From assembly GCA_031459385.1 (NCBI GenBank), contig JAVKIP010000029.1, positions 1 through 27,733 on the forward strand: 27,733 nt of DNA, given 5' to 3'. This stretch comes from Candidatus Fervidifonticultor secundus. Its GTDB lineage: Bacteria > Sysuimicrobiota > Sysuimicrobiia > Sysuimicrobiales > Humicultoraceae. The position numbers and the translations under genes were made by a program. Positions 1-27,733 of this stretch are shown here, in pieces (positions within the stretch are counted from its first letter, which is position 1; every line of letters starts with the position of its first letter). The notes below the pieces were generated by a model, which saw only the letters and a list, made by a program, of their open reading frames with translations, ran no database searches and was not told where the DNA came from.

Positions 1-6
1 GAAGAT

Positions 7-45
7 GCGCCGGGGGCCGCCGGCGTCGCCGGCGGCCCCCGGCGC
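7..45 (-). terminator. Perfect 18-bp GC hairpin downstream of the ACT-domain gene; probable terminator
   Basis: gcgccgggggccgccggc (7-24) / loop gtc / gccggcggcccccggcgc (28-45) are exact reverse complements, 12 nt past the stop of 58..468(-). On the minus strand it is followed by aucuuc; any longer U tract is cut off by the window edge. Confidence 0.7.
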
Positions 46-57
46 GCAATGCGGGGC

Positions 58-468
58 TCAGGCGGCGCCCAGCACCTTCTTGGCCCTGTTCAGGTCGCGC
101 GCCTTCACCCAGATGATGGCGCCGAAGCGCCCACCCCATGCCATGGCGTCGGTCGCCGTGATGTTGATCTTGGCGTCGCTCAGCTTCTGAAAGCTGTCGA
201 CGAGGGCGCCGACCCGATCCTCGCCCTCGATCACAAAGGCCTTCTTGGGCCCCACGAGTTTCCAGCCGGCCTTGCGCGCCGCGGCCTTGAGCGCGGCGGC
301 GTCGGTGGGGAAGAAGTCGACCTGCGCCCTGCGGCCCTCGGGGAACGCGTGCAGCGCCATGAGGTTGACCCCGGCGTCCTTCAGCGTCTGGAGCACACGC
401 GCCCCCTCGCCGGGCCGGTCGCCGACCGTCACGTAGAAGTAGTCTACCACGCGCACCGTATCCATCAC
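58..468 (-). CDS. Tandem ACT-domain protein
   Basis: Two ACT-like repeats (V.DRPGEGARVLQTLKDAGVNL; EDRVGALVDSFQKLSDAKINI). SD GAGGAGG lies upstream; start is GTG 468 or ATG 465. Confidence 0.75.
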   Translation of the reverse strand: MMDTVRVVDYFYVTVGDRPGEGARVLQTLKDAGVNLMALHAFPEGRRAQVDFFPTDAAALKAAARKAGWKLVGPKKAFVIEGEDRVGALVDSFQKLSDAKINITATDAMAWGGRFGAIIWVKARDLNRAKKVLGAA

Positions 469-553
469 CTGCGCCTCCTCGTATCAGTGATGTGCGCCCC
501 TGCACGGATGATGTTAGCCCTCCCGGTGCCCGGTTCCTTGGTCGGCGGCCCAC

Positions 554-569
554 TCGAGCATGTGTTCGA
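554..569. promoter_or_regulatory. Possible LexA/SOS box (Gram-positive/actinobacterial type)
   Basis: TCGAGC-ATGT-GTTCGA is one mismatch from TCGAAC-N4-GTTCGA; it lies in the divergent ACT/hsp20 intergenic region. Confidence 0.35.
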
Positions 570-719
570 TAGGGGCCCCGGCGGGGGGCTCGTGGCCTCC
601 GCGTCCGGGCTCCGCGCGGCGTGCCTGCCATGCCCCCGCTGCAACCCGGGCCTGTGCGCGGACCGGACGCTGCCTGGCGCCGCCCGCCAGGGCGGGGTTC
701 TGCGGGTGCGCGATATACC

Positions 720-763
720 GTCAAGGAAAATGGCTTGACAACTGCGCGCCGGGTGCGTATCTG
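720..763 (+). promoter_or_regulatory. sigma70-type promoter of hsp20 with overlapping inverted repeat
   Basis: TTGACA (735-740), N17, TATCTG (758-763). Inverted repeat GTCAAG-N8-CTTGAC (720-739) overlaps the -35. Confidence 0.55.
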
Positions 764-856
764 AGTAGATGGACGATGTCCGCGGCTCCCCGGTGGACTG
801 GACGGGCGCCGGCGGAGTGCGCGGCGAGAACCCTGAGATGGAAGGAGGTGACGACG

Positions 857-1291
857 ATGCTGGCGAGGTGGACGCCCTTCCAGGAGCTGTACGCGCTCCA
901 GCGGGACCTGATCCGCCTGTTCGACCGCACGTTCGGGTCCCCGTTCGCGGCTTCCGCGACCTTCGTGCCCAACTGCGAGGCGTACTACAAGGACGGCCAC
1001 TTCGTGGTCCGGGCCGAGCTCGCGGGGGTCGACCCGAGGACCGTCGACGTCGCCGTGGCGGGGCACACGCTGACCATCAAGGGTGAGCGCAAGGGTCCGC
1101 AGGTGCCCGCGGACGACCGGCTCTTCGGGGAGATCGACTACGGGACCTTCGAGCGCGCCATCACGCTGCCCCAGGGCCTTGAGTCCGACCAGGTGAAGGC
1201 CCGGTGGCAGGATGGTATCCTGGAGATCACGATTCCGGTCTCCCAGGCGCTGATGCCCCGGAAGGTCCCGGTGGAGATGGTGCGGGCGTAG
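857..1291 (+). CDS. Small heat-shock protein, Hsp20/alpha-crystallin family (144 aa)
   Basis: MLARWTPFQEL N-terminus, VRAELAGV, LTIKGER, YGTFERAITLP, DGILEITIP and C-terminal V-P-V (IxI-like) motif. SD AAGGAGG precedes ATG 857; the ORF-track start at 560 is too far upstream. Confidence 0.93.
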   Translation: MLARWTPFQELYALQRDLIRLFDRTFGSPFAASATFVPNCEAYYKDGHFVVRAELAGVDPRTVDVAVAGHTLTIKGERKGPQVPADDRLFGEIDYGTFERAITLPQGLESDQVKARWQDGILEITIPVSQALMPRKVPVEMVRA

Positions 1292-1422
1292 GACACCGTT
1301 CGTCCCGCGCCTGCCATGATCGCGGGTCGGTCCCGCGGCCCGCGGTCACCCCGGCGCGTGGGGTGCCTCGCGCGGCGCCGCGCCGTCGTCGGGGGCCGCG
1401 GGCACGCGGCTGCGCGCCGTGC

Positions 1423-2961
1423 CTACCGGCGCTCTGGTTCCCAGCCGTAGACCGGGAGGATGTCCACCGGCGCGTAGTTGTCCGTCAGCAGGGGCACATC
1501 GTCGGTGGCTACCCGGGGGGCGTAGTAGTCGCTGGCGTAGCGGTCCAGCGCCACGCGCACGCGCCCTTCCGCACGCAGACGGCGTGCGGTAGCCGCGATC
1601 TCGTCCGCCCGCATTCCAGCGCGCCCGGTGGCGATCAAGATGATGGTGCGCGTCTCGGCGGCATTTCGTCCGATGCTGAAGGCTGTGGGAAACGGGTAGA
1701 GGCCAGGGAATACGGCGGCGTAGGTCTTGTGCAGCGCCCGGTAGAGGTAGCTGTGTGGGCCCTCCAGGGCGCCGATGATGTTCGACACGACCACGCCGCC
1801 GGGGGCGAGCCGGGCCCGCACCAGCTCCAGGAACTCCTTCGTCGCCAGATGAAACGGGATCCCCTCGGCGAAGTAGGCGTCGAGGACGATCAGGTCGTAG
1901 CGCGCCTCGGTGCGACGCAGGTGGACCCGGCCGTCCTGCACGACGATCCGGTGCCGGGGGTCGTCTCGTACCTCGAAGAACCGGCGGGCGACGTCCACGA
2001 CCGCCGGGTCCAGTTCCACGCTTTCCACGGCCGCGTCGGCGTAGTCGCGCAGGAACCGCTTGGGGATCGAGCCGGCGCCGAGCCCGACCACCAGCGCCCG
2101 CCGCCACGTCGGGTGGAAGATCCGCGCCAGGTGTGCGTAGGACGTGTACAGGAACGGGCTCTCGTAGGGGTCGCGCAGCACCATACCGCCCTGGAACGAC
2201 CGGTTGAACCGCAGGTAGCGGTTGAGCCCGTCCTCGAACACGCTGATCTGGTGGTACGCGCTGTCCTTCTCGTAGATCACGCGTGTCGCCGGGAGCATAC
2301 GGGGGCCCGCGCCGGCGGGCCAGGCCGCCAGCAGCGCCGCGCCGGCCGTGACCGCCACAGCCCGCCGCACTCTGGGGCTCCGTGCCTCCTGCAGCAGCAG
2401 CAGTCCCGCGAGCGCCAGGAGCCCCCCGCCTAGCAGGTAGAGGATCGCGCGCACGCCCAGCGTCGGCACCAGGAAGAAGGCGGTGCCAAGCGTCCCCGCG
2501 ATGCTGCCGGCGGTGGACAGCGCGTAGAGCATCCCGGCGCTGGTCCCGACCGTGGCCAGGTCCTGGGCCACGAGCTTGATGGCGAACGGCGAGGTGGTCC
2601 CCATGAGAATGCTGGGCAGCGCGAAGAGCGTCACCGACGCCAGCAACGGGGCCAGCCGGGGCCCCGGATTCCAGGCATCGAAGGCGGCCAGCACCGGCCG
2701 GGCAACGATCGGCAGCAGGAGGATCGTTAGGCCGGCGAGCACCAGGAGTCCGGCCAGCACCCTCGCTCGCGGCCAGCGGTCGGCCATGGTGCCGCCCACG
2801 TAGTACCCGAGGCTCAGCGCCGCCAGGAAGATGCTGATCAGGGCGCCCCACACGTACACCGAACTCCCGAAGAACGGCGCGATGAGCCGGCTACCGACGA
2901 TCTCCAGTCCCATGAGGATCGCGCCGCTGCCGAACACCACCACCCGAAGGACCACACCCAT
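1423..2961 (-). CDS. Fused MFS-like membrane domain / spermidine-synthase-like SAM-binding domain protein
   Basis: About 7 N-terminal TM segments (GLEIVGSRLIAPFFGSS, LYALSTAGSIAGT). C-terminal class I SAM fold motifs VVGLGAGS, VELDPAVV, QDGR, YDLIVLDAY, LLTDNYAP. Confidence 0.88.
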   Translation of the reverse strand: MGVVLRVVVFGSGAILMGLEIVGSRLIAPFFGSSVYVWGALISIFLAALSLGYYVGGTMADRWPRARVLAGLLVLAGLTILLLPIVARPVLAAFDAWNPGPRLAPLLASVTLFALPSILMGTTSPFAIKLVAQDLATVGTSAGMLYALSTAGSIAGTLGTAFFLVPTLGVRAILYLLGGGLLALAGLLLLQEARSPRVRRAVAVTAGAALLAAWPAGAGPRMLPATRVIYEKDSAYHQISVFEDGLNRYLRFNRSFQGGMVLRDPYESPFLYTSYAHLARIFHPTWRRALVVGLGAGSIPKRFLRDYADAAVESVELDPAVVDVARRFFEVRDDPRHRIVVQDGRVHLRRTEARYDLIVLDAYFAEGIPFHLATKEFLELVRARLAPGGVVVSNIIGALEGPHSYLYRALHKTYAAVFPGLYPFPTAFSIGRNAAETRTIILIATGRAGMRADEIAATARRLRAEGRVRVALDRYASDYYAPRVATDDVPLLTDNYAPVDILPVYGWEPERR

Positions 2962-3053
2962 CGCCTCCGCGACCCGCCGCGCGCGCCCGTGCGGCGCCCG
3001 TGCTCCTCCGGACGATTCGTGTTGGAGGCGGATGGTGCCTGCCGTCGGTGGGC

Positions 3054-3081
3054 ATGCTATACTCTACCGTCGGGTTGTCAA
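3054..3081. promoter_or_regulatory. Overlapping divergent sigma70-type promoters (pyk and spermidine-synthase-like gene)
   Basis: Plus strand: extended -10 TG-c-TATACT (3055-3063). Minus strand: TTGACA (3081-3076), N16, TAGCAT (3059-3054). Confidence 0.55.
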
Positions 3082-4508
3082 TGCAGACACCGTCGCGCAC
3101 CAAGATCGTCGCGACGCTGGGGCCGGCGTCGGCGTCCCCCGACGTGATCCGGGGCATGCTGGAGGGTGGGGCCAGCGTCGTGCGGCTGAACTTCTCCCAC
3201 GGGACGCCCGACGACCACCTGCGCCGGCTGGAGGTCGCCCGCGAGACCGCGGATGCCCTCGGGCTGCCCCTGGCCGTGCTCCAGGATCTCCCCGGTCCAA
3301 AGATGCGCATCGGTCTGCTGCCCGACGCCGCCGTCACGCTGCGCGAGGGGCAGGAGGTGCTGCTCGCCAGCAACGGCGGCGCGCAGGGCGGAGATGTGAT
3401 CCCCCTGGGCTACACGCACCTGGCGGACGACGTCCGGCCCGGCCACCGGATCTTCCTGCAGGACGGCGACCTGGCCCTGGTGGTGCAGCAAGTCGAGGCG
3501 TCCTGCGTGCGGTGCATCGTGGAGTCGGGCGGCCTGCTGCGCCAGCACGCCGGCGTCAACGTACCCGGCGTCCGCCTGTCGGGTATCCCGGCCATGACCG
3601 AGGACGACCTGCGGTCGCTGCAGTGGGGCATCGCGCAGGACGTGGACTTCATCGGCCTGTCTTTCGTCGAGTCCGCCGAAGACCTGGAACGCGCGCGGCG
3701 CCTCATTACCGTGCGGGGCGGGCGCGCCAGGCTGGTGGCGAAGATCGAGCGCCGCCGGGCGCTGGATCGCATCGAGGAGATCGTGGCGGCGGCCGATGCC
3801 GTGATGGTGGCCCGCGGGGATCTGGCGGTCGAGACATCGATCGAGGAGGTCCCCGTGGTGCAGAAGAGCATCATCGCCCTCTGCAACCGCCTGGGGAAGC
3901 CGGTGATCACGGCGACGCAGATGCTGGAGAGCATGATCACCCACCCGCGCCCGACGCGGGCCGAAGCCGCCGATGTCGCCAACGCGGTCTTCGACGGCAC
4001 CGACGCCCTCATGCTCTCGGGCGAGACGGCGCTGGGCGCGCATCCCGTCGCCGCGGTCACCACCATGGCGACCATCGCCCGGCGCGCCGAGGCTGCGCTG
4101 CCCTACGACCTCATGCTGCGCGAGCGGCGCCGGGAGCGCGCGGGCCAGACCGGCGAGGCCATCGCTCTGGCCGCGTGCGAAGCGGCCGAGGCGCTGGGGG
4201 CGGCGGCGATCGTGGCCGCCACCGAGTCCGGGGCGACCGCGCTGCGGGTCTCGCGGTACCGGCCCCGGCGCCCTATCGTGGCGGTAACCCACAATCCGGC
4301 GACCTGGCGCGCGCTGGCCATGGTGTGGGGCGTCCGGCCGGCCCTGGTCGAGCCCGTCGGCGACCTCGACGAGCTGGTGGCCCGCGGGGTCCGCGCGGCC
4401 GTCGACCTGGGCGTGGTGCGCGCGGGCGACCTGGCGGTGGTGACCGCCGGGTTCCCCCTGGGCCGCTCCGGCACCACCAACTTCCTCAAGGTCGTGCAGG
4501 TGCACTAA
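3081..4508 (+). CDS. pyk: Pyruvate kinase
   Basis: RTKIVATLGPAS, RLNFSHG, DLPGPKMR, AKIE, MVARGDL, ATQMLESM, PTRAEAADVANAVFDGTDALMLSGETA. Confidence 0.97.
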   Translation: MQTPSRTKIVATLGPASASPDVIRGMLEGGASVVRLNFSHGTPDDHLRRLEVARETADALGLPLAVLQDLPGPKMRIGLLPDAAVTLREGQEVLLASNGGAQGGDVIPLGYTHLADDVRPGHRIFLQDGDLALVVQQVEASCVRCIVESGGLLRQHAGVNVPGVRLSGIPAMTEDDLRSLQWGIAQDVDFIGLSFVESAEDLERARRLITVRGGRARLVAKIERRRALDRIEEIVAAADAVMVARGDLAVETSIEEVPVVQKSIIALCNRLGKPVITATQMLESMITHPRPTRAEAADVANAVFDGTDALMLSGETALGAHPVAAVTTMATIARRAEAALPYDLMLRERRRERAGQTGEAIALAACEAAEALGAAAIVAATESGATALRVSRYRPRRPIVAVTHNPATWRALAMVWGVRPALVEPVGDLDELVARGVRAAVDLGVVRAGDLAVVTAGFPLGRSGTTNFLKVVQVH

Positions 4509-4541
4509 GCGTCGGCCTGAGCCATCCCGGAAGGAGCACCC

Positions 4542-6254
4542 ATGACCGTCGCCGCCGACCTTTCCGCGCAGTTCCCGCGCCGTTTCGTGCCGCCCGATGC
4601 CGACCTCGGCGACTGGGGGCAGATCGAGCCGCTGCTCCAGCGCCTGCTGCAAACGACGCCCGACTCGCCCGAGGCGCTGGTACGCTGGCTGGAGGACGTC
4701 AGCGAACTCCTGGCAGCCGTGGACGAGGTGCGCGCGCGCCGGTACGTGGCCTACACGGTACAGACCAACGACCCCGCCCGCGAGCGGGCGTACCTGGCGT
4801 TCATCGAGGAGATCCAGCCGCGGCTGAAGCCGCTCGTCCACGCCCTGGATGTCGCCTATCTGACGAACCCCCATCGCGGGGCGCTGCCACCGCGTTTCGC
4901 GGTGCTCGACCGGCGCATCGCCAACCGGGTGGCGCTCTTCTGCCCCGAGAACGTGCCCCTGGAGACCGACGAGGCGCGCCTGAAGCAGCAATACCAGAAG
5001 ATCACCGGAGCCATGACCGTGACCTACCAGGGGCGCGAGCACACCCTGCAGCAGATGGCGCGCTACCTGGAAGAGCCCGACCGCAGCACGCGTCAGGAGG
5101 CCTGGGAGCTCGTGGCCCGTCGCCGGCTGCAGGACCGCGGCGCGCTGGACGAGGTGTTCGACCGGCTGCTGGCGCTGCGGGAGCAGATCGCCCGCAACGC
5201 GGGGTATCCCGACTACCGGGCCTACGCCTTCCGCCTGCGCGAGCGGTTCGACTACACGCCCGAGGACTGCCTGCGCTTCCACGACGCGGTGGAGGAGGTC
5301 GTCGTGCCCCTGGTGCGGCGGCTCCACGGGCAGCGACGCCAGGCGCTAGGGGTCGAGACGCTGCGACCGTGGGACCTTGATGTCGATCCGCACGGCCGTT
5401 CGCCGCTGCGGCCGTTCCAGCACGTCGAGGAACTGCTGGACGGCACCGAGGCGATCTTCTGCCGCGTGGACCCCGACCTCGCCCGGCAGTTTCGGTTCCT
5501 GCGAGAGCAAGGGCTGCTGGACCTGGAGAGCCGCGTCGGCAAGGCCCCCGGCGGCTATCAGGCCGAGTTCGCCGAGCAGCGGGTGCCCTTTATCTTCATG
5601 AACGCCGTGGGGGTCGAGGCCGACGTGCGCACGCTGCTGCACGAGGGCGGACACGCCTTCCACTTCCTGGCGAGCCGCGCCGAGCCGCTCCTCGATCTGC
5701 GCGAGCCGCCCATCGAGTTCGCCGAGGTGGCGTCGATGGGCATGGAACTGCTGGCGATGCCGCACCTGGACGTCTTCTATCGCGACCCCCCCGCAGCAGC
5801 CCGGGCGCGGCGCCAGCAGTACGAGCGGGTGCTGCTCCTGTTCCCCTGGGTGGCCACGGTCGACGCGTTCCAGCACTGGTTGTACACCCATCCGGGACAC
5901 GCGCGGGAGGCCCGCGAGGCGGCCTGGGTCGCGCTTTACCGGCGGTTCCACCCGGACGTCGACTTCAGCGGGTACGAGGAGGCGCTGGCAACGGCCTGGC
6001 ACCGGCAGCTACACATCTTCCTGTACCCGTTCTACTACATCGAGTACGCCATCGCCGAGATGGGCGCGCTGTCCGTGTGGCTGCAGGCACGCGCCGATCC
6101 CGACGGCGCGGTGCGCCGTTACCGCGCCGCGCTGGCCCTGGCCGGCACGCGGCCGCTGCCCGAGCTGTTCGCGGCGGCCGGCGCGCGGTTCGAGCTGTCG
6201 GCCGAGGGGCTGCGCCCGCTGGCTGCGGCGCTGGCGGACGACGTGGGTCTCTAG
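4542..6254 (+). CDS. M3 family oligoendopeptidase (PepF-like)
   Basis: GKAPGGY, zinc motif LLHEGGHAFH, EFAEVASMGME, PFYYIEY; SD AAGGAG. Confidence 0.92.
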   Translation: MTVAADLSAQFPRRFVPPDADLGDWGQIEPLLQRLLQTTPDSPEALVRWLEDVSELLAAVDEVRARRYVAYTVQTNDPARERAYLAFIEEIQPRLKPLVHALDVAYLTNPHRGALPPRFAVLDRRIANRVALFCPENVPLETDEARLKQQYQKITGAMTVTYQGREHTLQQMARYLEEPDRSTRQEAWELVARRRLQDRGALDEVFDRLLALREQIARNAGYPDYRAYAFRLRERFDYTPEDCLRFHDAVEEVVVPLVRRLHGQRRQALGVETLRPWDLDVDPHGRSPLRPFQHVEELLDGTEAIFCRVDPDLARQFRFLREQGLLDLESRVGKAPGGYQAEFAEQRVPFIFMNAVGVEADVRTLLHEGGHAFHFLASRAEPLLDLREPPIEFAEVASMGMELLAMPHLDVFYRDPPAAARARRQQYERVLLLFPWVATVDAFQHWLYTHPGHAREAREAAWVALYRRFHPDVDFSGYEEALATAWHRQLHIFLYPFYYIEYAIAEMGALSVWLQARADPDGAVRRYRAALALAGTRPLPELFAAAGARFELSAEGLRPLAAALADDVGL

Positions 6255-6291
6255 GGGCGCCCGCGTGCCCGACGCGCGGCGGCCACGGGCG

Positions 6292-7302
6292 TCAGCGCCG
6301 CAGACCGTCCAGCAGCGCCCGCCACGCCGCCTCGCGCCTGCCCGGGACCAGCGGCTCGTAGAGACCCAGGCGGTCGAACTGCCCGCCGTACTCGGCGCGC
6401 AACTGCGCGGCCACGTCGTCGGGCGGGCCCCAGATCGCCGCTGCCGCCAGCAGGTCGTCGGGGATGAGCCCCGGCAGCGCGTCCCACTCGCCGCGCGCCG
6501 CGTGCCGGCTGAGCCGCGCGCCCAGGTCGTCCCAGCCGTGGAGCGCGAGGACGGGCCGGTACGTCGGCGTGGACGCGTAGAACGCCAGGGACCGGCGCAC
6601 TTCCTGCAGCCCCTCGGCCACGTCGGCCGCGGTGCCGGTGGCGACGAAGACCGATGCCGCGATGGAGATCTCGCGGCGCGCGCGCCCGGCGCGGCGCAGC
6701 CCCTCGGTGATCTGGGGGAGGATCACCTCGCGGAGGTAGCGCCGTGTGTGGAACGGGTGGACGTGGAATCCGTCGGCCACCTCGCCGGCCAGGCGGCACA
6801 TCCGGGCGCCGACGCCGGCGACCGCGATGCGCAGCGGCACCGGCGGGCCGGGGGGCACGAAGAACGGCGTCATGAGCGAGAGGGTGATGTAGCGCCCGTG
6901 GTAGGCCAGTGGACGGCCGTCGGTCCACGTCGCCCACACGGCGCGGAGCGCGCCGATCACGTCGCGCAGCCGCGGCACCGGCGGGGCCCAGGTCTGGCCG
7001 AAGCGACGCGTGACGTGGGCCTTGACCTGGGTACCGAGCCCCAGCACGAAGCGGCCGCCGGAGAGCTGCCCCAGGTCCCACGCCGTGTAGGCCAGCGTCG
7101 TCGGGCTGCGCGTGAAGGCCAGCGCGATGGCGGTACCCAGCACGAGGTGCGTGGAGTGCTCCGCCGCCAGGGCCACCGCCAGGAACGGGTCGTGGTTGAT
7201 CTCGTTGGCCCACAGGCCATCGAAGCCCAGCCGCTCCGCGGCCCGCGCCACCGCCGGGACCTCGTGGAGCGTACGAACCACCAGACGCGCGTCGACCTGC
7301 AT
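6292..7302 (-). CDS. LLM-class oxidoreductase, probably F420-dependent (TIGR03617-like)
   Basis: AERLGFDGLWANEINHDPF, GTAIALAFTRSP, SGGRFVLGLGTQVKAH..RRFG, GEVADGFHVHPF, FYASTPTY. Start taken at ATG 7302 (MQVDA). Confidence 0.85.
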   Translation of the reverse strand: MQVDARLVVRTLHEVPAVARAAERLGFDGLWANEINHDPFLAVALAAEHSTHLVLGTAIALAFTRSPTTLAYTAWDLGQLSGGRFVLGLGTQVKAHVTRRFGQTWAPPVPRLRDVIGALRAVWATWTDGRPLAYHGRYITLSLMTPFFVPPGPPVPLRIAVAGVGARMCRLAGEVADGFHVHPFHTRRYLREVILPQITEGLRRAGRARREISIAASVFVATGTAADVAEGLQEVRRSLAFYASTPTYRPVLALHGWDDLGARLSRHAARGEWDALPGLIPDDLLAAAAIWGPPDDVAAQLRAEYGGQFDRLGLYEPLVPGRREAAWRALLDGLRR

Positions 7303-7333
7303 GCGACTGTCGCACAGCATTCCACCGCAGGGG

Positions 7334-7361
7334 AGGAGTTCCCCTGCCATCGCCGAACACC
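7334..7361 (+). promoter_or_regulatory. sigma-H(Spo0H)-like promoter upstream of the cell-wall amidase
   Basis: AGGAGT-N14-CGAACACC (AGGA-N17-GAAC), with the same hexamer, octamer and spacing as the site before rph. Confidence 0.55.
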
Positions 7362-7440
7362 ACCGGGTCTTACGGGAGCGGTCGGAGGGTAGTGTACGAG
7401 TAGGTGGAGGGGAGGGTGGTCGGCGCACCGGGGACGGTGC

Positions 7441-9228
7441 ATGCGACCGCACATCGTCTGGGGTCTGGTCGCCACGCTCGCCGCGGGCCTAGCTGCACCC
7501 GCCGCGGGGGAGGCGGCGGTGCAGATCCTGGTCCACGGCATGCCACTGACCGTCGCCGGCCCGCCGCTCCTGCAGGCGGGGCAGGTCATGGTGCCGGCGG
7601 TGCGCGCCTTCGAGGCGTTTGGCGCGACGGCGCGATGGACACCCGCGGACCGCACGGTCCGCGTCAGCCAGCGGGGCGGGCTGCAGGTCCTGTTCCGCAT
7701 CGGCGAGCCGGTGGCCCTGGTCAACGGCCAGGCGCGACCGCTGCCCGCGGCGCCGATCGTCGTCGGCGACCAGGCGTATCTGCCGGCCGCCTTCGCGTTC
7801 GCGGCGCTGGGCGCGTGGGTGCGGTACGACGAGAGCACGCGGACCCTCCACGTCGCCTCGCAGATCACGGGGCTGGAACTAGCGCGCGCTCCTGATCGGC
7901 TGCGCGTGGTCGTCGAGGCGACCGGTCCCCTGCGGGCCGAGACGCGGGTGCTGGCGAATCCCGATCGGGTCGTCGTGGACCTGCACGGTGGTGCCTTCCG
8001 GCTGCCCGATCAGGACCTCGTCGTGGGCCACGCCGGCGTCGTGCGCGTGCGTGCCGCGCAGTTCCAGATCAAGCCCTACATCACGCGCGTCGTGCTCGCA
8101 GTGAGCGAGGCGGTCGAGGCGCGGGTCGTTCCGGCTGCAGGGTTCGGCCTGACGATCGAAGCCCGCCCGCGGGCGCTGCTCGCCGCGCCGCCCGCGCCGG
8201 GGGCGGGCGTTCCCCCCGCGCTGCCTGCGCCCCCGCCGGCCGCGCCGCCCTCCGCGGCCGGCCCGCCGCCGCCGTCGCCTCCCGTCCCGTGGGACGATCC
8301 CCACGGCCCGCGGCTCGCGCCGGAGCCTGCCGCCGCGCCCGACGACGGGCCCCTCCGGATCCAGCAGGTGCGGATCGAGCAGGGCGAGGGGCGCTTCCGG
8401 CTGGTGGTGGAGGGTACCCGGCCGTTCGAGCACACGGTGCGCGAGCTGGTGGATCCCGACCGGCTCGTCATCGACATCGCCGGGGCGGTCTTCGTGCCCG
8501 TCAAACAGGAGATCCCGGTCGCGGGCGCGGTGGTAGCCGAGGTGCGGGCCGCGCAGTTCCAGGCCGACCCCGACATCACGCGGGTCGTCGTGGTGTTCCG
8601 GCGCAAGGCGCCCTACACCGTGACGCCCGTGGGGGATGGCAGCACACTGGTCGTCGAGATCCCCGAGCCCTCGATGCGCGCCCACGTGGTGGCCATCGAC
8701 GCGGGCCACGGGGGGCGTGACATGGGGGCGACCGGTCCGACCGGTCTCCTGGAGAAGGATGTCGTGCTCGACATCGCCCTGCGGGCGCGCGAGGGCCTGG
8801 TCCGCGCAGGCGTGCGGGTGGTCATGACGCGCGAGACCGACGTCTACGTGGACCTGGCCGAGCGCCCGCGGCTGGCGCGGCAGCAGGGGGCCACGGTGTT
8901 CGTCAGCATCCACGCCAACGCGTCCGTCCGCCCCACGGCCAGCGGCGCCGAGACGTACTACCTGGCGCCCCAGAGCCAGGCGCTGGCGCAGATGATCCAG
9001 GACGAACTGGCGCGCGTCCCGGGGCTGGCCAACCGCGGCATCAAGACCGCCAACTTCCTGGTGCTGCGCGAGAACGAGATCCCGGCGGTGCTGGTGGAGG
9101 TGGCCTACCTGTCCAATCCCGACGAGGAGGGCCGGCTGCGCGCGTCCGGCTTCCGGCAGCAACTGGCGGAGGCTATCGTACGCGGGGTCCTGCGCTTCCT
9201 GTCGGTCTCCCCCTTGCCCGCCAGCTAG
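7441..9228 (+). CDS. N-acetylmuramoyl-L-alanine amidase (Amidase_3) with signal peptide, copper-amine-oxidase-N-like stalk domain and two AMIN domains
   Basis: Signal peptide. AMIN repeats (PDRVVVDL...VRAAQFQ..P.ITRVV twice) are separated by a Pro-rich linker. Catalytic [28 protein letters not shown]. Confidence 0.92.
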
Positions 9229-9377
9229 GCGCGTTTCGCCGCGTGGCCCGACCGGGGGCGTGGCGGGTCCCGGGCTGTCTGGGCGGTGCCCCCGGGCGGT
9301 CCGCCGCGCCTGGGGACGTGCTGCCGCGCGTCCGGTGCGATCTGCCGTGCCCCGGGGGGCTCGCGCAGCTCGTCCCC

Positions 9378-9405
9378 AGGAGTCGGCGCGGCACCGGCGA
9401 ACACC
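9378..9405 (+). promoter_or_regulatory. sigma-H-like promoter upstream of rph
   Basis: AGGAGT-N14-CGAACACC, 37 nt before the rph ATG. Confidence 0.55.
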
Positions 9406-9442
9406 TGAGGCGGCCCGCATTTCAGCACAGGGCGAGGTCTCC

Positions 9443-10177
9443 ATGCCCAGAGCCGATGGCCGCCAGGCGGATGCGCTGCGGCCGGTCGAGATCGTCCGGC
9501 ACTTCATCCCCCATGCCGAGGGTTCGGTGCTGATCACCCTCGGGCAGACCCGGGTGGTGTGCACCGCCACGGTCGAGGAACGCGTGCCGCCGTGGCTGCG
9601 GGGCGCGGGGCAGGGCTGGATCACCGCCGAGTATGGCATGCTCCCCCGCTCGACGCACGAGCGCACCCCGCGGGACCAGGTCCGGCAGGGCGGACGCACC
9701 CAGGAGATCCAGCGACTGATCGGGCGGGCCCTCCGCTCGGCCGTCGCGCTCGACCGGCTCGGCGAACGCACCATCACCATCGACTGCGACGTCCTCCAGG
9801 CCGACGGCGGCACCCGCACCGCGTCCATCACCGGCGCCTTCGTCGCGCTGGTCGACGCCCTGGCCGCGCTGCGCCGCAGCGGCGCCCTGGCGTGGTGGCC
9901 GCTGCGCGAGTTCATCGCCGCCACCAGCGTCGGCATCGTCGGCGACGAGATGCTGCTGGACCTGACGTTCCAGGAAGACGCGCGCGCCCGCGTGGACCTC
10001 AACCTCGTCCTCACCGAGTCGGGCCGCATCGTCGAGGTGCAGGGCACGGCCGAGGGGCTGCCGTTCACCAGGCAGGAGCTGTTGACGCTGCTCACCCTGG
10101 GCGAGAAAGGCGTGCGCCGGCTGATCGAGGCCCAGAAGGCGGCGCTGGCCGACCTCCTGGCCACCCTGCCGCGCTAG
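9443..10177 (+). CDS. rph: Ribonuclease PH
   Basis: [67 protein letters not shown]. Start ATG 9443. Confidence 0.97.
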
Positions 10178-10178
10178 C

Positions 10179-10832
10179 GTGCCGGTGGGCCGCCCGGCGC
10201 CCCGGACGCGGCGACTGGTCCTGGCCACGCGTAACCCCGGGAAGGTGCGCGAGTTCCGGGCGCTGCTGCGCCACCTGCCGCTCGTCCTGCTGACTCTCGA
10301 CGACTTCCCCGCCCTGCCGCGGGTCGATGAGCCGGGACAGACGTTCGCGGAGAATGCCGCCGCGAAGGCCGTGACGGTGGCGCGGTTGACCGGCACGCTG
10401 ACGCTGGCCGACGACTCCGGCGTCGAGATCGACGCGTTGGGCGGGGCACCCGGCGTGCACTCGGCCACCTTCCTGGGGCCGGAGGCCACCGATGACGACC
10501 GCAACGCCTGGGTGCTCGCGCAACTGCGCGACGTGCCGCAGCAGCGTCGAACGGCCCGCTACCGTGCCGTGGTGGCGGTGGCGACGCCCGAGGGATGCGT
10601 GCGCACCTTCGAGGGGCGGTGGGAGGGCTGCATCGCCGACGCGCCGCGCGGCCGCGGCGGCTTCGGGTACGATCCCATCTTCCTGGTGCCGGAGCTCGGC
10701 AAGACCGTGGCGGAGTTGCCCCTGGCGGAGAAGAACCGCCGGAGCCACCGGGCCCGGGCGCTCACCGCGGCCCGGGCCTATCTCGAGGCGCTGCTGGCCC
10801 GGCAGGAAGACGGGGACGGCCCGGGCAATTAG
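10179..10832 (+). CDS. rdgB: dITP/XTP pyrophosphatase (RdgB/HAM1 family)
   Basis: LATRNPGK, TFAENA..KA, ADDSG, GFGYDPIF, SHR; conserved rph-rdgB synteny. Confidence 0.95.
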   Translation: MPVGRPAPRTRRLVLATRNPGKVREFRALLRHLPLVLLTLDDFPALPRVDEPGQTFAENAAAKAVTVARLTGTLTLADDSGVEIDALGGAPGVHSATFLGPEATDDDRNAWVLAQLRDVPQQRRTARYRAVVAVATPEGCVRTFEGRWEGCIADAPRGRGGFGYDPIFLVPELGKTVAELPLAEKNRRSHRARALTAARAYLEALLARQEDGDGPGN

Positions 10833-10876
10833 AACAGTCAAATCGCACGATTCCGGCGACGCGGACGAGGGACGCG

Positions 10877-11650
10877 ATGGAGTTCAAGGCCTTCCTGCGC
10901 TACTGGTCGCTCACGCTGGCGGTGTTCGTCTTCTATCTGTTCGCGTTCCTGGTGGCGGCAATCGACCTGCTGGCCGAGCTCAGCGAGGCGAGCCGGAAGA
11001 AGCGCGCCGGTGCCCGCGGCCAGGCGCTCGACCCCAACCCGCTGGCGACACGCAGCCTGGCGCAGACGCTCCTGCCGGGCCCCGGGCAGCGGCTGGACGA
11101 GAAGCGGCAATGGGTGGCCGACCTGGCGCGCGACGTGGTCAGCCGCGCCGGTGTGCAGGTCAATACCGTGGTGCTGGAGGACTCCAAGGGCCACCCGCTG
11201 GTGCACTTCACCGACGGCAAGACGGTCCAGAGCTACCGCGTGGACCGTGCGCTGGTGGACGCGGCCATGGCTGGCGACGCGTCGAAGGTCAAGGAGATCG
11301 CCGACTACCTGGCGCGACACCTGCGAGCCGACTTCCTCGGCCGGGAGGACGAGCGCCCGCCCCGGACGACCGAGCTGGCCCGCGAGGCAGGCAGCAAGGC
11401 GCCGCCGGCCGCTGCTGCGCGGCCAGCCTCAGGCGTGCCGGAAGGGGCTGGCGAGGCGTCGGCGACCGCCGGCGCGCCGTCACAGAACGTCTCCGCCCCG
11501 CCTGCCGCACCTGTCGCGCAGGCAGCGGGCGAGAAGCCGGTGGAGCAGATGAGCCGGGAAGAGCGGCTCGCGGCGGCCAGGGCCAGGGCGGAAGAACTGC
11601 GGCGGCAGCGCCTCGCACAGGGGCGGCAGTCCGACAAGCCCGCGGAGTGA
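10877..11650 (+). CDS. Hypothetical membrane-anchored protein (257 aa)
   Basis: ATG 10877 with SD GAGG and strong GC3 codon bias. N-terminal hydrophobic helix, globular middle, Ala/Pro linker, charged helical tail. Confidence 0.75.
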   Translation: MEFKAFLRYWSLTLAVFVFYLFAFLVAAIDLLAELSEASRKKRAGARGQALDPNPLATRSLAQTLLPGPGQRLDEKRQWVADLARDVVSRAGVQVNTVVLEDSKGHPLVHFTDGKTVQSYRVDRALVDAAMAGDASKVKEIADYLARHLRADFLGREDERPPRTTELAREAGSKAPPAAAARPASGVPEGAGEASATAGAPSQNVSAPPAAPVAQAAGEKPVEQMSREERLAAARARAEELRRQRLAQGRQSDKPAE

Positions 11651-11678
11651 CCGGCGGGGACCGCACGCAGGGCCGCCG

Positions 11679-13325
11679 TCAAAGCAGCCGCTCGCCGGGG
11701 CGCGCCAGCAGGGCGCGCCGGGCCAGCGGGAACGGCGGTGCCCCCAGGGCGATGAGGCGGTCGTGGAACTCCCGGAGGGAAAACGCCGGCCCGCGCTCGG
11801 CCCGGTAGTCGTCCCGCAGCCGCCGCAGCAGGAACTTCCCCAGCGTGTAGTTGAGGTAGCCCGGGTCGAACGTGCCCCGCGCTGCCTCCTTCTCGGCGGT
11901 CACGGGCTCCATGAACGCCTGGTCGCGGAACATCTGCGCGGCTGCCTCCAGGGGCATCCCGCGGGCGTGCATGCGGATCGCGGTCAGGTAGCGGACGACG
12001 CGCACCAGGGCCTCGCTCAGACAGGCCAGCCGGAATTGCGGGCTGGCGTCCACGCCGGCCTCCAGCATCATCTCCTCGCAGTAGTGCGCCCATCCCTCGA
12101 CGAACGAGTAGGCGGCGAAGACCTTCGCGGCCACGGAATCCGCGCGGTTCACGCCGTAGAAGAAGTGGACGAAGTGCCCCGGGTACGCCTCGTGGATGCT
12201 GACGGTCTTCAGGGTTGCGTGGTCGAACTTCATCAGCCACTGCTCGCGCTGCTCGGGCGGCCACGCCGGGTCGGGGAGCGTGATGTAGTAGTACGATTCC
12301 GGCGCCACGGTCTCGAATGGCCCGGCGGTGTCCATCATCGCGAAGGCCCACCGCGCAAACGGCGGCGTCTCCTCCACCCGCGGGCGCGCGTCGTCGGGAA
12401 TGGTGACGATCGCCTGGTCGAGCAGGAAACGCCGCAGGTCCTCCAGGAGGTGGCGGGTCTCGCCGAGCACCCGCTCCGCCGGCGGGTGGTCCTGGCCGAG
12501 CCGCGCCATGACCTGGCGGGGATCGGTCCCGGGCGCCACGTGCGCCGCGGTGGCGCGCAGGTCGTCGTGCAGGCGCGCCAGTTCCTCTTCGCCCAGGGCG
12601 AGGAGCCGGTCCAGCGGCACATCGACCATCTCACCGGCGCGCAGCATCTCACGGAACAACTCTTCGCCGATGGCAAACGTCTCGGTGGCGCGCGCGCGGG
12701 CGGCGTCCAGGTAGGCGAGGTGCGCCCGCACCGCCGCCGCCGCGCCCTCGGCGGCGTCCAGGGCCCGACGGCGCAGCGCGGCGTCGTCGAGGGCGGCCAG
12801 CGCGCGCAGCAGCGTATCGGTGTAGACCGCGAGATACCCCTGGTAGATGTCCAGGGCCGTCTCCAGCAGCGGGCGAGCCAGCGGCGGCCGCAGGTGGGCC
12901 CGCAGCTGGCTCAGGTAGCCCGGCACGTGCTCCAGGTGGCTGGCCAGAGCCCGCATCCGCTCGGGTGCGGGCGCGTAGGCCCGCTTCAGGTAGGTCGTGA
13001 CATCGAGGGCATCGTTTCCCCACAGTGGGTTGCGCTCGTGGTCCCGCAGGTGCTCCCAGGCGAACCGCTCATAGGCAATGACATGGTCCACGAGCGCGGC
13101 ATCGTGCCAGTCACGGGGTGGCAGCGTCTGGTGGGGCAGCCCGCTCAGGCGTCGCTCCCAGCGGGTCAGCGTCCGCAGCCAGTGGTCGATGGACGGTCGC
13201 GTGTAGTCGTCGGTGCGGCCGTCGTACAGGTGCAGGCCCAGCCGCGCGCCCAGGGTGGGGTAGAACTCGAGGTAGTCGGCGACGAAGCCGCGCACGAGAT
13301 CGCTAAATGGAGACGGGGTGGCCAT
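11679..13325 (-). CDS. DUF885 family protein (putative zinc metallopeptidase-like)
   Basis: HEAYPGHF, FVEGWAHYCE, PGYLNYTLGK, FSLREFHD..L..G.PP; SD CAGGAG. Confidence 0.9.
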   Translation of the reverse strand: MATPSPFSDLVRGFVADYLEFYPTLGARLGLHLYDGRTDDYTRPSIDHWLRTLTRWERRLSGLPHQTLPPRDWHDAALVDHVIAYERFAWEHLRDHERNPLWGNDALDVTTYLKRAYAPAPERMRALASHLEHVPGYLSQLRAHLRPPLARPLLETALDIYQGYLAVYTDTLLRALAALDDAALRRRALDAAEGAAAAVRAHLAYLDAARARATETFAIGEELFREMLRAGEMVDVPLDRLLALGEEELARLHDDLRATAAHVAPGTDPRQVMARLGQDHPPAERVLGETRHLLEDLRRFLLDQAIVTIPDDARPRVEETPPFARWAFAMMDTAGPFETVAPESYYYITLPDPAWPPEQREQWLMKFDHATLKTVSIHEAYPGHFVHFFYGVNRADSVAAKVFAAYSFVEGWAHYCEEMMLEAGVDASPQFRLACLSEALVRVVRYLTAIRMHARGMPLEAAAQMFRDQAFMEPVTAEKEAARGTFDPGYLNYTLGKFLLRRLRDDYRAERGPAFSLREFHDRLIALGAPPFPLARRALLARPGERLL

Positions 13326-13386
13326 CCGGACTCCTGCCGTCGTGGGGAATGGGATGGTGACCAGTTCTGGCCGCGGGCGCAGCCTT

Positions 13387-13414
13387 CCTGTGCCGAGGGG
13401 ACCTGTGCCGAGGG
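13387..13414. repeat. 13-bp direct repeat CCTGTGCCGAGGG x2 (15-bp period)
   Basis: 13387-13399 and 13402-13414 are identical. Confidence 0.8.
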
Positions 13415-13456
13415 TACAGGAGCAGCGTGGCGGCGTGCGGTGCGGTGGCCGCCGCG

Positions 13457-13485
13457 TTGACGCTCCGGAAAGGCACTGGTACGAT
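13457..13485 (+). promoter_or_regulatory. sigma70 promoter of tRNA-Pro
   Basis: TTGACG (13457-13462), N17, TACGAT (13480-13485) with extended TG; 8 nt before the tRNA. Confidence 0.75.
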
Positions 13486-13493
13486 CGCAGGGA

Positions 13494-13571
13494 CGGGGCG
13501 TAGCGCAGCCTGGTGAGCGCGTCTGCTTTGGGAGCAGAAGGTCGGCGGTTCGAATCCGCCCGCCCCGACCA
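13494..13571 (+). tRNA. tRNA-Pro (anticodon TGG)
   Basis: Acceptor CGGGGCG/CGCCCCG, anticodon arm TCTGC-TT TGG GA-GCAGA, T-loop GTTCGAATC, discriminator A and encoded CCA. Confidence 0.97.
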
Positions 13572-13667
13572 GCTCTACACCGTGGTGGCTGGCGGGTGCC
13601 GCGGTGCCCGCTGGGCTCCCTGCTCCCGAGGTGGCGGAGGCGGCCGGCGTTCGATCGCTCGCCGACT

Positions 13668-14093
13668 TCAGCCGTTGCTCGATGGTGCGACGTCCCGGGG
13701 CAGCCGCGCCAGGATCTGCTCGTAGACCTCTCGGGCGAGGGCCAGGGCCTCTTCGGCCTCCCCACGCGGCGGCTCGTCCGGTTCGCCAGGATAGCGGAAC
13801 TTCCACGCATAGTCGGTCAGGGTGGAGGCGCGGCGAAGGAGCGGCTCCAGGGTGGGATCCAGTCGCGCGCACTGCTCGCCCAGCTCGGTGAGGTTGTGCG
13901 TTCTCCGGAAGACCCGGCTGTGCCAGGTCAGAAGCCCTTTCATCGCCTTCTCCGCAGCCTGCTGTGCGTGGAACACGACGTCCCCGGTCAGGGGCGGTTG
14001 GACGGCGAGGCCGGCACGGCCGCTGGCGAGATCGGCATGGGCTCGAGCCAGCCACCCGCGGGTCTCCGCCACCAGCTCCGGGTCATGCGGCAT
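13668..14093 (-). CDS. HEPN domain protein (putative toxin of an MNT-HEPN pair)
   Basis: WL.RA..DL, FHAQQAAEKAMKG, RRTHNL, LTDYAWKFRYPG; overlaps the upstream MNT gene by 11 nt. Confidence 0.88.
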   Translation of the reverse strand: MPHDPELVAETRGWLARAHADLASGRAGLAVQPPLTGDVVFHAQQAAEKAMKGLLTWHSRVFRRTHNLTELGEQCARLDPTLEPLLRRASTLTDYAWKFRYPGEPDEPPRGEAEEALALAREVYEQILARLPRDVAPSSNG

Positions 14094-14415
14094 GGAGCAG
14101 CTTTCCTTCGCGCAGCACGGTGGCCGGTAGCGAGCAGACCACGCGGGCGCGGCGCTCGAAGCGGGATCGTTCCCAGACGATCACGTCAGCCGCAGCCCCT
14201 GTCCCCCAGAGCACCTGGTAGGCCAGCTTGCTGTCCTTGCGCTCCTGCGGCGCGTCGTCGGGCACGATGACCAGGAGGTCGTAGTCGCTGTCCGGCCCGG
14301 CCTCCCCGCGGGCGAACGATCCGAACAGGTAGATCCGTTCAGGCCGGTAGGCCTCGACCAGTCGCCGGACAACTTCGGCAAGTGTTGGATCCTGCGTGAG
14401 CAGATCGTCGTCCAT
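14083..14415 (-). CDS. Minimal nucleotidyltransferase (MNT; putative antitoxin)
   Basis: PERIYLFGSFARGEAGPDSDYDLLVIV, C-terminal LREGKLL. Start ATG 14415. Confidence 0.9.
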   Translation of the reverse strand: MDDDLLTQDPTLAEVVRRLVEAYRPERIYLFGSFARGEAGPDSDYDLLVIVPDDAPQERKDSKLAYQVLWGTGAAADVIVWERSRFERRARVVCSLPATVLREGKLLHAA

Positions 14416-14641
14416 ATGTCCACCGCAGGGCCGAAGACGCCTCCAACTCTTTTCCACCTTCGGGCTGCAAGTGCCTTCCATGTCCCTCGGGACGCGTTGG
14501 GCTGCATTGCGAGAAGGCGGAGCCGGCACCGGCCGCAGATAGGCCCGTGGAGATCGCGCATCACGGCATGGACCACAAGTCCGGAGGGCAGCAGCCCGTG
14601 TCCTACCGCGGTGGGGATGCCGTGCGCCCGGCCGTGCCTGG

Positions 14642-14666
14642 AGGAGGGGCGCGCCGTCGGTGGAAT
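14642..14666 (+). promoter_or_regulatory. sigma-H-like promoter upstream of DUF488-M20 genes
   Basis: AGGA (14642-14645), N17, GAAT (14663-14666); matches the core of the Bacillus sigma-H consensus. Confidence 0.55.
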
Positions 14667-14713
14667 CCGAGAGACGGCGGGCCGCGAGACGTGCGGTACT
14701 GCGCAGGGTCCAG

Positions 14714-15169
14714 ATGATCCGCGTGCGACGTGTCTACGACACCCCCGATCCCGCAGACGGGACGCGCGTCCTGGTGGACCGCCTGTGGCCCCGCGGGCTG
14801 TCGAAGGCCCGGGCGCGCATCGACCACTGGTACCGCGAACTGGCTCCCAGCGACGTCCTGCGCCGGTGGTTCGGCCACGACCCCGCGCGGTGGGACGCGT
14901 TCCGGCGCCGGTACCGTGCGGAGCTCGTCGCCGCAGGGCGCTGGGACCAGGTGCGTGCCCTCGCGGCGCAGGCGCGCCGGCAGACGATCACGTTGCTGTT
15001 CGCGGCGAAAGACGAGCGGTACAACAACGCCGTGGCGCTGGCGGAGTTCCTGCGAGCGGCCGGGTCCGGCAGGGCCGTCAAGCGGAAGGCGGCGGCCGCG
15101 CGCCCGGCGACAGGGTCAGGGCACACCGGCCTGCCGTCCATCGCCACGAGGGAGAAGGAGGATTCGTGA
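14714..15169 (+). CDS. DUF488 / YeaO family protein
   Basis: IRVRRVYD, DGTRVLVDRLWPRGLSK, LAPS..LRRWFGHDP.RW..F..RY, NNAVAL. The stop overlaps the next start (GTGA). Confidence 0.92.
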   Translation: MIRVRRVYDTPDPADGTRVLVDRLWPRGLSKARARIDHWYRELAPSDVLRRWFGHDPARWDAFRRRYRAELVAAGRWDQVRALAAQARRQTITLLFAAKDERYNNAVALAEFLRAAGSGRAVKRKAAAARPATGSGHTGLPSIATREKEDS

Positions 15170-16584
15170 GCATCGAGGCCGTGCATGGCTATATCGACGC
15201 CCACCGGAACGAGGCCCTGGAGATCCTGAAGACCCTCGTCCGCCAGCCCAGCATCAGCGCCCACGACCACGGCGTGAAGGAATGCGCCCGGCTGCTGGCC
15301 GGGATCATGCGCGACCTGGGCCTTCCCGCCGAGGTGGTCGAAACGCCGACCCAACCGGTCGTCGTCGCTAGCGTCCAGGCCGACCCGGAGGCGTTCACGC
15401 TGCTGTGCTACGGGCACTACGACGTCCAGCCGCCCGACCCGCTGGACGCCTGGCAGAGCCCGCCGTTCGAGCCCACCGTGCGCGACGGCCGCCTCTACGG
15501 TCGCGGCACGGGCGACAACAAAGGGCAGCTCATCGCCCACGTGCTGGCCGCCCGGGCCTGGATGGCTGCGACGGGTGGGCTGCCGCTCAACGTGAAGTTC
15601 GTCTTCGAAGGGGAGGAGGAGTCGGGCTCGCCCGGGCTGGCGGCGTTCGTGCGCGGCCACCGAGAGCGTCTCGCCGCCGACCTCGTCTACATCTCCGACG
15701 GCGGGCTCCACCCGTCCGGGGCGCCGGTGATCTCCCTCGGCAACCGGGGCATCCTCGGTCTGACGCTCGTCGCGCAGGGCGCCGACCGCGACAACCACTC
15801 CGGGAACAAGGGCGGGGTCGCCCCCAACCCCATCTGGATGCTGGTGCACGTGCTGGCCAGCATGGTGGACCCCGCCGGCAGGGTGACGATCGCCGGCTTC
15901 TACGACGACGTGCGGCCCGTCGGGCCCGTCGAAGAGCAGCTGCTGGCCGCCATGGATTACGATGCCAAGGCCTTCGCCGCCACCATGGGTCTGCCCGACC
16001 TGCCCATGGACGGCCCGACCTACTGGCGCCGCATCATGCTCGAGCCCTACTTCAACCTCAGCGGGTTCGCCAGCGGCTACGTCGGCCCGGGCGCGAAGAC
16101 CATCATCCCCTCACGGGCCGAGTGCCGGGTCGACATTCGCCTGGTGGTCAATCAGCGTACCGCCGACATCTTCGAGAAGGTGCGGGCGCACGTCGCCCGG
16201 GTGGATCCCCGGGTGCAGGTGCTGGCCCGCGGCTTCGGCAGCATGGAGCCCACGCGCACGCCGCCCGACCATCCGGCCGTGAGCGTGGTCGCCCGCGCCG
16301 TAGCCGCTTGGCGCAGGGTCGCGCCACAGATCGTGCTGTCCAGCGGCGGGAGCCTGCCCAGCGCCGTCTGGCCCGACGTGCTGGGCGCGCCGCACCTGAC
16401 GGTGCCCTACGCCAACGCCGACGAGAACAACCACGGGCCCAACGAGAACCTGAGCCTGGAGCGGTTCTTCGACGGCATCCACGTCAGCGCCCAGGTGTTT
16501 GCCGCGCTGGCCGACGCCGGGCGGCGTGGCGAGGTCCCGCGAGGCGCAGCGGGCCGTGATCCAGGCCGCGGGCGCCCGACGTAG
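15166..16584 (+). CDS. M20/M25/M40 family metallopeptidase (ArgE/DapE-like, Dug1-like dipeptidase)
   Basis: YGHYDVQPPDP, LYGRGTGDNKG, FEGEEESGS, HSG, NHGPNEN. GTG 15166 with SD AAGGAGG. Confidence 0.92.
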   Translation: MSIEAVHGYIDAHRNEALEILKTLVRQPSISAHDHGVKECARLLAGIMRDLGLPAEVVETPTQPVVVASVQADPEAFTLLCYGHYDVQPPDPLDAWQSPPFEPTVRDGRLYGRGTGDNKGQLIAHVLAARAWMAATGGLPLNVKFVFEGEEESGSPGLAAFVRGHRERLAADLVYISDGGLHPSGAPVISLGNRGILGLTLVAQGADRDNHSGNKGGVAPNPIWMLVHVLASMVDPAGRVTIAGFYDDVRPVGPVEEQLLAAMDYDAKAFAATMGLPDLPMDGPTYWRRIMLEPYFNLSGFASGYVGPGAKTIIPSRAECRVDIRLVVNQRTADIFEKVRAHVARVDPRVQVLARGFGSMEPTRTPPDHPAVSVVARAVAAWRRVAPQIVLSSGGSLPSAVWPDVLGAPHLTVPYANADENNHGPNENLSLERFFDGIHVSAQVFAALADAGRRGEVPRGAAGRDPGRGRPT

Positions 16585-16645
16585 GCGGGCGCGCGAGCAC
16601 GCCGGCGTCGTGCGGGGGACGCGGCGCGGGGCTGGCCCGCGGGGG

Positions 16646-17485
16646 TCAGAAGCGGGCTTCGCCGACGCTCGCGCCGTCGTTGAAGACCAGTGAACGCGGA
16701 CTGGCGCCGGCGGGGAGCACGAAAGCCAGCGCGCACGAGGCGGCGTCGCCGGGGCGGACGGTGACCGTCGAGCGACACGCCGAGGCCTGCCGGAAGGTGG
16801 CGCGATCGTAGCGGTAGGCCGTGCCAGCCTGGTCGAGCAGCACGAAGTAGTTCGGGTTGAGCACCTTCACCGCCGGCCCCCCGTTGCGCAGCGTGACCGT
16901 CACGATCGTCGTTCGGCCGGTGCTGCCGGGCGCAGGGGAGGCCGGTCGCGGCAGCCGCGCGGAGAGCGCGATGTCGTGCGCGGGCCGTTCCTCGGCCAGG
17001 AGGAGACGGACCACCGCTTTAGGATCGTAGACGCCGAGCCGGACGATCGTGCGGCCATCGGTCACCACCAGCAGCCCGAGGGCGTCGTACCACAGCGTCC
17101 GGCCTTCGCCGCCAGGCGTCCCGTACGCAGCGGTGGCGCTTGCCACCGGCTGCCCGACTCCGACGGCGCGGTCCGTTCGGTACTGCGGGCTCGTGGTCAG
17201 GAGCATGATGACCTGCTCGTCCCTGGCGACAACGGTGACGCGCTGGCGCTCGTACTGGTAATAGGTGACCGAGCCCGAGGCGTGCACGCGGTCGGCCCGG
17301 CCCCACGCGGGCATCTGCTGGAGCGCCCGCACCGCCACGCCCAGGTGGAGCGGGCCCAGCGCCTGGCCCGGTACCACCAGCAGCGACTCGGCGGCGCTCA
17401 CCGCGGCGGCCAGCACCAGCAGCGCGCCGCCGGTGAACCCGATGCGCGCCCCTGCGCGCGCCGTCGTGCGCGCGACCTCATCCAT
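16646..17485 (-). CDS. Exported/membrane protein with C-terminal DUF4352-like Ig-fold domain
   Basis: N-terminal hydrophobic segment. C-terminal VTVTLRNGG...NPNYFVLLDQAG..Y...VRPG.....LAFVLP...P..LVF pattern. Start uncertain. Confidence 0.65.
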   Translation of the reverse strand: MDEVARTTARAGARIGFTGGALLVLAAAVSAAESLLVVPGQALGPLHLGVAVRALQQMPAWGRADRVHASGSVTYYQYERQRVTVVARDEQVIMLLTTSPQYRTDRAVGVGQPVASATAAYGTPGGEGRTLWYDALGLLVVTDGRTIVRLGVYDPKAVVRLLLAEERPAHDIALSARLPRPASPAPGSTGRTTIVTVTLRNGGPAVKVLNPNYFVLLDQAGTAYRYDRATFRQASACRSTVTVRPGDAASCALAFVLPAGASPRSLVFNDGASVGEARF

Positions 17486-17530
17486 GGCGATCAACGCGGG
17501 TTCGACGCGATGGGGCGTCTCCCCTTTGCC

Positions 17531-17559
17531 TTGACCCACTCCAGGACCGGTGCTAACGT
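17531..17559 (+). promoter_or_regulatory. sigma70 promoter of the moxR operon
   Basis: TTGACC (17531-17536), N17, TAACGT (17554-17559) with extended TG. Confidence 0.6.
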
Positions 17560-17640
17560 GATACCAAACACGATGGGCGCACGACGGCTCAGCGGGCACA
17601 GGTCCGGTCGGGCCGCCGTTCTCCATGCAAGAGGTGACTC

Positions 17641-18690
<1,050 letters not shown>

Positions 18691-18694
18691 CACC

Positions 18695-19630
18695 GTGTCG
18701 GCCGGCACGCCGCCCGCAGCCCCGGTTGCCAGCGAGCCGCGCGAGACGCCGGAACGGCTCCTGCGGCGGCTGGAGTTCACGGTCATCCGGCGGCTCGACG
18801 GGTTCCTGTTCGGCGACTACCGCGGCGTCTTCTACGGCCCTAGCCTCGACCTGGCCGAGGTGCGGGAGTACCAGCCCGGAGACGAGATCCGCCGCATCGA
18901 CTGGAACGTCACCGCCCGCATGAGCCGCCTGTTCGTCCGGCAGTACCTCGAGGAGCGCGAGATCACCGCCTGGCTGCTGGTCGACCTGTCCCCGTCCATG
19001 GCGTTCGGCACGCGCCGGTGCCTGAAGCGAGAGCTAGCCATCGAGTTCGCCGGGGTGGCCTCGTACATCATCACGCGCCACGGCGACAAAGTGGGCGCGG
19101 TCGCGTTCCCGGGTCGCCACCTGCCGGTCATCCCCCCGCGTACAGGCCGCAGGCACGCGCTGCGCATCCTGCACCTGCTGGGCAGGGCGGGTGAGGGCAC
19201 CGGGGGGTTGACGGACCTGGCCGGCGCGCTGCGGCTGGCCGCCGGGATGCTCCGGCGCCGGCACCTGGTTTTCGTCGTCTCCGACTTCCTCGCGCCCGAG
19301 GGCTGGGCGCGGGCGCTGCGCGACCTGGGGCGGCGACACGACGTAGTGGCGGTGTGGGTGCGCGATCCGGCCGAAGAAGCGCTGCCAGACGTGGGTGTGC
19401 TGCCGGTCCGCGACCCTGAGACGGGCGCGCACTGCTGGATCGACACGTCCGACCGGAAGGTGCGGGCGGCGTTCGACCGGCTCGTGGCCGAGCGCCGCGC
19501 GCGGATTGCCGCGGCCTTCCGGCAGGCGCGGGCCGACCCGCTGGAGCTGTCGACGGCGGAGTCGCTGGTGGAGCCGCTAGTGCGGTTCGTCAGGCGCCGG
19601 AGGCGTCAATGGACTTCACCTGGCCGGTGA
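18695..19630 (+). CDS. DUF58 domain protein
   Basis: EVREYQPGDEIRRIDWNVTAR, LLVDLSPSM.FGT, VFVVSDF; follows moxR. Start GTG 18695 inferred. Confidence 0.92.
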   Translation: MSAGTPPAAPVASEPRETPERLLRRLEFTVIRRLDGFLFGDYRGVFYGPSLDLAEVREYQPGDEIRRIDWNVTARMSRLFVRQYLEEREITAWLLVDLSPSMAFGTRRCLKRELAIEFAGVASYIITRHGDKVGAVAFPGRHLPVIPPRTGRRHALRILHLLGRAGEGTGGLTDLAGALRLAAGMLRRRHLVFVVSDFLAPEGWARALRDLGRRHDVVAVWVRDPAEEALPDVGVLPVRDPETGAHCWIDTSDRKVRAAFDRLVAERRARIAAAFRQARADPLELSTAESLVEPLVRFVRRRRRQWTSPGR

Positions 19631-20637
19631 TGCTGTGGGCGGTGGGCCTCGTGCCCCTGCTGCTGCTGGGGCAGAGGTGGCTCGCCCTCCGCCAGCAGCG
19701 GGCAGCGACGCGGTTCGCCGACGCCAGGCTGTTCGACCGGCTGGTGGTGCGTCCGCCGCGCTGGCAGCGCGCGCTGCCCGTCGGCCTGTACCTGGCCGCG
19801 GTCTTCCTGCTGGCCGTGGCGCTCGCCCGACCCGTGGCGGCCATACCGCTGCCGGTCAACCGCGCGGCGGTCATGCTCGCCATCGACACCAGCAGGAGCA
19901 TGATCGCCACCGATGTGCCGCCGTCGCGGCTCGATGCCGCCCGGCAGGCCGCCCGCGAGTTTGCCGCCCTGGTGCCGCGCTCGACGAAGATCGGTCTGGT
20001 CGTCTTCAGCGAGTACGGGCAGGTACTGCTGCCGCCGACGACCGACCGCCAGGCGCTGGCCGAAGCGCTGGAGCGCGTCCAGCTCCAGTCGGCCACCTCG
20101 GTCGGCGGCGGCATCCTGGAGGCGCTGCGCGTCCTGCCGGGCCGGGCGCAGGTGCTTGGCGAGCGGCTGGAGCGGCTGCTGCGCCAGGGCAGCCCGTCCC
20201 CGCCGCTGCCGCCGTCCAGCGGGCCGCCGCCGTCCCCGGACAACTTGGTGCCGGCAGCCATTATCGTGTTCTCCGACGGCGTGAACAACTTCGGGCCCAA
20301 CCCGTTCGAGGCCGCGCAGCTGGCGCGAGAGGGGAAGGTCCGCATCTACACCATCGCCCTGGGCACGCCCGGCGGGGTGGTCATGCGCCTGGACAACCAG
20401 ATGGTCCTGGTGCCGTTCGACGCGTCGGGGCTCGAGCGGATCGCCCAGATGACCGACGGCAAGCACTTCTCCTCGACCCGCGCAGACGCCCTGCGGGCGA
20501 TCGCGCGCGAGTTGGGCCGTGTCATCGGCTGGGAGCGCACGCGGATGGAGGTGTCGTTCCTGCTGGTCGGGGGGGCGGCGGCGCTGATGCTGGCCGGCGG
20601 GGGGCTCTCGCTGGCCTGGTTCAGGCGGCTGCCGTGA
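19609..20637 (+). CDS. VWA domain membrane protein (BatA-like), copy 1
   Basis: N-terminal F.WP..L TM pair, LARP, MIDAS DTSRS...T...FSDG, C-terminal TM. Confidence 0.92.
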   Translation: MDFTWPVMLWAVGLVPLLLLGQRWLALRQQRAATRFADARLFDRLVVRPPRWQRALPVGLYLAAVFLLAVALARPVAAIPLPVNRAAVMLAIDTSRSMIATDVPPSRLDAARQAAREFAALVPRSTKIGLVVFSEYGQVLLPPTTDRQALAEALERVQLQSATSVGGGILEALRVLPGRAQVLGERLERLLRQGSPSPPLPPSSGPPPSPDNLVPAAIIVFSDGVNNFGPNPFEAAQLAREGKVRIYTIALGTPGGVVMRLDNQMVLVPFDASGLERIAQMTDGKHFSSTRADALRAIARELGRVIGWERTRMEVSFLLVGGAAALMLAGGGLSLAWFRRLP

Positions 20638-21665
20638 CGTTCGCGTGGCCGCACCTGCTGTGGGGGCTGACGGTGCTGCCGGCGCTGGCCGCGCTCTACG
20701 CGTGGGCGCTGGAGCGTCGGGCCCGGCGGGCGGTGATCGTGCCCGACGTCGCCCTGTTCGCGGCCGCGGCGGCCGCCCGCAGCCGGTGGTGCCGGCACAT
20801 GCCCGCCGCGTGCTTCCTGGCGGCACTGGCCGCGACGCTGATCGGGCTCGCGCGCCCGGTGGCGCCGCTGCCCGTGCCGGCCAGCCAGGGCGTCGTCGTG
20901 CTGTCGATCGACGTCAGCCGCAGCATGCTGGCCGAGGATCTGCCGCCGAATCGCATGGAGGCCGCCAAGATGGCGGCGCGCGAGTTCGTGCAGACCCTGC
21001 CCCGGGGCTTCCGCGTCGGGCTGGTGACCTTCAGCTCGTACGCGACCACGGTGGTAACGCCGACCAGCGAGCGTGCGCGGGTGCTGGAGGCGATTGACCT
21101 GCTGCAGACCGAGTTCGCCACGGCGATCGGCGATGGGTTGCTGGAGGCCGTCTGGAACCTGCCCGGCCGCCTGCGCCCCACGAGCCCTGGCCTCTCGCCG
21201 GGCGCGCCGTTCGGGCCCGGCGTCCCACCCGGGTCGGTGGCGCCGCCGGGCCCCGGGGCGCCTGCCGGGTCGCTCCCGCCGGGCGTGGTCGTGCTGCTCT
21301 CGGACGGCCAGAGCAACCGGGGCGTGCTGCCCATGGAGGCGGCACGGATCGCGCGCGAACAGCAGGTGAAGGTCTACACGGTCGGGATCGGGACGCCTGA
21401 GGGTACCTTCCTGAACATCGGGGGGCGCAGCATCTGGGTGCGATTGGACGAGGAGACCCTGCGCGGCATGGCGGAGGCCACCGGGGGCGAGTACCACCGC
21501 ACCACCAACCTGGCCGAACTGCGGCGCGTCTACCGGCACCTGGGACGCGAGATCGGATGGGAGCGGCGCCCCACCGAGGTGACCGCCGTCGCTGCCGGCG
21601 CCGGGCTGGTGCTGCTGGTGGTCGCGGTCTCGCTCTCTACGCTGCTCGTCCACCGCGTGGTCTAG
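20634..21665 (+). CDS. VWA domain membrane protein (BatA-like), copy 2
   Basis: Starts at GTG 20634 overlapping the previous stop (GTGA). TFAWPHLL, LARP, MIDAS DVSRS...TAIG...LSDG, C-terminal TM. Confidence 0.92.
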   Translation: MTFAWPHLLWGLTVLPALAALYAWALERRARRAVIVPDVALFAAAAAARSRWCRHMPAACFLAALAATLIGLARPVAPLPVPASQGVVVLSIDVSRSMLAEDLPPNRMEAAKMAAREFVQTLPRGFRVGLVTFSSYATTVVTPTSERARVLEAIDLLQTEFATAIGDGLLEAVWNLPGRLRPTSPGLSPGAPFGPGVPPGSVAPPGPGAPAGSLPPGVVVLLSDGQSNRGVLPMEAARIAREQQVKVYTVGIGTPEGTFLNIGGRSIWVRLDEETLRGMAEATGGEYHRTTNLAELRRVYRHLGREIGWERRPTEVTAVAAGAGLVLLVVAVSLSTLLVHRVV

Positions 21666-21880
21666 ACCGCCGCGCTGTACTTGCTGGCGCTGGCCGCCGT
21701 GGGCTACCCGGCAGGCCGTATTACGTTGCGCCCCGACCCGAAGGAGATCAGTCAGCGCCTGAGCGAGTTCTACCCCCAGGCGGCCAGCGCGGTTACAATG
21801 GTGATCCTCATAGCCACTTCATCGGATGTTGTATACTGGGTACGGTGTGACGAGAGACCGGCTGATGTCGCCGGTCTGCA

Positions 21881-21956
21881 GGGCCCGTAGCTCAGTGGAT
21901 AGAGCCACCGACTTCTAATCGGTTGGGCGGGGGTTCGATTCCCTCCGGGCCCGCCA
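21881..21956 (+). tRNA. tRNA-Arg (anticodon TCT)
   Basis: Acceptor GGGCCCG/CGGGCCC, D-loop with A20 (Arg identity), anticodon arm ACCGA-CT TCT AA-TCGGT, GTTCGATTC, encoded CCA. A -10 TATACT lies at 21832-21837. Confidence 0.97.
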
Positions 21957-21994
21957 TACGTCCGTACGTGCAGACTATCGCTGGCCTCCGTCCT

Positions 21995-23395
21995 TCAGCG
22001 GCTGGTCCCGGGCGGCGCCGGCGGGCGCTTTTGGTGCCAGTCCGTCTCGCGCTGGAAGCGCATCCCGATCTGCAGCAGCGTCGCCTCGCCGAAGAGCGGG
22101 CCCGTCACCGCCAGTCCCAGCGGCAGGCCCTGCGGCCCGAAGCCCATGGGCACGCTGAGCGCCGGCACGCCGCACAGCGCGCCGAGCACGCTCCAGTTGC
22201 CGCGCGGGCGCGGGGTCGTCTTCAGGTTGGTCTCCAGGGGCACGGCCTCGGTCATGAGCGAAGGCGAGAGCAGGGCGTCGAACCGCTCGAACAGGGCCAG
22301 GACGTCGCGCCGGATGCGCCACCGCGCCTGCTCGGCCCGGACCTGGTCGGCGGCGCGCAGGCGCAGCGACGCCCGCAGGCCGTCTTTCTGTTCTCGATCC
22401 ACCAGAGCCTCGAGCCGCTTGCTGGCGATGAACTCCTGGTGCGCGGCCGCGATTTCGCCGTTCAGCAGGGTGCGGGCCACCTGCTCGTACGGGTGCTCCG
22501 GCAGCCGTGCCTCCGCGATGCGCATCCCCGCCCGGCGCAGGACCCGCACGGCCTCGTCGAAGGCGCGCGCCAGCGCCGGGGCACCCGTGAACTCGGCGGG
22601 CAGAATCCCCAGGCGCCAGGGCCGTCGGACGACGCGCGGCACGAATTGGAAGAACCGGCCGGCGGTCGTCGGGTCCTGGGGGTCGGGACCGGCGATGGCT
22701 GCCAGCACCCAGCCGCAGTCCTCGGCCGTGCGCGCCATCGGTCCGATCTTGTCCATCGTCCAGGCCAGCTCCATGGCGCCGAAGCGGCTGACCAGGCCCC
22801 AGGTGGGCCGCAGGCCTGTGATGCCGCAGTAGGCCGAGGGCGTCACGATGCTGCCCCAGGTCTCGGAGCCGAGTGCATACGGCACGAGCCCGGCGGCCAC
22901 GGCGCTGCCCGACCCCGATGACGACCCGCCGGCCCAACACCGGAGGTTCCACGGGTTCAGGCCCGGGCCGTGGAGCGACGCGCTCGGGTACGCATAGCCC
23001 CCGCCTCCGGCCAGTTCCACCATGGCCAGCTTGCCGGCCAGCACCGCACCGGCCTCGGCCAGCCGCCGCACCACGGTCGCATCGTAGGCAAAGACCTGGC
23101 GGCGGTGGGCAGGCGACCCCCAGCGGGTCGGGATGCCCCGCGTGGCCAGTAGGTCCTTGGCCCCGTAGGGAATGCCCTGCAGTATCGAGGTGAGGCGCCC
23201 CTGGCGGAACCAGCGGTCGGCCCGGCGGGCCTGGGCCAGTGCCAGTTCAGGCGTCAGCGCGGCGAGCGCGTTGTAGGTCGGGCCCAACCGGGCAAGGCGG
23301 TCCAGCGCGAGACGCGCGAGCTCCACGGCCGAGACCTCACGCGCCCGCAGGGCGCGGGCCAGCTGCGCGATGGTGGCGAAGGCGTCGGATGACAC
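21995..23395 (-). CDS. Amidase-signature family amidase (GatA-like fold, stand-alone)
   Basis: GIPYGAKDL, NPWN...AGGSSSGSG, GSETWGSI..PSAYCGITGLRPTWG (Ser-cisSer-Lys triad); SD GAGGAG. Confidence 0.92.
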   Translation of the reverse strand: MSSDAFATIAQLARALRAREVSAVELARLALDRLARLGPTYNALAALTPELALAQARRADRWFRQGRLTSILQGIPYGAKDLLATRGIPTRWGSPAHRRQVFAYDATVVRRLAEAGAVLAGKLAMVELAGGGGYAYPSASLHGPGLNPWNLRCWAGGSSSGSGSAVAAGLVPYALGSETWGSIVTPSAYCGITGLRPTWGLVSRFGAMELAWTMDKIGPMARTAEDCGWVLAAIAGPDPQDPTTAGRFFQFVPRVVRRPWRLGILPAEFTGAPALARAFDEAVRVLRRAGMRIAEARLPEHPYEQVARTLLNGEIAAAHQEFIASKRLEALVDREQKDGLRASLRLRAADQVRAEQARWRIRRDVLALFERFDALLSPSLMTEAVPLETNLKTTPRPRGNWSVLGALCGVPALSVPMGFGPQGLPLGLAVTGPLFGEATLLQIGMRFQRETDWHQKRPPAPPGTSR

Positions 23396-23566
23396 CGGTT
23401 TCGGCTCCTCTCGTCAGAAGCGCTGATCCCGAACCGCCTGTGAGCCTTTCGGCGGCTGCCCGGGGCGCAGCGTCCTGCGAGACTCTCGGTCGCTGCCCGG
23501 GCCCCAGCGCACGGTGAAGGGTTCGTGTGCCGCCTGGGCCGGCCCCTGCTGCGCACCGAGCGCGCA

Positions 23567-23575
23567 TGGTATACT
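23567..23575 (+). promoter_or_regulatory. Extended -10 promoter, probably giving a leaderless mRNA
   Basis: TG-g-TATACT ends 6 nt before GTG 23582; no clear SD. Confidence 0.6.
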
Positions 23576-23581
23576 AAATAG

Positions 23582-24412
23582 GTGAAATCCTCTCACGACA
23601 CGGCACTACAGCGCGATCCCCGGGCAATCGTCGAACTCTATGCCGACCGCGCAGCCGGGCTCTCGGCGGAAGAGATCGCGGCGAAGTACAACCTTCCGGC
23701 CCCCGCCGTCTACCGGTACCTGCGGTCCACACATCAGGCCTGCGGGCTGTGGCGGCCGTACGACTACCGGACAGCGCCGCCGCCGGCCGACGCGGCCGTG
23801 CAGATCTACTGGCTGGGCTACCTGACGGCCAGCGGCCGGGTCCTGGGGCAGGGCAACGCCGCCACCCTCGTGCTCGCGATCCACCCCCACGACGAGCCGC
23901 ACGTGCAGACGCTCGTTGCCGACCTCGTGCGCGGCCACCCGCGGGTGGAGTTCGCCGACAGCAGCCTGGAGGGCCGGCAGGCCTACGTGCGCGATCCTGT
24001 GCTGGCCGAGGTCCTGCTGCAGTGGGGGCTTGCGAACAGCCTGGCGGCGGCGTCGGTAAGCCTCGACTACGTGCCGGCGGCTCTGGCGCCTGACTTCGTG
24101 CGGGGATATCTCGAGGGCAGCCGACGCACCCCGCCGTTTGGGGGGACCCGCCTGACGCCGGCCCCGCCGGGGCGCAACGCGCGGCTCGTGCTGGTGGGTC
24201 CGCCGACGCTCGTCGCGAGCCTGCGGCGTGTGCTGCGGACCACCTGCGGTGTGCAGGAGGGCGTCGTGGAGCCGACGCGCCAGGCGGGCCTGGTCGCGCT
24301 GTCGTATGCGGCGGCTGATGGAACGGCTATCCTGGCCCGAGCCTATCACCGGCCGGTGCGGACCGGGCCGCGGGCCGTCCGGTTCGTCGCACGCTTCGCG
24401 TCACCACGCTGA
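23582..24412 (+). CDS. N-terminal HTH plus degenerate double-motif LAGLIDADG-fold protein
   Basis: HTH GLSAEEIAAKYNLPAPAVYRYLR; LAGLIDADG-like helices YWLGYLTASG (aa 76-85) and FVRGYLEGSR (aa 172-181). Confidence 0.75.
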   Translation: MKSSHDTALQRDPRAIVELYADRAAGLSAEEIAAKYNLPAPAVYRYLRSTHQACGLWRPYDYRTAPPPADAAVQIYWLGYLTASGRVLGQGNAATLVLAIHPHDEPHVQTLVADLVRGHPRVEFADSSLEGRQAYVRDPVLAEVLLQWGLANSLAAASVSLDYVPAALAPDFVRGYLEGSRRTPPFGGTRLTPAPPGRNARLVLVGPPTLVASLRRVLRTTCGVQEGVVEPTRQAGLVALSYAAADGTAILARAYHRPVRTGPRAVRFVARFASPR

Positions 24413-24445
24413 CACCCACAACGCCGAAGGAAGGAGCGCATCACG

Positions 24446-25528
24446 GTGAGCGCAGGGGCCTCAGTGTTTCCCCCGATCTTCGACGGGCACAACGATACCA
24501 TTCTCAGCCTGGTCCGTACCGGGCGGTCGTTCTTCGAGCGCTCCGAGATCGGGCACGTCGACCTGCCGCGTGCCCGACAAGGTGGCCTGGGAGGCGGGTT
24601 CTTCGCCATCTACCTGCGCGACCCCGCCCTCGCCGACGTCTCGGCGGCAGACGGCGCGGCCCTCGAGCGCGCGCTGCACATCTACGGCGACGAAGCGCGC
24701 TGGCCCGAGCCGATGGCGCTGGACTATGCGCAGCCCGCCGCCCTGGACCTCTTCGGGCGCCTGTTGCGCCTCGAGCGGCACGCCGGCGGTCTCGTCCGGA
24801 TCGTGCGGACCGCCGCGGAGCTCCAGGCCTGTCTGGACGGCGGCGTCTTCGCGATGCTCATCCACTTCGAGGGCGCCGAGCCGCTGGACCCCGACGGCCA
24901 CGCGCTGGACGTCTTCCACGCTGCGGGGCTGCGCTCGGTCGGGCTCACCCACAGCCGGCGCAACCGCTACGCGCAGGGCGTGCCGTTCAAGTTCCCGCAC
25001 TCGCCCGATACCGGGCCGGGGCTGACCGACGCGGGCAAGGCGCTGGTCCGGCAGCTGAACGAGCGGCGCATCATGATCGACCTGTCGCACCTGACCGAGC
25101 GAGGATTCTGGGATGTCGCCGCCATCAGCGACGCGCCCCTGGTCGCCACGCACTCCAACCCCCATGCGCTGTGTCCGTCGCCGCGGAACCTGACCGACCG
25201 CCAGCTCGACGCCATTCGGGAGCGCCGCGGGGTGGTGGGGCTCAACTTCCATGTGGGGTTCCTGCGCGCGGACGGGGCGAGGGACCCCGCCGTGCCCATC
25301 GCGCGCATGGTGGAGCACATCGACTACATGGTGGACCGCATGGGCCTCGACTGCGTCGCGCTGGGGTCCGACTTCGACGGCGCGGTGATGCCCGCCGACC
25401 TGCACGATGCCAGCGGCCTGCCCCGCCTCCTGCAGGCGCTGGCGGCCCGCGGCTACGCGCACGACGACCTGCGCCGGATCGCCCACGGGAACTGGGTGCG
25501 GGTGCTGCGCGAGACCTGGGGCGCCTGA
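24446..25528 (+). CDS. Dipeptidase, peptidase M19 (renal/membrane dipeptidase family)
   Basis: FDGHND, HVDLPR, HFEGAE, GLTH, IDLSH, ATHSN, RNLTD, LGSDFDG, GNW.RV; SD AAGGAG. Confidence 0.94.
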   Translation: MSAGASVFPPIFDGHNDTILSLVRTGRSFFERSEIGHVDLPRARQGGLGGGFFAIYLRDPALADVSAADGAALERALHIYGDEARWPEPMALDYAQPAALDLFGRLLRLERHAGGLVRIVRTAAELQACLDGGVFAMLIHFEGAEPLDPDGHALDVFHAAGLRSVGLTHSRRNRYAQGVPFKFPHSPDTGPGLTDAGKALVRQLNERRIMIDLSHLTERGFWDVAAISDAPLVATHSNPHALCPSPRNLTDRQLDAIRERRGVVGLNFHVGFLRADGARDPAVPIARMVEHIDYMVDRMGLDCVALGSDFDGAVMPADLHDASGLPRLLQALAARGYAHDDLRRIAHGNWVRVLRETWGA

Positions 25529-25530
25529 GG

Positions 25531-25560
25531 GCGCACGCCGGCCGATCCGCCGGCATGCGC
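25531..25560 (+). terminator. GC hairpin just after the dipeptidase stop (possible terminator, no U tract)
   Basis: GCGCAcGCCGGC-cgatcc-GCCGGCaTGCGC. Confidence 0.4.
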
Positions 25561-25679
25561 GTCGTCGCCAGCGGCGGACGCTGCCTCCAGCGCGTGTGCT
25601 ACGTCAGTTGTCTGACGAGACCATCTGTTCAGCAGGGCAACTCCTAGGGATGTTCGCGGAAAGTCTCGCATGTCTAAAA

Positions 25680-25697
25680 ACCACCCCAGTGGGTAGT
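25680..25697. promoter_or_regulatory. Candidate LuxR/NarL-family operator
   Basis: Imperfect 7-4-7 palindrome ACCACCC-CAGT-GGGTAGT in the AT-richer region upstream of the LuxR gene. Confidence 0.4.
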
Positions 25698-25814
25698 AGT
25701 ACGAGTAGCAGCAGGTTCCGAGAATAGAAAACTGGACCCCATCGCCGCACCCGGAGAGTGCATACCTTGCGTCGCATCTCCGCCAGGGTGGGGTCCTGCA
25801 TAGCACGCAGGCGT

Positions 25815-25894
25815 AGATGGACGCAATGAACCCGTCCCACTAGATGACGTGGACGCCTCGGGGACGGGTGAGCGAGTGGCGTAACCGGCCATCT
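25815..25894 (+). ncRNA. c-di-GMP-II riboswitch aptamer
   Basis: P1 AGATGG/CCATCT; A; P2 CGC/GCG; kink-turn AAT-GA.../GA; P3 ACCCGTCCC/GGGACGGGT; pseudoknot TGG-ACGCC (25850-25857) with GGCGT-AA-CCG (25878-25887). The conserved UGAGnnAGUGGnnnAACCG pattern is present with compensatory changes. Confidence 0.88.
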
Positions 25895-25925
25895 CATTCG
25901 CGGGAGTGGGGTGGCCGTTGTGTTT
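25886..25925 (+). terminator. Riboswitch expression platform: intrinsic terminator overlapping the aptamer 3' end
   Basis: 14-bp stem CGGCCATCTCATTC (25886-25899) / GAGTGGGGTGGCCG (25904-25917) including G-U pairs, followed by TTGTGTTT. Confidence 0.75.
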
Positions 25926-25996
25926 GCCGGGGGCTCCGGCGAGCCGGCGCGAACGGCGAATCTCGCCTGTCCGTTGCCAGTGCGGGGGAGGCACGG

Positions 25997-26416
25997 ATGG
26001 CCCAGGCCTATACCGACGTCATCGAACGCTTAGCATCAACCCTGGCCAGCCGCCCGGGCGGTCTCAGCCTCGAAGACGGCGCCGAGTTCGGGCGCGCACT
26101 CGAGGACCTGGCCGCACGGATGGAGAAGGCGGTGGAGATCCTGCGGCAGCTCGTGGAACTCGTCAATCCTCAGGTGATCCCGCAGGACCTGCACCTGACG
26201 CCGCGCGAGCTCGAGATGCTCACGCACCTGGCCGAAGGGCGGAGCAACGCCGAGATCGCCCGGCTCTGCTGGATCTCGGAAAACACCGTCAAGTTCCACA
26301 TGAAGAACATCTTCCGCAAGCTCGGCGTGCGCGACCGCGGCCAGGCCATGATGATCGCCCGAGCCATTCAGCGGCGGCTGGACCGGGGGGCTCCGCCATC
26401 CCCTGCGCAGTCGTGA
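25997..26416 (+). CDS. LuxR/GerE-type HTH transcriptional regulator without receiver domain (139 aa)
   Basis: LTPRELEMLTHLAEGRSNAEIARLCWISENTVKFHMKNIFRKLGV; ATG 25997 with SD GGAGG. Confidence 0.92.
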   Translation: MAQAYTDVIERLASTLASRPGGLSLEDGAEFGRALEDLAARMEKAVEILRQLVELVNPQVIPQDLHLTPRELEMLTHLAEGRSNAEIARLCWISENTVKFHMKNIFRKLGVRDRGQAMMIARAIQRRLDRGAPPSPAQS

Positions 26417-26468
26417 CGCGCGCCCGGGCAGGCCGCTGACGACGTAGCGGAACAAGGGGCGCTTCCAG

Positions 26469-27733
26469 GTGGCCCAGGGACGGCTACTCCCCCGACTTGG
26501 AGCCACGTCGGGCGCGCCCGAGCCCGGCCCCGTCGCGGGACCGCTGATCGCCAGCGCGGCGACGGTCCTTGTCCGGTGGCTGCTGGTCGCCGGGGTGCTG
26601 CTCGTCCCTCTGGCGTTTGGTCCAGATGTGCACCTGGCCAAGCGGCTCATCGTGTGGGCTGTGGCCGTACCTGCGGGACTGCTCTGGTCTGTCCGCACGC
26701 TCGTGGCAGGGCGGGAGCCAGCCCTGGCGCCCGCTGTGGCGGCGCCCGTGCTGATCGTCGCTGGCGTCCTCGGACTGTCGACTGCCAGCGCCATCAGCGT
26801 TCCGGTCGCGATGTGGGGGTCGATCTATCGCCATGAGGGCCTGCTCGTCTGGCTCGCGTATCTCCTGGTGGCACTGCTGACCGCGCATGAGCTCCGATAC
26901 GACCGCTACCTCCAGCAGCGCTGGCTGACGGCCCTGATCGTGGGCGCCATGCTCAGTGCGGCGTACGCCCTGGTGCAGTACGCTGGCCACGATCCGATCT
27001 GGCGGTACCGCGCGCTGCTACGTCCGTTCGGGTTCCAGTCGCACGCGGTGTACCTGGCCATGTACCTCACCCTGGTCGCCCCGGTAGCCCTTGCGCTGTC
27101 CATGCGCCCGGGCCCTGTGCCGGCACGGCTCGTTGGCCTGGTGCCCGTCGTGCTCATCTACGTGGGGGTACTCGTCACCGGATCCCGGGTCGGCTGGGCC
27201 GGGTACTGGCTCGCCACGGGGCTCTGGAGCCTGGCCAGGTGGCCCGGGCTGTACCGGGCCGAGCGGCGGTGGCTCGCGGGTACCTGGGTGGCCCTGGCTG
27301 TGCTCACTATGGCGTACCTTGCGCCGGGCGGTCCGTTGACCCGGACGTTCGACGAGGCGACGCTCCAACGTGTCAGGGCTGCGGGCGCGCTCCGCGACCC
27401 CAACGACGTCAAGCCGCTCGGAACCCGGATGGTCTACACCTTTGCGCACGACGGCGGGATTCCTGTCCGCCTGATGATCTGGCGGGCGGCGATCCACGAC
27501 TGGGCCAGGAGGCCGTGGCTGGGAGGGGGGCTCGAGACGTTCCGTTACTACCCGAAGGGCTGGCGCCCGGGAGACGCGTTCTATGACCGCGCCCACAACC
27601 TCGCCCTCGACCTCGGCGTCTCGACGGGCGTGCTCGGCGTGCTGGGGTTGTCCTGGGCGGTTGCCGCTTTCATGGTTCCGACGGCCAGACAGGCGCTCCG
27701 GGGGCGCGATGCGGCTTGTACGGGTGCCCCGCG
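26469..27733 (+). CDS. O-antigen ligase / Wzy_C family membrane protein (runs off the window end; not in the ORF track)
   Basis: Manual translation from GTG 26469, after an in-frame TAG at 26445, stays open to the window end. Many TM helices with WGSIYRHEG, YALVQYAG.DP, VTGSRVGW, RLMIWRAA...RPWLGGGLETF, DRAHNLALD...TGVLG. Confidence 0.85.
   Translation, partial: MAQGRLLPRLGATSGAPEPGPVAGPLIASAATVLVRWLLVAGVLLVPLAFGPDVHLAKRLIVWAVAVPAGLLWSVRTLVAGREPALAPAVAAPVLIVAGVLGLSTASAISVPVAMWGSIYRHEGLLVWLAYLLVALLTAHELRYDRYLQQRWLTALIVGAMLSAAYALVQYAGHDPIWRYRALLRPFGFQSHAVYLAMYLTLVAPVALALSMRPGPVPARLVGLVPVVLIYVGVLVTGSRVGWAGYWLATGLWSLARWPGLYRAERRWLAGTWVALAVLTMAYLAPGGPLTRTFDEATLQRVRAAGALRDPNDVKPLGTRMVYTFAHDGGIPVRLMIWRAAIHDWARRPWLGGGLETFRYYPKGWRPGDAFYDRAHNLALDLGVSTGVLGVLGLSWAVAAFMVPTARQALRGRDAACTGAP

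Follow-up and report, generated by a model that had tools for sequence, protein, structure and literature searches.

A probable nuclease-dead descendant of a phage-type HTH and LAGLIDADG homing endonuclease, retained as a host gene in Sysuimicrobiota

Is an open reading frame which carries a helix-turn-helix (HTH) and two degenerate LAGLIDADG motifs a homing endonuclease in decay, or a protein which its bacterial host has kept for its own use? The question is raised by one gene of the window (the whole stretch of DNA analysed here, 27,733 nucleotides), whose product belongs to a family without a Pfam or NCBIfam model and is annotated as "hypothetical". The gene and the spacer upstream of it are the following:

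23582..24412, + strand: open reading frame of 276 aa, encoding an HTH and a double-LAGLIDADG protein predicted to be catalytically dead (ORF call, AF2 model, fold matches and homology)
23396..23581, no strand: divergent spacer of 186 nt which separates the amidase gene from this gene, poorly conserved even within the genus save for a -10 box and the start codon

We propose, with a probability of roughly 0.7, that this gene derives from a free-standing homing endonuclease of the phage-type HTH+LAGLIDADG kind, that the host has retained it and that its product no longer acts as a nuclease; the figure applies to this reading as a whole, descent included.

The frame begins with a GTG, immediately preceded by an in-frame TAG. 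As it has its own start and stop, and spacers of 186 nt on the 5' side and of 33 nt on the 3' side, it is not an intein, and no intron was found in the window with Rfam. This agrees with the preliminary description of this DNA, which saw no intein or intron flanks. The same description called the frame intact, with host-like GC-rich codons, and this too holds: the GC content at third codon positions is 0.86 (0.92 and 0.93 in the two neighbours), and the regional GC content across the gene, 0.69-0.745, resembles that of the flanks. A tandem repeat of 37 nt in the spacer (23437-23510) was considered as a feature of the locus and rejected, as it is not conserved in two congeners.

The AF2 model of the protein (pLDDT 88.7, pTM 0.90) begins with a three-helix HTH, after which comes a LAGLIDADG core of two domains; in this core the helices 71-84 and 166-179 each run into a sheet. 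Its parts lie as follows on the DNA:

23618..23725, + strand: three-helix HTH of the resolvase/homeodomain-like type, aa 13-48 (model helices 13-24, 29-35 and 40-48)
23792..24031, + strand: region of LAGLIDADG domain 1, from the secondary structure of the model, with highly conserved strands and a negative net charge
24077..24349, + strand: LAGLIDADG domain 2, aa 166-256 (helix 166-179, loop 181-200, then beta-alpha-beta-beta-alpha)

With VIA-align, the best structural match of the core is I-DmoI (Z 15.9, rmsd 2.5, 168 aligned positions, residues 68-261, 13% identity), and the ranks 1-15 of the wide PDB search are LAGLIDADG proteins throughout; WhiA is matched with Z 12.7 (T. maritima, 3hyi) and 11.9 (S. 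venezuelae, 8dy9 chain I). Foldseek gives 21 PDB matches at E<=1e-3, all of them LAGLIDADG proteins among the matches listed, with the bI3 maturase at the top (2ab5, E 1.6e-4). In a viral structure library, Foldseek matches phage endonucleases of 265-330 aa over their full length (best E 5e-10), in alignments which span 267-292 columns. This means that the architecture given in the preliminary description, an HTH and then two LAGLIDADG-type helices, is found alike by AF2, Foldseek and VIA-align, and that the structural comparison with I-DmoI and WhiA which it had suggested returns a LAGLIDADG fold. The HTH is closest to the DNA-binding domain of GcrA (Z 7.1, rmsd 2.0, 47 aligned positions) and also resembles the HTH domains of Tc3 transposase and of resolvases (Z about 6). 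The Pfam matches to it, within aa 15-49, are below threshold (HTH_IclR, E 0.0016 at aa 16-49).

The protein as a whole is basic, with a mean net charge of +7.3 over the family, and so are its C-terminal tail and domain 2 (+5.1), while domain 1 has a mean net charge of -2.6. The strands of domain 1 are conserved with a mean frequency of the top residue of 0.81-0.92. Domain 2 is more variable (0.40-0.72 for its strands), and has a conserved PPFGG loop in place of its first strand. The best conserved part of the protein is therefore the net-negative domain 1, which argues against a classical basic LAGLIDADG saddle on DNA.

Simple sequence searches do not reveal this relationship. No Pfam LAGLIDADG model matches the protein of the window at E<=10 nor any of 55 family members at E<=1, and no NCBIfam family matches the protein; a search of the PDB with the single sequence gave one chance-level match only (E 0.3), and a search with the family profile gave the HTH of P1 ParB as its best match (E 0.043) and no LAGLIDADG chain. 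The relationship to LAGLIDADG proteins is visible only by fold and by profile-profile comparison. HMMER, run against 1.84 billion representative sequences, found 47 proteins at E<=1e-3; a Pfam scan covered 32 of these 47 matches, 27 of them distant, and 26 of these 27 carry PF14528 (LAGLIDADG_3), in most cases along with an N-terminal HTH. When the family was aligned with hhalign to 16 PF14528-bearing proteins, the probability was 99.8% (E 2.5e-29) over 255 columns which include the HTH. The HTH region thereby falls on the HTH of these canonical relatives, several of which match HTH_7, HTH_23 or HTH_28. The phage profile phrog_4645, annotated "endonuclease", matches our protein at E 1.4e-5, while the E values for the four canonical relatives that were tested lie between 1e-40 and 1e-60; the nearest clusters of the ESM Atlas are PF14528 clusters, mostly of tailed phages. 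The protein has the composition of this group, an N-terminal HTH and two LAGLIDADG_3 domains within about 260-330 aa. One can see from this that the domain order, called reversed with respect to WhiA in the preliminary description, was correctly read and is not a new assembly: it was taken over as a whole from the phage-type HTH+LAGLIDADG_3 endonucleases.

What became of the active site? The two motifs are the following:

23807..23839, + strand: degenerate LAGLIDADG motif 1, YWLGYLTASGR, aa 76-86, with S84 where the catalytic Asp (canonical D77) stood
24095..24124, + strand: degenerate LAGLIDADG motif 2, FVRGYLEGSR, aa 172-181, with S180 for the catalytic Asp (D177) and R181 for the Gly of the motif (G178)

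The consensus of the sixteen distant PF14528 relatives reads YWLGFxxADG and FIRGYFDGDGS, so that the "typical" motifs with which the preliminary description had compared these two are real. Profile-profile comparison and a merged alignment put S84 on an Asp invariant in the canonical set and S180, 96 residues further, on an Asp present in 15 of the 16. This mapping is a sequence alignment to the canonical family and not a residue-level superposition on I-DmoI; by it, neither LAGLIDADG helix appears to end in an acidic residue. The replacement of both metal-binding Asp by Ser, already noted in the preliminary description, extends to the family: none of 55 aligned rows has an acidic residue at position 84 or at position 180, D77 being replaced by S, T, C, A or G and D177 by S, G, A or T. 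In a wider census of 142 rows, which were not de-duplicated, an acidic residue is found in no row at position 84 and in 3 at position 180; these three carry an Asp and all belong to a divergent subfamily of the type of family f4. Two Lys which are invariant in the canonical enzymes are lost as well, K151 having become P, L, A, S or T (the five commonest residues, in 49 of the 55 rows) and K247 having become A, T or S. An Arg stands beside each former acid (R86 in 130 of the 142 rows, R181 in 115). The comparison used the 24 positions which do not vary, or hardly vary, among the canonical proteins, and those of the scaffold are kept: Y76, W77, G79, A83, G85, D104, H107, G149, R174, G175, E178 (for D), G179, Y255 and R264.

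If the gene were a relic, one would expect a scattered distribution. Among 94 genomes of the phylum Sysuimicrobiota (CSP1-3), 71 contain a match to the family, almost always in one copy, and the genome of the window has one. The matches come from four of its seven families (f1 29/33, f2 1/1, f3 20/22, f4 20/23, f5 0/12, f6 0/1, f7 0/1), and the protein family is confined to this one candidate phylum. Two of the 71 matches are weak, that in G008 (E 4.9e-5), which the canonical profile fits better, and that in G062 (E 7.1e-4), which lies at a contig end. The listed matching frames are open; in G035 the gene consists of two overlapping pieces. In the gene tree all members of the family group together, apart from the canonical outgroup (SH-aLRT 100), and f3 (98) and f4 (99) each form a clade; most genera cluster, with g2 split over several branches, and f1 is not one clade in this quick tree, where its genera g3-g5 stand beside f3 (SH-aLRT 90). 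In the 40 closest pairs, dN/dS (NG86) lies between 0.03 and 0.34, and is 0.22 and 0.25 for the gene of the window against two congeners; dS values above about 1 are near saturation, and as genomes and pairs are interrelated neither the counts nor the pairs are independent. The protein is 76-77% identical to those of its congeners (88-89% for the amidase and the dipeptidase).

None of this is the behaviour of a mobile element: there is no intron or intein, one copy in the own genome, presence in most genomes of the phylum and a congruent tree. We concluded that the gene is a vertically inherited, mostly single-copy host gene under purifying selection. The preliminary description had named patchy, frameshifted or DG-retaining orthologues as what would speak against domestication, and a conserved loss of the acids with a dN/dS well below 1 as what would speak for it; the orthologues are of the second kind, with one split copy. 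LAGLIDADG frames with intact DG motifs do occur in the phylum; they are sporadic, have no HTH and are distant relatives.

The neighbourhood of the gene is less stable than the gene itself. The amidase and the M19 dipeptidase which flank it are found together beside it only in G001 and G002, two other genomes of the genus, and tblastn matched neither of them within 1.5 kb of the gene in 26 other loci. In other genera of f1 the neighbours are an AstE/AspA-type deacylase, an ABC importer, a short-chain dehydrogenase and a CN-hydrolase, and in f3 a DAO oxidoreductase, a DEAD helicase and a periplasmic binding protein (the table of neighbourhoods covers 21 of 31 wider loci, the rough gene caller having missed the focal gene in the other 10). 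Hence the conservation of synteny for which the preliminary description had asked holds within the genus only, its idea that the protein acts on the flanking amidase and dipeptidase genes is not supported, and the two are not indicated as targets. The neighbourhoods being clade-specific, no regulon can be proposed. As a separate remark, several of the adjacent genes act on C-N bonds; this is a weak lead only.

The region upstream of the gene contains one conserved element:

23567..23575, + strand: extended -10 element TGGTATACT, ending 6 nt 5' of the GTG start and conserved in orthologues

A box of the form TGnTAnnnT lies 6-7 nt (extremes 4-8) 5' of the in-frame start in 33 of 47 unique orthologue loci, and at the same spacing in 2 of 245 other roughly called genes of the same loci. 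By the information content of the 33 regions anchored on the box, it is the only strongly conserved upstream block; an A-rich stretch precedes it. A generic sigma-70 scan gave no -35/-10 site in 23300-24600. The promoter of its own which the preliminary description had attributed to the gene is thus missed by a generic scan and recovered in another form, as the conserved extended -10 box. Since its spacing puts the start of transcription at or next to the start codon, the sequence implies a leaderless mRNA, which would be made from the gene's own promoter. No operator-like motif is conserved upstream of the 33 orthologue loci, and autoregulation is for this reason without support. A motif obtained by EM (widths 10 and 14, 33 sequences, 5 shuffles each) had a higher score than the shuffled sets, yet was rejected as an operator: in f3 its best sites fall inside the gene upstream, at its conserved 3' end, and elsewhere the sites are weak and unevenly placed.

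How does this protein compare with known systems? It shares with the phage-type HTH+LAGLIDADG_3 endonucleases (PF14528; phrog_4645) the length class of about 260-330 aa, the order of the modules and the residues of the scaffold. It differs from them by the replacement of both catalytic Asp and of the two invariant Lys and by the PPFGG loop which takes the place of the first strand of domain 2; and whereas they are patchy, it is passed on vertically, in a single copy, within one bacterial phylum. I-DmoI, the best structural match, is intron-encoded and mobile and has no HTH; its catalytic residues are D21 and E117 (PMC3384342), and the corresponding motif positions here would be Ser, as mapped via the canonical relatives. 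The LAGLIDADG maturases (bI3, 2ab5) are likewise no longer nucleases and bind nucleic acid for another purpose, but they are intron-encoded and bind their own intron RNA, whereas here there is no intron and an HTH is added.

The closest analogue in the way of working is WhiA (DUF199), which is also a bacterial host protein made of a nuclease-dead two-domain LAGLIDADG core and an HTH. Our protein shares with it, very probably, a nuclease-dead core in a vertically inherited host protein, which is a common way of working and not membership in WhiA. According to a 2012 review, WhiA lacks both the acidic and the basic catalytic residues, a loss which abolishes cleavage, and its LAGLIDADG domain may have given up DNA binding for contacts with proteins (PMC3384342). 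By the description given there (PMC3384342), it also has a similar asymmetry of charge, its first LAGLIDADG domain being not basic and its second basic. Unlike WhiA, whose HTH is C-terminal, our protein has an N-terminal HTH and not the arrangement of an N-terminal core followed by HTH_WhiA (PF02650); and WhiA is spread over Gram-positive bacteria, whereas the present family is limited to one candidate phylum. The WhiA models of Pfam do not match the protein at E<=10, and HTH_WhiA is found in none of the 94 genomes of the phylum, against 4 of 14 named genomes in a positive control. As the nearest sequence relatives of the protein are phage-type LAGLIDADG_3 proteins, its origin is separate from that of WhiA, as the preliminary description had supposed.

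Several other readings of these data must be weighed. The gene could be a recently inactivated, free-standing homing endonuclease, a relic of a mobile element without host function. Its ancestry in a phage-type endonuclease family, its faster evolution than that of its neighbours (76-77% against 88-89% identity to congeners) and the match of G035 in two pieces would fit such a decay. A relic, however, should not be found almost always once per genome in 71 of 94 genomes, in a tree congruent with family labels and mostly with genus labels, with open frames and a dN/dS of 0.03-0.34 in all of the 40 closest pairs, nor should it keep a promoter element at a fixed distance from its start and the same substitutions fixed throughout the family. 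This reading is strongly disfavoured, and we give it hardly any weight. A slightly better case, improbable all the same, can be made for a protein which is still a nuclease or a nickase by means of other residues, the invariant E178 or new acids, and which would cut DNA under host control like HO, an active LAGLIDADG enzyme adopted by its host (PMC3384342). E178 (canonical D175) is present in 55 of 55 rows and three divergent rows of the f4 type have an Asp at the catalytic position of motif 2, so that some residual nicking of one strand may persist. But the acid of motif 1 is missing in 142 of 142 rows and that of motif 2 in 139, the two invariant Lys of active relatives are gone too, and Arg stands next to both former acids; E178 matches an extra Asp of the active relatives and is thus an inherited residue of the scaffold rather than a replacement, and, as far as the review describes it, a comparable loss in WhiA abolishes cleavage (PMC3384342).

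The LAGLIDADG core could also have been put to a use other than on DNA, binding RNA in the manner of a maturase or serving as a platform for proteins, in which case the protein would not be a classical transcription factor. We regard this as unlikely, though it is the most plausible of the alternatives. The bI3 maturase, which acts on RNA, is the top PDB match of Foldseek, the net-negative domain 1 holds the most conserved residues of the surface pattern, and the LAGLIDADG domain of WhiA may itself have exchanged DNA for protein contacts (PMC3384342). On the other hand the N-terminal HTH is conserved, the protein is basic overall, as are domain 2 and the tail, and with no intron in the window by Rfam there is no evident cognate RNA; a protein partner of domain 1 is moreover compatible with a host-retained DNA-binding descendant. 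Lastly, a dead endonuclease might act as a decoy which sits on the homing site of its ancestor, or on a phage site, and protects that site from active relatives, a reading suggested by its phage-type ancestry and by the sporadic canonical LAGLIDADG frames of the phylum which look active. These frames have no HTH and are only distantly related, the context is not that of a defence island (the neighbours are ordinary metabolic genes which change with the clade), and long vertical retention with one strongly conserved face speaks for a stable target in the cell more than for an arms race. We consider such a role very improbable.

We therefore return to the host-retained, nuclease-dead descendant of a phage-type endonuclease. 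Very probably the protein is both domesticated and nuclease-dead. That it is a DNA-binding regulator has somewhat better than even odds, the grounds being its HTH, its basic charge as a whole and its analogy with WhiA. Of the interpretation given in the preliminary description, domestication stands (single copy, dead motifs, purifying selection), action on the neighbours is not supported, and the domain order is inherited. We suppose that, the cutting of DNA being lost, the protein would act as a site-specific DNA-binding protein, most likely as a transcription regulator with a conserved target. It would touch DNA with its HTH and with two basic parts, LAGLIDADG domain 2 and the C-terminal tail, and the invariant non-basic sheet of domain 1 (E123, S127, Q133, Y135 and R137) might either read a conserved DNA site or hold a conserved protein partner. 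More tentatively, one may imagine that four families of Sysuimicrobiota go back to an ancestor which captured a phage homing endonuclease, and that this protein became a lineage-wide, WhiA-like regulator. In it, DNA would be bound by the HTH together with the tail and the basic domain 2, and the invariant, non-basic sheet of domain 1 would be the place where a conserved partner docks, for example RNA polymerase or a sigma factor; we hold this fuller scheme to be possible rather than probable.

If this were true, it would be a second and fully independent evolution of the WhiA type of transcription factor, expressed from a conserved leaderless promoter, in a phylum where WhiA is absent from the 94 genomes. 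In the consulted passages of the 2012 review (PMC3384342), no bacterial regulator other than WhiA is said to derive from a dead LAGLIDADG endonuclease, and our literature search found no other bacterial case. The present family would be the second independent case, with a traceable ancestor which is still similar in sequence. Since this ancestor can be recognised, the steps which lead from a selfish nuclease to a host protein can be read directly: the loss of both Asp and of two Lys, the gain of Arg by the former active site, the change of one strand into a conserved loop, and the existence of divergent paralogues with one Asp. The protein is small and its predicted fold is of high confidence, so that it should be easily expressed for DAP-seq and structural work. 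The gene marks a conserved, probably regulatory, lineage-specific trait of an uncultivated but widespread phylum.

The reading frame under study lies between an amidase gene and a membrane dipeptidase gene, as follows:

21995-23395, - strand: amidase, the divergently transcribed neighbour (Pfam Amidase, E 1.1e-86)
23567-23575, + strand: extended -10 box, TGGTATACT, conserved across orthologue loci
23582-24412, + strand: HTH-LAGLIDADG ORF, 276 codons, GTG start immediately past an in-frame TAG
24446-25528, + strand: membrane dipeptidase (Peptidase_M19, E 7e-95)
25844/25994-26416, + strand: GerE/LuxR-type regulator, next after the dipeptidase (the start is given as two alternatives)

The GC content in the region of the ORF is 0.69-0.745, as in its surroundings, which are matched as well by its third-position GC (0.86, for 0.92 and 0.93 in the two neighbours). 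Since the window contains no intron recognised by Rfam and the frame stands free, without any larger frame enclosing it, we concluded that the ORF is borne neither by an intron nor by an intein. Two tRNA genes are also present, at 21881-21953 (+), just past the 3' end of the amidase gene, and at 13494-13568 (+) (Rfam, 70.6 and 69.3 bits). A cyclic-di-GMP-II riboswitch aptamer at 25810-25899 (+) (54.9 bits for an Rfam gathering score of 53.5, E 9.1e-10) lies immediately upstream of the GerE/LuxR-type regulator ORF or overlaps its 5' end; a c-di-GMP riboswitch ahead of a LuxR-type regulator in Sysuimicrobiota may merit separate attention.

The preliminary description had read two degenerate LAGLIDADG motifs behind an HTH. 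Both are where it placed them, YWLGYLTASGR at residues 76-86 and FVRGYLEGSR at residues 172-181, with 96 residues from S84 to S180. The LAGLIDADG domain is invisible to sequence libraries alone: Pfam yields sub-threshold HTH matches at residues 15-49 (HTH_IclR being the best, E 0.0016) and none of its LAGLIDADG families up to E 10, NCBIfam yields zero matches, LAGLIDADG Pfam models match 0 of the 55 family members at E<=1, and HMMER against the PDB sequences, run with the single protein and with the family profile, gave nothing relevant. For this reason the reading of the motifs required an independent test.

A word-indexed search returned 72 homologues (E 2e-176 to 4e-62), the named ones being "hypothetical protein" of MAGs labelled Armatimonadota, except for one automatic "AcrR family" label. 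The alignment of the protein with 54 of them (A1, 55 sequences) was used for structure prediction, and the resulting model has a mean pLDDT of 88.7 and a pTM of 0.90. Its N-terminal HTH consists of three helices (13-24, 29-35, 40-48); in domain 2 (166-254) a loop, 181-200, which bears a nearly invariant PPFGG, stands in place of the first strand. Every match listed by Foldseek against the PDB is a LAGLIDADG protein (21 at E<=1e-3), and they include bI3 maturase, I-DmoI, I-Tsp061I and WhiA. In a structure search independent of Foldseek the top 15 chains are all LAGLIDADG proteins, unrelated entries appearing below Z 7.9: I-DmoI matches residues 68-261 of the model with Z 15.9 (rmsd 2.5 A, 168 residues) and WhiA matches with Z 12.7 (T. 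maritima) and 11.9 (S. venezuelae). The N-terminal 50 residues resemble small HTH domains, namely the GcrA DNA-binding domain (Z 7.1) and those of Tc3, resolvase and Hin (Z about 6). The predicted model and the two sets of structure matches thus bear out the proposed LAGLIDADG fold.

The origin of this architecture can be followed among more distant proteins. HMMER against 1.84 billion representative proteins gave 47 matches at E<=1e-3, of which the 18 at E<=1e-10 make up the family proper; the remaining ones (E 1e-7 to 1e-3) are mostly about 220-370 aa long, one having 931 aa. A Pfam scan covered 32 of the 47 (5 closer and 27 distant relatives): PF14528 LAGLIDADG_3 was found in 26 of the 27 distant relatives, usually after an N-terminal HTH (HTH_7, HTH_23, HTH_28), and 0 of the 5 closer ones match any Pfam family. 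We inspected the sequences of 22 relatives (5 closer, 17 distant) and aligned 16 as a canonical set, A2. The distant relatives show the canonical motifs YWLGFxxADG and FIRGYFDGDGS, exactly the forms that the preliminary description gave as typical. Aligned with hhalign, A1 and A2 are related with a probability of 99.8% (E 2.5e-29) over 255 columns, which span the HTH and both LAGLIDADG domains. The phage family phrog_4645, "endonuclease", is matched by the four canonical relatives tested with E 1e-40 to 1e-60 and by the protein itself with E 1.4e-5; the nearest ESM Atlas clusters beyond its own are PF14528 clusters, mostly of tailed phages; and among predicted viral structures Foldseek aligns the model over its full length with phage endonucleases of 265-330 aa (E 5e-10 for the best). 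Hence, on this homology, we concluded that the order HTH then LAGLIDADG came down intact from a free-standing endonuclease of phage type, without a new fusion, and is unrelated to the architecture of WhiA.

We take the penultimate position of each motif to bind metal, as D20 does in I-CreI. The other ground for this assignment is I-DmoI, whose D21 and E117 are described in the available part of PMC3384342. A1 and A2 were merged and the 24 positions with little or no variation in the canonical set were compared, the catalytic residues being mapped by sequence alignment. The scaffold is kept in the family (Y76, W77, G79, Y/F80, A83, G85, I100, D104, H107, L145, G149, R174, G175, E178 for the canonical D175, G179, Y255 and R264). 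The canonical invariant D77 is replaced by S, T, C, A or G and D177 by S, G, A or T, neither position being acidic in any of the 55 rows; the invariant K151 becomes P, L, A, S or T, the five commonest residues (49 of 55 rows), K247 becomes A, T or S, and G178 is Arg in 53 of 55 rows. This alignment, with the fold residues retained and precisely the catalytic and conserved charged ones replaced, bears the hallmark of a scaffold preserved to do something else. Among 142 rows taken more widely (database proteins and genome translations, duplicates retained) none has Asp or Glu at position 84 and three have Asp at position 180, all on a divergent branch of family f4 type. These members (P0080, L053 of G071 and L056 of G073; GYAEGDW or GYADGD) lack the motif-1 acid despite the motif-2 catalytic Asp, and may stand midway on the path to inactivation, or may be one-site nickases.

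A decaying homing endonuclease would be patchy, frameshifted or still in possession of its DG motifs. Our sample of the phylum comprised 94 species genomes, all of one order, and 71 of them, the 71st being the window's own with its single copy, contain a match. Leaving that genome aside, the matches fall in families f1 (29/33), f2 (1/1), f3 (20/22) and f4 (20/23), and there are none in f5 (0/12), f6 (0/1) or f7 (0/1). Usually a genome has a single match; in genus g26 of f4 there are two, and two paralogues occur in several f4 genomes. Weak matches account for two of the 71 (G008, where the canonical profile scores better, and G062, a fragment at a contig end), the gene is split in two in G035, and completeness is 59-94% in the nine genomes of f1-f4 that yielded no match. 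A scan of 185,579 species, one genome each, with two family-specific peptide patterns, which divergent members elsewhere could escape, found 34 loci, all in MAGs; many have no taxon name and some are labelled Armatimonadota, Ca. Fervidifonticultor (a member of Ca. Sysuimicrobiota, formerly CSP1-3), Ca. Calidihabitans, Ca. Nitrosymbiomonas or "Bacillati bacterium ANGP1".

A quick maximum-likelihood tree was built from 47 genome-derived sequences and 6 canonical outgroups. In it the family is a single clade (SH-aLRT 100), as are f3 (98) and f4 (99); f1 is in two parts, g3-g5 standing next to f3 (90), and most genera cluster, g2 being spread over several branches. Nei-Gojobori dN/dS is 0.03-0.34 in the 40 closest pairs, and 0.22 and 0.25 between the gene and its two congeners (dS 0.64-0.70). 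Within genus g1 (L001, L017, L019) the proteins are 76-77% identical and the amidases and dipeptidases 88-89%: the gene clearly evolves at a higher rate than those beside it, yet under purifying selection. With the canonical profile we also found, in scattered genomes only, LAGLIDADG ORFs which have no HTH and in which the TDGC and DGDG motifs are intact, together with numerous frames of intein size (800-1300 aa); these are likely to be active or recently active mobile endonucleases, and this is how mobile copies look. Four of the HTH-less ORFs (L095, G025:C98; L097, G014:C141; L099, G015:C29; L100, G049:C62) have 198-240 aa, with motifs intact in L095, L099 and L100, L097 being truncated before motif 1. 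Distribution, tree, dN/dS and census thus show none of the outcomes which the preliminary description had named as refuting it, and the gene is a host gene, not a mobile element.

A generic -35/-10 scan of the region of the gene found nothing. When unique orthologue loci are aligned on the start codon, 33 of 47 (f1 20/24, f2 1/1, f3 11/11, f4 1/11) show an extended -10 box, TGnTAnnnT, whose end lies 6 or 7 nt ahead of the in-frame start (extremes 4-8); the pattern precedes 2 of 245 other genes of the same loci, an approximate background since those genes were roughly called. The four f1 loci without the box belong to g3-g5, where conserved sequence extends to the start, which suggests that the gene adjoins the upstream reading frame. 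The spacing between box and start codon implies that transcription would begin at or beside the latter, giving a leaderless mRNA with GTG or ATG. Within the spacer nothing but the box is conserved, even between congeners. The amidase seems to have a GGAGG-type ribosome-binding site. This divergent spacer also contains two tandem 37-nt direct repeats, 78% identical (23437-23510, +), not conserved in the two congeneric genomes.

The protein is best read as a sequence-specific DNA binder, probably a transcription regulator. The mean net charge of the family is +7.3, distributed as +2.9 in the HTH, -2.6 in domain 1, +5.1 in domain 2 and +3.9 in the C-terminal tail, and the mean frequency of the top residue in the strands is 0.81-0.92 in domain 1 against 0.40-0.72 in domain 2. 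The invariant E123, S127, Q133, Y135 and R137 of domain 1 should lie on an exposed face, to judge from how hydrophobic and polar residues alternate. In active LAGLIDADG enzymes both sheets together make a DNA saddle that is basic throughout. According to the available part of PMC3384342, the first domain of WhiA is negatively charged and the second positive, and the core may serve protein contacts. Here the HTH, domain 2 and the tail would anchor the protein on DNA, and the conserved face of domain 1 would recognise a conserved DNA half-site or a conserved partner. No operator-like motif accompanying the gene was found upstream of the orthologues. Gene neighbourhoods are conserved within sub-clades only and the pairing with amidase and dipeptidase is specific to the genus, so the suggested control of these two genes is not supported. 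Adjacent genes acting on C-N bonds recur in different clades (amidase, AstE/AspA deacylase, DAO oxidoreductase, CN-hydrolase), a weak lead as to function. In f3 (L045-L048) a conserved block of IrrE-like M78 peptidase, Ski2-type helicase and DAO oxidoreductase precedes the gene and one of DEAD-box helicase, periplasmic binding protein and cupin follows it, which places two RNA or DNA helicases near it.

Finally, both its fold and its homology to PF14528 proteins make this a member of the LAGLIDADG superfamily; it differs from a homing endonuclease, whose defining features, catalytic residues (as aligned) and mobility, it lacks. WhiA, named in the available part of PMC3384342 as the bacterial LAGLIDADG-derived regulator, shares with it the combination of a dead LAGLIDADG core with an HTH, in a host protein passed on vertically. 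However, the order of the modules is opposite, no WhiA Pfam model matches the protein, and HTH_WhiA was found in 0 of the 94 phylum genomes (as a control, in 4 of 14 named genomes); it therefore does not belong to the WhiA family. The main text available of the phylum papers PMC11604079 and PMC11962464 does not mention LAGLIDADG, homing or endonuclease, and full-text searches, with few subscription journals among the sources, listed neither a description of the family nor another nuclease-dead HTH-LAGLIDADG host protein of bacteria. The original observation is confirmed and its core interpretation, an independent domestication, stands: the family is an unannotated, lineage-wide derivative of a phage-type HTH-LAGLIDADG endonuclease, under purifying selection and, to judge from its residues, catalytically dead, and it is an independent parallel to WhiA.

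Follow-up and report, generated by a model that had tools for sequence, protein, structure and literature searches.

The last part of the window (the whole stretch of DNA that was analysed, 27,733 nt in length) carries a class II cyclic di-GMP (c-di-GMP) riboswitch in front of a gene for a short LuxR-type regulator. The reading that we prefer, and judge to be rather probable, is that this riboswitch acts as an ON switch for the receiver-less LuxR, which would in turn control a Flp/Tad pilus cluster and probably also its own promoter. The riboswitch is a genuine member of the c-di-GMP-II class; this type of RNA is well known, whereas its wiring here is much less so. Coordinates of all features are provided in Table 1.

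Table 1. Features of the riboswitch-luxR region, in window coordinates
Feature	Position	Strand	Basis or remark
Dyad box CCACCC-N4-GGGTAG-TAG, as at flp pilin promoters; predicted LuxR site	25681..25699	+	23.0 bits; kept in G002
Second half-site (right-hand), 12 nt downstream; may be an additional or a repressing site	25703..25711	+	kept in G002; putative function
Candidate -10 hexamer GAGAAT	25720..25725	+	23 nt after dyad; spacing as at pilin promoters; kept in G002
5' leader hairpin, from predicted transcription start	25734..25796	+	weak
Class II c-di-GMP aptamer	25815..25894	+	Rfam 54.9 bits; pair counts over 15 aptamers; pocket register per PMC13715770
P1, 6 bp	AGATGG 25815-25820 / CCATCT 25889-25894	+	
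P2	25822-24/25872-74	+	
P3	25831-38/25860-68	+	
Pseudoknot, extended by GG/CC	ACGCC 25853-57 / GGCGT 25878-82	+	
Pocket bases	A25821, A25875, A25883, A25884, G25887, G25888	+	
Intrinsic terminator, 14 bp, 4-nt loop, weak tail TTGTGTTTG	stem 25886-25917, element 25886..25926	+	overlaps P1 3' strand and pocket bases
Ribosome-binding site	25984..25991	+	sequence
LuxR/GerE-type regulator, 139 aa, marker of Tad cluster	25997..26416	+	Pfam; 123 homologues; model pLDDT 80; TadE co-occurrence
Wzy_C, O-antigen ligase / O-oligosaccharyltransferase-like membrane protein	26469..27733, cut by contig end	+	Pfam E 1.5e-15

The full Rfam model RF01786 (c-di-GMP-II) matched positions 25810-25899 of the forward strand at 54.9 bits (E 9e-10), above its gathering threshold of 53.5 bits, and this was the only copy in the whole genome. 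The covariance-model check proposed in an earlier note on this DNA thus agreed with its claim that every class II element is present: P1, P2, P3 and the pseudoknot were located, and a kink-turn with a 3-nt bulge and tandem G.A pairs was recognised by eye against what we take to be the consensus. The bases at offsets +1, +9, +10 and +13 from the last P2 base are A, A, A and G, which matches the A61/A69/A70/G73 register (PMC13715770), and the A.G floor is present. In an alignment of 15 aptamers from the phylum, 94% of cells were paired, double changes occurred at 15 of 24 pairs and the knot was 100% paired, counts that are inflated by kinship. The ACGCC/GGCGU knot had been described as a compensatory replacement of the usual GCACC/GGUGC; the letters are correct, and a variant unique to this copy was ruled out, since the GGCG core occurs in all 15 aligned aptamers and CGCC in 14, making the CGCC/GGCG core the norm in the lineage.

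Two variant models were also scored on the window: RF03169 (GAG) gave 54.6 bits against a cut-off of 40, near the RF01786 score, and RF03170 (GCG) gave 43.9 bits, under its cut-off of 47.9. Even though the score for the GAG model is above the cut-off, a GAG or GCG identity was rejected, because the letters A, A and G at positions 69, 70 and 73, which are presumably those altered in the variants so named, are unchanged. A response to another cyclic dinucleotide, 3',3'-cGAMP, or a promiscuous response is considered very unlikely. One variant of class II has a Kd of 11 nM for 3',3'-cGAMP, which it binds via the same A64/G68 pocket, and its selectivity is tuned by the first P2 pair (PMC13715770). 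That pair is C-G here, not A-U, and the RF03169 score is nearly equal to that of RF01786; against this, the pocket bases are canonical. The genome has seven GGDEF matches, three of them with a GG[DE][DE]F site, and the intact domains carry Asp where cGAMP-making enzymes have Ser, a position that we assume to map in this way.

The terminator was predicted to have a stability of -24.9 kcal/mol (z -5.9), which none of 200 shuffles equalled, and it was the only terminator-like site in 25450-26600. Its 5' arm has 9 nt in common with the aptamer, including the equivalents of pocket bases G73 and G74, and through these nucleotides the terminator and the ligand-bound fold, with the 3' strand of P1, are mutually exclusive, as had been proposed. 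The overlap was found in all three luxR-linked class II copies, namely those of the window, the near-complete congener G002 (14 bp) and locus L072 (9 bp), and by eye an overlapping GC hairpin with a U-rich tail was seen in 12 of 12 remaining class II matches from the phylum. According to PMC6200980, four of four class II switches in C. difficile are ON switches. The overlap geometry, the two further loci that are alike and this precedent make it likely that the riboswitch and terminator work as a transcriptional ON switch, the logic put forward in the earlier note. At low c-di-GMP the terminator 3' arm would nucleate on five free top pairs and strand-invade P1 and the pocket, and transcription would stop near 25926; with c-di-GMP bound, P1 would be held until the polymerase is past, and control would have to be kinetic. 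The nearest-neighbour gap is 16.5 kcal/mol in the terminator's favour, a sum that leaves out the knot, kink-turn and ligand. This gap and the weak U tail would suit an intact aptamer joined to a terminator that always wins or always leaks, with little regulatory effect, but we regard that outcome as extremely unlikely: aptamer and terminator are both kept in G002 with structure-preserving changes, and the terminator sequence of L072 differs, yet overlaps P1.

The riboswitch is patchily distributed. A class II switch precedes luxR in the window and at 2 of 29 orthologue loci scanned with Rfam, and one of these copies (L072) is under the Rfam cut-off and has no A61 equivalent; a class I c-di-GMP switch lies before one luxR paralogue. 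A tree of the LuxR family (36 of 41 rows) was mostly poorly resolved, and by it the three class II leaders may or may not have arisen once (support 43/73). Among the scanned LuxR homologues the same leader was present at a few and missing from the rest. The proposal that the RNA replaces a missing sensor is plausible at this locus, by its sequence and by analogy; it holds only locally, because most orthologues are without a c-di-GMP riboswitch.

The regulator, correctly described before as lacking a receiver, has a GerE helix-turn-helix (HTH) domain (PF00196) at residues 67-121 (72.1 bits), and its N-terminus was modelled as two helices, 2-18 and 25-56 (pLDDT 80). No receiver or ligand-binding family was detected in this 65-residue helical N-terminus using Pfam or NCBIfam, where no cut-off was reached. 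An atlas search with residues 1-62 returned no usable match, a fold search matched the HTH only, and a weak search for longer proteins with the N-terminal helices fused to other parts gave none at E<=0.001; by other routes, two proteins of the family were recognised as GAF fusions. Direct binding of c-di-GMP by LuxR was rejected after neither an RxxD nor a VpsT-type motif, which we take to be marks of such binding, was found. Relatives of luxR have a GGDEF gene as neighbour in two genomes and an HD-domain gene in one.

The 139-aa LuxR was found in 10 of 94 genomes of the phylum, and all 10 are among the 11 that have this TadE, a set that includes kin and is not independent. Of nine relative genomes, seven had Tad genes in the DNA flanking luxR, as did 16 of 32 metagenome loci, many of which are short or redundant. 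In G002 the luxR locus continues into a full Flp/Tad cluster, so the earlier suggestion to look beyond the window for pilin functions was rewarded. G002 and contig C25 hold a set of Flp pilin, TadE/G, CpaB, CpaC secretin, CpaE, CpaF ATPase and TadB/C, assigned by Pfam on G002 ORFs with own-genome matches of 74-96%; the 69-aa pilin has no Pfam match and was assigned by size, motif and position. In the window's own genome the Tad cluster opens with the pilin gene, right at base 1 of C25. From the gene order of G002 we infer that contigs C22 and C25 join, and no contig spanning this gap was found among the read contigs. Judging from this gene linkage, LuxR is likely a dedicated activator of the Flp/Tad cluster. 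The surface-glycan or biofilm regulon proposed previously was given up as far as glycans would be the main output, since LuxR co-occurs with and adjoins the Flp/Tad cluster. Because the switch precedes a factor that travels with Tad genes, c-di-GMP likely turns Tad pili on.

A dyad, CTACCC-N3/5-GGGTAG, precedes the -10 box by 23-24 nt at the pilin promoters. Of 34 records of first-pilin promoters (16 non-redundant), 33 could be anchored on it. A matrix trained solely on the 16 non-redundant flp promoters was used to scan the 3.3-Mb genome, and the top site was that of the window, at 23.0 bits and just 5' of the riboswitch; 27 sites scored at least 15 bits. The anchor for collecting pilin sites was picked after the luxR promoters had been seen, so this test is not fully blind. 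Upstream regions of luxR scored above shuffles in 15 of 34 cases at p<0.05 (10 at p=0.005), and autoregulation is not family-wide because the other 19 have no significant box. In two Tad clusters that have no LuxR, the box was not found at the pilin promoters (top scores of 12.7 and 8.2 bits, within ORFs); these control clusters are of another Tad type (CpaF 45-47% identical). The upstream box, which links the luxR promoter with the pilin promoter, had been overlooked in the first reading of the sequence.

Transcription of luxR is predicted to start near 25732, and no sigma-70 consensus promoter was found. The candidate -10 is a poor fit to the pilin -10 matrix (-0.9 bits), and the luxR promoter lacks the additional upstream half-site that pilin promoters typically have. 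These two features, and the second half-site lying between box and -10, would be expected if the box repressed the luxR promoter, in which case the switch and the LuxR-Tad link would stand with negative autoregulation and a damped response. This was judged rather unlikely, given that the dyad-hexamer spacing is that of pilin promoters, which have no -35 and need an activator, and that an independent consensus promoter was not found. The 5' leader hairpin was not significant in the window (z -0.9) and reached z -2.0 in G002, with one double change that retains a pair. One RNA run, available as contigs only, had none over the leader and did not truly cover the region of the pilin and TadE; one 195-nt contig inside Wzy_C may be DNA. 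A genome-wide regulon was considered and rejected: the genome holds few strict dyads, a looser pattern, whose gap was mis-set, did not consistently exceed its reversed control in five genomes, and the window's site alone, of the 27, combined an upstream position with checkable conservation. The regulon looks local by its sites.

The O-antigen-ligase-like gene reported after luxR was confirmed as Wzy_C, and its protein is 72% identical to a G002 protein placed between luxR and the Tad cluster. No terminator was found between luxR and Wzy_C, and the two are likely co-transcribed. The protein has the Wzy_C domain alone, with no second domain and no NCBIfam match; pilin O-oligosaccharyltransferases of the PglL/TfpO type combine Wzy_C with a glycosylated acceptor, and PglL carries a Wzy_C_2 domain besides. 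Among the loci compared, Wzy_C directly follows luxR solely in this genus and by that comparison is a local insert. The dyad box with a good -10 was also found before a TPR/Wzy_C/sugar-transferase operon in the relative G019, so that a glycan arm may exist as well, and before an MshEN-PilB gene (G038), and on contig C17 a site of 17.5-18.0 bits with a poor -10 weakly precedes an NDP-sugar-epimerase-like ORF region. Such sites, and the eight LuxR-type matches in the genome, leave room for a scheme in which the riboswitch turns on luxR and Wzy_C, another regulator or sigma factor reads the box, and LuxR acts on other targets or on a wider range of them, for instance surface-glycan genes. We consider this unlikely: the box has dyad symmetry, follows the LuxR-type Tad cluster and is absent from LuxR-less clusters, LuxR is the sole DNA-binding protein observed in compact Tad clusters, and the Wzy_C adjacency is limited to this genus.

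In the preferred circuit of riboswitch, LuxR and Tad cluster, the activity of LuxR would be set by its amount, because it has no input domain, and its long conserved helix probably dimerises it. LuxR would bind the dyad, whose centre lies at about -43 and which overlaps the -35 region, and would activate flp-tadE-cpaB-tadG-cpaE-cpaF-tadB-tadC-cpaC. The same dyad 5' of the riboswitch would provide self-activation, which, owing to this upstream position, would have to traverse the switch, so that the loop would be active only at high c-di-GMP. Wzy_C would be carried along and may glycosylate pilin or another surface protein. A wider joint reading is offered tentatively and as a whole is doubtful: the new sensor-less LuxR family would be the Tad master activator in the phylum, with a definable box; in this genus it would drive itself through the class II ON riboswitch, and the cell would commit to Tad adhesion in a bistable manner. 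With a class I OFF switch in the same genome acting on a sigma factor linked to the other type IV pilus system, the two riboswitch classes would, via two master regulators, toggle a single cell between two pilus machines.

Class I c-di-GMP riboswitches are commoner than those of class II, which have mostly been studied in Clostridia. No report of this riboswitch-LuxR-Tad arrangement was found in a literature search of titles and abstract openings that covered few subscription journals. The class II switch here would control a transcription factor for which an operator is predicted and whose regulon is small and defined. The path from signal through RNA and activator to the pilus can therefore be tested using no more than a short RNA, a protein of 139 aa and a DNA site of 20 bp. 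The locus also provides a first candidate Tad-pilus regulator and DNA site in an uncultured, widespread lineage.

The regulator shares the LuxR HTH with VpsT and CsgD-type proteins (best PDB sequence match 3KLN; best NCBIfam match CsgD, far under cut-off), but the similarity is confined to the HTH. VpsT has a c-di-GMP-linked role in surface attachment; its c-di-GMP-binding receiver-like domain is absent here and is replaced by two helices without a family, atlas or fold match. The aptamer agrees with RF01786 (clan CL00127) and structure 3Q3Z (PMC13715770) in its helices, kink-turn, knot and in-register pocket bases, and differs in the ACGCC/GGCGU knot, the C-G first P2 pair and its uncultured host lineage, whose proteins carry the label Armatimonadota and which is probably CSP1-3/Sysuimicrobiota. 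Cdi-2-4 before pilA1 of C. difficile (PMC6200980) is likewise a class II transcriptional ON switch with a type IV pilus output, but it acts directly on the transcript for the pilin within a type IV pilus cluster, whereas control here would be indirect, via a predicted activator, and the pilus is of the Flp/Tad type.

The closest known system is cmrRST of C. difficile, in which the class II ON switch Cdi-2-2 also precedes regulator genes and CmrR activates its own operon (PMC8844915, PMC11477304). The same papers describe CmrR and CmrT as response regulators that have a kinase and an invertible element alongside them and govern a motility independent of pili; the present LuxR, by contrast, lacks a receiver and is linked to Tad pili. 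In those accounts CmrR acts at promoter P4, which lies downstream of the riboswitch, rather than at the promoter of the riboswitch itself, and the two inputs are therefore independent. The loop described here would instead be gated, because the sole site predicted for it lies 5' of the aptamer, and feedback forced through a riboswitch would be a logic distinct from that of cmrRST.

The window, which makes up all of contig C22, belongs to a 3.3-Mb genome of 72% GC; homologues of its proteins carry the label Armatimonadota, and the lineage is probably CSP1-3/Sysuimicrobiota. The class II c-di-GMP aptamer claimed in the earlier note was borne out by the Rfam c-di-GMP-II model, which gave a single, full-length match genome-wide at 54.9 bits (E 9e-10; gathering score 53.5) with the pocket letters in register. 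The sister models GAG and GCG gave 54.6 bits (cut-off 40) and 43.9 bits (cut-off 47.9) on the same aptamer. By sequence, membership of the c-di-GMP-II clan is certain; the sub-family is unsettled by score alone because the GAG model scores nearly the same, and is settled by the pocket letters, the variant names denoting the letters at positions 69, 70, and 73. With the final base of P2 (25874) as origin, adenines stand at +1, +9, and +10 in the window and a guanine at +13; A25821 and G25888 supply the pocket floor. In structure 3Q3Z (PMC13715770) the A14-U60 pair is followed by the pocket residues A69, A70, and G73, the ceiling being an adenine and the floor A.G. Weighed between the GAG score and these letters, another cyclic dinucleotide as the ligand is very improbable.

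When 15 aptamers of the phylum were aligned (the window, metagenome locus L072, and 13 matches in relative genomes), 94% of cells were paired, 15 of 24 pairs showed double changes, and all 7 knot pairs were 100% paired; the contrast of this alignment with shuffles is inflated by relatedness. The pseudoknot described earlier was thus upheld as a pairing, and its core, being common to the whole set, is normal for the lineage and not peculiar to this locus.

Features of the window
Feature	Position	Strand	Remarks
Two tRNA genes	13494-13568, 21881-21953		ordinary
MoxR ATPase, DUF58, and vWA genes	17641-21665		ordinary
Box upstream of the riboswitch	25681-25699		top matrix score genome-wide, 23.0 bits
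c-di-GMP-II aptamer	25810-25899	+	
Terminator hairpin, 14 bp	25886-25917	+	tail TTGTGTTTG
luxR ORF	25997-26416	+	GerE HTH at residues 67-121
Possibly faulty contig end	27638-27733		mismatches to read contigs at 27638, 27650, and 27651; read contigs end at 27714

Because of these read differences the last ~100 bases may be variant or mis-assembled.

The hairpin was the sole terminator-like site within 25450-26600 (-24.9 kcal/mol, z -5.9). Its 5' arm takes nine aptamer nucleotides, namely the P1 3' strand and the equivalents of G73 and G74, and formation of one fold thus precludes the other, as had been claimed. The near-complete congener genome G002 shows the overlap too (14 bp), as does L072 (9 bp of another sequence). 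With knot, kink-turn, and ligand left out of the computation, the terminator fold is favoured by 16.5-17 kcal/mol in all three, which would oblige the switch to work kinetically; the ligand-bound aptamer would slow strand invasion while polymerase clears the weak U tail. Of the seven GGDEF matches in the genome, three have an apparently intact GG[DE][DE]F site; class I c-di-GMP aptamers number eight. All four C. difficile class II switches are ON switches (PMC6200980). It is very likely that the riboswitch turns luxR on; an ineffective switch, set between the computed preference for the terminator and the recurrent overlap, is most improbable.

The regulator was correctly described as lacking a sensor domain, the GerE HTH being the one family matched in the ORF by family search. 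At E<=1e-20 the product matches 123 homologues, most of them 130-150 aa long, with a conserved N-terminal block. In the predicted structure (pLDDT 80, pTM 0.54) helices 2-18 and 25-56 precede the HTH, and the long amphipathic helix could plausibly mediate dimerisation. Structure and sequence searches gave matches confined to the HTH and none to the N-terminal part; the best PDB sequence match was VpsT.

Pilin genes, sought downstream, were found in G002. There the switch is followed by luxR, Wzy_C, a PMT-family glycosyltransferase (opposite strand), DUF5658, and a 69-aa Flp-like pilin, and then by TadE, CpaB, TadG, CpaE, CpaF, TadB, TadC, secretin, and DUF192. In the window's own genome contig C25 opens with the pilin, from base 3 on, followed by the remaining cluster at 74-96% identity; the PMT and DUF5658 genes of G002 were not found there, likely owing to an assembly gap between the window contig and C25, which no read contig bridges. 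Full-length LuxR occurs in 10 of 94 phylum genomes and TadE of the cluster in 11, including all 10; the extra genome has only a stray TadE-like gene plus a different Tad cluster. Tad genes lie near luxR in 7 of the 9 relative genomes and at 16 of the 32 loci from metagenomes (many short or redundant), most commonly in the order luxR, DUF5658, flp, and Wzy_C lies immediately 3' of luxR in the window and G002 only. These counts show association and fall short of statistical proof because kin are not independent. Regulation of the Tad cluster by LuxR is likely.

In most clusters a small DUF5658 membrane gene (L050:15190-15522 and orthologues) separates luxR from flp, with PMT-type glycosyltransferases a recurrent presence in the vicinity. 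The annotated cluster ORFs include no prepilin peptidase. Pilins form tandem arrays of 2-4 at L093, L099, and L158-L160, and G047, a relative genome, has two copies, each with its own box and -10. A second, unrelated Tad cluster type adjoins glycine-cleavage genes in two genomes without LuxR (L170, L171).

The box, a CTACCC-N3/5-GGGTAG-TRG dyad 23-24 nt upstream of a TAnnnT hexamer before the first pilin, usually with an extra half-site 11 nt upstream, was anchored in 33 of 34 pilin promoter records (16 non-redundant). A matrix trained solely on the 16 was scanned over both strands of the genome; the site before the riboswitch ranked first, the runner-up scored 21.3 bits, and 27 sites reached at least 15 bits. 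Of 41 luxR matches, 7 were removed as short or near-duplicate, leaving 34 upstream regions. Measured against 200 dinucleotide shuffles, 15 of these were significant at p<0.05 (10 of them at p=0.005) and the other 19 had no significant box, in a test not fully blind because the anchor pattern was chosen after the luxR promoters had been seen. The box is missing at pilins of the two LuxR-less Tad clusters of the other type, where the best sites (12.7 and 8.2 bits) lie inside ORFs. Recognition of the box by another protein is unlikely.

Conserved islands in the window and G002 are the box, a further half-site, and, 23-24 nt on, the hexamer GAGAAT. This arrangement would place the luxR transcription start near 25732, about 83 nt upstream of P1, where hairpins begin in both sequences (z -0.9 and -2.0), and would centre the dyad near -43. 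Activators overlapping the -35 region sit near -43. GAGAAT fits the pilin -10 poorly, and a search upstream of luxR for a consensus promoter found none. Autorepression through the luxR box is rather unlikely.

The glycan output proposed earlier was redirected mainly to Tad pili. In relatives a box with a good -10 precedes a TPR/Wzy_C/sugar-transferase/glycosyltransferase operon and, divergently, a methyltransferase-like gene (G019; L056:4352 (-), 4438 (+)) and an MshEN-PilB gene (G038; L057:4937 (-)), and the glycan arm therefore holds in part. The reading moderately favoured here is that high c-di-GMP would cause read-through, that LuxR would build up and then activate the pilin operon, and that it would also activate its own promoter, with feedback running through the riboswitch. 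The RNA class is known and the regulator family and wiring appear new; we infer all function.

Rfam scans of leaders covered 29 loci, 9 from genomes and 20 of the 32 from metagenomes. Two of them have a class II switch in front of luxR (G002, 57.2 bits; L072, 49.3 bits, without the ceiling A), so the leader sought in homologues was confirmed there and not at the remainder; a class I-type switch precedes one paralogue. Elsewhere a GGDEF gene is adjacent (two genomes), an HD-domain gene lies upstream (one), or a GAF domain is carried (two proteins); the regulator's input thus differs among members, with the riboswitch as one of the solutions. The LuxR tree did not distinguish single from multiple gain.

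Another conserved leader, of about 250 nt, fills the riboswitch's slot between box and luxR start (L052:8365-8560, L070, L071, L076). It had no Rfam match and a weak consensus fold (double changes in 3 of 31 pairs), and because it is confined to a single clade its conservation may be by descent. In 12 luxR-unlinked aptamers (L032, L033, L035-L044; alignment A4) the A70 equivalent is C in 11 and U in one, and a U-A pair closes the knot; the three luxR-linked copies retain AA. The altered aptamers may be a phylum-wide variant of different affinity or ligand, or else a 1-nt insertion may put them in another register. All 12 have an overlapping terminator, and downstream of them lie genes for secreted Pro/Thr-rich proteins and ORFs resembling type IV minor pilins.

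No literature report of the locus was found at title and abstract level, and supplements may list it; a term search of the phylum paper (PMC11604079) turned up neither pili nor riboswitch nor c-di-GMP. Closest among known systems is cmrRST of C. difficile, which shares a class II ON switch before regulators and CmrR autoactivation and differs in where CmrR acts: its site is P4, downstream of the switch, rather than the promoter of the riboswitch (PMC8844915). In C. difficile, Cdi-2-4 controls pilA1 directly (PMC6200980, PMC11477304). The window's own genome also has a class I aptamer followed by a 12-bp terminator and U tail before a sigma-70-family gene (C10:15435-15560, L047), likely a reciprocal OFF switch. 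If that gene is a pilus regulator, two riboswitch classes would gate two pilus regulators oppositely, which would resemble the C. difficile split of flagella versus pili.
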